A stretch of 64,000 nucleotides of DNA. It comes from Rhodosorus marinus CCMP1338 (taxonomy: Eukaryota; Plantae; Rhodophyta). This document shows, one piece after another, positions 1 to 64,000 of this stretch (its first letter is position 1; every line of letters starts with the position of its first letter). Both the position numbers and the translations under genes were made by a program. Location: assembly GCA_029953675.1 (NCBI GenBank), contig JAMWBK010000002.1, positions 1,426,001-1,490,000 on the forward strand, written 5' to 3'. The notes beneath the pieces are model-generated. The model was not told the DNA's origin and did not search any database. It saw nothing but the letters and a program-made list of their open reading frames with translations.

Positions 1-708
1 GTGTGGGACTCCAGAATGGAATATTTTTTGGGTTTGTTTACGGCGAACGGAATCCTGTTGAACAGATATACTGCCTATCGAAATGCTTTGGGAGTCGTTG
101 CTGTGGAGTGGTCTGCGCTGGGGGAAATGATTGCTGTCGCAAGTTGTGATGGCTACGTACGGATTCTGGCAACAGCCACATGGAGAGTTTTATGCGAGTT
201 TGAGCACACTGATAAGGTGGTCAACACTGTCACATTCAAGGAGAGCTTTATACATGTTGATGAAGGAGACCCGAGAATTGGCTACAATGCTTCGGACGGG
301 GAGAATGTCATTACACTGAGGGACGAACAGCAAAAACAGACTTCCTCTTTTACGCGGGACTTTGCCAAGCTGGAGTGGAACTCGAAAGGAACCTATATAG
401 CGTGTGTCGATTCCGCCTATCCAAACGTTGTTCAGATCTGGGATATCCGTGGAAGACAGCAGGCTGCGGTTATCGTTCAGCGCAGCCCTGTTACCGACTT
501 GAAGTGGGATATTTCTAGCGACAGACTCGGACTCTGCACCGCGAACTCCTACCTCTATTCCTGGAGACCGGAGGGTTCGTCGTGTATCTCCTTGCCACTT
601 GACGGGTTTTCTTGTCGTCTTCTAGACTTTTCTTGGAACGGAGATTGTATCATGCTGCAAGATCGCGATACATACACCCTGGGATACGATGTATCCGCCA
701 GCGGATGA
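1..708 (+). CDS. WRAP73: WD40-repeat protein, WRAP73/WDR8 homologue (5-prime end lies outside the window)
   Basis: Open frame from base 1 to TGA at 708. The segments YRNALGVVAVEWSALGEMIAVASCDGYVRIL, WRVLCEFEH, VQIWDI and LGLCTANSYLYSW follow the WRAP73 repeat pattern. Confidence 0.75.
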   Translation: MWDSRMEYFLGLFTANGILLNRYTAYRNALGVVAVEWSALGEMIAVASCDGYVRILATATWRVLCEFEHTDKVVNTVTFKESFIHVDEGDPRIGYNASDGENVITLRDEQQKQTSSFTRDFAKLEWNSKGTYIACVDSAYPNVVQIWDIRGRQQAAVIVQRSPVTDLKWDISSDRLGLCTANSYLYSWRPEGSSCISLPLDGFSCRLLDFSWNGDCIMLQDRDTYTLGYDVSASG

Positions 709-2366
709 AGACCCTAGGCCTGTATGTCACACCAACTTTGAGAAAAACCGAAACTAGATAAAACTTTTCAGTTTGAAAATAGATTTGGGGTCGAGCTATG
801 TATAAATCTACCTCGTTCCCCTTCAACTGTGAAGCTCGAACAGTGCCTGATCCAACGACGGGACCAGCACCAACATTGCGCTCGACTCGCATCGGCAATA
901 CTATGTTGCCAAAATCAACAACCAAATCCACCATGAAATACCCAATTCATTTATAATAAAGTTTATAAACATCTTCGCCCAAATTTCAAGCTATACATAG
1001 ATTTGAATACCTACAATTGAATAAAAATGGACTCTATTCAAATAAAATTTCACAAAACCTATTAATGATTCACATTAATTGGAAAATAGTAGTAAATTTA
1101 CAGAAACAAGCCTAAGCGGATCCGTAGGCGTTCAGAAGCAAACACCAACTGCTAGTTACGCACCAGCTTTCGAGCGGGCTGACAGTCTCTAAGCAGAGCG
1201 AGGACTACCCATGGGGAGCCGGACGATGGAGCGATGTGCATGTTACATACCTCTGCATTCTGCAGGTATTCGATCCCGCTGATTTGAGCACGCGTAGTGC
1301 CGAGCCGGCTACGAATAGAAGGATGAAGACTTGTGGATACTCGTGCGGCAGAGCGTGTCCTGAAACCTCCATCATCATAACATACAAGAAAAGCTGTTAA
1401 TGAGTCGGGAGGGGGAAGTTTCTGGAGACCACCGTCCCCATCAGCTTTGCCCCTTCCCAGACTATGTGAATCTCATCAAAAAAACATCCACCGCTGCTTT
1501 GTTCGGTTTTCAATGTTGAATATTTCCTTGTCGCGGATTATGAAGCCATCGAGTCGGTATTGCCAACTCGATGGCTTCATAATCGATAGTCGTGGAACAA
1601 ACGGTTTCCTTTTTGTAAATAAAAATTCAGTGTTTCGACTGTGTTAGATGAGGCGACAAAAAAAAATATCAAAACACTGCGATCGATGATTTCATATCTG
1701 GGGTCGGTTCATGGAGCACTCTAGAGTAGCCCGGAATGGATATCAGTTGTTTTAAATATAAAACGCCCAGAAACGTATCAAAAGGAAAATCTCCCCCCCC
1801 CCCTTCTTTTGCGAGAAACACCTTACACAGCATTTCTTGCAACCGTGGATAAGAGCTTTTCTTGTGGATTGTTTATGTACGCAGGGACTATCAAAGTCAG
1901 CCATTCAATCCTTTCACATATATATAGACTGAAATATCGATTGAACTAGCCTTTAAATCTTTTTCATAACCCGTACGATAGAATGCCACGAAGGCAGCAT
2001 GAGTTTTACTACTATTTTATGATTGAATATTATGGTTCTATTGAAAGAAATACGTAGCACCAATGTTTGGAATTGATCGAGAGGTAGCTGAACAATAGAA
2101 TACATTCGCAAAAACTTGTTTTTTTCGTATGTTTCTAGAGAGACCTCAAAGAGCGGATAGGGGTGGTCGTTGGTTGAGGGATTCCCACTGTAATTTTGGG
2201 AGTTCAACTTACTACCCTTGACGAATACCTCGTGTCAGCGCGAGATCAATCAAGTTTTCAGACTATGTTCCAATCAAGTTCTAATATGGAAGGACTCTGA
2301 CTAAGTCCAGTCAAGTCCCGCTTGCACATTTTTTTCCTTGTGGATAGCCTTATGCGACAGAATATT

Positions 2367-2383
2367 CCCCCCCCCCCCCCCCC
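2367..2383. repeat. 17-nt poly-C tract within a C-run-rich intergenic region upstream of the bZIP gene
   Basis: Direct reading of the sequence. Further C runs occur near 1794-1803 and 2490-2700. Confidence 0.9.
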
Positions 2384-3325
2384 TTTGCTCGTCACTCGTT
2401 TATTAATAAGCAACTAGAATTCCATGAAAGCTTTCAAAAAACCTGCCTAGCCAAAACTCAACTTCCTTATTTAAGCTACGCGAACCTCCATCCCCCCCCC
2501 AAATAACCCCTTTCCTTTTTCTCCCCCGAATTTCTTCTAGCTACTTCGATCCAACAGAACATCCAAAAACTATTCCAAAACTCAAATATCAGTCAGAACT
2601 ATTTCAGGAAAAGAGGCTAATAAAATTCCTAAAAAATAAACCCCTCTCCATCCTCGTCCCTTTCCTCCCCCTCCCCCCCTCTTTCCCCCAACCCTCAATT
2701 TTTCTTACATTATTCAAAGAAAAAATCCGAAAAAAGGTGGTTTTTCCACTAGCTTGTCCGCTCACCGTGAATACACATACTCTTAGATTGCAAAAAAGTT
2801 TGCGTATACCTTTTTTTTGCTCGTTTTGAATGGTGAATCAACGTCGGTTTTTTGGTGTTTTTTTTCTTTAGAATATTTTTTTTGAGATTATTAAGGATGA
2901 CCAATGAAGGTGATAATGGCCAAATAGTGCCTGGAGAGGGGGGTGTGTGAAGGAGGGGGCGCTGGCTTGATCATTTCCATTGTTTTTTATTAATTCTTTT
3001 CTTGAATAAGGGATTGGGAGAGTTTTGAAGGGTGCTGTTTGGGATTGTGCTTTGCATATATGGAAATTTGATGGATGGAGGGCGGGGGGAGGAGGAGAGG
3101 ATTTGGTTTAGAGAGGACTGTATGTGTGTCTGGGTTGATGAAGAAGATTTTGATCTGTTGATACTGTGGATTTGAGAAAGGTTTGGATTTTTTGTAGAGG
3201 CCGTGGGAGGGTTGAAGTTTCGAGAGTTTGGTATCCGAGTTGTGGTTGTTGTGCAAGTGTTATTGTTCGAGAACGGGGACGACGTGGACCTTTTCTGAAA
3301 AGGTTTTTTCTTTCTGAGAGACAAG

Positions 3326-4312
3326 ATGGATTTCGAGTTTAGTAAGGAAGAGCCTTTGGAAGACTTTGGTTTTGAGTTTGCAAACGAGCCATGGGCGGAT
3401 GAAGTGGATGTGATGCCCGAAATTGGCAGTGACTTTTTGTACAATCTGGACGAGAAGGAACTTGTGCAGCAAAACCAGGGAGATTGGCATGATTCAGAGA
3501 AGCTGTCCCACTCATCTTTGAGTGAAAATGTCGAGAGCAGCGAGAGCATTTCATCACAGGAAAAGCCGAAAGCGGGGGAAAAGAAAAGGAAACTTTCAAA
3601 TGAAGATATCTCATCACGAGACGGTTATGTTACTGAGCTTGAGCGAAGGTTGGACATTCTTGCCAAGGAGAATAAAGAACTACGGAAGCAGCTCGCGAAA
3701 GTGAAGCAAACAAACCGAGTACTGCGAACTCAGGTGCAGCCCATCGTCTATCCGCAGCAGCCGTTCTTGCTTACAATTGCCAACAACATTCAGGGCGCTC
3801 TCACTGTATCCAACCCTCAGCGGGCAAAGTCGACAACGGGAGTTACGACTCTATGCGTGTTCTTCCTGCTGGGTGCTTTCATGCTTCCTGGACTTTACAA
3901 TGGTGCGAGTGACAATGGTGATTTGGGAATGATTGCCTCGCATGATGTGCCGAAAATGGCTCTCCCTTCCACGGCAGACGACGCATCGCAAATGACCGTT
4001 TCTAGTCTGAGACATCATGGAATGAATCTCCTCGCTCTGCCAATGTCTGAGCGGGAAAGAAAAGAGCGAGATGGAGTCTTTATGTGTCCTAAAGTCGTTA
4101 GCATTCTGCGCGATGAACGCGAAGGGTTGAACTTAATCTCCGTCGTGGTTCCGACCGCAACAATTACTGGCGGCGAGGTCAACGAGTCTTTCACGGAGCT
4201 TGTGTGCGAAGTGAGGACCATGAATACCATGATTCTGTCAAACTCGGGAGAGTTGAACGGAACCGAAATCGGAGCAGTTGGCTCAGTTTTCTCGGAAGAA
4301 GCTAGAGTGTAA
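3326..4312 (+). CDS. Membrane-tethered bZIP transcription factor (ATF6/bZIP28/CREB3-like architecture)
   Basis: Intronless 328-aa ORF. It has an acidic N-terminus, a leucine zipper (YVTELERRLDILAKENKELRKQLAKVKQTNRVLRTQV), a hydrophobic segment (GVTTLCVFFLLGAFMLPGL) and a lumenal C-terminus with ISVVVP and FTELVCEV motifs reminiscent of the ATF6 C-terminus. Confidence 0.75.
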   Translation: MDFEFSKEEPLEDFGFEFANEPWADEVDVMPEIGSDFLYNLDEKELVQQNQGDWHDSEKLSHSSLSENVESSESISSQEKPKAGEKKRKLSNEDISSRDGYVTELERRLDILAKENKELRKQLAKVKQTNRVLRTQVQPIVYPQQPFLLTIANNIQGALTVSNPQRAKSTTGVTTLCVFFLLGAFMLPGLYNGASDNGDLGMIASHDVPKMALPSTADDASQMTVSSLRHHGMNLLALPMSERERKERDGVFMCPKVVSILRDEREGLNLISVVVPTATITGGEVNESFTELVCEVRTMNTMILSNSGELNGTEIGAVGSVFSEEARV

Positions 4313-5400
4313 AACTGAGACGTGGGTTGATATCGTCCTGTTTTTCATGAACCAAAGTGCACATCATATCAAACGCTGTTTTATAATTAAAGAATAACTT
4401 TTTACATAGTCGTCGAGTACATGCAGACCCTCTGGATCGGTCCAATCTTGAGCACCAGAAGGGCCAGCTTGGAAGCGGTGGGGGCAGGACCAACACGATG
4501 ACTGCAGAACAGCCGTATTCTCTCAAGAGATGGGGAACTGAGGTTCCGCCAGCGTGCCTTGAGCAGGAATGCGAAAACGAGAGCTTGCTACGTACTACAG
4601 ATCGGGGTGAAGATGGAGGATATAACCATGCCCGGCTTTCGGAATACCTCCCACATCTTCGCCCTTACTACTCACTACCTAGTCAAACACGTGATAGGTG
4701 AACTCCAATTCGGTCTGACAAGGATCATGTCTACGCTCGATATCCTGAAGTATTTTCTCCAGTCCGCGTTCGTGCAGCAAATATCTTCGGTTCCTGCACG
4801 TCCGTCCCTTTGCTCTCATCCTGTTCTGGGCAGGAGACAACAAGACAGGTGTTAGGAGAATTCGACTACCGGTGGCGAAAGACTTTCCTCTCACCATAAG
4901 CGCTCGTAGTTGGCAAGTCATTGCGGGCATGGCAGCGATGATAGGATTCCCTGAAATAGAGAATTACGGGGTTATTCTGGATCGCAACAGAAGTACCTTT
5001 TGCGAGTTTCAAATATTTGGAATCACGACCAAGCTGGAGAAGCACGATGGCCAACCTATTCTAAAGGGTGGATGACCGAAGATATATGCTACACGAAATG
5101 GGAACATGGAGAAAATATATGATGCGTTCGGGCACTCACCCGCGTCAGTCTCAAAGCCAGAGATCAACCATACAATTCTCGCTTCCACAACAGTAGGCAA
5201 CGAGAACCTTGGACCACAGCTCATGACAGTGCGACGGACTCCAAGAATCAAAAATTTCGTCTAATAGTTTAATCAACGAAGCATCATTTCCCACGAGCGA
5301 AAAAACCAGAAGTCCCGCGATACAAGCGGAATTGATGTTTATGTTCATTTCTTTTTATGCCCAGATTAAGTGTGGGAAGCAAGTCTTACATAGCGGTCAT

Positions 5401-6656
5401 TTACAGGTTCTTCCATCCGACAAAAGATCTTAGTTGCTCGTACACTGTCAGGGTTAGTAAGGTATGAGGGCCGAGACGGGCATAGTTGGGAACCCAGCCC
5501 TTGTAAAGACCTTTCAGCCCTTCGCTCCTCACAATCTTTCTCAAACAATCCAGCGGACCTTGATACAAATCCTTGTAGTTCATCATCCTCGTCTTTACCA
5601 TGTCGACAGGTTGCGTCACTGTTGTTGTAACAAACTGTTCAAGGCGGAACATGTCAGGCGCGAAGCAAGATGATCAAAGCTCTGCTTCATAGGCGGATCA
5701 GCCTGCACGCGGCCATTTTCAAAAGGAAGCTACCACTTACCCCAGACATCATTCCAGCAGAGACTTGAGCAACTACGCCATCTTCCAAATGCAGGTACTC
5801 CTTTACAACTGTTTTGCTATGGTCATAGACTCCTAACTGTGTTCCAGTTAGTAGCGCTCCACGGACAACATACGGAACCAGCCCTCTCCATAGACCGAAA
5901 ACTCCGTCCGTTCGAACTATGTCCGCTATTGCGGATACGGGGTTGCTGTAGGAGTACGACTTTCCCTGCATTCTCACCTTGATGAGCCTGAGAATTGAAA
6001 AATAACGAGTTCAGTCCTAAGTTCAACGCTGACGTGTGCGCGAGTCACCTAGAATTAATACGTACTCGAATGGACACCCTGCACAAGCCGCTATCGTGCC
6101 GGAAGCCACTCCTGCCATGAGCTTCGTCAAGAAACCGTTGGACCCAGTCGAGCTGATGATCTGGTTTCGTACGGGTTCGTACATCCCAAGCCTGGTCGCC
6201 GAATACGTGTACGCTCGAAGAATTGCTGCATTGTAACCTCTCCAAAGCGTTGTCACGCCCTCGTTTCGGACTACAGTCACGAAGCCTGAACCACGAAGAA
6301 GCGGGGTCTTCCGAAGTCAGAGGGAATATTCAAAACAGATTTCGGATTTGCTGCTTGATACTTTCGCGACTTGATTTCTCACCTCTGAGCATCCCTTTGT
6401 ATTCCCTGGCGTCCCCACTCGCCATTTGCAATTGGAGCCTACATTTCATCATATCTATTGGGTTCGTAAAGAAGGTGCTAATTGCGCAAGCTGAACCGCT
6501 TAACACCAGCTGCTGGAAAATTGTCGGTTTCATCTTCTGCGCTATCGCAACAGCTCCACTTCCTGAACCTGACACTTCGGCCGGCTTCACTGCCGCGGTG
6601 GCCGGTGGTGCATGGTGGCCACCCGTCACGCCAGTCTGACCTTGAACAGCTGCCAT
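5401..6656 (-). CDS. Mitochondrial carrier (SLC25), UCP / oxoglutarate-malate / dicarboxylate carrier-like; 4 exons
   Basis: Three carrier repeats with PX(D/E)XX(K/R) signatures (NPIDMMKCRLQ, CPFE|..KVRMQ, QPVDMVKTRMM) and GLYKGWVPNYARLGPHT. ATG at 6656. First intron 6382-6286 is GT-AG. Confidence 0.9.
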
Positions 6657-8669
6657 ATGGTCTGACCACAACACTGACAGTTGAAAATTATTCTATCCGA
6701 TCTCCTGGACTTGTGTTCTTTCCCGACAAACCTTTCACACTCACAAACAAAAGCCCCACCCGGCCCCTCCCTTCCACCCCAACTTCAAGTCATATACTTC
6801 CAACTCTCAGTCTAAACAAGAAGGCACCATCCGTCTCCTCACTCGAAAGAGATCAGTTACCCAGGCCGGCGTCCCACCACACTCTCCACACACTCCCACC
6901 CCCTAGCGTCTCCTCCGAACTCATCCAACCAGCACCCTTAAGACCTCCTTTGCAAGCCCAATACTTCGCGTCATCTTTCCCCACCCGGGTGACATTTTAC
7001 AACACCTTTTTTCATGAAAATAAAAAATCTTTCGAGTATTTTGCAACGGGCCAAAGCCCACACAGATCCTGCCCAATATTCCAAAAAAATTCCCATTCTC
7101 TGCCATTATTCGGACCCCTCTCAGAATCACAGGAAGCACAACAATCTCGGAAAAACAATTCAAAAACGAAGGAATCGTCTTACTACCCCCCCGGGGGATG
7201 AGAAGATCACTTTGTTTGACTTGGAAAGAACGATTTCAGTCACCACTTCCAAGCTCTGTCACGAAGGGTCGCGTAAACATGAAATCCATTACTTTTCGAT
7301 TAAAATATAATGAATTTTAGATAAATTACTTTTCATGAGAATACAAGACAATCATTTTTCAGGTACTAGATTGTTTAAGCGGTTTATTTTCAATATGACG
7401 GTTATTATTTATGATATTAGAATTGTTTAGAGCATATTTAGAAGGTGATATTGTATTATCGGGAAATAAATAGTTAATACTATATCGCAAATCAGAGCTT
7501 TGTTTGCACCCCCCTAGACAGCGCAAGATGTAGTATGGAAAGATGAAAACAAATTTAAGCAGTCACTTTTACAGTTCTTGCAAAGGGCTGGAGAGGTGTC
7601 CGGCTCGCAAGTTTGGTTTTTAGAGAAATTATTGTATCTCGGTATTTTTGTTGTTGATTGGCCAGTTATTTGAAAGAGTCTTTGGATTATATTCGTTAAT
7701 TGGCTAGACGGTTGGTCTGTATGTATTGATTGGATATTTATTGTCGAAGTATTTTAAAAAAGCACATTATTCAGTACAGTAAGAAACGCGGGAGAAAACT
7801 GACTGGAGTAGGCGGAACAGCTGTGCAGCCGCGAATTGTTGAGGAGGGGATGTCACATCGGCAACACGAGATGGAGACCGGGTGGCGCAACTGCTGGAGA
7901 ACAGTTCCTTCAGTTTTTCGGACGAGATTGTCGCACAGAATATGTGGCGCTGCTCCCGTTCCTGAACGCGAGGGGTAACCTTGTGGCACCTGATCAGGTA
8001 CAGCAGTGTATAGGACAAAACAAGTGGAGGATTTTTTCTCGCAAAACGTTCCCAAATCAGTCGGACCTTGTCAGCGGCTGTGTCACTCACGCCACGGTGA
8101 GATGCTTGCCAACCATGAAGTCTTGATAAGTCAGGCTACTCAAGACCTGCATGAGGTGGTTCGCATCTTGAGAACTAGATGTGAGAACAGCTCACGGCGA
8201 GATCAAGTCTTGAGAGGACAATTTTGAGACTCCCTAGTGCGCGTCCTTGGGGGACAATTGCCGCCGAAATCAAGAGTCTAGAATGAGAATGCTCAGCGCT
8301 CTCAAAGCAAGAAATCAATTTTACTTTGCTCGTCTCCGACTATCCGCCTTTTTCTTCTCTGGTTTTAACCGATCTTCAGATGACTCCGAGCTGCCCTGCT
8401 AAGGCCGGTCACTTGCCTAGCTACCACTGCTCATACTGCACTCACACTGGGTCGCGAAAAGCTGGTCAAGCTAAGCCTAGTTAGATAACCGTTGCCCAAT
8501 GACGGCACATCCTTACAATACCGTCACCGAAAGGGGGGTTCCATCCTTCTTCCGTTCTCAAGCAAGGAGGCCCATGTTAATAGGCACGGGGGACTTATAC
8601 AACAGTTCACACGTTTATTCACATACGGCTGGGCCAATTAATTGGGATTCGTTCTAGCCCAGTAGAATT

Positions 8670-10805
8670 TCAAGCGTTTAGAAGAAGCAAAATCGCAAGT
8701 GACAGCGCAACGCAAATAGTGCCAATCGCGTGATACGAAGCAAGGAATCTAAGATTAACATCCACATGAAACCGGGCAGACATTGCAATGCTAAGAGCAT
8801 AAAGCGGCGGAAGGAGGGAAGCGAGCTCATAGCTGAAGGGTGGTAAATCCCATGGACCTCCGATGAATTCCACATCTCGATTAGAAAACTTCCTCTGACC
8901 GAGCGCTACCTGTTTTCTCATAACTTCCACGTCCTCATGCTCTGGCTCTAGAACTTTTCGTACCCGTTCGCTCGCGTTTCTTGCGTATCTGCCCCTGTCC
9001 AGAAGACCGCGCTGAAAGCCTTGCAGTGTATAGCTACCCGCGCCAGGAATTGAAAGGGCGACTCCCAAGGCGCAGGCAAGACCGTTCAGATCTGTCCTCT
9101 TGTGAGTGAAGTTATCCACGGCATGATGACTCTGGCGCATATAGGAGCTGATCTGCGTAGCGAGCTCCCTGAGATTGCTCTCGGAGTCGGATGAGTACCA
9201 AGGGCCACTGAAAGTGCTGCGCGCCGAGGCCAGAGCATTCGATATTGGCCTCGGGGCAAAAGCTTCTGAAAGAAGCTCTAGCAGATGCGACCCGTCTTCA
9301 GTGGCTCCCAAGCTGAGCTTCGCAGCTCGTTCGGTAAAGCGGGGAAGAACATAGGTAATTTCAAGATCGAGATGGGAAATCACCTCGGACCATTCACCGA
9401 TGTTAAGTTCCCCAGAATCGCGGCCTACCCGGGAAGCGGCAGAGTCCTGCAAGTCGTTGATTCGGTCCCCTATGGATGGGGGCAAGTACTCCAAAGCGGA
9501 CGCAGCTACACCACGACTACGAGATCTTCGGGGAAGAGTCCGTTTCTCAGCCACGGACCGCGCGTGCTGATTCCAGGGAACTATAAGCAAACTTGTTGAC
9601 CGCATGAACGAAATCAGGACAGCCGAACCGGATGTTGACGATGCCGACCACAATCCCTCAGCTTCTGCTCCAAGATATCTTATCTCGGAAGCCACGCTCT
9701 TCCTCATGGTCGCCAATCCAATAGATCCCGTGAGCTGTGGGTCCGCAAGCTTCGCCCCGTTTCGAAGGGCATAGAGTTCCGCCCGTTTTGGTAAAGCCTC
9801 CGTAGCCTCCGAAGGAGTTCTTGGCTGTACGTGTAAAGCGAGGATCGTTAATGCGTCCATAGTACCGCTCGTCGGAGGATCATTGGAGCTAAGAGGAGCT
9901 CGACAAAAGAACTCCAAGCTGGCCGCCAAGAACAGTCTTCCGTAGGCCGGACCTTGCCCTGCTCGATCACGCTGGTCTTTTGGCGCGAAGAAGTTGGCGT
10001 AGCTGGAGAACAGATAGTTGAACACCGCCCGGCGAGATGGCAAAAGTGAACTGCGCCTGCGCCGGCGAACGTTCATTCCTGAGGATCCAGAACGTCCCCT
10101 CCAAAGTGGACTTGAGCACATACACAGCAAAAAGTACTCATAACAGCTTAACGTCAGCAATGACCCTGAGCTGCTCAGTCTCATCAAGCAGAACCAGCTC
10201 AGTAGACTGCTGTTCGCTTGTGATGGATCTCTGTCGCCAAGAACACCCGCGGAGACGTGTGGAAGATATTTTCCGTTTTGTATTAGATAAGGGTCCTCGT
10301 TCGTCCGGTCCGATTCAGAGCCCGGGATTGGATGCTGCTGCCTTATGGTATTGATATCATTCTGGGTCGAAAGCGGCAGGTTCGACACGGGAAACTCAAA
10401 GGTATACTCCGGGGCTGTCGCGCAAACGAGCCTGTGGAGGGGTCCAGTTGGCAACAAAACCTTCAGTACTGCTTCTCGCTCCTTGCTTTCGACTCTACTT
10501 GCATCTTCCAGCCACCCTTCATCTCCGAATCCAAATATTTTTAACATCAACCTGGGGAACCCTTCATATACTGGTCGAAACTCTTCCTCCCCAGATATAA
10601 CTCGGCCCAGAGCAAACCCAAGCCTATCCCACTCACATCCACTCGGCAGCTCCGATCCATCTCGAAGAATCTCAATAAGCCGTTCTCTAATACCTTCGCC
10701 GTCCTTGAACTCACCGTTCTCCTGTCCTCCATATCCAGCTTCCCTATCAATAGCGCCGCTTCCGGTGCTTGCACGCCCAACAACCCTCATCACACTGCTC
10801 TTCAT
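8670..10805 (-). CDS. SMPD4: Sphingomyelin phosphodiesterase 4 (SMPD4/nSMase3)-like protein
   Basis: Intronless 711-aa ORF. The C-terminal GGPWDLPPFSYELASLLPPLYALS..VNLRFLAS followed by a terminal TM helix matches the SMPD4 family tail. YEYFLLC lies in the central region. Confidence 0.7.
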   Translation of the reverse strand: MKSSVMRVVGRASTGSGAIDREAGYGGQENGEFKDGEGIRERLIEILRDGSELPSGCEWDRLGFALGRVISGEEEFRPVYEGFPRLMLKIFGFGDEGWLEDASRVESKEREAVLKVLLPTGPLHRLVCATAPEYTFEFPVSNLPLSTQNDINTIRQQHPIPGSESDRTNEDPYLIQNGKYLPHVSAGVLGDRDPSQANSSLLSWFCLMRLSSSGSLLTLSCYEYFLLCMCSSPLWRGRSGSSGMNVRRRRRSSLLPSRRAVFNYLFSSYANFFAPKDQRDRAGQGPAYGRLFLAASLEFFCRAPLSSNDPPTSGTMDALTILALHVQPRTPSEATEALPKRAELYALRNGAKLADPQLTGSIGLATMRKSVASEIRYLGAEAEGLWSASSTSGSAVLISFMRSTSLLIVPWNQHARSVAEKRTLPRRSRSRGVAASALEYLPPSIGDRINDLQDSAASRVGRDSGELNIGEWSEVISHLDLEITYVLPRFTERAAKLSLGATEDGSHLLELLSEAFAPRPISNALASARSTFSGPWYSSDSESNLRELATQISSYMRQSHHAVDNFTHKRTDLNGLACALGVALSIPGAGSYTLQGFQRGLLDRGRYARNASERVRKVLEPEHEDVEVMRKQVALGQRKFSNRDVEFIGGPWDLPPFSYELASLLPPLYALSIAMSARFHVDVNLRFLASYHAIGTICVALSLAILLLLNA

Positions 10806-12308
10806 TGTATATACACTCCTCCAAACTTCGGCTCACAAACTTTTGCAATCCAATTCTACGTGCTCACCTTCACTAATACTCTGAATGGTTCATGTCTTAG
10901 CCCAACCTCAGTGTCCAGGATAAAGCAAGCCCCACACATGGTTACGGACTCCTCCAACTGAAAATCACAATTGCACAAGTACCGATCTCTCTACAACTCC
11001 TTACCGGCTCTTCATCTCGCTCCCCCCCAACTGTTCCAAATAAGATGAATTTGGATCCAACTCAAAAGTGACTAGGTCTAATCATGAAACTCCTTCAGGA
11101 TTGAACGCCTTGAGCGACAAAATCACAAGCACGGAGCCGCTATTTGCCACTCCAAAAAAAACACAAACCACATATGCACAAATCCCTGACCGGCCGATCT
11201 CTTCTTCCCGCTCTTCTGTAACGACATCTATATGAGACTTCGTCCACCTCTCAATACCTAGTCACTTTCTAAACCAGCTCCTATGCTGCCCTTACAAGCT
11301 GGTCTAGCAGCTCAGTCTACGGACCTAAACCAGCCAAGCCTTGATATTCTCAATGCCTTTTATAGTTGCAAACTTTACTTTATTCAAAGTTGAGTTGTAT
11401 CAGATCCAAAAAACAAGGCGACAACTTCGCAAAGCTTCATGTTTAACTACCCTTTCGAGTGATGCCTTCTCTTAGCCCTCTGCGCGGATCATCTTCTTCC
11501 TGAAGAAGACAACAGAAACGAGAAAATCTTTCACAGCTGTTTCTCGGGGCCAAATAATAGGTAACACTTCGCCCATGTTACCAAACCGCAGAATCAAGCA
11601 AGAATTTCCCTGGCCAAAATATAAACAAACCCGCTCCCACTGTTACCTTTGCATTTTTATGTTCGTCAATTCCACGGGATTTATTAGGTCACAACGGCAG
11701 TTTGGCGAATGGTACTGCAATCCAATCTAGTTTCTGGCCAACCTACCAGACCATTTTTATCGGGACTATTGCAAAGTCTTGGAAGAATTTTGTCGGACAA
11801 AATTAACTGTCCACTGCTACAAAAGTCGAGTCGGGCTTGAACGAACAAGGAGAATCTATAGCTCCAACTAGGCTTTGGGGAAGGAGCAGTGCGAGTGAAT
11901 TTGCTTGAACGACATGAACCGGCGGTCTGAACCAGACGAGTAGTACGGGGAGGATACGACTTTGTTTCCTAGGTAGGGTCTGCTTTGAGTAGCTGGAGTT
12001 TTTACGGGCTCCGCAAGGTTGGCTTTGAAGACGTTTTGGATAGCAAGGTCAGTTTCGGCTGGAAGTGCTTAAAAGGTTCGAAGTTTTGAAGGTCGATTGA
12101 GGAGAGTCGGCTCACTAGGTTGCTCTCCGTAAGTGTGTTTTACTGTACTCCAGTATTTTACACTGTGGATTCCTACCTTACACTGCATCAAGGATTGAGC
12201 AGGCTTGATGCTTTTGCCTTCGCCACCGCTAATATTTCCACAGGCCTGAACATGAACTTGGGAAGTGGGCTTGCCATTAAAGCTTATGGTTTCGACATAG
12301 GATGCATC

Positions 12309-13706
12309 CTATGTCGAAAAATCATCCCACTGCGCGTCGGTCTCAGCTTTCCATTGCTTGAGGAGGCTCGGTGTGACAATGTTCCCACCACACACAATGA
12401 GAACGACCGGCCCGTGCAGACTGGCGGGGATTAAACTCTTATCATAACCAATCGCCAATGTAGCTCCGCACGCCGGTTCAACAAGAAACCTTGCATCGAG
12501 AGTTGAGGTGAACGAACCCCATAACCGATCAGCAAGGTGCACTCCATTTGCAGGTCTGATAGAGTCAAAACGCGCAGAGGCTCACCGTTCGTTTACAAGG
12601 AATCTACCACAAGCCTCCACTGCTTCTTTATCGGAAACCACAACCGAATTGATGGACGACTTCCGTGTTTGCGGCAGAACCGCAGATGACACGCGGCTAG
12701 CTCCAAGACTCTTCGCGATGGATGTTATCGATGGCAGATCTACTAATTCTCCTTTTTCCAATGTCGCAGCCAAAGAATCCGCGCCTGCTCGTGTCGGGAA
12801 CGCGTTCAACAGCAGGGATCATTCGACTATGGGCTGCCTGTCAATACGGAATGAGTCTGTTCGCCTTACCTTCAGTTTCAGCCGCAAGAACTGAAGTGCT
12901 CTGCCAGCCAACCTTTTCAAGACCTCGGCAGACACTGAGTAATAGTCCGCCTCCCCCGACTGATAGGCCAATAGATGCTGGAGGTCGGCCACCAAGATCC
13001 TCGTAGACCTTGATAATGGATATGGAGGCAGATTTTAGCAAAAACCCCCTTTCCCTCTCGAGCTCTTCTAGAATTTTTTCAGGTGACTCTGGGTTGAAAG
13101 GAACGAATCACCTCTTGGACAAGAGAACTACCCCCTTCCCAGATGTCTTTGTGATCAAACGGGGGAACATGGATCGACGACGGATCCTCGGCCATTTCTC
13201 TCGCGAGTCTGTCTGCGTGCTTCCATTCACTGCCTTCAACAACAACGTGTGCACCTAAGCTTTCCAGCTTTTTCCGCATGAATGCTGGCGTTGTGGAAGG
13301 AACACACACGACAGTTTCTACCCCTAGCCTCTTTCCTAGTTACGAGTTCCAATGCAGGGCGAGGTGGGTCATACCCTGTCAGCAGTGTATCCACGAGGAA
13401 GGAGGGAAGATAGTCGCGGAGAGACAAACCTGCATGAGCAACTGCCGCACCAGCATTCCCTCCAGAAGAGCTCACAAATCGTCGCGCTCCAGCTTGTTTG
13501 GCCTTTGCGCACATATAACCAATCCCGCGGATCTTGAACGATCCGGAGGGCTGGGTGTTCTCCAGCTTCAGAAGCACTTCTTCGCCTAGGATGCTCGACA
13601 TCTTCTCATTTAATACAAGCGGCGTCCTCACATGCAACCTTTCGACTTTCGCTGGCTTCACAAAGCCGTCTACAGCTCCAGTGGCTACCGACTCTTCATA
13701 CGTCAT
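12309..13706 (-). CDS. PLP-dependent L-serine dehydratase / threonine deaminase (SDS/SDSL/CHA1 type), multi-exon
   Basis: TPL..LKLENTQPSGSFKIRGIG (PLP lysine), SSSGGNAG, HVPPFDH..IWEG, SVGGGGLL, ITSIAKSLGA, LVEPACGATLA and VLIVCGG. An alternative upstream ATG lies at 13793. Confidence 0.92.
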
Positions 13707-14516
13707 CTTACAGCACAAGGTTTTTGTCCTTCCTCGATATGCTTTCGAGTAAGTCGATACACTAACAAAAGCTCCATGCCTTCTAGATTCCATGGTGAAG
13801 CAAGAACTTGTCTGAAACCCAACGTCCTCCTCAAAAGACTGAAACCCTACTACCTGCCCAACTACTAAAAAGCCCCACCGCGAATGTCAACCCGCTGGTA
13901 CGCGAGCTGGAGACGACGGCCTGCAAGTTCAGACCTCGCAAGTATGTTCTTGACGTCTATCTTAAGAAGTTAGCATAAAATTCTCTCCTATCTAGCACAC
14001 TCGACCGATACCGAGTAAGACGTTAGACCTCTCCCACCACAACACCCTCCCTGAGATAAGCAATCGATCTGCGTTAGGTAAGCTCAGTAACAAATTCCTT
14101 GGAAAAGAACGCTGAAGCCATGTCCGCGAATCCAGTCCTTGCTTGAAAGAACGCATTTAAATACAAAGTTGTCTCGCGCTGATCAGTCGTAAGATATCCC
14201 ATAGTTCGTTCGCCGTGAATGAACACCCCCGGATTGCTTGGAACATACGACGGTCCTGAGTCCTCCATATCCATGTGGAGGTGGAAGACGACGAGCTGGT
14301 GCCCGTGAACACTTTTTTTTTTTAACCTGGCAATTGTGGGCTTTGTTAGGATAGCTCTTGTGTGTCAGTGTTTCGTATCACCAAAAATGGTTGATCTGGT
14401 GCGGCTTGACTCCATATGCGTGTATATATTTGTTCTCAGACCTCATTCTTGTCGTTTTTAAGTTGTTGGTTTTTCCGTCTCTGTTCATATGCGTTATGTC
14501 TTCTCTACGATTTCAG

Positions 14517-15917
14517 CTACTGCCTCAGCTGATTTCTGTATACTTTGTTCCATCTATCACATACGGAGAAATCACTCACGCCCATTCCGTGCGCAACTCC
14601 GCGAAGGATCTGAACAGTTCGCAGGACAAAGTACAGCTGTTGGGGGAATGTCTCAACTTCGACGTGTTTGATAGCCGAATCGTTGCTGAAAGGTGAGTTG
14701 CTCACGCCTTCAATTGAACGAGTATCGAACATGGTCCTCGCCAACTTTTCTTCTGGAAGGATCTGCGGCCTTCCGCTTCTTCCCAGGTGCTCAGGACTCG
14801 GCTGGGACTCTATCTCCCGTATTCGTTTCGTCTTGACCCCAAGTTCGTGCAAAGCACTGATCATTCCGGCAGAGTCTCCTTTGTGAATCTTAAAAACTAG
14901 TTTGGCGAGACGCGTTTGGTCCAATTTCTCCAACTTCTTGCACTGACCAAAGTCAACGATTCCAATGGACAGGTCCTTCTTCACCATAACGTTTCCCGGG
15001 TGTGGATCGGCCTGGAACATACCATCTACTAAGATCATTCCTCCGTAGGCATCGGTGATCGCCTCGAGAAGCTTTCTAGAGACCAGGTTTCGTCGACGCT
15101 CGGAAACGTTGCGGATCTTTACTTTCAGTTGCGTCATTGGTGTGCCGTTGACGAAGGTCATGACCAGCATCCTCCTCGTTGAAACTTCGTCAATGGGTCT
15201 GGGGATCTCTACCCGCCTGTTTGCTCCCCTCCGTTGAAGGTTGGTGGCGACGGTATTCAACGATTGTGCTTCGTTGCTGAAGTTGAATTCACGGCCGATC
15301 TCTTTCGAGAGCTCATTCACCGCAGACAAGATATCAAATTTCAACTCCGTCTTCTGAAGAAACTTTGCAAGTATTCGAAGTCGTGTGAGGTCAGCTAGCA
15401 TCTGCTTCTCCGCGTTTGGGTATTGGATTTTGACGGCAACTTGAGATGAGTTGCTGACGAGATTCGCTGAATGCACCTGGGCAATTGTTCCAGATCCGAG
15501 AGGATCCCCAAGCGACAAATTGGAGAACACTTCTTCAAGCGATCTGCCTCCGAGCTCCTTCTCGATTGCACGTCGCGTCTTCTCAGCGGACATAGGCGGG
15601 ACCCTGTCCTGAAGAGTGGAGAGCAGCATACAGTATGCCTCCGGGAAAAAATCATCTCTACCTCCTAGAAACTGTCCTGCTTTGAGGAAGAATCCTCGCA
15701 TATCTACACACAACGAGTACATCTTCTTCGCCGCCCATTCATGGTGCGAAGCCCATCTCGTATCCCTCGCATCTGCATCTCTGTGAAGCAAAATGTTTTC
15801 CACTTGAACCAGCTTAAAACCTAGGTAGATCTTAGATGTCCTACTCCAGAACTCTACCAAACGACCTCCAGACTCTATGCCATTAGATACACCAGCAAAG
15901 AGAGCTCCAATATCCAT
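14517..15917 (-). CDS. ABC1/UbiB/ADCK atypical protein kinase
   Basis: Single long ORF with LKAGQF, LSTLQDRVPP, PLGSGTIAQVH, VAVKIQYP, EFNFSNEA, FQADPHPGN and VDFGQCK. The frame stays open upstream to 15980, so the start is uncertain. Confidence 0.93.
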   Translation of the reverse strand: MDIGALFAGVSNGIESGGRLVEFWSRTSKIYLGFKLVQVENILLHRDADARDTRWASHHEWAAKKMYSLCVDMRGFFLKAGQFLGGRDDFFPEAYCMLLSTLQDRVPPMSAEKTRRAIEKELGGRSLEEVFSNLSLGDPLGSGTIAQVHSANLVSNSSQVAVKIQYPNAEKQMLADLTRLRILAKFLQKTELKFDILSAVNELSKEIGREFNFSNEAQSLNTVATNLQRRGANRRVEIPRPIDEVSTRRMLVMTFVNGTPMTQLKVKIRNVSERRRNLVSRKLLEAITDAYGGMILVDGMFQADPHPGNVMVKKDLSIGIVDFGQCKKLEKLDQTRLAKLVFKIHKGDSAGMISALHELGVKTKRIREIESQPSPEHLGRSGRPQILPEEKLARTMFDTRSIEGVSNSPFSNDSAIKHVEVETFPQQLYFVLRTVQILRGVAHGMGVSDFSVCDRWNKVYRNQLRQ

Positions 15918-16731
15918 TGAAGCCAGCGGTTCAACACCAATCCACGGCCTACGTGGAAAAACCAAAATGCAGTCGACCAAACAAATACGTTAATCAAAAA
16001 TTCTTCGCCCAAGTGATAAATCTCTCTTGAAAGTACATCTCGTTCTTCACCATCAGCAACAACCTCCTGCCTTACTCGCTCAAAGATCTTCTACGGGACC
16101 CCACTGACTATGATCAAACCGCTCAGAGCCGTTTGACACAGAGCCGATATGCCAATGGCCTAGATAACTAGTACCGCAAACTCTGCGCCAGCTTCTGCTA
16201 CTAGACATGTTGTCTTCACCCCCGCAATGCTCGCAAGTCCAGTATTGGACCACTATGTTGTCAATTGGTGATGAGGAGAGCGCGGTTCGCTTCTTGTCTC
16301 TTCACCGAACATTTAGACATTTTCAGATCGTATTTGATATTCTCTCTGAACCACACGTTTGTTGCTTTTGGTGAACCTTCGATTTTCTTGTATTTTTCGT
16401 TCCCTATCTGCTGGGGTTGTGGATTGGACCCGATGATCTGACTTTTTACGACATCAGAAGGCCTTTTCAGCTTTTAACGCAAAGTTTGCCCTTCTTCGTC
16501 GGCAAGCGGCTGATCTTTATGAGCAGGACGACGTACGAGATATGCGGTGTCATCATTGACCGGAGTTCCATGCACGCTTGCTCAATGTTGACACTGAGCT
16601 GCGGTGCGCAGCGGTCCCAATAAATTCCGCTGGAACGCTCGAGGTGCCGAGGACCGGCTCAGTCTTCAAGCATAGACCGGATTCCAACAGGGGGACCCCC
16701 TTGGACCTACTCTAGATGCGCTGGTACACCT

Positions 16732-16932
16732 TTGAGAGCTCTACCCGATCAGTGCCCGCGGCTCAACCTCACGGCCATTCACGACGACCAGATGCTGCTA
16801 GGGCATAGTGGAAGAGGTGAAGCACGCCTTGCATTGGATGCGTTCAGAACCGTACTACTTCCTTGTCGCGCTGGTTTCTGCTATAATAACGTTCATTCTG
16901 GTGCAATAGGTTGTGTGGCTACGTTCTACTAG
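16732..16932 (+). mobile_element. Possible decayed LTR-retrotransposon integrase zinc-binding (HHCC) fragment
   Basis: LTAIHDDQMLLGHSGRGEARLAL resembles the HD-x4-GH-x-G motif. The CxxC half is degenerate and no core domain follows in frame. Confidence 0.25.
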
Positions 16933-18577
16933 TGGAACGATCTCAAAGTTTCCTTCCTCTACTCGACGGGCATGGGTGGCAAGGATTGCACTCCCACCAC
17001 AGAGCGCGATTCAGGGTTGCCCGTGCTTCACTTTCTTGGCTTGACCGGTTCTGGAGGTGAAGAGTGACCTCTCTCAGGAACTGATCGGCTTGTTTTTTTG
17101 CCTAGTCTGCCGAATCTCTCCACGCATAATGGCACGAAGATGTCATCATTGTGGTCTCCGATCGCGAGGTGCTCTTGAATGACCGCAGAGAGCACACCCG
17201 CTGAACTAGGGCAGCATTTCATAGCCAGAGAGTCAGACTCAAGGGGCAAGAAAAGGGCATCCGGGCGATCACCGAACACTCCCACAACCATGCATCCTCA
17301 GCACATGGACAAGGACAAGTGAATTTATCAGAGACTAACGACTCTGAGAGCACTAGATTACAGAAGACGTGTGCTTCGCATCTCCAATAATGCGGCGTTC
17401 ATTCGCCATAGCGCGATGCTCAGAGTCTTGTGCAGACCGGAAAGCGCAGTCTGTCGCTCACGGAAGCAGTCTTTGAGCAAAGAAGCTCCCTTACGAACAT
17501 CAGCGCTATCTTGGGATCAGAAAACACCTATACGAAGCCCTAGGAGATCGGGTACACGGCACATAAAAAGGAAAGGTTTTCCGCCGAAACCCAGCGACGG
17601 GATAGTGGGACCATAGCGATGAGACTCGCCTACTGCAGAAAGCAAGATAGTGACGACCGAAAGCTTCAGTAAACATGTACAGGACGTAAGAGTGACCTCG
17701 CCGTTGCAAAAGACCAGTAGCGAGACTCGTATTTTGCTTTTTCACCGCAACCGACAGAGGTTAGGCCCTCTACAGGGGAGGAGATTGCATGTGGATTCCG
17801 GGCGGCTCGAGATCCGAGCTAGCCACAAGCCGCGACGTACAGGCTCAGACTAGCTCCCAAAATAGTTAGTTCTTTCTGTGCTTTGATTTTCGTATATCGC
17901 GCCCTCCTAGCTCTGAGACGAGTATGCCCCCCAATCAAACAAACCTCAGAACCAGACCCTGCCAACATCAACCCCCATCTCCCCCGTAACTGTCACATCG
18001 AATCCAGCACTCATCCAAAAAAAATATTTGAGACAAATAAATATTGATAGATATATCCTATAATCATAAATTTTGTTCTTATATTGATTGCATAATCCAA
18101 TTTTAAAAATTATTCATATGACAGATAAACCAATTCAAGCAACGTTTTGTTCATCACAATCTAATCGTCATCTACCAGCGGATAATAATAATTTAAAACA
18201 ATACAATAGTAGATTGATAGTAATATTTAATTTCATAATTCATATATTAATGATTGATATGTATTTTAATTACGTTTTTATTAATATGACGAGTATATAG
18301 TTTATATATATCTCACGGTCGTGCTGTGTATATTCTGGAGCTACGGTGGTAGGGTGGGGTCTGTGCGGGGGGAAGCAGGGTACATAGATGTGTCGGGAAG
18401 GAGGGCTTAGAAGTCTGATTCTTATGTGTTTTGTCTTCTAACTGAGCGGTATTCGAAGGAAGTATCATTTCGTTTGTCTGTGTTTTTAATTTTGGAAGCT
18501 CTTTTGGATGCTGTCAGGAGCGGAATTCTGTTGGTAGAGTGGGCTTTTTTCTTTTTTTTTGGCTTGGTTTTCTTGAG

Positions 18578-19654
18578 ATGGTTGGGTTTGTGTTGAGTCC
18601 TGGGAGAGGTGGGCACCTGGCGAAGAGGGGATTGAGCGTTTGCGCTTCGGGAAGCGGTAAGGTACTTTTTTTTTTTTTTGTTTGGTTTTGATGAAGAAGG
18701 GGGTCTGTTTTTTGTTGTTTTGGTTCCGGTCGCATTCTGGTTTGATGCCTCTTGACGTCAGGTTTGCCGTTACTGGGGCGTTGGCGAGATTGTCAACCGA
18801 GCTGAAGTTTGGGATGCTGTTTTTCAAATTTTTTTTTGGTGTACAGGGAATGGAGTTGCGAAAGTCCCAGAGCCGAGGCGGGCGGAGGTTCACCGAGTGA
18901 CTGGAGAAACTGAGGTTTATGTCAGCGTAAACGTAGACGGCACTGGAGTGTGTGACAGTCAGACGGGAATTCCGTTCCTCGATCATATGATACATCAACT
19001 TAGCAGCCATGGACTCCTTGACATCAAGGTACGAAAATTTGTGGATTTGGATAGGTTGGTAGTGTTGGTTGTTCACGTCCAAGTCGAATTTTGTTCAGAT
19101 TGAGGCGAAAGGTGATTATCACATTGACGACCACCACACCAATGAGGACGTTGGTATTTCGCTGGGCATGGCGCTTGCCAAGGCTCTTGGAGACAAGAGG
19201 GGAATCCGGCGTTTCGGTCACTTTGCTGCGCCATTAGATGAAGCCCTCGTAGAGATAGTATTGGACTTTTCCGGTCGTCCATACCTCGCGTACGGCCTCA
19301 ATATTCCTACTGAGCGTGTCGGTACTTACGACACTCAACTTGTCAGAGAGTTCTACGCTGCTGTGGCTTCAAACGCTCAGATGACATTACATATTCGACA
19401 GCTCGATGGCATCAACTCTCACCACATTATTGAGGTGCGTACATGAACAGATCGTATGCAATAGAGACGGTAACCTGGGATTGTCGTTGATCATCCTCCA
19501 TTGTTTGGAAAACCAGGCCTCGTTCAAGGCGTTTGCAAGAGCTATGAGAATGGCTCTCGAGCACGATTCGAGACGGCTGGGAACCGTTCCATCTTCAAAA
19601 GGAGTCCTCACGGATGAACAAGCTCTGTCGGCACAGTCAGTGAAGGAAGCTTAG
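18578..19654 (+). CDS. HIS3: Imidazoleglycerol-phosphate dehydratase with plastid transit peptide; 4 exons
   Basis: Exon 1 [19 protein letters not shown] is followed by an intron at 18657-18846. Then come [49 protein letters not shown]|[13 protein letters not shown] and PSSKGVL. Confidence 0.96.
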
Positions 19655-20248
19655 AGCGGCAATTTTCAGCTCTTGGAAGTGGAGGCTTTTGCAGCCCATT
19701 CCGAATATATGCGGGTTGGAACGATAGGCCGGGCACACCGGGAGACTGAAAGTGGCTTCTAAACAACAGAACTTCAGACAAACTGACAAACCGCGAAAGA
19801 TTTTCTAAGGCATTTCTCCTGGAGCCTCGAATGACATAATGGGTTCGAATTCTCGGAAGACAATGACTAGCTTCAAACGTGTATATGAGTAAGGTGTAAT
19901 AGCCAGAAAGTCTTCTGTTGTTAATGGCCTGAAAGGAACGGACTTTGATAAACGAACTGGGGCTTCCGCTTCTTTTAGATTGAAGTTAGTCATGTACAGT
20001 CTTATCCAGCATAGCTTGTGAACAGGGAACCCGTTAAGATCGCATTCGAATAACTGCAAAGGTTTGGCTTGGGAGTGGGAACACCCATCGCGCCTGTCTC
20101 ATTGGGTTCAGAATGTCAACAAACAAACGAGCGCGCTTGAGAAACCTCTGGAACTAATCAACACTTTCGAAGAGGATGCGACCAGATAAGCTTCTTCTGG
20201 CGTTTGCTTAAATTTGTTTTAGTCATCAGTTCTGTACATGCTAAAGCG

Positions 20249-21457
20249 TTAGTCGGCAGTTGACGCTCTAAGGAAAACCAGGCCTTCGTACTTGTCGTCT
20301 AGAGGTGGAACGGCTGACTCTGGGAGGATGACCTTCGCTTTTCGCAGATCCAGGACCGACAGGAAAGTCTTGAAATCGGCGAGGGAATTTCTCTCCACAG
20401 ATCGCAACGCTAGGACAAGTCGGTTGTCCGTTCCCGGAATGAATTTCACGCTTGAAAATCCTTCCGCCCCACCACTGCTCAAATCCTTAAAATCTAAATC
20501 CTCCAAAACTTTGTCAAAACCTTCGGACACGATCAGGGCGTGATTCCACCCTTTCAACTCGTTGTCGTCACCGTCGTACCCCGTCTCACTAAACCGACGT
20601 GGGAAGAAGAGCCATGCTCTCCTCTGTTCATCCCATAGGACGGCCTCATGCATAAGGTATCCAGGAAACGATGTTCCAGCCGCCTCACGTATCTTGTCGT
20701 ACCTATCCGTCCAGTCGACGTGCGTCACATTCCCATCCTCATCAACTTCTTTTACCCACATTCTCTCTTTTCCCTTGACCTTTGAGGAATCCTGAGGATC
20801 TGTTGTTTCCCTTCCATGGCTTCCTACGATCAACTTCCCATCTTTTACGGTCATCCACTCTATCTTGAATGCAGAAGGAGCCGTCCCATCTAGATCTTTC
20901 AGTTCTAACCATTTCTTCAGTGAATACTCCCCTGTTTCCACCCCGTTGAGTTCGTAAAGTATACCGGTGTGATCATCTCCTGTAAGAAGCTTTCCAGCAA
21001 AGTACTCGAACTCACTGAGCTCCATTCCACGCTTGTCCACTGCAACGTCTGAGACTAAAACGTTTAAATCCTCCTCTCCTTGAGGCTCAAGGAACACCTT
21101 GAACCCTTCCTCCTCGCTTCCAGTTAAGTTTCCGGTCTGAATCTTTGCGATCCATCTCCGGTTGGCCTCATCATAAGATCTCTCGTCCATATCCGTAACC
21201 ATCAAGATTTTCATGGACAAAGACTTCAACGCTGGCTTCTCCTCGATTTCCGATCCAGCGGATCTACCATCCCGAGATCCCAATCCTTCCTTAATATCTT
21301 CATCCTTGGCTTCATCTACCGCTTCAAAAAGGGACATAGACACCAAAGTGACCGCGAGGAATATACCAAATACAGTGAATCTGAACCATCGGGACCTTGA
21401 CACCTGTCTCTGGTCCCTCGCTCCAACTCTCTTCATCGTCGAATCCAAACAGTACAT
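20249..21457 (-). CDS. CANT1: Calcium-activated nucleotidase / apyrase (CANT1 family), type II membrane protein
   Basis: N-terminal TM (FTVFGIFLAVTLVSMSLF) followed by RGMELSE, DDHTGILYEL, FKIEWMTVKDGKLIVGSHGRE, GYLMHEAVLW, FFPRR, GFSSVKFIPGT and KYEGL. Intronless. An alternative ATG lies at 21436. Confidence 0.92.
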   Translation of the reverse strand: MYCLDSTMKRVGARDQRQVSRSRWFRFTVFGIFLAVTLVSMSLFEAVDEAKDEDIKEGLGSRDGRSAGSEIEEKPALKSLSMKILMVTDMDERSYDEANRRWIAKIQTGNLTGSEEEGFKVFLEPQGEEDLNVLVSDVAVDKRGMELSEFEYFAGKLLTGDDHTGILYELNGVETGEYSLKKWLELKDLDGTAPSAFKIEWMTVKDGKLIVGSHGRETTDPQDSSKVKGKERMWVKEVDEDGNVTHVDWTDRYDKIREAAGTSFPGYLMHEAVLWDEQRRAWLFFPRRFSETGYDGDDNELKGWNHALIVSEGFDKVLEDLDFKDLSSGGAEGFSSVKFIPGTDNRLVLALRSVERNSLADFKTFLSVLDLRKAKVILPESAVPPLDDKYEGLVFLRASTAD

Positions 21458-22495
21458 GAAAATTCTCAAAGCAGCTACTTCGCCTTTACAGCCACCTCAC
21501 TCCCTCGATCTATGCCCCCCCCCCAAAAACCTGTGGTTTTTTCAGTCGCAACAAACTCAATCACCTTCTTCCATAAATTTCACCCGCTCGCTTTCATCCT
21601 CGTCTAGTTCGTTGAGAAACCTCCCCCTGCGCCTCAGCGTGAGACCACAGGACCTTTCCAAAGATCTACCTACTCAGCACAAGCTTTTACTCGCAACAAT
21701 CCCGCCCCCAACCTCCTTCTCTACTTCTTATCCACGAAGGAAAGAACATGAGAGCCAAACTTCAGCTTCGATACTAACAATCACAATGAAAGGCCAAAAT
21801 CAAGAGCTGATTCCGCGTGACAGTTTAGTCTCTTCTATCCCCTTTGTTCTCTTTCACTCCGTCGCCCAGGTTAAAACCCTAACTGTTCCCACTTGAGGGT
21901 GCTTAGCGATCGGATAACCCTGGCCGGTTGCTTAGGAGGTCTCGTATTGGTTCAGCACCGAGCCGGTAACCCTGCACCGGTAGCCTCCTGAAACATTCGA
22001 GAATCATACGTTGGCAAATAGCCTTTAGATGCAGTTGATGACTAGGTGAGATAACCGAGGAAAGCCCGATTCTAGTCATAGATTGGACGCCATTGCTGAG
22101 CTAGATGGGACTAAGCACCAGTCCAGCAACAATGCTTGCCACTAGGGAGAAGGAGAACCTGCTCTGTGGTTTCGTTCATGGTCGGTACGGAAGAGTCAAA
22201 CCATATAGGAAGGGAACAATTATCGCTCTTGAGAGTGTAGCATAAGCAAGCAAAGCACTGTCTTTCTACCTGGTTCAACGGCTTCTGATCCGTCAGCCGG
22301 ATTGGGGCCGGTATCGTCCCTCATCCTCACAGTCACTCTGTATCGTATGCTCCCGGCCCTAGACTGCACCCAGGGCTAGTGATCAGAGGAAGCCTTCGAC
22401 GAAAGAAAGCCAGAACTGAAGAGACAACCAGTTCGCGAGCTTCGTTTGACATTCTCTGTCACCTCCGGTGTATCCGAAGCATGGTGCGGGAAGTA

Positions 22496-23694
22496 CTAGG
22501 AACCAGCGGGTCCGACTAGCTTTTCGAACCTTTCCACTTCCTCTTTAGATCCATAGCAGACTTGAGTTCGAACATCAAGTGCACTTATTGGAACGTCGAG
22601 GAGCGACTTTTCCCCATCGGAAGTTCGTCCACCGCTACGTTCAAAGAGGTAAGCCAACGGAGCACATTCGTACAGCAGTCGGAGTTTTGCTGGCGCGGAT
22701 GCCGTCGACGGGTTGCAAAAAACTCCCTTGCCCTTGATCAGTAGTTGGTTAAGATCTGGAACCATTGCTCCTGTGTACCTGAGCGTGTACTTGTTTGTTA
22801 GCCAGTACGTTATGAGTTCATTGTATCCAGCGTGGGATTGGCTTGCGCGTAGGTTTCCCGGAGCGAAAAGCTTTCCTTCGGAAATCGTCGAGAACTCTCT
22901 CGTCTTGAGCCATTTATCATCCTACAGAGAAAGAGCAGGGACGGAAGACCCGCCGAATGGTCTCAGCTAACGGCTGCATGCTTGTGGCGTTGAAGCCGCA
23001 TGTTGTTCCCCAACGTACTTTCAGAATAAGCTCCATGGCCGGCAAAGATTTGATTGCTATTGATATAGTGGTCCGAGGTCCATAGACGGCGCATCCACCA
23101 ACGACGAGCTCTCGTCCAGTTCGGTTGAGCAAGGAAGTCCCAGGCCAGACACCGAAGATGGTTCCCACTGAGAAGTTGGTTCCTGTTCAATACACACCGA
23201 AGAGTCTCGAGTCTGAGAGAAGTGTCTAGATTCAACAACTCCACGCGTTGGGAGGTGGCGATCATTTCCTTCTGACCTATGACACTTGAGCCATCGAGTG
23301 GATCGAATGCTACGCTGTAGCTGCCATCGCCCAGGCGATTTTCAGTCGGGACCTCCTCAGACGAAGCAGTAGCGACGACGCCAGATGCTCTCAGCTCATC
23401 AAAGAGGATCTTGTCGGCGAAGACGTCAATCTCGAGCTGTTCATCCCCAAATGTGTTCGAGGTTGCAATCTTCTCAGTTCGACCAGATCTTACTGCATCT
23501 GCAATCTGCCAGAAAGAAAAAGCAGATGACGTACCAAAGATGTCAAGATCAACATCAGTTGGTTTCAGCGTTCCAGCAACCGTGCGGTTCCAGGCGGCAC
23601 AACCAACCTGAGCGCAAGCCCGTGCAATGTGCTCTATACATCGACGTAAGTCCTTGTCCAATGGACTCAGAACGTCCTCCAAAATCAGAGACAT
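22496..23694 (-). CDS. SBP: Sedoheptulose-1,7-bisphosphatase (FBPase/SBPase fold), no evident transit peptide; multi-exon
   Basis: NTFGDEQLEIDVFAD, ASSEEVP, VAFDPLDGSSVI, GTIFGVWPG, YGPRTT, FAPGNLRA, KYTLRYTGAMVPDLNQLLIKGKGVF, AKLRLLYECAPL and RTQVCYGS are all SBPase-type motifs. Confidence 0.9.
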
Positions 23695-24249
23695 TCTTTC
23701 TCAATGTCCGCTGATCTTGCAAACGAATCTCATCGCCATTCTCCGAACAGCCCAACCAATGGAGACCAGGTTTTCTCAACCAAGCCATGGAATAGGTGAA
23801 AATACGGAAACGCATATAGAGGATGGAAATACTAGCACTAGGTGCTCAGCAGTTTCCGATTCCTTTTCTGCCACGAGAAAGGTAAGAGCCTTCCCTTGTA
23901 GAAGCCTTAGGGAGTGGAATATGCCGGCGACTACGTCCAGCAGAGTATTCCTAGGGGCACATTCTCCATCGATATCAAGAGTAATCGATCCACCACCTGA
24001 TTGGAACCGGATCCGTTACCAGATTGGTATAGGATATGGTTCTTTAGATCGCAAGACCTACTTCACATTACGACTGCAGTACCCGTCGACGCTAGCGACT
24101 GAAATCTCACCACCCCCACCACCGCCGCGACGATAGTCTCCGTTAGAAGTGGACGGCTTGTCAGTTGAGTTGAGTGGACAGTCTTGGGCCTGTGTACCTT
24201 TCGGGATGACCGATCGTCCGTTTTATGCATGGAACAGAGTAAGAAATAG

Positions 24250-24985
24250 TCAATGCAATCTTCAAAACCCAAGCACCGTTAACCTAAAACGGACACATTC
24301 CTGCGACCCGAAAGCTAGTTGACCGTAGTACGAATGTGATTGCACCTAAGCATGGGATGCAATCGTCTGGCAATGAAGGTTCATTCCAGAGAGAGATCGA
24401 CCGCATCTCTGTCGCAGCTAATATCATCTTCGAAACGCGATGTCCGTTATCCCAAAACGGACGCCGACTGGGAACTCAATCTAGTTAACGGTACTCACAT
24501 CCTAAAACCCTTGCGGCCATGCGTGGGAGGCGTAGAGGCAATTGTTTGGCAATGAAGGTTGGCGGTAGAGAGGGACCGATCACATCTCTTTTCCAGCTCA
24601 CGCCATGTTCAAACCCGAGGTCCGGCTTCCCAAAGCAGATGCAGGCCCTCAGCCCTCAAACCAGTTGACCATTAGTACCAGAGCGGTTGTAGCAAAGTAT
24701 GGGAGGCTCTGAGATACAATTGTTCTGCTGTTGCAAAGGTTTGGTGGCGAAGAGAGTGAGGGATCGATTGCATCTCTTTTACAGGTAATGGCATCTTCAT
24801 AACGCGAGGTCCGTTATCCCAAAACGGACGCTGACCAGGAGCTCACAAAAACTAGTTAATAGTACTAACGTACTAAAGCATTTTTCGCGGCCATGCGTCG
24901 CAGACGTTGAGAGGCGTGCCGCGTAAGGTGCAATTGTTTGGCAATGGAAGGTTGGTGGCAGAGAGAGATCGATTGAATCTCTATT
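24250..24985 (+). repeat. Diverged tandem array of four ~170-190-bp units
   Basis: The motif gtccgttatcccaaaacggac and variants recur at about 24274, 24442, 24620 and 24809. caattgtttggcaat(g)aaggtt variants and ag(a/g)ga(t/c)cgaNNNNatctct recur at 24392, 24571, 24759 and 24964. Confidence 0.85.
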
Positions 24986-25286
24986 GGAAGAAGAAATTTT
25001 TGGGGGATTGTGAAGAGCAGATATTTTGGATCGATTCTCATCGCGTTCAAAAACTTGATGCTGGGTGTTTCGGGCACGAAACGTTTGCCAGGTCATGAGG
25101 GAGCTCTTGTCTGGATTGAAACCATCTGTGATAGAAGGTGTGTACGTGATTTGAATCTGTTTTCTGTTGGTGCTATGTGTGGCGTGGGTGGTTTGGATGG
25201 ACGCTAGGATCTTCTGTTGAGTAACGGACTTTTTTGAGTTGACTTGTTTGTTTGGTTTCTGTTTTTGATAAGGGGTGAGTATAAGG

Positions 25287-27060
25287 ATGATTGGTTTTGT
25301 TGGTATTGGATTCGGTGGATTTAGGTTGGGTAGAGGATCTCGTGGTGGCGTATGTGTGTCAGCGAGCGCTGGCGATGGGGTGACTGTCGTGGTTGGAGCG
25401 ACTGGGAGGACGGGTAAGCTGGTTGTGAAGAAATTGCTGTCGGATGGAAGGAGTGGGAAGGTTAGGGCACTGGTGAGGGATGAGGCAAAAGCCCGGGAGC
25501 TTTTGGGAACCAACGAAAGGTTGGAGGTCTCTGTGGTCGACGTGAAGGAGAAGGATGAGAGGCTAGAGAAGTCCTTGGCTGACGCAGAAACGCTGGTAGG
25601 TTTGTCAACATATAAACGCGCGTTTCATGAACGAATCCTGTGAAGGAATCATGAAATTCAGACGTTTGCGAGGAAATTGTTCTAACACCGTTTCCTGCTG
25701 TTTCGTTTCGGCTACTTAGATATCATGTCTGGGGTCAACGGCGATCCCGTCCAAGGATTGGGAAGGAGGGAAAAACTCACCCATCAGGGCGGTTGGCTTG
25801 GGAATGGGCAACATTATTGAATCGCTTACACCAGAAAAAATTCGGAAAGTTGTTGTTCTTTCCTCCGTCGCAACTCGAAATAGGAGCTTCATCTTTAAGG
25901 TGAGTCTGAGCAGAGCGAGCGGAATCCTTGTGTTGTTCGATAGCACATCTCAGCCCCGTCTTCTTCTTTCCAGCTGGTTGATCTTATTGGCGGTGCATGG
26001 ACGGCAATGGAGATGGCAGAAGATGCCGTGATTGCAGGCGCCGCGGAGAAAGGATACGAGTACGTCGTAGTCCATGCGCCTGTGCTCAAGGACGAAGGTC
26101 CTCCTGTACAAGGAGTCGGAATTAAGTTAGGCGACGTTGGAAAGTCCATTGGCCCGGTAAGGTTGGATTGAAGGGACAAGAAGAAGCAATGAAACTATGC
26201 GTGATTTCTCGTTGATGTTTTCGTGCACGCCCTAGCATGTGCCGACAGGGGACTCGCTGTTATCCGCTCCCGAACATCCTTGTGCGAATGTCACCGGGTG
26301 GATGACGGGGATATCTCGAGTTCCAGCTTGACTCACAAATGCGAGTACTGCTTTTCGTTTTTACGGTTTTGTCCACCCAGTTGCGAAGGGAAAACGCCGC
26401 CAATGTTTGCGTTGAATGTGCTCTACGAGATCTAGGGGATGTTGTTGATATCTCACCCTACGGAGTTGCTGATGAGACCACTGAGGATTGGGACGTACTT
26501 TTTGAGGAACTAACCGAGTGTCCAGTGGTCTTGAAGCTAGAATTTTCGTCTCTGAACAAGGAAAAGTTTCAGGTGTGCAATGACCTATGAGGTCGTGTCT
26601 CAAGGCTCGGCTCAAGACCTCGCTGTCGAACTATTGACGCTCACTTCTTTTGTGTTGCTTCTACTCTCTGAAGAACTGGCTTCTGGATTGGGCATCTGCA
26701 TTGCCTACAAACTCTGCACTGTTTCCTCCTTTGCCGGTGCCCTTCAGAGTTGATCCTACGGATGAAGGAGCTCGGTTGGCTTTCATCAGGGTTACCGTCG
26801 ATGGTGGCGTCCTAGAGCTTGGAGCCTTGAATATTGCACTGGAAGAGAGTGCTCTAGTTGTCCGACGGGAGCCAGCCACAAGGGTAAGCAGAAGCTTTGG
26901 AATTTATTGGCAGTTTGCAAAGGGGAACGAGTCTTACCAGACCTGCCAGTTTCTTAAAATATTTTGGTCCTTGTCCTGTGTGTGTTAGGAATTCGCACTA
27001 CCCGGAGAGAGGGACATTCTACGGCTTCTTGTGGAATCCCTGGACAGGGTTGTGAACTGA
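25287..27060 (+). CDS. Plastid-targeted atypical SDR (NAD(P)-binding Rossmann, TIC62/NmrA-like) fused to a conserved uncharacterised plastid-lineage domain; 6 exons
   Basis: Transit peptide MIGFVGIGFGG, then VVVGATGRTGKLVV..KVRALVRD, ISCLGS, VVVLSSV and LRRENAANVCVECAL. In-frame GT-AG splicing continues to KFQ|NWLLDWASAL..PLPVPFRVD..GARLAF..ATR|EFALPGERDILRLLVESL, with TGA ending at 27060. Confidence 0.75.
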
Positions 27061-27072
27061 GCGGGGAGTAAT

Positions 27073-27706
27073 CTAGTGAGCTTCTTGCGATTTGCTGGGA
27101 TGCACAACTGTCACCGGGCAATTCGTATGGTGAACAACGTAGTCTGACACTGAGCCGAGCCCCGCCAGCTCCATAAGGTGTCCTTTCATGGAGCCCAAGC
27201 CTCTCGTGCCAAGTACTACAAGATCGGCGTTGTGTTTCTCGGCGTGGCTCACGATGCAACCACCTACCGATCTGTTGTCGGATGTTCCTTCGGGAAAAAT
27301 TGCCTCAGAAGTGTGCTCCTCGGGAATTCCTGCATCTTGAACCATTTTCCGTAACCCAGTCATAAAGCCATCCACTCGCCGGTGTATCTAAACGGAAGCG
27401 GATCAAATTTCAGCCTAATGTGGACAAGTCTGATAAACGCAATCGTGTGGAATTCTTTGCGAGACTCACCCCTTCGACTGAGTTCTCCTTTGCAACTTTG
27501 TCAATACTCCCTGAAAATAGCATTGGATCGATCACAGGATAGTCTGCAAACGAACCGTCGAGCATGGATATGTTGCCACCCACCAGCTTCGCCACATGCA
27601 GCAACGTAACATGATCCTCTTTCGGCCTGACCACATTTTTCAAGGCCCAGGAAACAGCGTTCTTCGAGCAAGGGGACTCGTCCACAGAGATTACAATGTT
27701 TCTCAT
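27073..27706 (-). CDS. Universal stress protein A-like (USP); 2 exons
   Basis: MRNIVISVDESPCSKNAVSWAL..VTLLHV in exon 1. ADLVVLGTRGLG..LGSVSDYVVHHTNCPVTVV in exon 2. Confidence 0.93.
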
Positions 27707-28472
27707 GTTTAGTTTTCAGCTTCTGTCGAGATTAATCGAAACCACTTCTTTCAACTCAACACTCAACCCGTGCCTTCCCCTCTTCCCAACTGCCGTCCAT
27801 CACTTTGCTTCTCTACTCATATCTGACCAATGCCCGGACACGATAGACGGAGATATGGGAAGGAAAGTATCGGGACACTGGTCATCTTATTATTGGCAAT
27901 TTTAACAGCCGGGACACGTGCTATAGTATTATTAGTTTAAAATAGTTTGTAGAACACTTGTAGTTGTATTGTTGGATGTTACCAACTCGTACTCAAAGTT
28001 TACTCAAAACTAGAAAAAGAAGACCTGAGCATGGAGGACAATCATTATTCGCCCAAACGCTTGTTGGTTGGATAATAATTGATTGATATCTGTAGCCAAG
28101 GACGAGGACGGAGCAGAATAAGGACTTTTTCTGAAAATTAAGAAGTATATCAAATTAGTTTCCTAAAAACATTATTATTTACTCGAGTGTGCGCCAATAT
28201 TAGAGAGAATTAGATCATCATGATGTGTCAGGACGGTGTTGCTTACTCGCCTCCTTAGCGTGGCTTGCACTTCGGTCACATTTGCAAGACAGCCGCGATT
28301 TGAATTGGTATAACATGTTATCTTCTAGCTCAATAGACAAGAACATGAATATAGACGATGCAAGCTTTACTCTCATTCACGGCAAGAAATCCGAAGTATC
28401 CAGTACCACATCTCGATTCCCTCAGTGTCATATCGTCCGTAGCTCGCAGAGTATTGAAAGCCTCACCAAACA

Positions 28473-28704
28473 TCAGCACACTAAAGAAAAGTCACACACG
28501 TACGCAGCACAAACGTGACTCGAAAAAGGGTCGAAATCTAGAGCGAAATACTTGGACAACCCGAGGAAGGCAATCCGCGCACATGAGAAGAGTACTAGGG
28601 TTCCTCCCAAGGGTGCCGTGAAATAACAGATGGCGGTAATTAATTGGTCGACGGTCATCAAAATAGATTGAATCAATCATATATACTTTTGAGGGCGTCG
28701 GCAA
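28473..28704 (-). mobile_element. Possible decayed Ty3/gypsy integrase core fragment
   Basis: Two frames give integrase-like strings: LPTPSKVYMIDSIYFD, and QSILMTVDQLITAICYF..GLSKYFALDFDPFSSHV (compare ILVVVDRLTK.AHF and G.P..IVSDRDP.FTS). The fragment is frameshifted and short. Confidence 0.3.
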
Positions 28705-29314
28705 TTGGCTACCTTCGACTGATTTTTCCGGTTAGTCATTTACCGTCGTTGACCCTCAGCCTCGGTTACTGCCCACTGTTCATCAAGGGAAGCAGCGCCT
28801 ACTTGATTAGATAAAATTGTATGAGATCAGCAATAAATAGTCCTTTCTAGTTTGGTCATGGACGGAAATTGTTCGGCTCGTCTCGGCTACCAGTTGTCCC
28901 TAATCAGCATGCATTAGCCGCGAGATCCGGAATGGAGTCCGTGAAGCTACTGCCACGTGACATAAGCGTTTTCGATATTAAACTCTCCAGATTCTTAACG
29001 ATACTGTACGGATTCACCTAAAATTCGAACTAAGGATCAGGTATTAGGTCCTGAGTGGAAAACTCTTTGCTGCAAACCTTTGAAAACAGTCCAGAATCGA
29101 GAGAAAATGATGTTCCTCTTCCCTCTGCTCGATGACGCTGCTGGTAATGAAAGGTTTGAGATGCCATCGAGGGAGATTGATGAATCAGTTTAGTTAGGCT
29201 TTCTAGACTCTATTGGTGATAATTGCGAGGCCTATTCTCGTTGATTTGAGTACTAAGCATCTAGAGAAGCTCTTCAGTTGTTGGGAGGTTTGGCAGGTTG
29301 TTCTGCTTGCCGGC

Positions 29315-32300
29315 ATGGAGGTGGGTGAGCTTCCTGAGAGACTTTCGTTTCCTCAGGAAGAGGAGAATGTTCAAAAGTATTGGGAGCGGATTGAGGCGTT
29401 TGAGAAGTCGAATGAACTGAGTAAAGGGAAGAAGGTTTTCTCGTTCTACGACGGTCCTCCTTTCGCGACTGGATTGCCCCATTATGGGCATATACTTGCG
29501 GTAAGGATTGAGCTGGTCAGATCCAGAGGTGGATGTTCTAGAAGTCGTATTTTCGCACCGGAAAGTCTGAGTTTTTGTATTCTGTGCTGTTATTTGCTGC
29601 TTGCAGGGAACGATAAAGGACGTGGTGACCAGATATGCTTACCAGACTGGCCATCATGTCGAGAGGCGGTTTGGATGGGATTGCCATGGATTGCCGAGTA
29701 AGTCGCTCTATTGTACTGCATGAGGTTTCAATGGTTACCGTCTCGCCCATGCAGAAAACATATTTAACATGCGCTTCTCCCTAAACTGCGATCAGTTGAG
29801 TTCGAGATTGAGCAGGCTTTGGGAATCAAAACGAAGGAGGACGTGCTCAAGTTCGGTATTGGAAACTACAACAAGGAGTGTCGCCAGATTGTTATGAGAT
29901 TTGCTGGAGAATGGGAGCGAATTGTGAAGCGTTTGGGAAGGTGGATCGATTTCGAGAATGACTACAAGACTCTCAGCACATCATACATGGAGAGCGTTTG
30001 GTGGGTTTTCAAGCAGCTGCACGAAAAGGGTCTCGTTTACAGGGGATTTAAGGTGAGTTTGTCCGAGGGGAAGACAATTTCACTCATTCATCAAAGTCGA
30101 GAATTTTTGAATCCTCTTTATTCCTCGTTTCGTCAGGTTATGCCGTACTCAACTGGTTGCACAACTCCGCTCTCCAACTTTGAAGCCAATCTCAACTACA
30201 AGGACGTACAAGATCCAGCTGTTACTGTTGCATTTCCCTTAAAAGACGATCCAAATACATTGCTACTGGCCTGGACTACGACGCCATGGACTCTCCCTTC
30301 CAACATGATGCTTTGTGTCAACGCGGGAATGTCGTACATTAAGATTCTCGATGAGAAGACACAGAATACATATGTTTTGGCTGAATCTAGACTCGTACAA
30401 TTGTATAAGGATCCAAAGAAGGCGAAGTTTACGGTTCTGGAAAAGTACAAGGGTAAGTTATGAGATCAATTTCATCATCTCCCGCAAATTTGGGACAGAC
30501 ACCGACAGACCTCCACACAGCTCTGACGCGGTTCCATACTCTGATGCCGGGGCAGGTTCGGATATGGTGGGTTGGAAATATGAGCCATTGTTCGACTATT
30601 TTGTACCAGAGTACGGCGATCGAGCCTTTTTCTTGGTTAGCGACGATTACGTAACTGATGACTCAGGAACAGGGATCGTTCATCAAGCGCCGGCATTCGG
30701 AGAGGATGATTACCGGGTTTGCGTTGCTGTGGGCGCTGTTGACAAGTCAGAACTGCCCTGTCCGGTTGATGAGAGCGGCCGATTCCTGGAGGTAGGAATC
30801 CAAGGACGCAACTGCTGCGCCGCTTTATCGTGGCTGTGTTTGGCGCCCTCGACCTTAGCATGATCCCAATCGTTTTCTCCTTTCTTTTCGCAGCCTGTGC
30901 ATGAATTTGTTGGAGTGTACGTGAAGGAAGCTGACAAACCCATCGTCAATGAAATCAAGAAGAAGGGAAGAATCGTGAAGAACGAGCAATTTTTCCACTC
31001 ATATCCATTCTGCTGGAGATCTGAAACGCCTCTCATCTACAAGGCAGTACCAGCATGGTTTGTTAAAGCGGAGGAGCTCAAGGACAAGTTGATAGAGAAC
31101 AACCTCAAGTCTTCATGGGTTCCCAAGTTTGTGCAGACGAACCGCTTCGGCAATTGGCTTGAGAACGTTCGGGATTGGAACGTTTCTAGGAATCGGTATT
31201 GGGGGACGCCATTGCCAATTTGGACGAACGAGGAGCACACAGAACGGCTTGTGATCGGGTCAGTAGAAGAACTGGAAAAGCTCTGTGGTAAGAGTGGTAT
31301 AACTGACATCCATAGAGAGAACATCGACGATCTGGAGATTGTGAACCCAGAAACCGGAAACGTATTGAAACGTGTGGAGGAGGTGAATTTCTTTGCTGCA
31401 CGTCCTCCGCGAGATTATCGTACTCCTGTGATTTCTTCTCACATACCGGCTTTCGTTCAATGCTACAGGTTTTCGACTGCTGGTTCGAATCTGGATCGAT
31501 GCCGTACGCTTCGATTCACTACCCTTTCACCGAAGAAGCTAGAAACTACTTTGGAAAGGCCTTCCCCGCTGATTTTATCGCTGAGGGACTGGATCAAACT
31601 CGTGGATGGTTCTACACGCTCACAGTTTTAGCGACAGCCCTTTACGACAAGCCGGCGTTTAAGAACTGTATTGTAAATGGGCTCGTCCTGGCGGAGGATG
31701 GCAAGAAAATGTCAAAACGGTTGAAGAATTATCCGGACCCTATGACGGTTGTAAACGAACATGGCTCCGATGCGTTGAGACTGTATCTGATCAACTCTCC
31801 CGTCGTTAGAGCAGAACCACTGCGCTTCAGGGAAGCAGGGGTTCGGGACGTCGTCAAGTATGAACGAGTACCCCTTCTTGACTGTCTCCACAGTTGTGCT
31901 GAAAGCAAGGAGAATTTCCGCTGAGACATTCCTCTTTGGGATTTTGTTTTTGTTTTGTCATTTCTCTCAGGGAGATAATGTTGCCCTGGTTCAATGCTTA
32001 TAGATTCTTCATCCAGAATGCCAAGCATCTGGAATTTGAAACGGGGGTATCCATCAAGGTTGGTACACACACTGCTAAGGAGATGAGCTCCCGGAACCCG
32101 ATGGACCACTGGGTCATGTCCAGTTTGGGATCGCTCATCCATTTTGTGAGGCAGGAGATGGCCGCGTATCGCTTGTTTACCGTAGTACCGAGGTTAGTCC
32201 ATTTCATCGAGGACTTGACGAATTGGTATGTACGTCTTAACAGACCGCGCTTGAAGGGTGCAATCTCACTGGATGATTGGAGAATTGGCCTTGAGAATCT

Positions 32301-33740
32301 CGCGGATGTTCTACTCGCGCTCTCTCGATTGATGGCGTCGTTTACGCCGTTTTTCTCCGAGTACACGTATCAAAACCTGAAAAGCTGTGCACCAGGTAAG
32401 CTGCATAACGAACAGTGTTTCCGACAATGTGGTTGACATCCAGACTCTCAACCGCGCTTGCTCTGTCTTTTTCATGTTGTTTACCCGACGGCGATGCCGC
32501 CTTTTCAGAGTCTCTCCAATCCGAGTCAGTGCATTTCCTAATGGTTCCAGAGCTACGAGATGATGTCGTTGATGAAACCTTCGAAGCGGCGGTGGGCAGA
32601 ATGCAAGAGGCCATTACTCTTGGTCGGGTTGCGAGGGAGCGCAGAAACGTTTCGGTCAAGCAGCCTCTATGCAAGATTACGCTGGTTCACAGAGATCAGA
32701 CTGTACTCGACAGCGTGATGTCTCTGGAATCATATGTTAAGTCCGAGTTGAACGTGCAGGAGGTCGTTTACTCGACACTCGAGTCTGAGTTTGTGGTTTT
32801 GAAAGCGGATGCAGATGGAAAGATCCTAGGGAAGAAGCTTGGGAAGAGTTTCGCGAAGGTGCACAAAGCGGTACGGAGCATGACGTCCGACCAGGTGCAG
32901 GGCCTTGAAAGAAGCGGAAGCGTAGAAATTGAAGGACACAAGATCGAAGCTTGCGATATAAGGATTACAAGAGATCTTGCCCCAAGCTTGAAGGATCAAG
33001 CGGAACATCTAGAGACGGTAAGTTTGGGACTGTGAGCAAGGGAGGGGCGAACTCGTGTCCACAACCTTACAGATCTAAAACGTTTCTGTGTTTAGGCCTT
33101 CACCGGCGGGCACAGTGGCCTTCTCGCGCTGTTGGATCTGCAGGTCGATGAGGAACTTGAGGAGCAGGGTACTTGCCGAGAAGTTGTCAACCGGGTTCAA
33201 AAACTTCGAAAACATTGTGGGTTGAACCCGAAAAATCGGATCGAGGTCTATTATGAGACGAGCGACGCAAAGCTTGGGGGTATCATAGCTCGTCGGGCAG
33301 CAGAAATAGGAAATACGTTGAAGTCTCCCCCTTTGCTAGGTGAGTATGGAGTGGATTCCGTCACTCGATGACTATCTGTCCTCAATATCATTACTTCATC
33401 GCTCGTGGTACCAACAGAACTGAAGCACCTGTCTCCCAAGGCGGTTGTTTATAGTGAGACTGAAACTATAATTGGCTCCAGTACTCTACAGCTATGCATG
33501 GTCCGTGCTGCCCCCTACCCGAGCGTGGCTAGGCTCGCTGAAACGCCTTCTGCGACAACGGACTCTGCGACGTGCGCGGCATCCTACATTCTTGCTCGAG
33601 AGTCCGGTGCACTTCACGAGTTGATGGAACAGCTGCAAACAACTAAGATCAGCATCGATGACGTTGAGTACGAGCTGAAACCAGGGTACAATGTGTTTAA
33701 GAGCAACTCTGAACGACTAGCAGCCGGAGCACCCCCATGA
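29315..33740 (+). CDS. IARS1: Cytosolic isoleucyl-tRNA synthetase; about 11 exons
   Basis: [16 protein letters not shown] (HIGH), [73 protein letters not shown] and [10 protein letters not shown], plus the eukaryotic C-terminal extension [12 protein letters not shown]. Confidence 0.98.
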
Positions 33741-34141
33741 AAGCGTCTCCTCTACTAGAGCGAAGCGGCTCTGTCACCACCTCTCTCTTTCCTATTGAAT
33801 AGTCGCTCCAGATTTGTACACCATAGAGATCTCATGCTGAACCCTTTAAAGCTTTGTTTCACATACGTCTTCTACTGTCCTTCAAATTCAGTCAGGCATC
33901 TGTACGGTCGATTCAGACAAAGGCACGAGTCTGTACGGTCGCTACTCCGAAGTTAGTTATGATCAACCCGTCCACTGTCCATCTATGAGCAAATTCACTC
34001 ACCCCGAAGCTTTCAAGAACATGACATTGTAAACCAACTCTGGACTAGCGCAGCCCTCTAGGATGTCCATACCACCCAGCAGCGCCATGTGCGCTCTCAC
34101 GCCGTGGTTTACGTTCAATTCATGACTACTCGGGTCGGAAT

Positions 34142-35332
34142 TCAGGATGCAGCTGAAATCATAAAGACAATGGGAAGGATTTCAGCCCCTATTTGATTCA
34201 ATTGAGCTTGATTCACCAAATTCATTGCTGTTTCTCTCGACTGGAAGTGAAGAGCCTTGCACCGACCTCTGCTTTCAGACAGCTGAAGTCAGTACCGATC
34301 CATACCGAACCTACCTAACGGAGTGTCTTCAGCGGCAGATCAAATGTTGGGCAACGTACGTACCAAGTCTCCATATCGTTTGCCCACAAGTGGTCCAGAA
34401 AGGTCAGGAGCCGCCTATGATCAGCCATACTGTGCGTATTTCGACAGATTTGTTTAGAGATTGCCAGCATTCTCGCTGCTGTCGTCCGGTTCTGGGGAAC
34501 ATTCCCTGCAGCGGAGACGGATTCCGCTTCTTCTTGTTCAGCCCTTCTAAGTCTCTGCACATTTATCCCAGACGGTGGGATCATTCGGAGCTCTTCCCAC
34601 GGCAGATCGAGCTGCTTCATCCATTCGTGTGTATAAACGGCTTCTTCATAACAGCCATGACTTGATGCTATTGCTACGTCGTTCTCTGCTTCCTCTTGAA
34701 ATCCTAGAGTTCGAAGCACTGTCGCACAATGCTTCGTCTCCAGTGGGTAAAACGGTACCTAAGAGAATTTCCCGAAGAGGATTCGGTGAGCTGGGCATCC
34801 AAAAACGATTTCCCGATCTGTTTGCCCAGTAGCTCACCTTGTAAGCGCGGAGTCCATTCCTGAAAAGATCTTTGTCTGTTTCTGAAAAATATATTTGCAT
34901 CATGCCTTGATCTGCTGCGGATACTACCGCGTTTCGGATCGACGACTTTTCTAGAAGTGAATCACACATTGCAAATCCACTCGGTAGGTTGGTCTTTGGA
35001 AGTCTATCTCCTACGTTTTGGAGCCAATTTCTGACAACTCTCTCCCTATCTCCCTCAACGAAGACTCTATACATGTCAAGCATTCCCAGATCATGCATTC
35101 TGGTCAGCAACCACTTGGCGACAACTTTTTTCCCAGTTCCATCTGGTCCAATAAATAAAAGCCTCTGAGGCACTCCCCTTTCACTTCCTAGCAGCGATTC
35201 CAATGCATTCACTGCCTCGGCTTGCCCAATATCAAGCAGTCGCGCACTCAGAACACATCGATTCCTCACATGTGTCCCTCGCGCCCTGCTCCGGGCCCAG
35301 TCGCCTCTCCATGGAGTTGCAAACGACGTCAT
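34142..35332 (-). CDS. Plastid-targeted clamp-loader-family AAA+ protein resembling cyanobacterial DNA polymerase III delta-prime (HolB); 3 exons
   Basis: Transit-peptide-like MTSFATPWRGDWARSRAR..RCVLSARL, then IGQAEAVNALESLL..PQRLLFIGPDGTGKKVVAKWL. The spliced junction reads LFRNGLRAYK|VPFYPL, followed by VAIASSHGCYEEA and MLAISKQI..RLLTFLDHLW. The last exon ends in TGA at 34142. Confidence 0.6.
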
Positions 35333-35777
35333 TGCGCATTAAAAAAATTCCACGAATCGCGCTCTAGACCCCCATTTTCATCAGTCTCTGTCTCCAAACT
35401 GTAACTGGCTTCACCATCCCAACCGGACGAAAAGAATAGATTCCATCTGCAAAAAGCTGATCTCATAGCTTTCAGTGAGAGCTCGAACCATTGCCTACGG
35501 CTTAGGTTTGGCTCAGTAGTTACTAACTGTACGTTTGCATTAGAAGCGTTTTTGTTTACCCTTCGGTCGTCTGAAAAGACTTTTAAGGACATCAGCTAGG
35601 ACACTACTGATCTACATGTAGATCCATAGAATCTAGCAGCCTGTTGTGACCGCGGAACGCGTGGACATCTATCTGTTAAGCGGGCGTCGAGCTACAAGGA
35701 AACCCCTTCGAACCTGGCGTTCAGTATGGACAAAGTGAAGCTGGAGACAACGTCAAAAGACAAAACGTTGGTGCGCT

Positions 35778-35961
35778 CGCGTAAGTGGTGAAATCAATAT
35801 ACTGAAAGCTACCTCTCCTCCCAGGAACAAACAAAGAAATCACAAGGTAGCCACAAACTCAACCAAGCACGCGTAGGTGGTGAAATCAATATACTGAAAG
35901 CTACCTCTCCTCCCAGGAACAAACAAAGAAATCACAAGGTAGCCACAAACTCAACCAAGCA
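35778..35961. repeat. Near-perfect 92-bp tandem duplication (2 copies, 1 mismatch)
   Basis: cgcgta(a/g)gtggtgaaatcaatatactgaaagc...aactcaaccaagca at 35778-35869 and 35870-35961. Confidence 0.95.
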
Positions 35962-36487
35962 CCAAACCCCCAGCCCTCCTCTTCCTCATCAAAAACGATC
36001 TGGATCGGGGGGGCCATTGCGCGACCTAGACTGCCAAATACAAGCCACTATGAACCTTGACCAGTAGGCAATCCCTATAGAGGGCTGTCCCCTAAGACTA
36101 GCTCCCTGAGCAGTATCTGAGAGCCTGGACCAAGCCAAAAGAACTTAACAGCCTCCACCCCTCCCTCCGCAATCCAATCTCACAGGAGTCGGACTACTCT
36201 TCGTAACAACAAAACAGCCTCTGCAAGGTATACTCAGGTAAGCAAGCACCTTTTGCCCCCTTTTCACCTTTTTTCGACTAAATCTAGTAGGCACAGAAGC
36301 TAAAATTAAGGAAATCCAAGAAATACTCAATACTCCGAGATAGAGCCAAAACGGAATATAGCCCATTCTTCAAAGATAGGACGCTATCAAATCTGTCCAG
36401 AAGGGGATCAGTACTAAATGCTCCAAATACTCCTCTCCTAGTTCCTAAAACGACAACCCTTGTCACTCAGCAACTCTCAAATCGTGC

Positions 36488-37514
36488 AAAAACTCGCCTT
36501 CCCTATAAAAAATCCCATTTTTTCCCTCTTTTCGACTCGTTTGCCTCGAAAAAAATCGTTCATCAGGAAAAGTCGCTTCGTCTCGTCCTTGTCTCCTCTG
36601 GATCTGAAAAATCGCCTCCTCTCGTCTCGTTTGCGTCGAAAAACGTTGAGAATCGCTGGAAACGATGCGATTTAGTAGTGAACGTTCGCCTCGTTTCTTC
36701 TCGTTCGCGTTGAAAAAGCCTTCACCGAGTCCGATGCTTCGGGAAATGTGGCTCCCGCGCGATCAAATCGGTGAAAACCGTGTTGCAGGGTATGTAACCT
36801 GGGTAGCGCGATTTTGCCCATTTTTGCCCCTTCAAACTACATATTTAGTAGTGAAGAGAGTGTGAAAAACTATAGATATACAAAATGATGTAAATGACCG
36901 AAATGACGAAAAAGGTGTCTTTTTGATATTTGATCACTTCCACTTTTCATGCTGCGAGCTCGAAACTCTCGAAAGCAAGCAGCCCAGTAACCCCAGACAT
37001 AGCCAAATCTTGGTCACTTTTCGCCCAATATGGCGGTGATTGGTCAACTCCAGTAGGGAAAGTTGTCGAAGTTTGCAAAAAATAGTTGAAAAAGCCGTGT
37101 ATGTACCGGATAAACCCGCGTTTTCGAAAGAAATGTGCCCTCTTCTGAAGAATCTAGTAGGGAAGGGATAAGTCTGAATCATTAGTGAAGAGACCCTGCG
37201 AAGCAATATTTATCCAGCTGCTTCTCCTCACTTTGCCCGCTCTCGACCCAAGGAGCGTCAGCGAAAGCTCATAACTTCGCGCTGGTAAGTGGTGAAGCTC
37301 GCGCTGGTATTTGTTGAAGCTCGCGCTGGTATTTGTTGAAGCTCGCGCTGGTAGGTGTTGAACCTAGCGCTGGTAGGTGTTGAACCTCGCGCTGGTAGGT
37401 GTTGAACCTCGCGCTGGCAGGTGTTGAACCTCGCGCTGGTAGGTGTCTGTATCTGAAAAGCTCGCCTTCCCAATAAAAAAATCCCTTTTTTTCCCTCTTT
37501 TCGCCTCGTTTGCC
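36488..37514. repeat. Dispersed ~58-bp direct repeat pair flanking a ~0.9-kb non-coding block
   Basis: aaaa(a/g)ctcgccttccc.ataaaaaatccc.tttttccctcttttcg.ctcgtttgcc at about 36488-36545 and 37456-37514. Confidence 0.85.
37276..37446. repeat. 22-bp minisatellite, about 7.8 copies
   Basis: Unit ctcgcgctggtaggtgttgaac, with variants gtatttgttgaag and gtaagtggtgaag. Units start at 37276, 37298, 37320, 37342, 37364, 37386, 37408 and 37430. Confidence 0.97.
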
Positions 37515-37816
37515 CTGCAAAACTCGCCTTCGCTTGGTGAACCTCGCGTAGGTGGTGAACTCGTTGAAGAGCTAGAGCATGAATGTTTGCCCGCCGGTCG
37601 AAAGTGCTTGATGTACCCGTTCGAAAGAACTCTGAGTCCTGAGGAATCCCAGCGTTCCCAGTTCACAGAATATCCTTGCATTCCTATGAAGTTTCTATGG
37701 CGTTTTTCATATCTGTACAGATCCCTAGCTCATCAGGAAAGGACAACCTTTTCCTCTTTCAACCAAACTGTGAAGATCATATTAATAATCGCGTGCAACG
37801 TGTCAAGTCGCCTTTG

Positions 37817-39270
37817 CTAAAGATCAGAATCATAGCCCTCCTCTTCTTCGTCGTCCTCATCATCAAACTCGTCCTCTTCAGATTCCTCTTGGATTTCACC
37901 GGTATACCTTAAACAGATACAAGAGTGTGATTTTTGAGCGATACTTTGCTGGAGTGTGTGCTGCAGCCTATAGTCCGTGTTTTACACACCATCTGACCGC
38001 GTTTGGAATTATCTCTGATCGCAGCCGATCGCCGATCTCGTAATCAGCTTCTAAAATGTCCTCAATAATCTCCTGTTCTTCCGGGTCATCCACCATCTGT
38101 GGAGGAGCAAACAAATGGAAGAAGGAGTCACACGTCTCCACCTTTGTCGAATATTTCGGAGGTCCCTTCGGCCCCTTTATCTTTTTCCTTATAACTCGCT
38201 TTGTCAAGTCCTTTCCAGAATTCCAGTCAATAGGACACCTGCAAATTTGTGAAATACACTCAGAGACATTGAAGCGTTTGATGACGTGCACCGAGAAGCT
38301 AGACGCACCCGATCGCTCTTGTCAGTACGTCTGGATCCTCTTCATCCATCTCGTACACTTTTGTCAACACTAGATTCTCAAAATATGGGTTGGAGGAAAA
38401 CTTGAAGGTCAAAGTGAAGGTTCCCTCCCCTGCGACATTGTCGCTAGTTATGTCCACCAAATACTTGAGCGCTTCCTCATCCCGATTTGTAATATTGTCG
38501 GCAATCAACTAATCCGATAAAACCGAAACACAGCGAGATGTTTATTTTAGGACACGCCAGTCCAAGAAGAGTTCAGAAACCCCACCAAGCCAAGTAGGTC
38601 TTGCCGACGGGTGGGACACGGGCATACCTTGGACTTCTTCAGAACGTTGAGCCAAAAATGAGAGAGGGCGCTTGAATCGATACATGACGCTCGCTCGTCA
38701 AAAAGAGTCTGAAACTTCTTGTTGTACTTTCTGACGAGTTCCTTCTCCTCAAGCTCCATCCTACAGAAAAGGACACTCTCTTAGTACTTAAGTGTATTCA
38801 GCCGCATCAGTTCATTGGCCGTGGCCGTATTTCGGCTCTGATCTGGTCAGCATTCGACGTTTGATGTGTTTTCTCATGCAGCGGAAAGAAAGGATTGGAG
38901 CTTCATGTACATACATTGCATTAATATCATCTGCTTCCGTTTGCAAGTTGTACAGCTTGTCAATAGCAGCTTGCTCCTCAGGTGTATACTCCACTTCACT
39001 TGTTTCTTGCCTTCCCGTATCTAGCAGGCCGTCATTAGCGAACGGGTTGACGAACTTCATTTTAGGCATCTCTCCTTCACGGGATTGTGGGCGAACGCGT
39101 TCTGTAACGTGTTTATCGTCCAAGATAATCTTCTCTCCCTCGCCAGCTGGACCTTGACCTTCCTCGCTCAGATGCTCTGTCTTATCTACTGAGTCCGGAA
39201 GTGCAGCTCCGCCCACGTCACCAGCTATCTCCGAGCTTTCCCCGAGACTCGCTGACGCCTTTTCTGCCAT
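37817..39270 (-). CDS. NAP1: Nucleosome assembly protein 1 (NAP1) histone chaperone; 5 exons
   Basis: LYNLQ..KYNKKFQTLFDER, HFWLNVL, DEEALKYLVDI, FKFSSNPYFENLVLTKVY, AIG|CPIDW..GKDLT, SFFHLF..P, DYEIG..IIPNAVRW|YTGE and an acidic tail. Confidence 0.95.
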
Positions 39271-41071
39271 CTCTCTCGGAAGCTCACCACCTCAAACGAC
39301 AGCTAACACGAACTGGAGATCTGTAACTATCAACGCTCGCAGATATCCAACCAATAGACAAACTACCGTACCTTTCGCTTCTTATCAACTGTTCTGCATG
39401 GTGCCTCCTCTTGGGCAAAGCAGAACTATCCAATTCCCCACGAACAATTCGGCGCACCGAGAAACCTGACCAAACCTAACAAACCCTCGAGAATCCAGAT
39501 CTTCAGATCTACGGTCGCGGAGTCGGAAATCTTAGAGAAAGCGCGTAGGAGACATACGCTTATCGAACCAAGCAAAAGAAAAAGAAAGCGAAAATCTCGG
39601 CCAGCAAAACGCAGCTCTTCCAAAATGCCCCAATCGCCCCTGCAAAGACCTCAACGATCTGTACATACGGTTTCAACTTTCCAAACTAGAAAATGCTCCC
39701 CCTTAAAATCTCCTGCTTTCCTTCCTCTATCCCTCAAACGCCCATCCCAAGCAACCCGCAGCAGCTTTTGTACTAACGAAGACCGCATCCACCATTCCAT
39801 CAAGACGTAAGAAGCGGCAAACAATTACAAAGTAACAAAAGCCAACAGCCATGCGAAGAGTTTGGCCAAGAAGAAATATTCCACGATCATAAAAACCACG
39901 CAAATTCTTCGATACCGACCTGAGGCGAAGGGGGAAAAAGGATACTGTCATGTGTCCTCTCTTTCTTGGCCCGAAAGAAAATTGATAGTTTCAAAGCCAA
40001 CCTGGCGAATGATACTTTTCACTCTAATGAAAAAAAAAATTTGAACCACACGGGGCAAATGTTTCACCTCTCCAAAAACTATCAAATATCACTCGTCCTA
40101 TGAAACTCGAATAAAATAGAATTATGATATATAAAACCTTTATTCAATCTAAATTAGCTCAATTATGATTGAAAGTTCTCAAACAAGTCTTTTTGACGAG
40201 GGGGTAGACGCTTTAGAACAGCAGAATGGATATTTGTTATTTAATATAATTATCAATATATCTAAATATATTTCCTATTTACACCCCCGTAACGATGACG
40301 AGCTTGCTATTGCATCACGGCGTTCGGTTTGAAAAATGTTAATAAATAGATGGGATTCATTGGCAAACTTGAATAATATGGCGGAAACTTTTACAAATGA
40401 GGTGACTATCGGTCTGTAATTGGTCTAAAAGGTTGGTTTTTCAGTAAATATTAAGATTATTTGGATAATCTGGATATTTTATTGGTGAGATAATGTGGTC
40501 ATCGGACTCGCCTTGTAAACTGCTGAGGTGGTGTTTGGGCCATCCCGTACATGGATGGCAGCTGATACCAATAGTGAGAGTTAGTTGAGCTGGTCATGAG
40601 AGACTTGCTTAAGAAGCTCCAGTGCTTCAAGAGGTGATGCTACAAGACCTCATTGATCCCAAGGCGATTTGGGAGAAGTGTTTTTCAGTCAAAAAAACCG
40701 AACATGAAAGCTCACCCAGATGCTCAATTGAACACCAACGCAAGCACTGGTTTCTTTCTACAAATTCACTGAGTAGTTCCAACTCCGCTCCATAATCAGC
40801 TAATAAGGACACAGTCTGTCCCACTCCCGCGGTGATGCCAGAGACGTCATTTCGGACAGGGCTTCAAGAGGCCTTTCGTCTCTGATAAGGGCTGTGAAAC
40901 CACTTGAGATCGGCGCCCTCGTCGGCAGTGAAGGGTCTGTTATTGCGAGGGAACGGGATTTGATCTTTCCTAACTAGCGAATAAATACAAGATATTTAGA
41001 CTAGACTAAGTGAGTCTGGTGGATGGAGCGTTGGCGATGGCGGTACTTGAACGCCTCTGCTACCTGGAGTA

Positions 41072-42731
41072 ATGACTCTGAGTGAGGAGGAGCTCATCGA
41101 TCTTCGGTCGAGTCTACGAGGATGTCGTCAGGAGTTGGATGAACAGTCCGCATCTGGATTACTACCAGCTCTGGGCCATCATGACTTTCGAGGTGCTTGT
41201 CTTCTCCGATCTGTATCGGGTCTTGTATGCATGAGCAATGATCCTGATTTCCTAAACTGTCCATGTTCTCAGTTCGTGTACAGGCGGTGAGAGCCCTCAG
41301 CGAAGGTCAGGGCACCGTGAAAGAGCTTGAACACGTGTTCCTAACAATTTCTAAGGAGGACTGGAATACTGAGGTCAGAATCCACGCTTTGGACGCACTG
41401 GTCACGATCCTTCAGTGAGTAATTGGCATGCGTTTAGTTGTCGGGAACAAAACAACCTCTCATGAAGGAGTCTCCTCCCAAATTCTTGTACGGTGCTTCG
41501 TCTAGGACAAAAGCCCACCCGGTTGTTCCCGATGGACTGGTGGAAATGTTGGAAACTGAAACAGGACCAGACGAAGCCCTTATCAAGCGAGCAATCATCC
41601 GCGCTATTGCTGCGTCGCGTTGCTCTGGAACTGCCGGTGTACGTCTGCTTCTCGTACTTTGTGATCAGCTGATGCGAACGGATGATCCGGATCTACAGGC
41701 AGATATTTTCCATGCCTCAACGTGTTTGAACATTGAAGAGCTGTCATGGCCTTCAATGTATGAGTGTTTGTCTAAGAGAATTCGAGCACCGATCAGATCG
41801 GGACCGAAGAAGAAGAAGCTAAGTAAGTCTGCGGTAGAGACGTCCAGGCCCTGGATATTCCGGGGTACTTTTGTCCACGGTGCTGAAAACCAGCGGTGTC
41901 AAGTACGCAGCGCTTGTGCCAAGGCCCTTGGCGAGATTTACAGTGGCTACTTGCGTACGCGAAAGGACAATCTGGACACACTCGAGTGGCGAAAAGTCTG
42001 TGACAGAGAAGTGTCAGTGATTCTATCTGACCTCTCACAAGATGATGAACCAGAGGTGAGTTTTTAGGGTGTACAATTGCTGCCATTCACCGGCAAGGTT
42101 TCTACCAGCTCGATGACGGAAGCTTTTTACACACTCCAGGTCGTTAGTGCTTGTCTGATCGCAACGAATGAGCTCGTGAAGTTCTGGCAGGGTTCACCGC
42201 TATCCTTGACGCGGGTGGAACTTCATACCGTTATTCGCCATATCCGGTTAGTTCTGCTCATCATCACCGCTGGATGAGTCGCACTTGTTTTCTCACTACA
42301 GGTGAAAGCGTTTTCTGTGCAGTGCCTTTGGGGGAGATCTCCCGGACCTCAGCCATCTAATCGCCAGGTGTGTGGATGCTGTCGGTGCTCCTGAACTGCT
42401 CTCGGAAGACGAACCTGAAGAGACGAGGACGCAAAAACCTGCCCGTACTGGACAAAGCCTGCCCAGCCTTCGCCTTCGATCGAAAGAGGGCGGTGCGCTA
42501 GTCACAGGATTCTTTCATACCATTCAAGTCCAAGACCTTCAGTGGTTGGGTATCGAGATTGCAGAAGCCTCGATGTTTGAAGTGGGCCCTCTTGATCGGA
42601 TTGCTGGCAAAGATCTCAACTCATTAAGAGTCGAGAAGACCATCTTAGACCCGAGAATCTCCAGCAGATCAAAAGCAAGGGTTGTAATTTTGCCGACAAC
42701 GCCTCTCACTCAATGGCTTCCTGAGGATTGA
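41072..42731 (+). CDS. INTS4: HEAT-repeat protein, Integrator subunit 4 / SIEL-like; multi-exon, 3-prime structure uncertain
   Basis: RGTFVHGAENQRCQVRSACAKALGEI and ILSDLSQDDEPEV|VSACLIATNEL parallel INTS4 GAFVHGLEDE..EVR.AA..AL and FLVDMFNDE..EVRL. Confidence 0.6.
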
Positions 42732-42954
42732 CAGTGATTGGTATATTGACGAGCTCCCTGATCGACAGAGCGCACGGGAAGGAAACGCTGCGCGAGGTTT
42801 TTGCTGGATACTTGCCGATGGAATACCTATGGAGGCAGTCCTCCCAATGCCAATCGCCGTTGCTTTTGTGGCTTGCCATCGCGCGCCTTGTCAGTAAGTT
42901 TATTCGGCGGTTTTTGTTTTCTTACTGTTTTCCATCATTTGATTAATTTCTCAA

Positions 42955-45030
42955 TTAGTGCAAATTGCTGTCGAAACTAACAAATCCAATTAGTTTAAAG
43001 AGGTGGTAGAAGCTTTTCTTTTCAAGCTCATTGCACCAGTGCCATGCGCTTGTCAACCGCCCATCGATACAGCTGCCCGCGTCGAAGAAGTTATCTGCGC
43101 CGCTTCCATCGAATGCGTGTCTATAAAAATCGCGCAAAACCTCCTTCTTGGCGTCCTCCACCGAGCCAAACGCATCCTCAACATACTTGAGGATGGCTTG
43201 ATCTTCGATCTTATCCATTTGTCTTAAAGCAGTGGTCAACGGCAGCAGAATTCGTGGAATATGAGCATACTTGTCTATGAACATTAACGCGTTAGGTACG
43301 TTATGATCTCCTAAATGAACAACGTCCGATCCAACCCAATTCGGTACCTACACAGAGCGCGACAGTGAGAACAGTCAATTAGAGACACGTGCAGAGCAGC
43401 TTGACACTTTCAAGAATCTGGACGGTGGGGCTGAGGCAAAAGCTCACTCGTTTCCGAACACGCTTAACGACCAGCTCCATTTCCCGCTTCAGACGAGGAG
43501 CACGCTGTAGGCGATGGATTCCCTGACCGGTGTTCCGAAGAACGTACGGTTCATTCGGGTTGAGAAGATCTCTCTCGGCGATGATCATCAACTTGCACAA
43601 GTCGTGGAGTACCTCCCTCCATAGCCATAATGTCTGAAGCACATACTCATATTGGCGTCTGTGGTCGTGAGTAAGTCTCGCACCTCCACGTCCGCTCATT
43701 ATCGCAAGTGAGTCAGACACCCGAAGTGGTTCCTCATCGGAGAAGTATTTTGTCAAATATGCTATCATTTCGTCGCAGGGATCTCTCGAAGCGCGCAGAA
43801 ACGCGTTATTGTCACCAATTGAATACAACGCTATACGAATCTCGTCCTCAGTAGCTTCCGAGTCTCGTCCATACTTTCTCGCTAAGCGCTCAATCCCGCG
43901 TTCCTTCTCTCGGATCTCCGCATTGATCTCAGGGCGGGACTTTCGCCCTGGGATGATCTCCTTCGTCGCAGTCGCTGCCAGTGGGTCATGCAGGATGGCT
44001 AAGGTGTTCCTTTGTTTCAAGAAGTGGTGCACCGTTACAAGCTCAGATACGCACGAAAAGTTCAACTGTTCTTGGACTTCTGGAAGCATTGTATCCTATT
44101 GAAAAGAACGGTCTGGTCAGTCTTTTTGGATCGCTCTTGCAACATCGGTCGTGCACTTTCGGGGCTTGTTTAAGTACCTGAAGCATATGCACCAGCTTTG
44201 CATAATTGCCACGAAGCAGTTCTGGGTTTCCGAGGTGGTATCTTCTGCTGATTTCGAAGCCAGCAGCAATCAGTTCCTTCTGGGCTGCAAAGTCCCTCGA
44301 GTTGACCAGATCGCGTCCAGTATTGAAGCTAACGCCCGCAATAACCCCAGACATGAGCGCGTACGAGTTCTTCATGACCGTGTGGACGCGTTTATTGCTG
44401 ATCTGGTCAACCCTATCAGTGTATTCGCTCACTTTGAGACAGTTGTCCACCAGCCGTTGTACCTTCCGTTCACGAGGACTCAGCCGCAGGGGTATATACT
44501 TGCTTCTCTCCTCGAAGCTAGATAATCCAGTGCCGAGCAAAGTCAGTTGGAGTAAGCTGAGGGTTTGATTCTGGTCTAGGAAAACTTAGATTCGTGTTGA
44601 TGTCTTACTCAGCATCGAACATGCTTCCCTCATAATCCCCGTGATCGAACATCTCAGCGTCAACGTCTGCATCAGCGACTGGGATCTCTGGTACATGTTT
44701 GGAGGCATCCTCGCCCCTCAGTTCTCTCAAAATGACAAGAATCGCTTCAAGGAGCTTTTCACGATCATCTTCCGCATCCCACTTCAAGATTTCCAACCAA
44801 GATATTCAGATTGTCGAAAGAAGAGGCGAAAGGATGCTTAGCATGAGAGGTCAACCTTAAGAAAACAAGCACCCAACACGGACTGAACTACTGACTCAAA
44901 CACGACAGAACCTGCAGGTACATGAGCTCAGAACGCTTACATCCTTCTCTAAGACCTTATAGAAACGATCATTCCGCTCCTCTCCATTCTCTTCGCCTGC
45001 CGAATTCTTCTGAGGATCATCACCATCCAT
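42955..45030 (-). CDS. UPF0652 / DUF2009 family protein; multi-exon
   Basis: YIPLRLSPRER..LKVSEYTDRVD, NPELLRGNYAKLVHMLQ, YSIGDNNAFL, GARLTHDH..QYEYVLQTLWLWRE, FDGSGADNFFDAGSCIDGRLTSAWHWC..LEKK. ATG at 45030. Confidence 0.9.
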
Positions 45031-45101
45031 AACGGACCAGATAACCCCACCACCCACTCCAACAGAGGAGGAAAGGAACAATGGAGAACTGCGAAAGTCT
45101 G

Positions 45102-45136
45102 AACCCTAATCTATCTCAAAACCCTAACCCCTAAAA
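45102..45136. promoter_or_regulatory. Telo-box-like (AAACCCTAA) motif cluster upstream of the DUF2009 start
   Basis: aaccctaa at 45102-45109 and aaaccctaacccctaaaa at 45119-45136. Confidence 0.35.
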
Positions 45137-46282
45137 CTCCTACAATTTCACAGAATTTCATAAATCCTATCGATTCTAACAGTGCTAAGAAAACCTACTC
45201 TTTCCAGACTAATCCATCCAGAATCTGCTGCTACGCCACGCCGTTGCTCCCTTCTCAATACCGTTCTCTCCTAACAACGCATGTGAACCAGGTCAAAATC
45301 CAATTTCAAGAGATTTCAGGCTGCTTTCCTAGAAACACATTCATTAAAAAACAAACACACATGCTTTAATACTAAATCAACCAAAAAATGTACGTCCCTC
45401 CTCCCTCACCTCCGTCCTCCTCTACACGAAGATGGCTACCCCCATCGTTTGTAGCCTTCTCCCGCTCCGCAACTGCTGACGAGGAAGGGTAACAAAGCAA
45501 TGAGACAAGCGAACATGTGCATGAGAAAGAAGATTGTCGTCCCTTTCCGAGCTCTTTGCACACCAAGTGCTTTCCGCTTCCCCCGGGACGACGTAGTGAA
45601 GCCAACCAATGATGTTTTCAACCTTTTTGGACGGCAAGCTTTTTCTTGTTTGTGAAGAAGAGCACCGCCTTCGTCCTACGACGAAAAAGACTCACAAGAG
45701 GGAACGGTGGTATTCTAGACTAGCCGCCGGAGCTACGGATACGGACGCCATCGGTCACTAACTACAACTCGTGCGCTGAGCTCTTTCGCTACACTAGCGC
45801 TGAGTGTTCAAGCCGACTTGCTTGCTTGCAAGGAAGGTCAATCCCATTCTGCCTGAACTACGAGATCATCGACCTAGTATTAGCTGAGCTCAATAGTGAC
45901 GGCTTGTGCAGGAAAGCCAACCCTGCTCAAAGCCGTTTGTTCTGATAGTACTCCGAATCAACACAAAGACGTCACGTCGATCAAAGGGAGGAAGCTCATC
46001 GATCCAGCGGTGAGTGCATTCTAGTTGCTTTGACTAGATAAACAAGTTGGGCACGAAAATGCTCGCTTCAGCACTAAACCTTCATACAAGAGCCTGAAGG
46101 AGCGAAAGTGTGACGATCACGAAAACTACTGGCCTTACGCTTTGATTGAAATTGAGGACTGAAGGTTGCTCTTGAGGTTGCCGGTGAGGATGGAGAATGC
46201 TAGCTTCGCTAGCTTCAAGAAGAAGGCAATGGCATTGAGCAGGTTGAGAGTTTTGATATTAGGTGATGAAGATGAAGCGTAG

Positions 46283-47823
46283 ATGGAATCAAGACGAGAC
46301 CAGATTGTGAAGGCATTGAGAGGCGATGGTGTGGAAGCTTGCAAGAGGTTTCTGAGCAGTTCCAGTGATGCTGGTGACGGTCCCTCTCTCTTGATCGTTG
46401 GCGATGATGCACGTGAGGTTGTGCGAATCTCGACCAAGGCCGTCGTCCTCGTCCTTCGCTTTTCATGTTTGCGCAGCGGCTTGGGAGAGGAGTTTGCGGA
46501 AGTTTGGGATGAACGGAAGGAGACAGTAATTGTTGAGGACCTGGATCAACTGCAGGAAGTATCGTCGAAGAACTTGTTGACCGCTTTGATTGGGAATAAG
46601 CTTGATGAAGCTCGTCTGAGACCTGAGCTGCCACCAAAAATCGTCGGCGTAGCGTCCGAGTTGTCAAAGGTTCCGCCTCCACTTCTTCGGAGCGGAAGGT
46701 TTGACTATATCGTCGACCTCACTGCACCCCCCGACCTGAACTCGCGTAGGAAGGCTTTCCAAGTACTGACAACGAGCATTTGCGCGGAAGAACTTGCCAC
46801 ACTTACTCCGGGGTATTCATCCAAGGACTTCTTCCGCCTGATTCATGAGCTCGGGGTAGAAAGACTTAACGAGAACCGACTGTCTTTGCAAGCCATCCCA
46901 CCTCCTCGACAACTGCTTGTTTCTGAAAGCAGGAAAGTGTACGGATGGGATGTTATCGCCGGGTATGATGAGGAGAAGCAGGCGGTTCGCCGAGCTCTGG
47001 AGTGGCCCTTCGTCCACTCTGACACGCTCTCGTCACTTGGCGTTAAGCCTGTGGGTGGGATTCTACTGCATGGACCATCTGGCTGTGGGAAATCACTGAT
47101 GGCGAACGCTGCCGGAGCAGAGCTTCTCCTGGCCAACTTCATCCACGTCAAGCCTTCCAGCCTTCTCTCAAAGTATTTGGGGGATACCGAAGCAAGAATT
47201 CGATCCCTGTTCGCGCGAGCGAGAGCCATGCTTCCTTGCGTCATCTTCATAGACGAAATCGACTCGCTTTGCCGCAAACGTGAGTAGTAAGGTCCAGAAA
47301 CGTAGCAGGACCGGCGTAACGGCGAAGAGGTCAAAGCTTAGGGAATCGCTTGCTTCTCTTGTTCCCAGGCGATTCCGATGAAGAGTTCAACCTAGACCGA
47401 CGTATCATCGGATCTCTCTTGACAGAGTTGGATGGCATCGCTGGATCTAGAAGAGCGTTTATTCTGGCCTGCACGAATCGATTCGACCTAATTGACCCTG
47501 CTCTTCTGCGTCCAGGGCGAATCGATCAGCTGCTTGAGATTCCAATGCCAGGCTTCAAAAACAGGAAAGCAGTTCTGAAGCACCACGCGTCCCGATTGGG
47601 CTTCGATGATGACCTTCTCCACAATATCTCGCAGGCGACGGCGGGGGCATCATGCGCCACACTGCAATCCATAATGAGGCAGACTGCCATGAACAGCCTG
47701 AGAGATTCATCGGCTGGGGTTGCGCAGAAGGTCACCTTGGATCACCTGAACAAGTCGTTGACTTCTCACAATTTCTTTTCCTTTAATCGGAACTTGTTTC
47801 CTGGCGCCGGGCTTCGGGAATGA
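46283..47823 (+). CDS. CDC48-clade AAA+ ATPase (AFG2/SPATA5-like) with degenerate D1 and intact D2; 2 exons
   Basis: D2 has WDVIAG..ALEWP, GILLHGPSGCGKS, SKYLGDTE, IFIDEID, LLTELDG and TNRFDLIDPALLRPGRID. D1 keeps LLRSGRFD but lacks a Walker A motif. Confidence 0.85.
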
Positions 47824-48076
47824 AAGAGGCCCCCGTTGGCGTCTTCAACCCAGTGGTCAAGAGAAGTGTGCTTTGTTGCGTAGTTGCTCGTCCGCGAGGT
47901 TGCGAGCCGAGAGGATATCAAGCCTATGGCCCTGGCCAATGGATGGATGCATGTAATCAACAGCGTTTATGTACTTGACTAAATAAATATAAAACACGAA
48001 CTAACATCAACAGGTGAAGGTAATGGGAGCGCCTCATCGAATTTTGAAAACTCATGAGGATCAAGCCACAGACCCC

Positions 48077-50038
48077 TCAAGTCATGCCTGAACAGACAAC
48101 TCCGTTGACTGCCCCGTCACTTTGAAGAAGGAAGGTTTGCTGTCCAGGACAGTAAGAAACCATCTGTGGGTTGGAGAATTTCAGCGGAGCGTACACAATG
48201 AACGAGAAAATGGAGTACCCGACAAAACCCGTAAACAAGAGAGTTATTCCCCATCCAATAAATATGTACACAAACTGCCTCCAGTTCACTGTATTCCCTC
48301 GGAATTCCGCCAAACCAACCCCCATCGTGGCCCCAACTTGGCAGTGCGTGGTCGAGACTGGTAGCCCAAGGGCTGAGGCGGTCAGAACTGTCAGGGAAGC
48401 TCCAATTTCAATTGCAAAGCCGCGGGAAGGTGTGAGCTTGGTCAGCTTTTCTCCAATAGCAATGATAACCCGGTAACCCCACATGAACAAGCCAACCACA
48501 ATACCCGCAGCGGCGATAATTAAAATCCACCATTGCACAGTCTGGTCCGTCTCCACATAGCTATAATAATTTCCTGGGTTACACTCTGAATAGCATGTTG
48601 CCTCCTCACCCGTTGCAACTCCGCTCGAGTTGTACACAGAGAACACCGCCGGGTCGTTGCTCTGGTTCGGCTGCAAGTAGGCGAACCTTGCTGTTTCCAG
48701 GCACTGATAGAAACTAGTCCCTTCGCCGAAGCTAGTACCGTTTGTGCCGCAAAACGTATTAGCGTTCGGCACCAAGTCATTTCTCGCATACGACTCCCCG
48801 TCGTAGTCCCCTCCCTGAAACGAGCCGTCGGCATCGAATTGGTCCACCCGTCTCTCACTAAGCGCGCCGTTATTCCCGTAAAGGGATATGATAGACGCGA
48901 ACGGCGCGGCTGCGTTTGCGACATCATTTGCCCCATGCGCAAACGAATCAAAGGACGCTGTGAACACTTGCACCCAGGAAAACAGTTTCTCTGTTTTCTC
49001 GTCAAAGACCTCGACGTTGTCATGGAGAGCCTTGATCTCATCTGACAGTTCCTCCTCTACTAAGACGTTCACACCAACCTTGCGAAGGACACTCATCACT
49101 TTCGACTGGTGCTGGAAGTCCGTCGACTGGTGGATGTCCATGAGCATTTGATTTTCCCAATGGATGAGACTCTTGCGCAGAAGAGGATTCAAAATGAACC
49201 AGGTCACTGCTGCTGCTGCAAACCCTACACCAATAGCAATACCGACCACCATACCAGCGTCGAGCTTTCCATTCACATTCTCTTCAAACGGTCCCTTAAA
49301 CATAATAAAAAATACAACCAGCGCGGAAGCAATACCGTAGAACAGCGGTCTGAAGAGAAACCCACTTCGAACAGGATTCTTCCTCCGAAAAACCGTGAAC
49401 CTAACGAAAAGGAAAAATGCCAGGCCAACGATTCCCGATAGAACCGGTGAGACAATCCACGCTACTATAATTCCAACCACTCCAGACATCTTCTCCAATC
49501 CTTCACCAGTACCAACCCAAATAACAGCGCTCGGTCCCCCAAAACTAAGCCCTACCCCGATCAACGCTCCCACGATGCTATGCGTGGTTGAAACAGGCAG
49601 AGACTTTGACGTAGCAAGTATTAGCCACAACGTCGCGGCGATAAGCGCAACAAAGAAGGAGACCATGAGCACCTCGGGGCCGTTCAATACACCCTCTGGA
49701 AAGTTAGGATCGTAAAGCGGAATTCGTAGAATCTTGCTCCTTACTGTTAATGTCACCCTCGCCCCTAAAAGCAAGGCCCCTGCAGATTCCATCACAGCTG
49801 CAATAATACAAGCCCAGAACAAACTGATTGCTCCTGAACCAACCGACGTAGCAAAAGCATTGGCTACGTCGTTCGCACCAATCCCCCAAGCCATTACGAA
49901 CGACACTAAACCAGCAAGCACTACAATCCAGACATAGGAGTCGACCGTCGGAATGCTCACTGGACCCTCCAAGAACAGATCCGTTACCGACGGCGGCCAT
50001 GATATCTCCCCAGGAGGAGAAGTCACATACTGACTCAT
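48077..50038 (-). CDS. PiT/SLC20 (PHO4-type) sodium-phosphate symporter
   Basis: Intronless 653-aa ORF with both PiT signatures (GIGANDVANAFATSVGSG and AHGANDVAN), LPVSTTHSIVG, TPSRGF and PVSTTHCQVG. Confidence 0.96.
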   Translation of the reverse strand: MSQYVTSPPGEISWPPSVTDLFLEGPVSIPTVDSYVWIVVLAGLVSFVMAWGIGANDVANAFATSVGSGAISLFWACIIAAVMESAGALLLGARVTLTVRSKILRIPLYDPNFPEGVLNGPEVLMVSFFVALIAATLWLILATSKSLPVSTTHSIVGALIGVGLSFGGPSAVIWVGTGEGLEKMSGVVGIIVAWIVSPVLSGIVGLAFFLFVRFTVFRRKNPVRSGFLFRPLFYGIASALVVFFIMFKGPFEENVNGKLDAGMVVGIAIGVGFAAAAVTWFILNPLLRKSLIHWENQMLMDIHQSTDFQHQSKVMSVLRKVGVNVLVEEELSDEIKALHDNVEVFDEKTEKLFSWVQVFTASFDSFAHGANDVANAAAPFASIISLYGNNGALSERRVDQFDADGSFQGGDYDGESYARNDLVPNANTFCGTNGTSFGEGTSFYQCLETARFAYLQPNQSNDPAVFSVYNSSGVATGEEATCYSECNPGNYYSYVETDQTVQWWILIIAAAGIVVGLFMWGYRVIIAIGEKLTKLTPSRGFAIEIGASLTVLTASALGLPVSTTHCQVGATMGVGLAEFRGNTVNWRQFVYIFIGWGITLLFTGFVGYSIFSFIVYAPLKFSNPQMVSYCPGQQTFLLQSDGAVNGVVCSGMT

Positions 50039-53000
50039 CCCTCCTCAACCTCCCCAAACACTCCGTTAACCACCCACCCCACCTGTAACCCCAGCACCAA
50101 CGTCCTAGATCAAACAGTGAAGAGGCCTTGCCATGCTCCAGTTCATGTAGTGATACGCGAGCAAAACCGCCCCAGACCTCCACGCCCTCGGACCGGCCCC
50201 ATCACGAACCCCACCAATCCCAAAAGCTCAGCCCAGCTCTCACAACAACGCCAAGCTCATTCCTCACCCTCCCACCCAACAAAACCACAATGAAACTAGT
50301 TCCTCTCCGCCCTTTCCCTTCCACGACAACTGACTTGATTCCCCTCAACCACAACGTATAGCTAGAAGCAATCGCTACGAACAAGCGTCCAAATTTATTC
50401 CAGTCAAAGCAACAAGGTCTCCATCTCTAAGACCACATCCAACATCCCACATCCCACGTCTGCACCTTCCAGATTGTGTCCCAATACTTATCCAGAATCT
50501 GCTAAGGGCGCGCGATTATGAGAGTTAATAAAATGGACGAGAGGGAAAGCTACTGCTTTTCAGCTCTTACAAAATAAGCTGAGCTCTTTGCAAGAATCTC
50601 AACTCCCCTCGAACGTGAACAGGATTTCTGTCTACAGGAATTGATATTCTTACCAGCTTCGTCTGACCCCTCAAAGTCCCTGAAGACGAAGAGCTTGAAG
50701 AGGTGCGCACTCAACGCAACAAACAGGATGAAAAGCCGAAGAGAACACCAGAGATCTTTCCCCACTGAAAGGAAACCCCTATGAAAAAACCGATGTCATT
50801 TTCCATACCCCTTCGAGTTTTCATTCGCGTCTGTGGCCCCGGTCTGCTAAATAAATGAAATATCTTTAATTAGTTTATTGAAAATGTTTAGGACGTTGAT
50901 TGCTATTAGGGGTAATTAGACCCGTACTTTGGAGTTGTGCGTTTTTTTCTCACTAGGGGTACTAGTATATTGCACTTTCCACGCGGTTTTCGCATTTTAG
51001 CAAAGAACGGAAGGTATGGGGGGGGGAAGGATTCATTATATTCTCAACGGTCTCGCAATTTTATATTCTCTTTTTAATTTTCGGCGATAATGCAGCCACT
51101 CTTTCAGGGGTTGAATTCAATTTGTCACCAGGAGGACCTCCTGAAGATTGAATATTGAATATTCGGTTTGCCCATGGCATCGATTCTGTCTATAACTAGC
51201 CTTAATAAGTCCTTTCTCATGATTAAGAACCACGGTATCAAGTTATGGTAAAAATAACCTTGACTTGTCTATATATACGATATACTATTCTAAAAATACA
51301 TAATTAGATTACCACAGGAACGCGGGGTAGGTACCACTCGAATCGCGGCTGACATTTCTTCGATTCAAGTTTAGGAAAACATTTCGACAATTGATTTTCT
51401 GGCGTCGAAAATGTGGTTCTTTGGGGGGGGGGGAAGGTTCTCCATGCATTTTGTAGGTGGGACCTTGGGCAGTACCGGCGCGGTCGGGCAGCAACTGTAC
51501 TAAGAAATTGTTGCTGCCATTTTGCACAAGCTGGAAGTGGTTCGGTATGTAGACTATTTGTAGAAAAGTTCCATGCATCTTGAGAGGATTTTTGTGGGCC
51601 AAATCGGTTCCTCTAAGGTAACTGCTCGTCCCCTGCTCAAATAGTTGGAGTGTTTGTCTTTGTCCTTGATTTGCAAAGCTGTCGTTAGACATGTCTCGAG
51701 GTAATGAGTTCTGCATGACTGTCCTTCATGATTAGCAATGATTGAGGCTGATTTCGATCTGGCCCAGGAAGAGCCTGGTCTTTGCGGCCGTCAGACGGTG
51801 ATTTGCTCATGGATCACGAATTAACTGGAACGCGGACCTGATGGGCACCATTATAACCTCTCTCACCAGAATTATTCACCTGGTTTTCCTTCTCCCCTCA
51901 TTGCCGGACCCAAAATGGGCAGGCCGTTGGTACTAAACTGACAAGCAAAGCGCTCTTCGAAGTGAGGGTTTTCCTGGGTCTGAAGACCCCGGAGCTGTGC
52001 ATATGATTCAGTACTCAAGTATTTTTTAAATATCTGAGATCTTCGGACTAGGGAAAGCTTTGGAAAACTGGTGAAGTCGACACGGTCGGACTTTGCAAGC
52101 CGAAGGGACCATGTTGGCCCTTAAAATTTTTGGGCGATATAAACCTGAGCACCTCTGTTACAGTCAACAAGAAAGGAGAAGCTTACTGGACCCGGCGAGA
52201 CAGTCTGAACCGGTCGTGGCAGTGAAGGATTCTAAGAATAAGATCGGATGCGAGACAAAGGATACTTACGTTGGTTGCAGTGACAATAAGGTAGTCGATA
52301 CAAAGCATGGTCTGTGAAGGAATGGCTAGAATCTATGAGAGGGCATCAATGATGCGGCGCACTAGTTGTGTGTGTTAGAGGCTAGGGTATGACATGTGGA
52401 CGGAATTGACTTTATGTCGGACAGCTGCCGCAGGTCGTAGCTGACCCGTTCTCGGCAGCGCTCTGTATCTGTGCACGGTCTTGGACAAGCCAGAATCCTG
52501 TTGAGACGCTTCCCTCTCCGCGGGCCGATCACTTATCAGCTTGCAGCGTCCTAGGCGCATACGGAACGTCTATATTCAGCATGTGCGCGTACAACAACTA
52601 CCTCAGACGCAACTATGCCGTCAGTCCTTATACCAACTGACGCACCTTCTAAACAGTGCAATAACGATTTAACAGATCTTGACTGGTCGCCGAAGTCCTT
52701 GAGATGCTTCGGTATACGAACCTGCTTGATTTCTTGTCCAACCGAGTCCCAGACCCACCCGCCGATCCCAAAACGAAACTCCTAGCTTGTGAACAGGATC
52801 CTCCTGGTGGGAGATTCGTCCAAGTGCTTATGTTCCCGAAGAGCTGCCTAAGTTAATCACAATTACGCGCTTTTCTACTAGTGGCTTTGTTTGGATGTGG
52901 TTTCCCATTACAATCCCTCCCTCACTACGTCCCATGAGAAAGATCCATCCACCTCTCTTTTATCAGCGGGCAGTTGGTGAAGAAGATGGACGAGCTTCGT

Positions 53001-53172
53001 TTCGTGGGGGAAACCGATGGTTGTATTGAACGATTTGTATCTTATTTCGGCTTTATAGCCTTTGATCAGCATTTGCCTCAAGGTTTTTAATGTAGCAAAG
53101 CCGCTTGGAACTACAGAATCTGTTTTGGTGGTGATCGGATCTCTTGTACATGAGTTCTAAGGTATCGATGCT

Positions 53173-55235
53173 ATGGCGTTCGTTGGCGATGTGGAGGGTG
53201 TTTTGAACAAGAACATTGAAGAGAGTGAGGATCATAGTTTAATTTCTGGGATTCGTTTGTTCCAGGAGGAGCATGGAATGGGTTCGGAAAGGGTTTCTCC
53301 AGCAATAGCGATGCTGGCGGATATGGGAGTTCGGAGGGAGGACGTATTTAAGATTCTGGTCGGTTTGTTGCGAGAGGCTTTGGTCTCTGAAGCATCGACC
53401 GCGCAACTGGATAGCATAAATAATCTTTTCGGAGATGTTTTTGATAGTCTACTGGAGAAGCCGGAGTTCAGCGCCATCCCAATCGCCGTACTTGAACGCC
53501 AGACAGTAAGCTTTCAGACACAGCCCGAAGAAACTCAGGGGCTACCCTCCTGTTCTCTGGCTCCTTACCGCGTCAGTGTTTGCTTCGAAATAGGTAATAT
53601 CCGAAAAGCAGGTGAAGATTCTGGCGAAGAGTGCTCCGAATGGGAAACCATACACAGACCTATCCTTTTCGCTTAAGCAAAGAATCTGGGCTTCTGAACC
53701 GGACGTCTATAGACGGGTACGAATGAGATGAAACAGAGCAGGCGGAGCACCAGCTTATATTATAGTGTGACCATTCTGACATCGCTCCATTCCGCATTGC
53801 TTCAGGAATTGCTGCCAGTACTCGCTCGCCTGTCCCAAGACCAGTATCTGTCAGGCAAGGTCGTTCAGTATACGCTCATGGATGCTACGCCCGAGCTGGA
53901 TAAGAGTCGGCGTGAAGAAAACGCCGATCTGAGAACCATCCACAACAGAATTGGTTCAAACGAGAAGCTCTTAATTTCCACGCTCAGAACTATTCGACAT
54001 CGGTTCATGGAGACGGGAAGCACGGCATTCTGCAGTGTCATGCTCGACGTCATTTTCATGTCCCAGGAGGTAGGCAATCAACCCGCTTCAGCCTCAACGT
54101 GCATCTTGGAAGCATGAACTGCCAAGGTGGCCTAATTCCCTTCACAACTGAGACTTCCTTTTCCCCCAGAGTGGGAACTTCGAAAAGCTGAATGCAGATT
54201 CATCAACAAGGTTTGCAAAAGCTTTGTCTGATCTTAAGCAGGCGTCACCGATAGAGGCCAGTGTCAAAGACCTCAAATCCCAGGCGGAGAAATCCGTTTC
54301 CGAGGGCAGCGATACAATAGCAATCCTGTTAGGGTCCGTAACAGCGGTCACAGAGTTGTCTACTCTCCTGCTCATCCACCTGGATTCCTTGGCTAGGAGC
54401 GAAGGTGCGCTTGAACCCCAGTTTCGAACCGAACTGTACTTCTTTTAACACAGTAGCTGATTGCTCGATACCGTCTGTGGATGTGTTGCAACTCTATCCT
54501 TTCGGAATAGGCGAAAAGTTGAGGAAGACAGTTGTACTGGACGATTATACCAGGGACCTGTGCTATCTTCTATACTTGGTAAAATCAGCCAACCAATCCC
54601 CGTGAAGCGGAGTCTGTTTCTTTGCATAGTTGCTGACCTCGATCCTGCTACTGGTTGCTTCTCGTACTTGTCAGGGACTTGGTGTGAGAAAGATGACGAT
54701 TGAAAAGTCCTTTACATTTGAGGATGACTCTGTGCTTTCTGCTCAATTGACGATGATAGCATGTCTGATGTTGGACGATATACATCGAGAACAAGCGTCA
54801 GGTGAGAACTCTCTCGTCTAGTTTTGCGTATGCTAGGTGTCGACGTTCCGTTTCTTCCATGGCTTAGCTTGGAAGCCGCTGCTATTTGCCTTTCCGTTCG
54901 ATGCAGATGACGCTGATCTCCCGGATGAGAGACTGCAAAAGTTTGCCAAAACCGCCCAATTTTTGCAAAGGCTTCTGTGTTCATACGCAATCAAACTGTT
55001 CAGGTTCGATGACGGTAGGATTTTTTCGCAATATCTGAACGTTGCTCGAAATCCTCAGCTTTCGTCCGCTCAAAAAGCTCTTGACCTTCATGTTCTGTTC
55101 GTAGTCGCCGGCGTATCGAGACTGCGGAAGCCTCTCGAGTACGTCTTCATAGGTTCTGCCAATGAGACACGGGAAAGGCATGTCTCTGAATATATGCTTG
55201 GGTTCATCAGTACGGACAGCTACTACATGGACTAG
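53173..55235 (+). CDS. NELFB: Negative elongation factor B (COBRA1) homologue; multi-exon
   Basis: Collinear similarity to animal NELF-B across the exons: GIRLFQEEHG..SPAIAMLADMGVRREDVF, LKQRIW, RREENADLRTIHNRIGSNEKL..IRHRFMETGSTAFCSVMLDV, DSSTRFAKAL, IAILLGSVTAVTEL..HLDSLARSE and MIACLMLDD. Confidence 0.8.
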
Positions 55236-56022
55236 AGCCGCACGCGGATATTGTCGTCTCCGACAGGTTCGGATAGCCACGACCACAACCATGGCTGATC
55301 AAATACCCTCTCTTTTATAGATTTAATTTATTGTACGACATAGCTGAAGACTTCTGAAGCAAAGAGCATGAACAAGTACCAAACCACCATCTCAGTCCCT
55401 CGCTCCGTGGTCAAGACCCACCACATCGGGGAGGCTGGGCAACTGGGTAACACGCGGGGGAAATGGGGGGTGAAACTTTGTCACCGAACGGAAGCAAACT
55501 AGACTCCAGTCACACCACCCAACTTCACACGCACCCCCAACCTACCGGTGAAGCAAGTTGACAGGCACGGTAGTCAATTAAGGACTAAGGAAGTTATGGA
55601 TATGATCGATTGCAACGAGATCATCGACATGGACTACCATCACAAGTGGATAGAGTTTGTAACGCTCTCTTGTATGAAGAACATAAACGGTTCACCCAAA
55701 CTGTGTGCAACATTGTGTGGGCAACTCTTGTTCTGGGGTTATATCCTTCGGCATCCTAAATTTCCTATGTCAAAACTGACAAAGTGTGTGGCGCTGAGTT
55801 AGTTCGCAACGAACTAACTGAGCGTGACAGAGGGTCATTCACCTATCAACCTGATGTTTGGCTTGACAGTCAACCATCCTGATGCTAACATGAGAGATGC
55901 GGCGGGAGTCCTGTAGCGGATGGAATTTAGAGACGAAAGACGAGAGGAGATGCTGCACCTCTCTTCTCTCTTTCTCTCTCGTTCTCTCTCACCTGAACAA
56001 GGAGATGACCTAGAGCCGGAGG

Positions 56023-56092
56023 TGCGATCTTTGTCAGTGCAGACCTTTTAGGGTGGCGACACTCTAAAAGGTCTCCAGCGACAAAGATGGCA
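56023..56092. other. ~70-nt imperfect hairpin with a 15-bp apical stem and GCGA (GNRA) tetraloop, within LTR-like DNA
   Basis: agaccttttagggtg-GCGA-cactctaaaaggtct at 56041-56074, extended by tgcgatctttgtc / gacaaagatggca. Confidence 0.7.
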
Positions 56093-56349
56093 GGGATCAA
56101 ACCCACTGACTCTATGACAAAAGTCGGTCTAAACTAGACGCGGGGATTGGACACGCTATCCTAATTCACACCCAAAGAGAGTCCATTCTTTTTATCCTAT
56201 TTCCCGCTCCCTGTTTTTCTTCTCTGTCTGCTGCCCAGTGAACTCTTTCAACCCCGTGGTTCACTAATTTCCCCGATCTCCTTTCTGCCTGGGCTCACGG
56301 ACTTTTCACAATTTATCGCCTACCTCACATCTCTTTCTTGAGACGGGTT

Positions 56350-57130
56350 GTTTCCATGCACAACGGTCTGAGCTCGACTATCGAATCGCTTAGGCCGGCT
56401 CTTCGCGCGAAGCAGTTGTCACGAAAACTGGACTTTTCATATCGAACCAGATTTCTCAAGCAAGTTTCATCACTCATCGCCCGCAAAAAAGGATATAAAA
56501 AAACAACAGGGGGCCAAGTGCTGTGCTGTTGCAGAAGTTCGACGACAGAGAGCACCCAATTGCCTATTTCTCCCGGAAGTTCACTGTCACCGAACAGAGA
56601 TATTCAACGTATGAGCAAAAATTATTTGCTTTGAACCTGGCCGTGCTACATTGGCACGCGTACCTCGAAGGAAACCGATTCATGGGATCCCTTGTATAAA
56701 CAGAAAAAGGCATTGGCCGGTTGATGTAGCGCGCCTGCCGTTTGGTAAGCTCCCGTTGAGAGTGGAGAAAACGTAACGGATTATGGTCAGTCCGCACCAT
56801 GAATCGGTTTCCTTCGAGGTACGCGTGCCAATGTAGCACGGCCAGGTTCAAAGCAAATAATTCTTGCTCATACGTTGAATATTTCTGTTCGGTGACAGTA
56901 AACTTCCGGGAGAAATAGGCAAATTGGGTGCCCTTCGTCGTCGAACTTCTGCAATAGCACAGCACCTGCCCCCCTGTTGCTGTTGCTGGTGTCGGTGCAG
57001 ACGACGAATGTCTTCTCGAAATCCGGATTGCGTAAAACTGGGTCCTTCGATAGTTCCGCCCGTAACTTGTCGAATGCTTGGTGCTGGAATTTACTATTCT
57101 TCTTCGTCAGCTCTGTTACTTTAAAAATGA
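56350..57130 (-). mobile_element. Ty3/gypsy pol relic (RT connection plus RNase H), present as two opposed fragments
   Basis: The minus strand reads VTELTKK..QAFDKLRAELSKDPVLRNPDFEKTFVVCTD..(frameshift)..AYFSRKFTVTEQKYSTYEQELFAL..LHWHAYLEGNRFMVRTDHNPL..RQARY. The plus strand carries a second copy of the RNase H part. Confidence 0.92.
56504..56978. repeat. ~180-bp inverted repeat (arms about 56504-56685 and 56797-56978, spacer about 110 bp)
   Basis: The arms are reverse complements over their whole length with scattered mismatches, from caacagggggc..gtgctgtgct to cgtacctcgaaggaaaccgattcatgg. Confidence 0.92.
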
Positions 57131-57592
57131 GCTCTTATCTACATAAGCTTGGTCTCTATCTCCTACGACTCCAGGTTAAACTACATTTATAATCGAATCC
57201 ATGCTTTCACAACACTGATCAGCATCTTGCTTCAGTTCTGGAGGAGCGCTCTCTACTCTCTAGAATATCTCATCCGACGACCTTGAAGGCCTCCGACTCT
57301 GTCGATCTGATCAGGTGCAAAAGCGATAAATGTCTTCGAGGTTGGATGGTATATAAGGGAACAATGGAGTGTTTTGTTTTTGGGGGGGAAGGGAAGGGGA
57401 AGCAGAGTTAATGAGAGATGGAACTCTTAACTATGGTTTTTAACCAGGTGGTTTAGTATGATCGGATGGAACCTTAATTTTTGTTTTTAAGTATTTGTTG
57501 TTTGGTTTGGTTTTTAAGAGAACCGGTTTTGTAAAGGGATCGTATCCGGGCTTCGGGTCTTGGGGCTTTTGAGCTGGATTGGGAGTGGACAA

Positions 57593-58940
57593 ATGCGGTC
57601 GTTTTCAGTTGTTTTACTTGCCTGCGTTTTGGCGTCATGGACCTGGTACGAAGTGGGTGCGTTCGACATGGACGATGTAAATTCTAAGCTGTTTTACCCG
57701 AACAAGGATCACAAGCGATCGCAGCATAAGTATGCGATTTTGCACATGACCAATTCTGTATGGTTTTTCCAGGAGTTATCGAATCTAACACTAGAGAACA
57801 AGCGTCGATATGCCCGCAAATACAACGTGGAGATGATCGTGCATACTCCTTACGAAACAGTGGGTTTGCTGGAGAAGACAAAGGAGGTGAGATGCGATGG
57901 TACTTTACACCGGATCCAGATCTTCAACTTCGCTAATTTTCTCGTTTGATCGGCGTCCTTAAATTCTTGCCAGTGTAATGAGAGCGATGATTATCTCGTG
58001 CGAGTAGGCTCAAATTGCTATTCCCAACTATCAAAAGATTTCGAAATAGATTCTAAACGTGCTCCTACGTTCGGAAAGCTCAAAATGCTGCTTCACGCGT
58101 GTGTCGGTCGAGCCAATTATTGGTTATTGTGGGCAGACGCGGACGCCCTGATAGTAAACCATACTATTCCGCTGGGCAGAATTGTGGACGATCGGTACAA
58201 CATGATGTTCACGGAGGATTGGTTCATGCTGAACGCGGGAGTCTTTCTGATGAAATGTAGTGTCTGGACTGCTAAGTTTCTAAAGAACGTGTATATGGAC
58301 AGATCGTTTGACGAGGTGGGTTTTGAACTTCAAACTTCCTCTTGAGGAACGCCATATGACCTACCCAGCTACTTTTTTCAATGTCCAGGCCCTCGCACTT
58401 GACCAATCTGCCCTACAACATCACATTGACCGACTACCAGCGGAGGACAGAGAAAAGAACATAAAGGTTATTCCAAAACACATAATCAACGTCTACACGG
58501 AGGAGTATAAACCTGGTGACTTCATAGTGCATATGGCCGGCAAGCTTTATGAGGCAACGACCCCAGGAGCCGTGGCGATTGCAAGGCAGTTCGACCTTTT
58601 CTCCTTGCAGAATGATATTGAGAATATTCGAGCTTTCTTTTCAACTCGGTACCTTCTCAACTATTATACTGGATACTGCAAAGTGACGGAGGAGACTTGG
58701 GATAAGGCGTGCTTGCATCCAGACGATCGACGAATGATGATGAAGCAATCCCTTGGAGATTGCTCCAAGGAATCGCGGTACTGGCACACCGTATGGCGGG
58801 ATAAGGGGCGAGACACGCCTTGGACGGATAAGCACGACGTGCCAGGATGGAATGAAGAAACCAGGGACTCATTGCTACGACGGGCCATGAGAGAAGGAAC
58901 AAAGGTGAACGAGGAAACAATCCAAGAGCTCCGGAGCTGA
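57593..58940 (+). CDS. GT34-family glycosyltransferase (GMA12/MNN10/XXT-like); 3 exons
   Basis: N-terminal signal/anchor, LENKRRYARKY, FGKLKML, WLLWADADAL (DxD), LNAGVFLMK, DQSAL and YKPGDFIVHMAG. Confidence 0.88.
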
Positions 58941-59774
58941 AGACCTGAATGAGTAGCACAATGCTGAAAAAATCTACGTAGATCAACGAATCTACTCAGT
59001 AGGAATGTACCTTCAGAATGAAAGAAATGATTCCCTGCTCCTTCCGGAGAGTGAAAAGATTTCGAGGAAATAAAAGTCCGGAGAACGCCACCATTTACCG
59101 GATACTTGTAGCTTCATAAAAGGACTTCCAGTAAGCATGCGAGTTGCTGGTAGAGCCTTGGTTTTGTATACTCCAATGGTATGCGTTCTGCCGTATTGCT
59201 TCGTTCTGGGTGCGCGGCTGGTCGCACTTTTCCGTATGCATGTACCCGCGCAGCTCGGTGGTTTTGCTTATCCTGCTGATGTCCTTCGACCGGGGAACCG
59301 TAGAATATACGTGAAAGGGGAAGACGGCAGTGGTTTGTGATTCTCGTGTTCAAGTCCTGATCACGTTGGAAAACTCTCATTCCGGCCCCGCACGAAATTC
59401 ATATTGTCAGCAGAAGGCGAAGGGGATAGATAAGGATAGGCCAAGGTCTTTATACACAGAACAGTGGCAGTGACTGAAGATCCTTGAGCGCTCTCTGGTT
59501 TGGCTTGTACACTATCTCGAGGTAGGTTCTCACTAGGACAAGGACGCCCAGTTCGGGGTGGGATGATGCGATTCACGCTCGTTGGTGCGGCAATGGAAAA
59601 GTTGCTGTGTGATCTTGCTGCCATTCTGAGGATAGAGTGGAGGAACTGTGTGGTGCGTGAGGCTTGTTCTTAAAAGGAGACATTTCTGCAAGCCGTTGTC
59701 ACCACTTGCCAGCCAGGACTCTGTTTCGCAAGACTTTGACTAGGAGAAAAGTTTAGTTCATACTTTGTTAAGAT

Positions 59775-60143
59775 CTACACGGACTGAGTCGCAAGGGTCA
59801 GAATCTTCAAGTTGTCTCGATTCTTTAAGAGCGTTTTCGAAACAAGGCCTTTGATCCTCGTCCCGATCGGGTTGCCGGTGGCGTTGACCAGCACGCACGC
59901 CGACTCACCGGGAATAAACCAAGACCCATCATACCTCGCCTTCTCATTCTTCGACCTAACAATCAAAGCCCGAACCACATCACCCTTCTGAATCTTACTC
60001 ACCCCCTTTGTGTCCCTCACCGACGCCACAATCGTATGCCCCGTCGAACCCATCGCCCGAGGCCCTCTCAAAACAGATATGCATCGAACAAACGTCACAC
60101 CAGTATTATCAATCACCTTCACGACAGTTCGTGACTGAACCAT
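59775..60143 (-). CDS. rpl14: Ribosomal protein uL14, bacterial type, most likely mitochondrial; intronless
   Basis: MVQSRTVVKVIDNTGV..CISV, IVASVR, KGDVVRALIVRSK, DG..ACVLVN..GNPIGTRIKG. ATG at 60143 with no long presequence. Confidence 0.9.
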   Translation of the reverse strand: MVQSRTVVKVIDNTGVTFVRCISVLRGPRAMGSTGHTIVASVRDTKGVSKIQKGDVVRALIVRSKNEKARYDGSWFIPGESACVLVNATGNPIGTRIKGLVSKTLLKNRDNLKILTLATQSV

Positions 60144-60947
60144 ATTGAAAAACAAAAAAGTCCACAACAATACTCCAGTAACAAAATTCCTTTAACCCTT
60201 TCACAACTCAACTACAAAACACTCCCTAACCCCATCCCTCCCTCCTCCTCACCAACCTGATTCCCTCAATGCCTTAATTCCAGTCTATTCATTCAATCCA
60301 TGTCGTCCCATAAAATGGGACAAAAACCCCATCCCTGTCCCATACCGTCCCACGAAGTGGGGCACCTACAAGCCGGAACCTCCTAGTAGTCCAAACCCGT
60401 CTTCAAGCATTGACATCTCGATTCATAAAACTTTCTTTTTTTTTCCCCGATCCTCCGTCGTGGAGCTCAATATTGTTTGTTTAATATTTTATTGTTTATA
60501 ATGGAAGTTTCCAGGTTTAGTTTTTTCATTGTTTTTTGATTGGTCTTCTTTTTTAGTGGGGTGTTTTCTTTTTTCGGAGGGGATGGCGGAAAAGCAGGTG
60601 GGAGAAATACAGGGGGAGGATGGATTTTGAGTAAAAAGGAGGGTATATTGGTGATGGGGAGGAAGGTAAGATGTGTGTTGGGAGGATGGATAGGGGCTAG
60701 TATAGGAAGGAGATGTAATTGTTTTTGTTTCTTAGGATTGGATGCTTAGCATACGTATATATGTATATAGTATTTGAAGAGTGAGATTTTGTGTTTTGTG
60801 TTATTTAGTTTGATTTTGGTAAGGTTGTTTGAGGTGGGTTTTTGGAAGAGGTTTTGTGTGTGTGTTGTGTGGCGTGGGGGGGTTTTGGGGGAGAGGAGGA
60901 GACGTTGAAATTTTTTCTTAGTGTTTGTGCGAACTGTTTGAAGAAAG

Positions 60948-61640
60948 ATGGGAAGAGGGAAGCAGCAGTCTCATCTGTTGGAGTTTTATGGCATTGACTG
61001 TGATCATTGTGTGGATATGGAGCCTTTGATCCAGAAGCTTCGTGAGGAGGAGGGTCTTGGAATACGGAGGTTTGAGGTATGTTGGCCTTTTGTGATGGTT
61101 ATTTCCTTTCTGACGTATAGTATTTATTGGCACTGCTGCTTTGTGGTGCTCTTCTAGTCTAATACCGACCTGTTTTTGACTATGTCTGTGCAGGTATGGT
61201 CCAATGAAGACAACTTCCGGGTGTTGCAGAGGTTGGATCAAGGAAGCGCTTGCGGAGGAGTACCGTACTTTTATAATAAGCATACTCGGGGATGGATTTG
61301 TGGAGCGACGACATACCAGAATTTTAGAAACTGGGCCTTAGGTTACAGCTACGAGAGGTTCTTGCCGCCGCCGAACGTGGAGGACAAGAAGGACGGGAAG
61401 AAGGCTTCTGCTCCGGGGATCATGGGGATTTTTGAGTCCGTAAAGAGCTTCTTCGAAACTGTGAAGACGGAAGGTCTTGATAGAATCCAAAAGCGAACGG
61501 AAGAGAAGGACAAGGACAAGGAGCCCGAGGAACCTAAGAAAAAGTCTACTCTCATTCAGAGGGGTGCGTTCGTCGCGCAAATGAGTGCGCCACACATGGC
61601 AACGGACTCTAGGCGGTGCAGAATGGATGCGTGGCACTAG
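60948..61640 (+). CDS. Thioredoxin-fold protein with CDHC active site; 2 exons
   Basis: LLEFYGIDCDHCVDMEPLIQKL..RRFE|VWSNEDN..CGGVPYFYN..WICGAT. Intron about 61057-61193 (gtatgt..gtgcag). Confidence 0.85.
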
Positions 61641-62036
61641 CGTATTCGCCCTCTCGCCTTGTGCTTTTTGAGATTGTCGCCATATCGTCAGGATGGAGAT
61701 CATGTACGCGTTGAGAAAGGTTGACTTGATATTAAAGATGAAAAGCAAAATCGCACTCTGTATCCACGCTCAGCAAGGTAACCGCAGGCCCGCAATACGA
61801 GCCTCGCTAAGGCAATGCGTATGATTGCTTCAATATGCAGATTTTATCCATGCTATAAACTTCAGAGTGACTAATTCTTCCTAAATCCTCAAAGAGGCTG
61901 AGCACTTCGTTTCCAAAGTCTCAAAGAGCCTCATCGTCCCGAAAGGGTTTCTTATCCACCCAATTAATTCCTAGCATACGCTTGATACTGAACACATCGG
62001 CATAGCAAACCCCCGTTTCCAGCAAGATCCAAAGAA

Positions 62037-62552
62037 TTAGATTCCGTGAACCTTGATGTTCTTCTTGCTTGCAAGCTTCTCGTTCACGATGAACTTCCTA
62101 ACGTTTTCACGTTGGTCGCCTTGCAGCTGAATAACTCTTCCCAATTCCTGGTCGTCAACTACACAACCGTTGCAGCAGAATTCCTTCTTGAATGCCTTGG
62201 TAAGCTTTTCCAGTTTAATCTTCTCGTCCAGTCTACAAAAAGCAACGAACGAACGGAAAAAGTTAGAAAAGAACAACGTTCGCACAGCTCCCCCCAATTC
62301 AAAACATATAACATTCAGAAGATCTCGGCACTCAAACACTACACCAGAGTGGCCCTCCCCCCCTCCAATCCCCCCCGCACAAAGAAGGCAAAAGGCTTGG
62401 TCCACTTACCCTTGTACGGTGGTCAAAGACTTGCGTCCGTTCCGCTGCTGCAAGCGGATATGCACGAGTCCTTTAGTTAAAACGTCGTCCCCACGCTCAG
62501 CCTCCGCAAAAGGGTCATTAGCTCCGGGCAAATTTAATTCAAGATCGTTCAT
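62037..62552 (-). CDS. eIF1: Translation initiation factor eIF1 (SUI1); 2 exons
   Basis: DPFAEA..VHIRLQQRNGRKSLTTVQG|L..KAFKKEFCCNG..VIQLQGDQR..IKVHG. Intron 62409-62233. Confidence 0.97.
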
Positions 62553-64000
62553 GAAGTTCTCAAAGGGCCGCTCTCTACTCGACTCCAAAAATACGTTTCT
62601 CAACTCTCCCTCAGCACGCAGCAAAAAAATCCCAAACTCTCCCCCACAAACTAAAGCAAATCGGAAAAACTTGTAATACGCAAAGTTCTCACACGTTACA
62701 CCTTCCTCGTCTCTCTCAAACGGCTCCGCGAAGTACTATCCACTTCGCCCGCGCTTTTATACGCATTCAGGCGTCATCACGTCATCAAGGACATATAACG
62801 CTGTTTTCATGAATTTCGACACATGAGCTCACCCCTCCAAAAACAATGAATAAATAAATTAAGGAGGAAACCAGGCCTTCCCTACTTGTCCAAGAATAAT
62901 CAACCCCTTAGACTAAACAGAAAAAAAAAATACTGAGATAAGAAGAACTTCGAACAAGAAGCAACCCCTGTAGAACATTCTGAGATGATGGATTCTGGTG
63001 ACAAAATTCTTCTTCAGGAATTTGATTCGGTGTTGTTTACCCCTAATCTACTCTTAACAATTCTTGTCGTCGAATTGTTTGAAAGGGGTCTGATGCAATC
63101 ATGGCCCATCGAGAACATTCCAAAGCTTGCTTACCCAGGGGATCGATCGATACCGGTGGTGTCTCATATTTCTTTTTTAGTGTAATAAAAAAGCTCGTAT
63201 GCGCATTGGATAGTTAATTGAATAGGGGTAAGAAAGTTCCACGAGAAAAACCTTGCCTAGCGCCTAGTGGGTAAGAGGGGTTTTGTGCATTTATGGTTTA
63301 TCAGGAGGCCTTTCTCGCGTTGAGTTCAGAGTGGGTCTCCTTTATTTTGATCATTCTATTTCTATTTTTTGGAGTTCACAACTTATTTGAATATTATCGA
63401 AGAATAATAGACAACTCCGTACACGAGGTGTTCTTCATTAACGATTTGGATGCCTAAAACTGTTCACACAAAGTTCAGAAAAACGTTAAAGGACTCCTAT
63501 CTAGGTGCGGGGTCCCGCTAAAACCCTATATGTAGTTGCAGAATAGTGTGCGTAGTACATGTACTATTGTACCAGATGTTTTCCAACCGAAGGTAGACGC
63601 ACACTAGGGACAATCGAACTTGCCAAATTTCTCCAAGCACGTAACGAATGGAAATCTACAGCTCTGCAGAAAGTTTTCCAATAGGTTAGGTTAATGAGCA
63701 AGACGAAATCGGACTCCGAATCGAAACTTGATCTTTGAAGGCCTTTTTTTAGAGTCTTCCTCGAAGCAAATCGACGGCTTTTAGCTTTACAACGCCGGTA
63801 CCACAATGGATATGTTCTAAATTTGAGCCTTTTTTGCAAATTTCTCCCCGCGATTCTGTCCGTCCGGGCTGTCCCCATGAACAGACCAGACCCCAGTGCC
63901 AAACACAAACATCCCCACTCGTTTCCAAAACGTATGGCTTAGGTTGCTGGATACTCGTTTCTCACTCTATCCGAAATGCTCAACGACTCGATATGCACGA

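Follow-up and report, generated by a model that had tools for sequence, protein, structure and literature searches.

A degenerate relative of the cyanobacterial clamp-loader subunit delta-prime, apparently inherited from the plastid ancestor, is encoded in the nucleus of the red alga Rhodosorus marinus

Results

A four-exon, expressed nuclear gene

The window analysed here (the whole stretch of DNA under study, 64,000 nt) is nuclear DNA of Rhodosorus marinus. Its minus strand carries NDN08_007758, a gene of four exons that encodes 360 aa and is annotated as "hypothetical". The delta-prime-like reading frame starts at 35332 (minus strand) with the N-terminus MTSFATPW, and the spliced translation of 33888..35332 is identical (100%) to the annotated NCBI protein, hereafter P0001. 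A second version, P0002, is an independent MMETSP transcript ORF ('type:complete') that is 85-86% identical to P0001. The gene is laid out as follows.

33888..35332, minus strand: complete coding sequence of NDN08_007758; its splicing matches P0001, and P0002 implies the same exons
34838..35332, minus strand: exon 1, residues 1-165, ending in LFRNGLRAYK and followed by GTGAGC
34759..34837, minus strand: intron 1, 79 nt, GT..AG, with no counterpart in the homologue L001 of the second lineage described below
34364..34758, minus strand: exon 2, residue 166 through the second base of codon 297
34153..34363, minus strand: intron 2, 211 nt, donor TG/GTACGT, phase 2; L001 has an intron at the same position and phase
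34003..34152, minus strand: exon 3, residues 297-347 in part, overlooked beyond 34142 in the earlier note
33931..34002, minus strand: intron 3, 72 nt, placed from the spliced translation
33888..33930, minus strand: exon 4, LVPLSESTVQMPD and the stop codon, placed from the spliced translation

The motifs first described for this locus, DIGQAEAVNALESLL...RLLFIGPDGTGKK and ...MLAISKQICRNTHSMADHRRLLTFLDHLW, are indeed found on the minus strand within 34142-35332, and the proposed LFRNGLRAYK/VPFYPL junction spans the 79-nt GT..AG intron at 34759-34837. P0001 and P0002 are both continuous across this junction, showing that the splicing is real; the transcript ORF reads through all three introns, and the gene is thus expressed. 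The 3′ end had been set at 34142, an error of 254 nt: exon 2 ends at 34364 and exons 3 and 4 follow, hence the coding sequence runs from 33888 to 35332 and specifies 360 aa. The roughly 63 C-terminal residues past the earlier end include ASPELVYNVMFL, which aligns to the conserved C-terminus of cyanobacterial delta-prime, AQPRLVWEVTLL. The gene is nuclear, as the earlier note had held: it is interrupted by spliceosomal introns, and the genes around it are eukaryotic (IleRS, NAP, apyrase, ABC1 kinase and PHO4).

Homology to cyanobacterial delta-prime

The family has one further member, P0003, whose respliced form was used in the comparisons. When 18,950 NCBIfam models were scanned, the sole significant match of P0001, P0002 and P0003 was PRK07399 (NF005638), the cyanobacterial delta-prime model, with E values of 4e-7, 1e-7 and 1e-6, respectively. 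Each match consists of two colinear stretches, one in the P-loop and one in the lid; the first block matches model positions 10-53, and the best stretch of P0003 aligns its residues 162-214 with positions 179-232. The scores of the three members (29.4, 31.2 and 28.0 bits) do not reach the curated cut-off of 230, while real cyanobacterial delta-primes score 434-461.

Profile-profile comparison extends the similarity to the entire protein. Using hhalign, the family aligns with 40 cyanobacterial delta-primes at a probability of 97.5 and an E value of 5e-12 over 266 colinear columns, which run from residue 30 to 346 against nearly all of delta-prime and span all three of its domains. The delta-primes were retrieved with an approximate, hand-typed consensus that served as bait only; the analyses used real sequences, 72-78% identical to it. 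The score of 89.6 compares with at most 21.2 for 21 controls (20 column-shuffled and 1 reversed). Hence, the likeness to delta-prime is far above chance, and fortuitous similarity is effectively refuted. The regions of the protein are listed below.

35246..35332, minus strand: N-terminal extension, residues 1-29, MTSFATPWRGDWARSRARGTHVRNRCVLS, a presumed organelle-targeting presequence; the hhalign alignment begins at residue 30
35078..35245, minus strand: block 1, residues 30-85, with the IGQ..AV..L helix, strand beta1, Walker A and the next helix
35126-35149, minus strand: Walker A of the Rhodosorus protein, GPDGTGKK, inside block 1
34883..35077, minus strand: degenerate middle, residues 86-150, standing in for about 120 delta-prime residues
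34579..34882, minus strand: block 2, residues 151-225, across intron 1
34005..34491, minus strand: C-terminal helical (collar-like) domain, residues 255-346, across intron 2, colinear with the delta-prime C-terminus

Taken alone, block 1 and block 2 each match cyanobacterial delta-prime significantly (hhalign E values of 3e-8 and 1e-7); the C-terminal domain is weak by itself (E 0.009-0.03), yet colinear. The other clamp-loader subunits behave differently. E. coli HolB gives no hhalign match to the family at all, and the match to E. coli gamma is confined to the P-loop (residues 34-79, E 1.5e-4). The DnaX models TIGR02397 and PRK14950 cover residues 35-76 only (E 0.001-0.09), the RFC model PRK12402 covers residues 31-81 (E 0.003-0.005), and RFC chains from the PDB fall inside residues 33-106 (E 0.16-1.2). 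Among NCBIfam models, sequences and PDB chains, no DnaX or RFC match passes beyond the P-loop. In Pfam, the three members yield only generic AAA matches, all below threshold, and no domain other than an AAA+/clamp-loader-like one. A PDB sequence search with the single protein and with the family profile returned nothing significant (best, the ClpB P-loop, E 0.018). The comparison with HolB, DnaX and RFC thus points to cyanobacterial delta-prime and bears out the HolB-like assignment of the earlier note. On this basis, there is good support for homology between the family and the delta-prime (HolB) of cyanobacteria.

A clamp-loader layout with a reduced AAA+ core

The protein retains the three parts of a clamp-loader subunit, namely an N-domain with the P-loop, a lid and a helical collar. 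Without its extension it measures about 330 aa, similar to cyanobacterial delta-prime (median 320), and it shares the same order of blocks: F..IGQ..AV..L, LF.GP.G.G(K/R), a strand with (S)R(C)..(I/V)PFY.L, VL..TG, AIA.G..(G)EA(I/V), W..L..IPP, A..(L)A.QI, L.D.L and A.P.LV..V..L. Block 2 holds a strand resembling sensor 1, what is left of the SRC site (L-R162-A), the KVPFYPL strand and the lid domain (VLRTLGF...AIASSHGCYEEAV...PWEELRMIPP), and the C-terminal domain reads MLAISKQI..LLTFLDHLWANDM ... ASPELVYNVMFL.

What sets the family apart from cyanobacterial delta-prime, besides a nuclear, intron-bearing and N-terminally extended gene, is the loss of about 55 residues from the AAA+ core. The missing stretch, which includes the Walker B strand and the NxLLKTLEEP helix, is the most conserved core among all clamp-loader subunits; the red-algal protein lacks both VVVLEQAETM, at the Walker B position, and AAANxLLKTLEEPG. 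A loss of Walker B had been suggested before; the strand is indeed absent, and the loss is larger than was supposed. The segment that remains, residues 86-150, shows by itself no similarity to cyanobacterial delta-prime in hhalign. An acidic pair following a hydrophobic strand (Walker B, hhhhDE) could not be found across all three members, and E93 and D95 of Rhodosorus are replaced by R and A in P0003.

Walker A (GxxGxGK[ST]) is canonical in P0003 (GPEGTGKS); in Rhodosorus (GPDGTGKK) the lysine is retained, with K where S/T is expected. In contrast to this GTGK(K/S), 114 of the 120 cyanobacterial delta-primes retrieved carry GxGR (for instance GVGR) and only 6 carry GK. The SRC motif, present in 119 of the 120, is reduced to L-R-A in Rhodosorus, where R162 occupies the position of the arginine and the flanking Ser and Cys are changed. 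In P0003 the site reads F-A-G (FAGYK) and has no arginine, a residue that the family as a whole therefore does not conserve. The arginine finger reported in the earlier note is therefore kept in Rhodosorus but gone from P0003. A zinc module, which had been described as lost, is moot, as the four-cysteine module is likewise absent from all 120 cyanobacterial delta-primes.

Given the loss of some 55 core residues and the non-conserved Ser-Arg-Cys site, the protein would not be an ATP-driven motor, and donation of an arginine finger is improbable. Judged from its motifs, it appears to be a delta-prime descendant that has lost those of a working clamp loader, most likely an ATPase-dead structural relic.

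Predicted structure

An AF2 model built with an alignment that contained delta-prime sequences has a pTM of 0.60, with P-loop, lid and collar predicted confidently (pLDDT of 73-87 for block 1, 80-91 for block 2 and about 80 for the C-terminal helices). In the middle region, residues 93-129 fall below a pLDDT of 50, and the core has only 4 strands. With a two-sequence alignment without delta-primes, the prediction is uninformative (pLDDT 33.6). All of the top 50 Foldseek matches in the PDB are clamp-loader subunits, with gamma chains of E. coli and small subunits of RFC at the head of the list; TM-scores to the E. coli clamp-loader chains are just 0.35-0.40. The fold match is partly circular, since the alignment included delta-primes, and its ranking cannot discriminate between gamma, RFC and delta-prime because the PDB holds no cyanobacterial delta-prime.

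The N-terminal extension

An N-terminal extension exists, as had been claimed: homology begins at residue 30, opposite residue 4 of delta-prime, leaving 29 residues with a net charge of +5, six R, six S/T and F at position 4 (MTSF). Read as sequence, the extension resembles a red-algal transit peptide, being basic, hydroxylated and aromatic near its N-terminus. Transit peptides of red algae and glaucophytes carry an N-terminal phenylalanine motif, which F4 of MTSFATP fits; P0002 retains the motif as MLSFATP. Thus, a 29-aa extension starting MTSF makes NDN08_007758 a putative plastid-targeted protein.

A short, arginine-rich, positively charged extension also suits a mitochondrial presequence. 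Mitochondrial targeting is relevant here because the Stylonematophyceae have minicircular mitochondrial genomes and an unusual set of replication, recombination and repair genes, R. marinus included (PMC10250338). However, the ancestry of the protein is cyanobacterial, and the phenylalanine and its retention in P0002 favour the plastid; we therefore regard the mitochondrion as an unlikely destination.

A rare family

A full HMMER search of 1.84 billion representative proteins added a single member, P0003 (source SRR22824290). The remaining matches were limited to the P-loop of giant multi-AAA proteins, and no delta-prime was recovered at E < 1e-3. A word-indexed search that used the family alignment added no others, two JGI metagenome scans found none on any contig, and nearly all red algae represented in a collection of 15 billion proteins lack the family. 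It is thus known from two lineages only, Rhodosorus and that of P0003/L001, and hence is not a general component of red-algal replication.

The two lineages are 33% identical overall and share an invariant YKVPFYPL, AIASxxGCYEE and FLDHLWxNDM, a strictly conserved, family-specific PW..LR, and a phase-2 intron that splits the Cys codon following NDM(E)T. Between P0001 and P0002, the domain blocks are 85-92% identical, and the presequence, linker and tail 69-71%. The N-terminal extension by itself stands at 70%, against 91-92% in the domains, and the degenerate middle is 88% conserved.

Discussion

Before 2026, primary plastids were believed to have lost the bacterial Pol III replisome. This position, also taken in the earlier note for algal plastids, is outdated: according to a preprint of May 2026, plastid-targeted Pol III alpha with transit peptides is encoded in red algal nuclear genomes, and alpha, tau/gamma and epsilon occur in some Archaeplastida, the full set occurring in no lineage (bioRxiv 10.64898/2026.05.23.727376). 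The same text reports that tau/gamma is missing in red algae and that beta is found only in Pyrenomonadales. Its survey covers alpha, beta, tau/gamma and epsilon, with delta and delta-prime outside the search, and applies strict thresholds (E <= 1e-25 for tau/gamma; Pfam gathering cut-offs); the text does not name Rhodosorus. No account of holB or delta-prime in algae or plastids turned up in the literature searched. Like the plastid-targeted subunits of Pol III in Archaeplastida and cryptophytes, the protein described here would be a relic of the cyanobacterial replisome that is encoded in the nucleus and extended at its N-terminus, again in a red alga; unlike them, it is degenerate, whereas they pass strict HMM thresholds.

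The reading we favour, with reasonable though far from full confidence, is that NDN08_007758 is a nuclear, expressed descendant of the delta-prime of the plastid ancestor and acts most likely as a non-catalytic organellar subunit. The holB gene of that cyanobacterium would have moved to the nucleus and gained introns and a short presequence, while its AAA+ core was reduced. The product would be a putative structural or adaptor subunit that may still bind nucleotide, probably in the plastid. Its collar and lid surfaces could engage a partner involved in the replication or maintenance of organellar DNA. Several observations sit uneasily with this proposal, among them scores of 28-31 bits, far under the 230-bit family cut-off, the missing clamp-loader core and the SRC arginine lost in P0003. 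A Walker A of the GTGK(K/S) type, set against GxGR in most cyanobacterial delta-primes, is surprising in a simple relic. Furthermore, red algae lack tau/gamma and beta according to the preprint (bioRxiv 10.64898/2026.05.23.727376), and only two lineages in 1.84 billion proteins, and no metagenome contig, carry the family.

In a second reading, the delta-prime scaffold was recruited outside clamp loading, for instance as a nucleotide-binding adaptor or regulator in organellar nucleoids or in another complex. The core motifs of clamp loading are lost while YKVPFYPL, GCYEE, FLDHLWxNDM and PW..LR are strictly conserved; Walker A keeps a canonical lysine, in contrast to cyanobacterial GxGR; the degenerate middle is well conserved between strains; and the distribution is restricted. 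An alternative function has, however, no positive support, as only an AAA+/clamp-loader-like domain is detected, and we hold such repurposing to be possible but rather less than probable.

The protein could also be the working stator of a residual plastid clamp loader, acting with alpha and with very diverged tau/gamma, delta and beta and filling the delta-prime place in the pentamer. Colinearity with delta-prime over the full length, including the collar that serves pentamer assembly in known clamp loaders, and R162 at the SRC arginine position in Rhodosorus would fit, as would the presence of Pol III alpha in red algae; so strict a set of thresholds as the preprint text describes would overlook a protein this diverged, and diverged partners were therefore possibly missed too (bioRxiv 10.64898/2026.05.23.727376). 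Against this stand the deletion of the NxLLKTLEEP helix and the Walker B strand, an SRC arginine that P0003 does not conserve, the lack of tau/gamma and beta in red algae as given in the preprint (bioRxiv 10.64898/2026.05.23.727376), and the absence of the family from nearly all red algae in the 15-billion-protein collection. We consider a working stator unlikely.

An origin in DnaX (gamma/tau) or eukaryotic RFC is far less plausible still. The GP.GTGK(S/K) Walker A is nearer to that of the active subunits than to that of cyanobacterial delta-prime, the P-loop matches E. coli gamma, and Foldseek ranks gamma and RFC small subunits on top. However, those sequence matches stop at residues ~31-81 (106 for RFC3) with E values of 0.001 to 1, whereas the lid and C-terminal blocks match cyanobacterial delta-prime only; the mature length equals that of delta-prime, GK also occurs in a few cyanobacterial delta-primes, and the fold ranking does not discriminate. 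The predicted three-domain fold is shared with HolB (delta-prime, PRK07993) and DnaX (gamma) of E. coli in solved clamp-loader structures such as 3GLF and 8GIZ, although sequence similarity to HolB is undetectable and that to gamma is limited to the P-loop. The RFC small subunits of eukaryotes and archaea fall in the same AAA+ clamp-loader clade as this protein, and their P-loop is weakly similar, but their RFC-box, Walker B and SRC are not conserved in the red-algal family. A chance or generic P-loop match in a lineage-specific AAA-like orphan can hardly be entertained: Pfam gives nothing above threshold and the HMMER search recovered no delta-prime, but the second block is significant independently of the P-loop, 266 columns are colinear, and each of three members picks the same one model among 18,950.

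Taken together, our results assign an ancestry to a gene annotated merely as hypothetical. By its sequence, NDN08_007758 appears to be a further relic of the replication machinery of the plastid ancestor, of a kind (delta or delta-prime) for which we found no earlier report, and delta-prime would be the fifth subunit type among the plastid Pol III survivors. Such relics can be too diverged for HMM screens at gathering thresholds, and presence/absence maps are therefore probably incomplete. More speculatively, a cryptic plastid Pol III clamp and clamp loader may persist in Rhodosorus and possibly in other mesophilic red algae that branched early, or the delta-prime scaffold may have been recruited to the unusual organellar DNA maintenance of the Stylonematophyceae; we doubt that either holds. 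If the cryptic system were real, its delta-prime, tau/gamma, delta and beta would all have drifted past HMM thresholds, and NDN08_007758 would be its first visible piece. The family would in any case offer a natural experiment on the fate of a clamp-loader stator once the clamp, the motor subunits and its own arginine finger have become dispensable.

Gene model and genomic setting

The window comes from the nuclear genome of the red alga Rhodosorus marinus (CCMP1338 assembly; Lee et al. 2023, PMC10250338). NDN08_007758 lies on its minus strand, and the spliced translation is 100% identical to KAJ8907649.1, named 'hypothetical protein' by NCBI and 'ATPase AAA-type core domain-containing protein' by UniRef. 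All motifs quoted in the earlier note are found in the minus-strand reading, and the LFRNGLRAYK/VPFYPL junction described there does cross a GT..AG intron of 79 nt. The 3' end given there is wrong, since exon 2 stops short of it and two further exons lie downstream; with both included, the translation is exactly the annotated 360-aa protein (P0001).

3' part of NDN08_007758
34364, minus strand, end of exon 2, donor TG/GTACGT
34152-34003, minus strand, exon 3, translation reproduces the annotated protein
33930-33888, minus strand, exon 4, translation reproduces the annotated protein

P0002, a complete transcript-derived ORF from MMETSP (361 aa, 85-86% identity to P0001), crosses all three splice sites. 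Thus, the gene model and start codon are backed by expression data of a related strain or species. The 90% cluster of P0002 also contains P0138, a 368-aa transcript isoform, and two JGI/IMG proteins of 315 and 340 aa; the latter lie on contigs of ~5.5 kb, so that public data include another genomic copy, which belongs to a related strain.

The neighbours are of ordinary eukaryotic types: a converging isoleucyl-tRNA synthetase, a NAP histone chaperone, an apyrase, an ABC1 kinase and a PHO4 transporter.

Other features of the window
~29800-33740, plus strand, isoleucyl-tRNA synthetase gene, several exons, PF00133 and DUF5915 C-terminal domain
35329-35592, minus strand, upstream ORF of 87 codons, its TGA overlapping the ATG of NDN08_007758 (ATGA)
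35778-35962, 92-bp unit directly duplicated (2.0 copies, 98% match), ~450 bp upstream of the start codon
37273-37446, 22-bp unit AACCTCGCGCTGGTAGGTGTTG in tandem (7.9 copies, 92% match), between NDN08_007758 and the NAP gene
46283-47287, plus strand, ORF fragment with canonical AAA domain (PF00004, E 4e-25), unrelated to NDN08_007758

The stop codons of the synthetase gene and NDN08_007758 are ~150 bp apart, and their 3' UTRs therefore probably overlap. The 87-codon ORF may be a 5'-leader uORF or a chance ORF; since the ORF of the related transcript carries the flag 'complete', an overlooked N-terminal exon is excluded. The 92-bp duplication may be part of the promoter or 5' region, and the 22-bp array is the origin of repetitive pseudo-ORFs (…ARFNTYQREVQHLPARGSTPTSARF…). 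The AAA fragment probably represents one exon of a gene for an ATPase of the FtsH, CDC48 or katanin type.

A divergent two-lineage family

A full HMMER search of 1.84 billion representative proteins returned one member besides the Rhodosorus type, P0003 (E 2e-35); the remaining matches were P-loop regions of giant multi-AAA proteins, and two metagenome scans yielded no further members. P0003 derives from a genomic 1.7-kb Logan contig (L001, 1-1716) of run SRR22824290, on which (GA)n and (GT)n microsatellites border the homologue. The database protein starts at GTG and runs through an intron; the corrected product has ~343-350 aa. L001 is without intron 1 of the Rhodosorus gene and has intron 2 at the same position and phase, where it interrupts the Cys codon that follows NDM(E)T (TG/GTACGT), and the respliced C-terminus aligns with Rhodosorus exon 3. 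Identity between the two lineages is only 33%. Invariant in both are GQ..A...L, P.R.LF.GP.GTGK, Y.VF..G.R.R.VR.W, YKVPFYPL, AIAS..GCYEE, PW..LR, FLDHLW.NDM and AH.AL...D.L...A.P..V..V.FL.

Probable ancestry in cyanobacterial delta-prime

No Pfam model matched the three members above threshold. Among 18,950 NCBIfam models, NF005638/PRK07399 was the best and only significant match of each member separately (E 4e-7, 1e-7 and 1e-6), in two colinear stretches, the P-loop (residues 35-79 versus model 10-53) and the lid (162-214 versus 179-232). This is the cyanobacterial model of delta-prime (HolB): genuine delta-primes from Nostocaceae and Geitlerinema reach 461 and 434 bits on it, and E. coli HolB fits PRK07993 better. 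The many remaining models of delta-prime, DnaX and RFC either gave no match or reached no further than the P-loop (E >= 0.001).

With a hand-typed approximate consensus serving only as bait, 120 real cyanobacterial delta-primes were retrieved, and 40 were aligned. The family alignment matched these in hhalign with 97.5% probability (E 5.2e-12, score 89.6) over 266 columns, family residues 30-346 against nearly the whole of delta-prime; the control scores were 15.9 (family alignment reversed) and 11-21 (20 column shuffles).

Family segments run alone against cyanobacterial delta-prime
30-85, E 3e-8
86-150, no similarity
151-225, E 1e-7
C-terminal third, E 0.009-0.03, colinear positions

The C-terminal matches pair MLAISKQI..LLTFLDHLW with ALELARQI..WLVDYLQH.YW of delta-prime, and ASPELVYNVMFL with AQPRLVWEVTLL. 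E. coli HolB showed no similarity to the family, and the match of E. coli gamma was confined to residues 34-79. PDB sequence searches gave nothing significant, RFC chains appearing at E 0.16-1.2. The data do not point to grouping with eukaryotic RFC, which the earlier note had named as a refutation; RFC models match the P-loop at most. The sole significant profile match and the clean hhalign controls bear out the HolB-like identity proposed earlier, and we conclude that the family very probably descends from cyanobacterial-type delta-prime.

AF2 reached a pLDDT of 33.6 with the two Rhodosorus-type sequences only, and a pTM of 0.60 and mean pLDDT of 64.5 with a delta-prime-containing alignment. 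Confident parts are the P-loop module (31-90), the lid (161-225; pLDDT 80-91) and the C-terminal helices; residues 93-129 are of low confidence, and the core has four strands only. In the PDB fold search, every one of the best 50 structures is a clamp-loader subunit (E. coli gamma, RFC, T4 gp44), but TM-scores are low, at 0.35-0.45. Because the delta-prime alignment steered the model, this fold indicates compatibility and is no independent proof.

Departures from delta-prime

Walker A reads GPDGTGKK in Rhodosorus and GPEGTGKS in P0003. Its lysine is thus canonical, whereas among the 120 cyanobacterial delta-primes GxGR is the rule (114) and GK the exception (6). Walker B had been described as apparently lost; the loss is in fact wider, the stretch from the P-loop helix to the SRC region being ~55 residues shorter than in delta-prime. 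Neither the strand at the Walker B position (VVVLEQAETM) nor the AAANxLLKTLEEPG helix, where clamp-loader subunits in general are best conserved, has a counterpart, and the alignment of the three members contains no conserved acidic pair. SRC is present in 119 of the 120 delta-primes; the arginine finger said to be kept is aligned in Rhodosorus (L-R-A) but missing from P0003. The supposed loss of a zinc module falls away: none of the 120 cyanobacterial delta-primes has the four-cysteine module, so its absence is not a derived loss.

Constraint and targeting

Identity of P0001 and P0002 by region
N-terminal extension, 70%
P-loop block, 91%
'Degenerate' middle, 88%
Lid, 92%
Linker, 69%
Collar, 85%
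Tail, 71%

These identities have the pattern of a folded protein under constraint whose presequence evolves faster. The hhalign match sets in at family residue 30, opposite delta-prime residue 4; residues 1-29 (MTSFATPWRGDWARSRARGTHVRNRCVLS) have a net charge of +5, six S/T and F4, and no bacterial counterpart. Red-algal and glaucophyte transit peptides carry an N-proximal phenylalanine. The extension would be compatible with plastid import, although a short arginine-rich presequence would fit mitochondria too. The N-terminus makes organelle targeting of P0001 likely, and the plastid specifically a somewhat favoured destination.

Function and significance

We propose that a delta-prime from the endosymbiont has become an ATPase-dead structural protein, possibly still binding nucleotide, which would act in an organelle, probably the plastid, through the surfaces of its lid and collar. 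Even in bacteria, delta-prime is a stator that does not hydrolyse ATP. The SRC finger and central helix, the remaining clamp-loader-specific catalytic support, are dispensable here as well, which speaks against a conventional gamma3-delta-delta-prime machine; genuine clamp-loader function is improbable. The structural protein could either serve in a residual replisome with red-algal Pol III alpha or have been repurposed.

In the classical view, algal organelle DNA is replicated by POP-type polymerases, and Pol III plays no part (PMC8227023; likewise PMC4166229 and PMC6523293). A May 2026 preprint (10.64898/2026.05.23.727376) partly overturns this. According to it, the nuclear genomes of red algae and some green algae encode Pol III alpha with transit peptides. 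Tau/gamma is 'missing' in red algae but is found in green algae and in cryptophyte plastids, beta is restricted to Pyrenomonadales, and no archaeplastid has a complete set. The premise that algal plastids lack Pol III is outdated. The preprint's screen for alpha, beta, tau/gamma and epsilon used strict thresholds, and the text mentions neither delta, delta-prime nor Rhodosorus; in the literature, we found no report of holB in plastids or algae.

Since relics of this type have been published for other subunits, the gene is not a new kind of system; it is a new, unusually degenerate relic of the Pol III kind already known. It is of value mainly because it adds one more such relic and cautions that screens based on thresholds overlook them.

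Follow-up and report, generated by a model that had tools for sequence, protein, structure and literature searches.

From the unicellular red alga Rhodosorus marinus, we analyzed a 64,000-nt stretch (the window) of contig JAMWBK010000002.1 in assembly GCA_029953675.1, a contig of 3,480,314 bp (3.48 Mb), and focused on positions 53173-55235 of the forward strand, which run from the start codon to the stop codon of an eight-exon gene of 2,063 bases. The product is identical to NCBI KAJ8907655.1 (462 aa; "hypothetical protein NDN08_007764 [Rhodosorus marinus]"), and a script check confirmed that the spliced eight-exon model yields this protein, P0001, exactly. In databases, PF06209 is already attached to the protein, and UniRef100_A0AAV8UYG9 carries the name "Sister chromatid cohesion protein", a cohesion name that is unsupported. 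The gene lies mid-contig among ordinary eukaryotic housekeeping genes; its neighbors encode a DUF2009 E2-like protein, an AAA ATPase, a PHO4 phosphate transporter, a glycosyltransferase of family 34, a ribosomal protein of the Ribosomal_L14 family (PF00238), and SUI1. The 3.1 kb intergenic region upstream of the gene contains no convincing ORF, and scanning the entire 64,000-nt window against Rfam and for tRNAs returned no matches.

The reading frame opens with the ATG at 53173 in exon 1 (53173..53505, +; aa 1-111), which encodes the N-terminal helices with the family-conserved residues F30 and Q31 and whose junction is borne out by the full-length transcripts P0092 and P0094. Exon 2 (53594..53716, +; aa 112-152) contributes SAPNGKPY..SLKQRIW with the near-invariant W143, a segment that HMMER aligns with human VPEKKLKLV..VKRQIW. 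The best-conserved block of the protein, RREENADL..IGSNEKL..FCSVMLDV, lies in exon 3 (53806..54069, +; aa 153-240) and includes the conserved residues R188, G202, L207, C228, and D233. Exon 4 (54170..54404, +) encodes aa 241-318 and the first base of codon 319, and its junction, joining ..ARSE to GEKLRK.., is present in transcripts P0002, P0003, and P0094. Exon 5 (54511..54578, +; to aa 341) and exon 6 (54675..54801, +; to aa 383 plus one base) are given by the model together with the transcripts. Exon 7 (54907..55014, +) extends to aa 419 plus one base, with its junction from ..REQAS to DDADLP.. found in P0003, P0092, and P0094. Finally, exon 8 (55105..55235, +) reaches aa 462 and ends in a TAG stop codon at 55233-55235; here the junction from ..FRF(D/N)D to VAGVSRL.. 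is present in P0003 and P0094, and the orthologue from Bangiopsis agrees.

The seven introns, spanning 53506..55104 (+), all have GT-AG borders and measure 88-106 nt. Introns 1-4 occupy 53506-53593 (88 nt), 53717-53805 (89 nt), 54070-54169 (100 nt), and 54405-54510 (106 nt), and introns 5-7 occupy 54579-54674 (96 nt), 54802-54906 (105 nt), and 55015-55104 (90 nt), the last of which is in frame and without a stop codon. With zero frameshifts and zero internal stops, the reading frame is open throughout, which bears out an earlier description of the gene, in a first-pass annotation made from the DNA, as intact and intron-containing. No single ORF in the window spans the whole gene, and the unspliced single ORF pieces gave no Pfam matches, so the COBRA1 signal described below needs the spliced protein. 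A hand-built model of 526 aa was dropped because its introns of 49 and 51 nt were implausibly short and the in-frame intron 7 had been missed; this mis-spliced protein still scored 25.7 bits against COBRA1. We also discarded a frame-2 stretch, ..VDVPFLPWLSLEAAA.., that resembles human ..FLPMLMSFL..; it falls inside intron 6, and the resemblance is due to chance.

Two further R. marinus transcriptomes contain fully spliced transcripts (P0092/P0093 and P0094) that encode 462 aa and whose products are 90.5% and 93.9% identical to the genomic protein with zero indels. The gene is shared by three R. marinus strains that have diverged from one another, and the indel-free spliced transcripts from them indicate that it is intact, expressed, and kept open there. 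Two EukProt entries for Rhodosorus are aberrant: P0091 (391 aa) keeps intron 6, and P0096 (467 aa) has an irregular exon 1/2 junction with a conserved block destroyed. Retention of intron 6 is recurrent in the transcripts.

Beyond R. marinus, Bangiopsis sp. CCMP1999 encodes a full-length orthologue that is 44% identical to the Rhodosorus protein. The relationship extends to NELF-B of Compsopogon caeruleus (EukProt EP00181_P006755), which is collinear with the Rhodosorus protein over about 400 aa (E=1e-23). The two resemble one another as Proteorhodophytina COBRA1 proteins with the motif SAP(N/R)xKPYxDL..K(Q/R)(R/K)IW and differ in that identity is down to 23% and, at 688 aa, Compsopogon has the longer protein. 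The SAP(N/R)xKPY part of this motif, just upstream of KQRIW, is common to Rhodosorus, Compsopogon, and one further MMETSP sequence, and among the aligned relatives the SAPN-type motif is confined to red-algal-type sequences. A three-residue insertion before PYxDL was considered as a red-algal synapomorphy and dropped, as it is also found in a group of unnamed sequences.

NELF-B belongs to the complex by which animals pause RNA polymerase II. The product of 53173-55235 had been described as a NELF-B (COBRA1) homologue in a red alga, and Pfam, PDB-sequence, and structure matches all uphold that identification. P0001 exceeds the gathering threshold curated for Pfam COBRA1 (PF06209), scoring 31.0 bits where 22 are required, with E=1.7e-7 over positions 5-290 of the 348-position profile. 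A phmmer search of all PDB sequences at E<=10 matched six NELF-B chains and nothing else, and a profile built from the Rhodosorus and Bangiopsis proteins alone likewise retrieved only NELF-B from the PDB (E=2.9e-9). HMMER aligned residues 25-325 of the algal protein collinearly with residues 28-336 of human NELF-B in one stretch. The collinear motif pairs quoted at the outset are aligned to one another in this comparison: slKQRIW with evKRQIW, sRReenadl..IGsNeKL with tRRqgevv..vGkNvKL, and FCsvmldv with yCtlrael.

A word-indexed homologue search returned two proteins only, and the other relatives surfaced by exhaustive phmmer against 1.84 billion representative proteins, which yielded 76 relatives of the Rhodosorus protein at E<=0.001. 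COBRA1 was passed independently by 42 of the 54 relatives that were aligned, and the joint profile of the aligned relatives matched human NELF-B over residues 7-553 with E=5.7e-151. Named relatives come from Dictyostelium (P0014, retrieved by the Rhodosorus query itself), Synstelium, Mastigamoeba, choanoflagellates, Basidiobolus, Pharyngomonas, and Ancoracysta; judged by sequence similarity, this spread is pan-eukaryotic and has no single close donor lineage. The residues kept in Rhodosorus include the family-conserved F30 as well as W143, R188, L207, and G202, which are found in 98%, 88%, 85%, and 75% of the non-red-algal relatives, respectively. Identity to animal NELF-B is low, at about 17-25%.

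The AlphaFold2 model of the Rhodosorus protein is all-helical, with a pLDDT of 90.8 and a pTM of 0.86; its input alignment included relatives from many eukaryotic groups, so model and sequence homology are not separate lines of evidence. In a Foldseek comparison with the PDB, the top five matches were NELF-B chains (E from 6e-11 to 5e-8, TM 0.63-0.68, 462-495 aligned columns), four of them chain V from Pol II complexes in a paused or arrested state and the fifth chain A from the crystal structure of NELF-BCE. The structure comparison thus recovers the NELF-B fold over the full length: the protein is an all-helical, HEAT-like scaffold, collinear with animal NELF-B along its whole length. Compared with the animal protein (PDB 6GML/8UHA chain V and 8JJ6 chain A), it is alike in PF06209, in whole-length collinearity and fold, in the KRQIW tryptophan, and in the RR..IG.N.KL block. 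It differs in size (462 aa vs 580 aa), in having shorter loops, and in lacking the disordered C-terminal tail.

In animals, NELF-A is an HDAg-like subunit with a Pol II-binding tentacle, and NELF-E has an RRM and a DNA-contacting helix and makes RNA/DNA contacts. A candidate partner for NELF-B is found in R. marinus among the transcriptome sequences of the species, as distinct from GCA_029953675.1: the NELF-C/D protein EP00189_P001308 (571 aa) has a Pfam TH1 (PF04858) score of 194 bits with E=4e-57 in a published table, and a rescan of its first 360 aa returned TH1 with E=2.9e-31. Our own search for NELF-C/D also found a 207-aa UniRef transcript fragment assigned to R. marinus. The other two animal partners differ in this respect, since neither NELF-A (HDAg-like) nor NELF-E (RRM) has a rhodophyte sequence in the published candidate lists (NELF-A and NELF-E files of Chivu et al.). 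According to the published lists, most red algae keep NELF-C/D and lack NELF-B, which indicates that the subunits can be uncoupled in evolution. The complement of Rhodosorus is similar to that of Dictyostelium discoideum, where COBRA1 and TH1 are likewise inferred to make up the core and canonical NELF-E is absent; the two differ in the NELF-A-like protein that is listed, and the pausing indices that have been measured, for Dictyostelium alone.

The distribution of NELF has been surveyed broadly. NELF-B and NELF-C/D are widely distributed and were probably present in the eukaryotic common ancestor; land plants, yeasts, and C. elegans are lineages that lost core NELF (Chivu et al., bioRxiv 2023/2024). 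The Streptophyta row of that survey reads "found only in green algae", and R. marinus is placed there under Rhodophyta_Proteorhodophytina. Homologues of NELF-A and NELF-C had been reported from Chlorella and Dictyostelium (Vos et al. 2016), and current structural papers still introduce NELF as "metazoan-specific" (PMC11881899). By a count of names in the files, Chivu et al. retain one rhodophyte, Compsopogon caeruleus, in their final NELF-B list; Rhodosorus and Bangiopsis got no further than the permissive first-round alignments at E<=10. Rhodosorus may be missing from the final list because both of its EukProt entries are aberrantly spliced. A literature search on NELF-B in red algae turned up no work other than that of Chivu et al. 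The antiquity of core NELF, its loss in land plants, and its presence in some algae are therefore already published, and the suggestion that the locus represents an undescribed system does not stand, as the ancient and widespread pair of NELF-B and NELF-C/D has been described. The first-pass annotation had also proposed that red algae kept a NELF core that land plants lost; the loss in land plants agrees with published work, and the claim for red algae at large goes too far, NELF-B being extended here to Rhodosorus and Bangiopsis only. This addition of two genera is what is new, and it is modest.

Work on the complex elsewhere frames what the Rhodosorus protein might do. NELF is held together by a core of NELF-B and NELF-C/D, and species with only the core have pausing indices above those of species free of NELF (Chivu et al., bioRxiv 2023/2024). 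In the animal complex, the NELF-A/C lobe blocks the Pol II secondary channel and the NELF-B/E lobe lies near RPB5 (PMC11881899). By analogy, Rhodosorus NELF-B would pair with the expressed NELF-C/D (TH1) to give the two-subunit "core NELF" of non-animal eukaryotes. Such a core would dock on the early elongation complex of RNA polymerase II and DSIF (SPT4/SPT5) and would modestly lengthen promoter-proximal dwell time. It would be without the animal-type NELF-A and NELF-E, to which the strong and regulated pause of animals is due. Most simply read, the protein would be the scaffold half of a two-subunit core on Pol II-DSIF, and a pausing role in Rhodosorus is what we infer from this analogy.

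The similarity could in principle be due to chance or to the generic likeness of HEAT/ARM helical repeats, with the protein unrelated to NELF-B; identity to human NELF-B is just 17% in the structural alignment, and a cohesion-protein name is attached to UniRef100_A0AAV8UYG9. This explanation is, however, hardly credible and is already refuted by the Pfam, PDB, and Foldseek results. The COBRA1 score exceeds a curated threshold (31 bits vs a cut-off of 22), the PDB sequence matches at E<=10 are all NELF-B, and all Foldseek matches beyond the top five, with condensin, cohesin, and importins at this level, have E>0.1 and TM<=0.21, compared with 0.63-0.68 for NELF-B. In addition, intermediate sequences tie the protein to animal NELF-B at the E value given above. 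We therefore regard the product of 53173-55235 as a NELF-B orthologue with near certainty, an identification as secure as computation permits. Because NELF-B is patchy in red algae and the published survey gives one species only, one might suspect that the gene was not inherited vertically within red algae and is instead a contaminant or was acquired recently by horizontal transfer from an animal or a protist. The expressed transcripts and the Bangiopsis orthologue argue against contamination or a pseudogene. Checked for contamination, the gene was found mid-contig on a 3.48 Mb scaffold with ordinary housekeeping neighbors, and its G+C content of 0.48 matches that of the rest of the window (0.44-0.52). 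All three of the diverged R. marinus strains carry the gene, as does Bangiopsis, and the SAPNxKPY motif is common to Compsopogon and another MMETSP sequence. No close relative exists outside the red algae, those outside being about 20-29% identical and spread over many supergroups. Foreign origin is thus extremely improbable, and the data fit a native, vertically inherited gene that diverged fast afterwards.

Doubts about function carry different weights. The first-pass annotation had linked the locus to Integrator through an INTS4-like neighbor, which would imply functional coupling in a pausing and termination module. A HEAT-repeat gene does lie about 11 kb upstream, at about 41.4-42.7 kb on the forward strand (ORF 41438-42067 and following), and animal NELF-B does touch Integrator. 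The upstream gene has generic Pfam HEAT and HEAT_2 matches only; its partial proteins (329 and 341 aa) matched no INTS4 family in Pfam and no INTS4 chain in the PDB at E<=10. Three unrelated genes, encoding the DUF2009 E2-like protein, the AAA ATPase, and the PHO4 transporter, lie between it and NELF-B, and gene adjacency at about 11 kb has no functional weight in eukaryotes. Moreover, the reported contact of animal NELF-B in Integrator is INTS6, not INTS4 (PMC11881899). Given the generic HEAT matches, the intervening genes, and the INTS6 contact, we consider the two genes unlinked and coupling between them very improbable. A serious alternative, even if we lean clearly against it, is that the protein is a true NELF-B orthologue that has been re-purposed as a helical scaffold outside promoter-proximal pausing, for example, in the cytoplasm or in signaling, whether NELF-C/D takes part or not. 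In mammals, NELF-B performs an essential task in the cytoplasm that is independent of pausing (PMC10591015), red-algal NELF-B proteins are strongly diverged (Rhodosorus and Compsopogon), and rhodophyte NELF-A and NELF-E are absent from the published candidate lists. On the other hand, the entire fold and the family-conserved residues are kept across the full length, the partner NELF-C/D is kept and expressed, and core NELF correlates with higher pausing indices across eukaryotes. Taken by itself, the proposal that Rhodosorus NELF-B works with NELF-C/D on Pol II, which draws on analogy with other eukaryotes, appears to us evenly poised. For the explanation as a whole, in which a native, expressed NELF-B orthologue would form part of an inferred two-subunit core on Pol II-DSIF, our confidence is good.

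Overall, the value of this analysis is incremental and taxonomic rather than conceptual. While NELF is still called "metazoan-specific", it is useful to have a sequenced red alga in which NELF-B is well supported and its gene model validated, and the only broad survey is corrected in one detail, in that at least Rhodosorus and Bangiopsis join its one rhodophyte species. Somewhat speculatively, an early-branching mesophilic subset of red algae, comprising the Rhodosorus/Bangiopsis lineage and Compsopogon, may keep a working core of NELF-B and NELF-C/D and a weak NELF-dependent pause, with most others having NELF-C/D alone; we hold this to be possible, with the balance tilted against it. If true, red algae would offer a natural series (NELF-B with NELF-C/D, and NELF-C/D only) for the role of each core subunit in the absence of NELF-A and NELF-E, and this series would come from photosynthetic organisms whose relatives, the land plants, lost the complete complex.

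The product of the NELF-B (COBRA1) gene at 53173–55235, the 462-aa protein KAJ8907655.1, is listed in UniRef as 'Sister chromatid cohesion protein' (UniRef100_A0AAV8UYG9) and in NCBI as a hypothetical protein. The cohesion name is unsupported, as condensin and cohesin HEAT proteins gave only E > 0.1 and TM scores of at most 0.21, compared with 0.63–0.68 for NELF-B. Outside the window there is a sizeable group of COBRA1 relatives (P0011–P0013, P0017, P0025, P0027, P0028, P0032, P0038, P0040, P0042, P0050, and P0069), about 480–640 aa in length, for which Logan, NCBI, and JGI assemblies are the main sources. Ahead of KRRIW, these relatives carry an insertion of three residues and an 'NGLxxxPYxDLP' motif, both in common with the red-algal proteins.

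We also examined the surroundings of the gene. A HEAT-repeat gene at about 41438–42731 (+), which the first-pass annotation had described as INTS4-like, is expressed (MMETSP transcript P0090). Its Pfam matches are generic only (HEAT and HEAT_2) and no INTS4 match was obtained in PDB with the partial proteins searched (329 and 341 aa); the INTS4 label is not supported. It is followed at about 42955–45030 (−) by a gene of the DUF2009 family (PF09418, non-canonical E2 ubiquitin-conjugating enzyme), recognized from two exon ORFs (E = 1.8e-68 and 3.7e-29). The public annotation additionally places an AAA ATPase at 46283–47823 (+), a single-exon PHO4 phosphate transporter of 653 aa at 48077–50038 (−), a glycosyltransferase family 34 gene at 57593–58940 (+), a ribosomal protein of the Ribosomal_L14 family (PF00238) at 59775–60143 (−), and SUI1/eIF1 at 62037–62552 (−), none of which has an evident tie to transcription elongation. 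No convincing ORF was found in the 3.1 kb intergenic region upstream of NELF-B (50039–53172), and scans of this region and of the rest of the 64 kb window detected neither Rfam families nor tRNAs.

Within the NELF-B gene, intron 7 (55015–55104, +; 90 nt) is in frame and lacks stop codons, and plain ORF scanning therefore passes straight through it (ORF 54837–55235). Its removal by splicing is shown by transcripts and by the full-length orthologue of Bangiopsis sp. CCMP1999. The transcriptomes repeatedly contain aberrant NELF-B isoforms: two transcriptome-derived proteins, P0002 and P0091, each from a different strain, retain intron 6 (54802–54906, +), P0005 retains intron 1 (53506–53593, +), and the exon 1/2 junction is odd in P0096. 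Both Rhodosorus NELF-B entries in EukProt, P0091 and P0096, are among these defective isoforms, which may account for the absence of Rhodosorus from the published final NELF-B list of Chivu et al.
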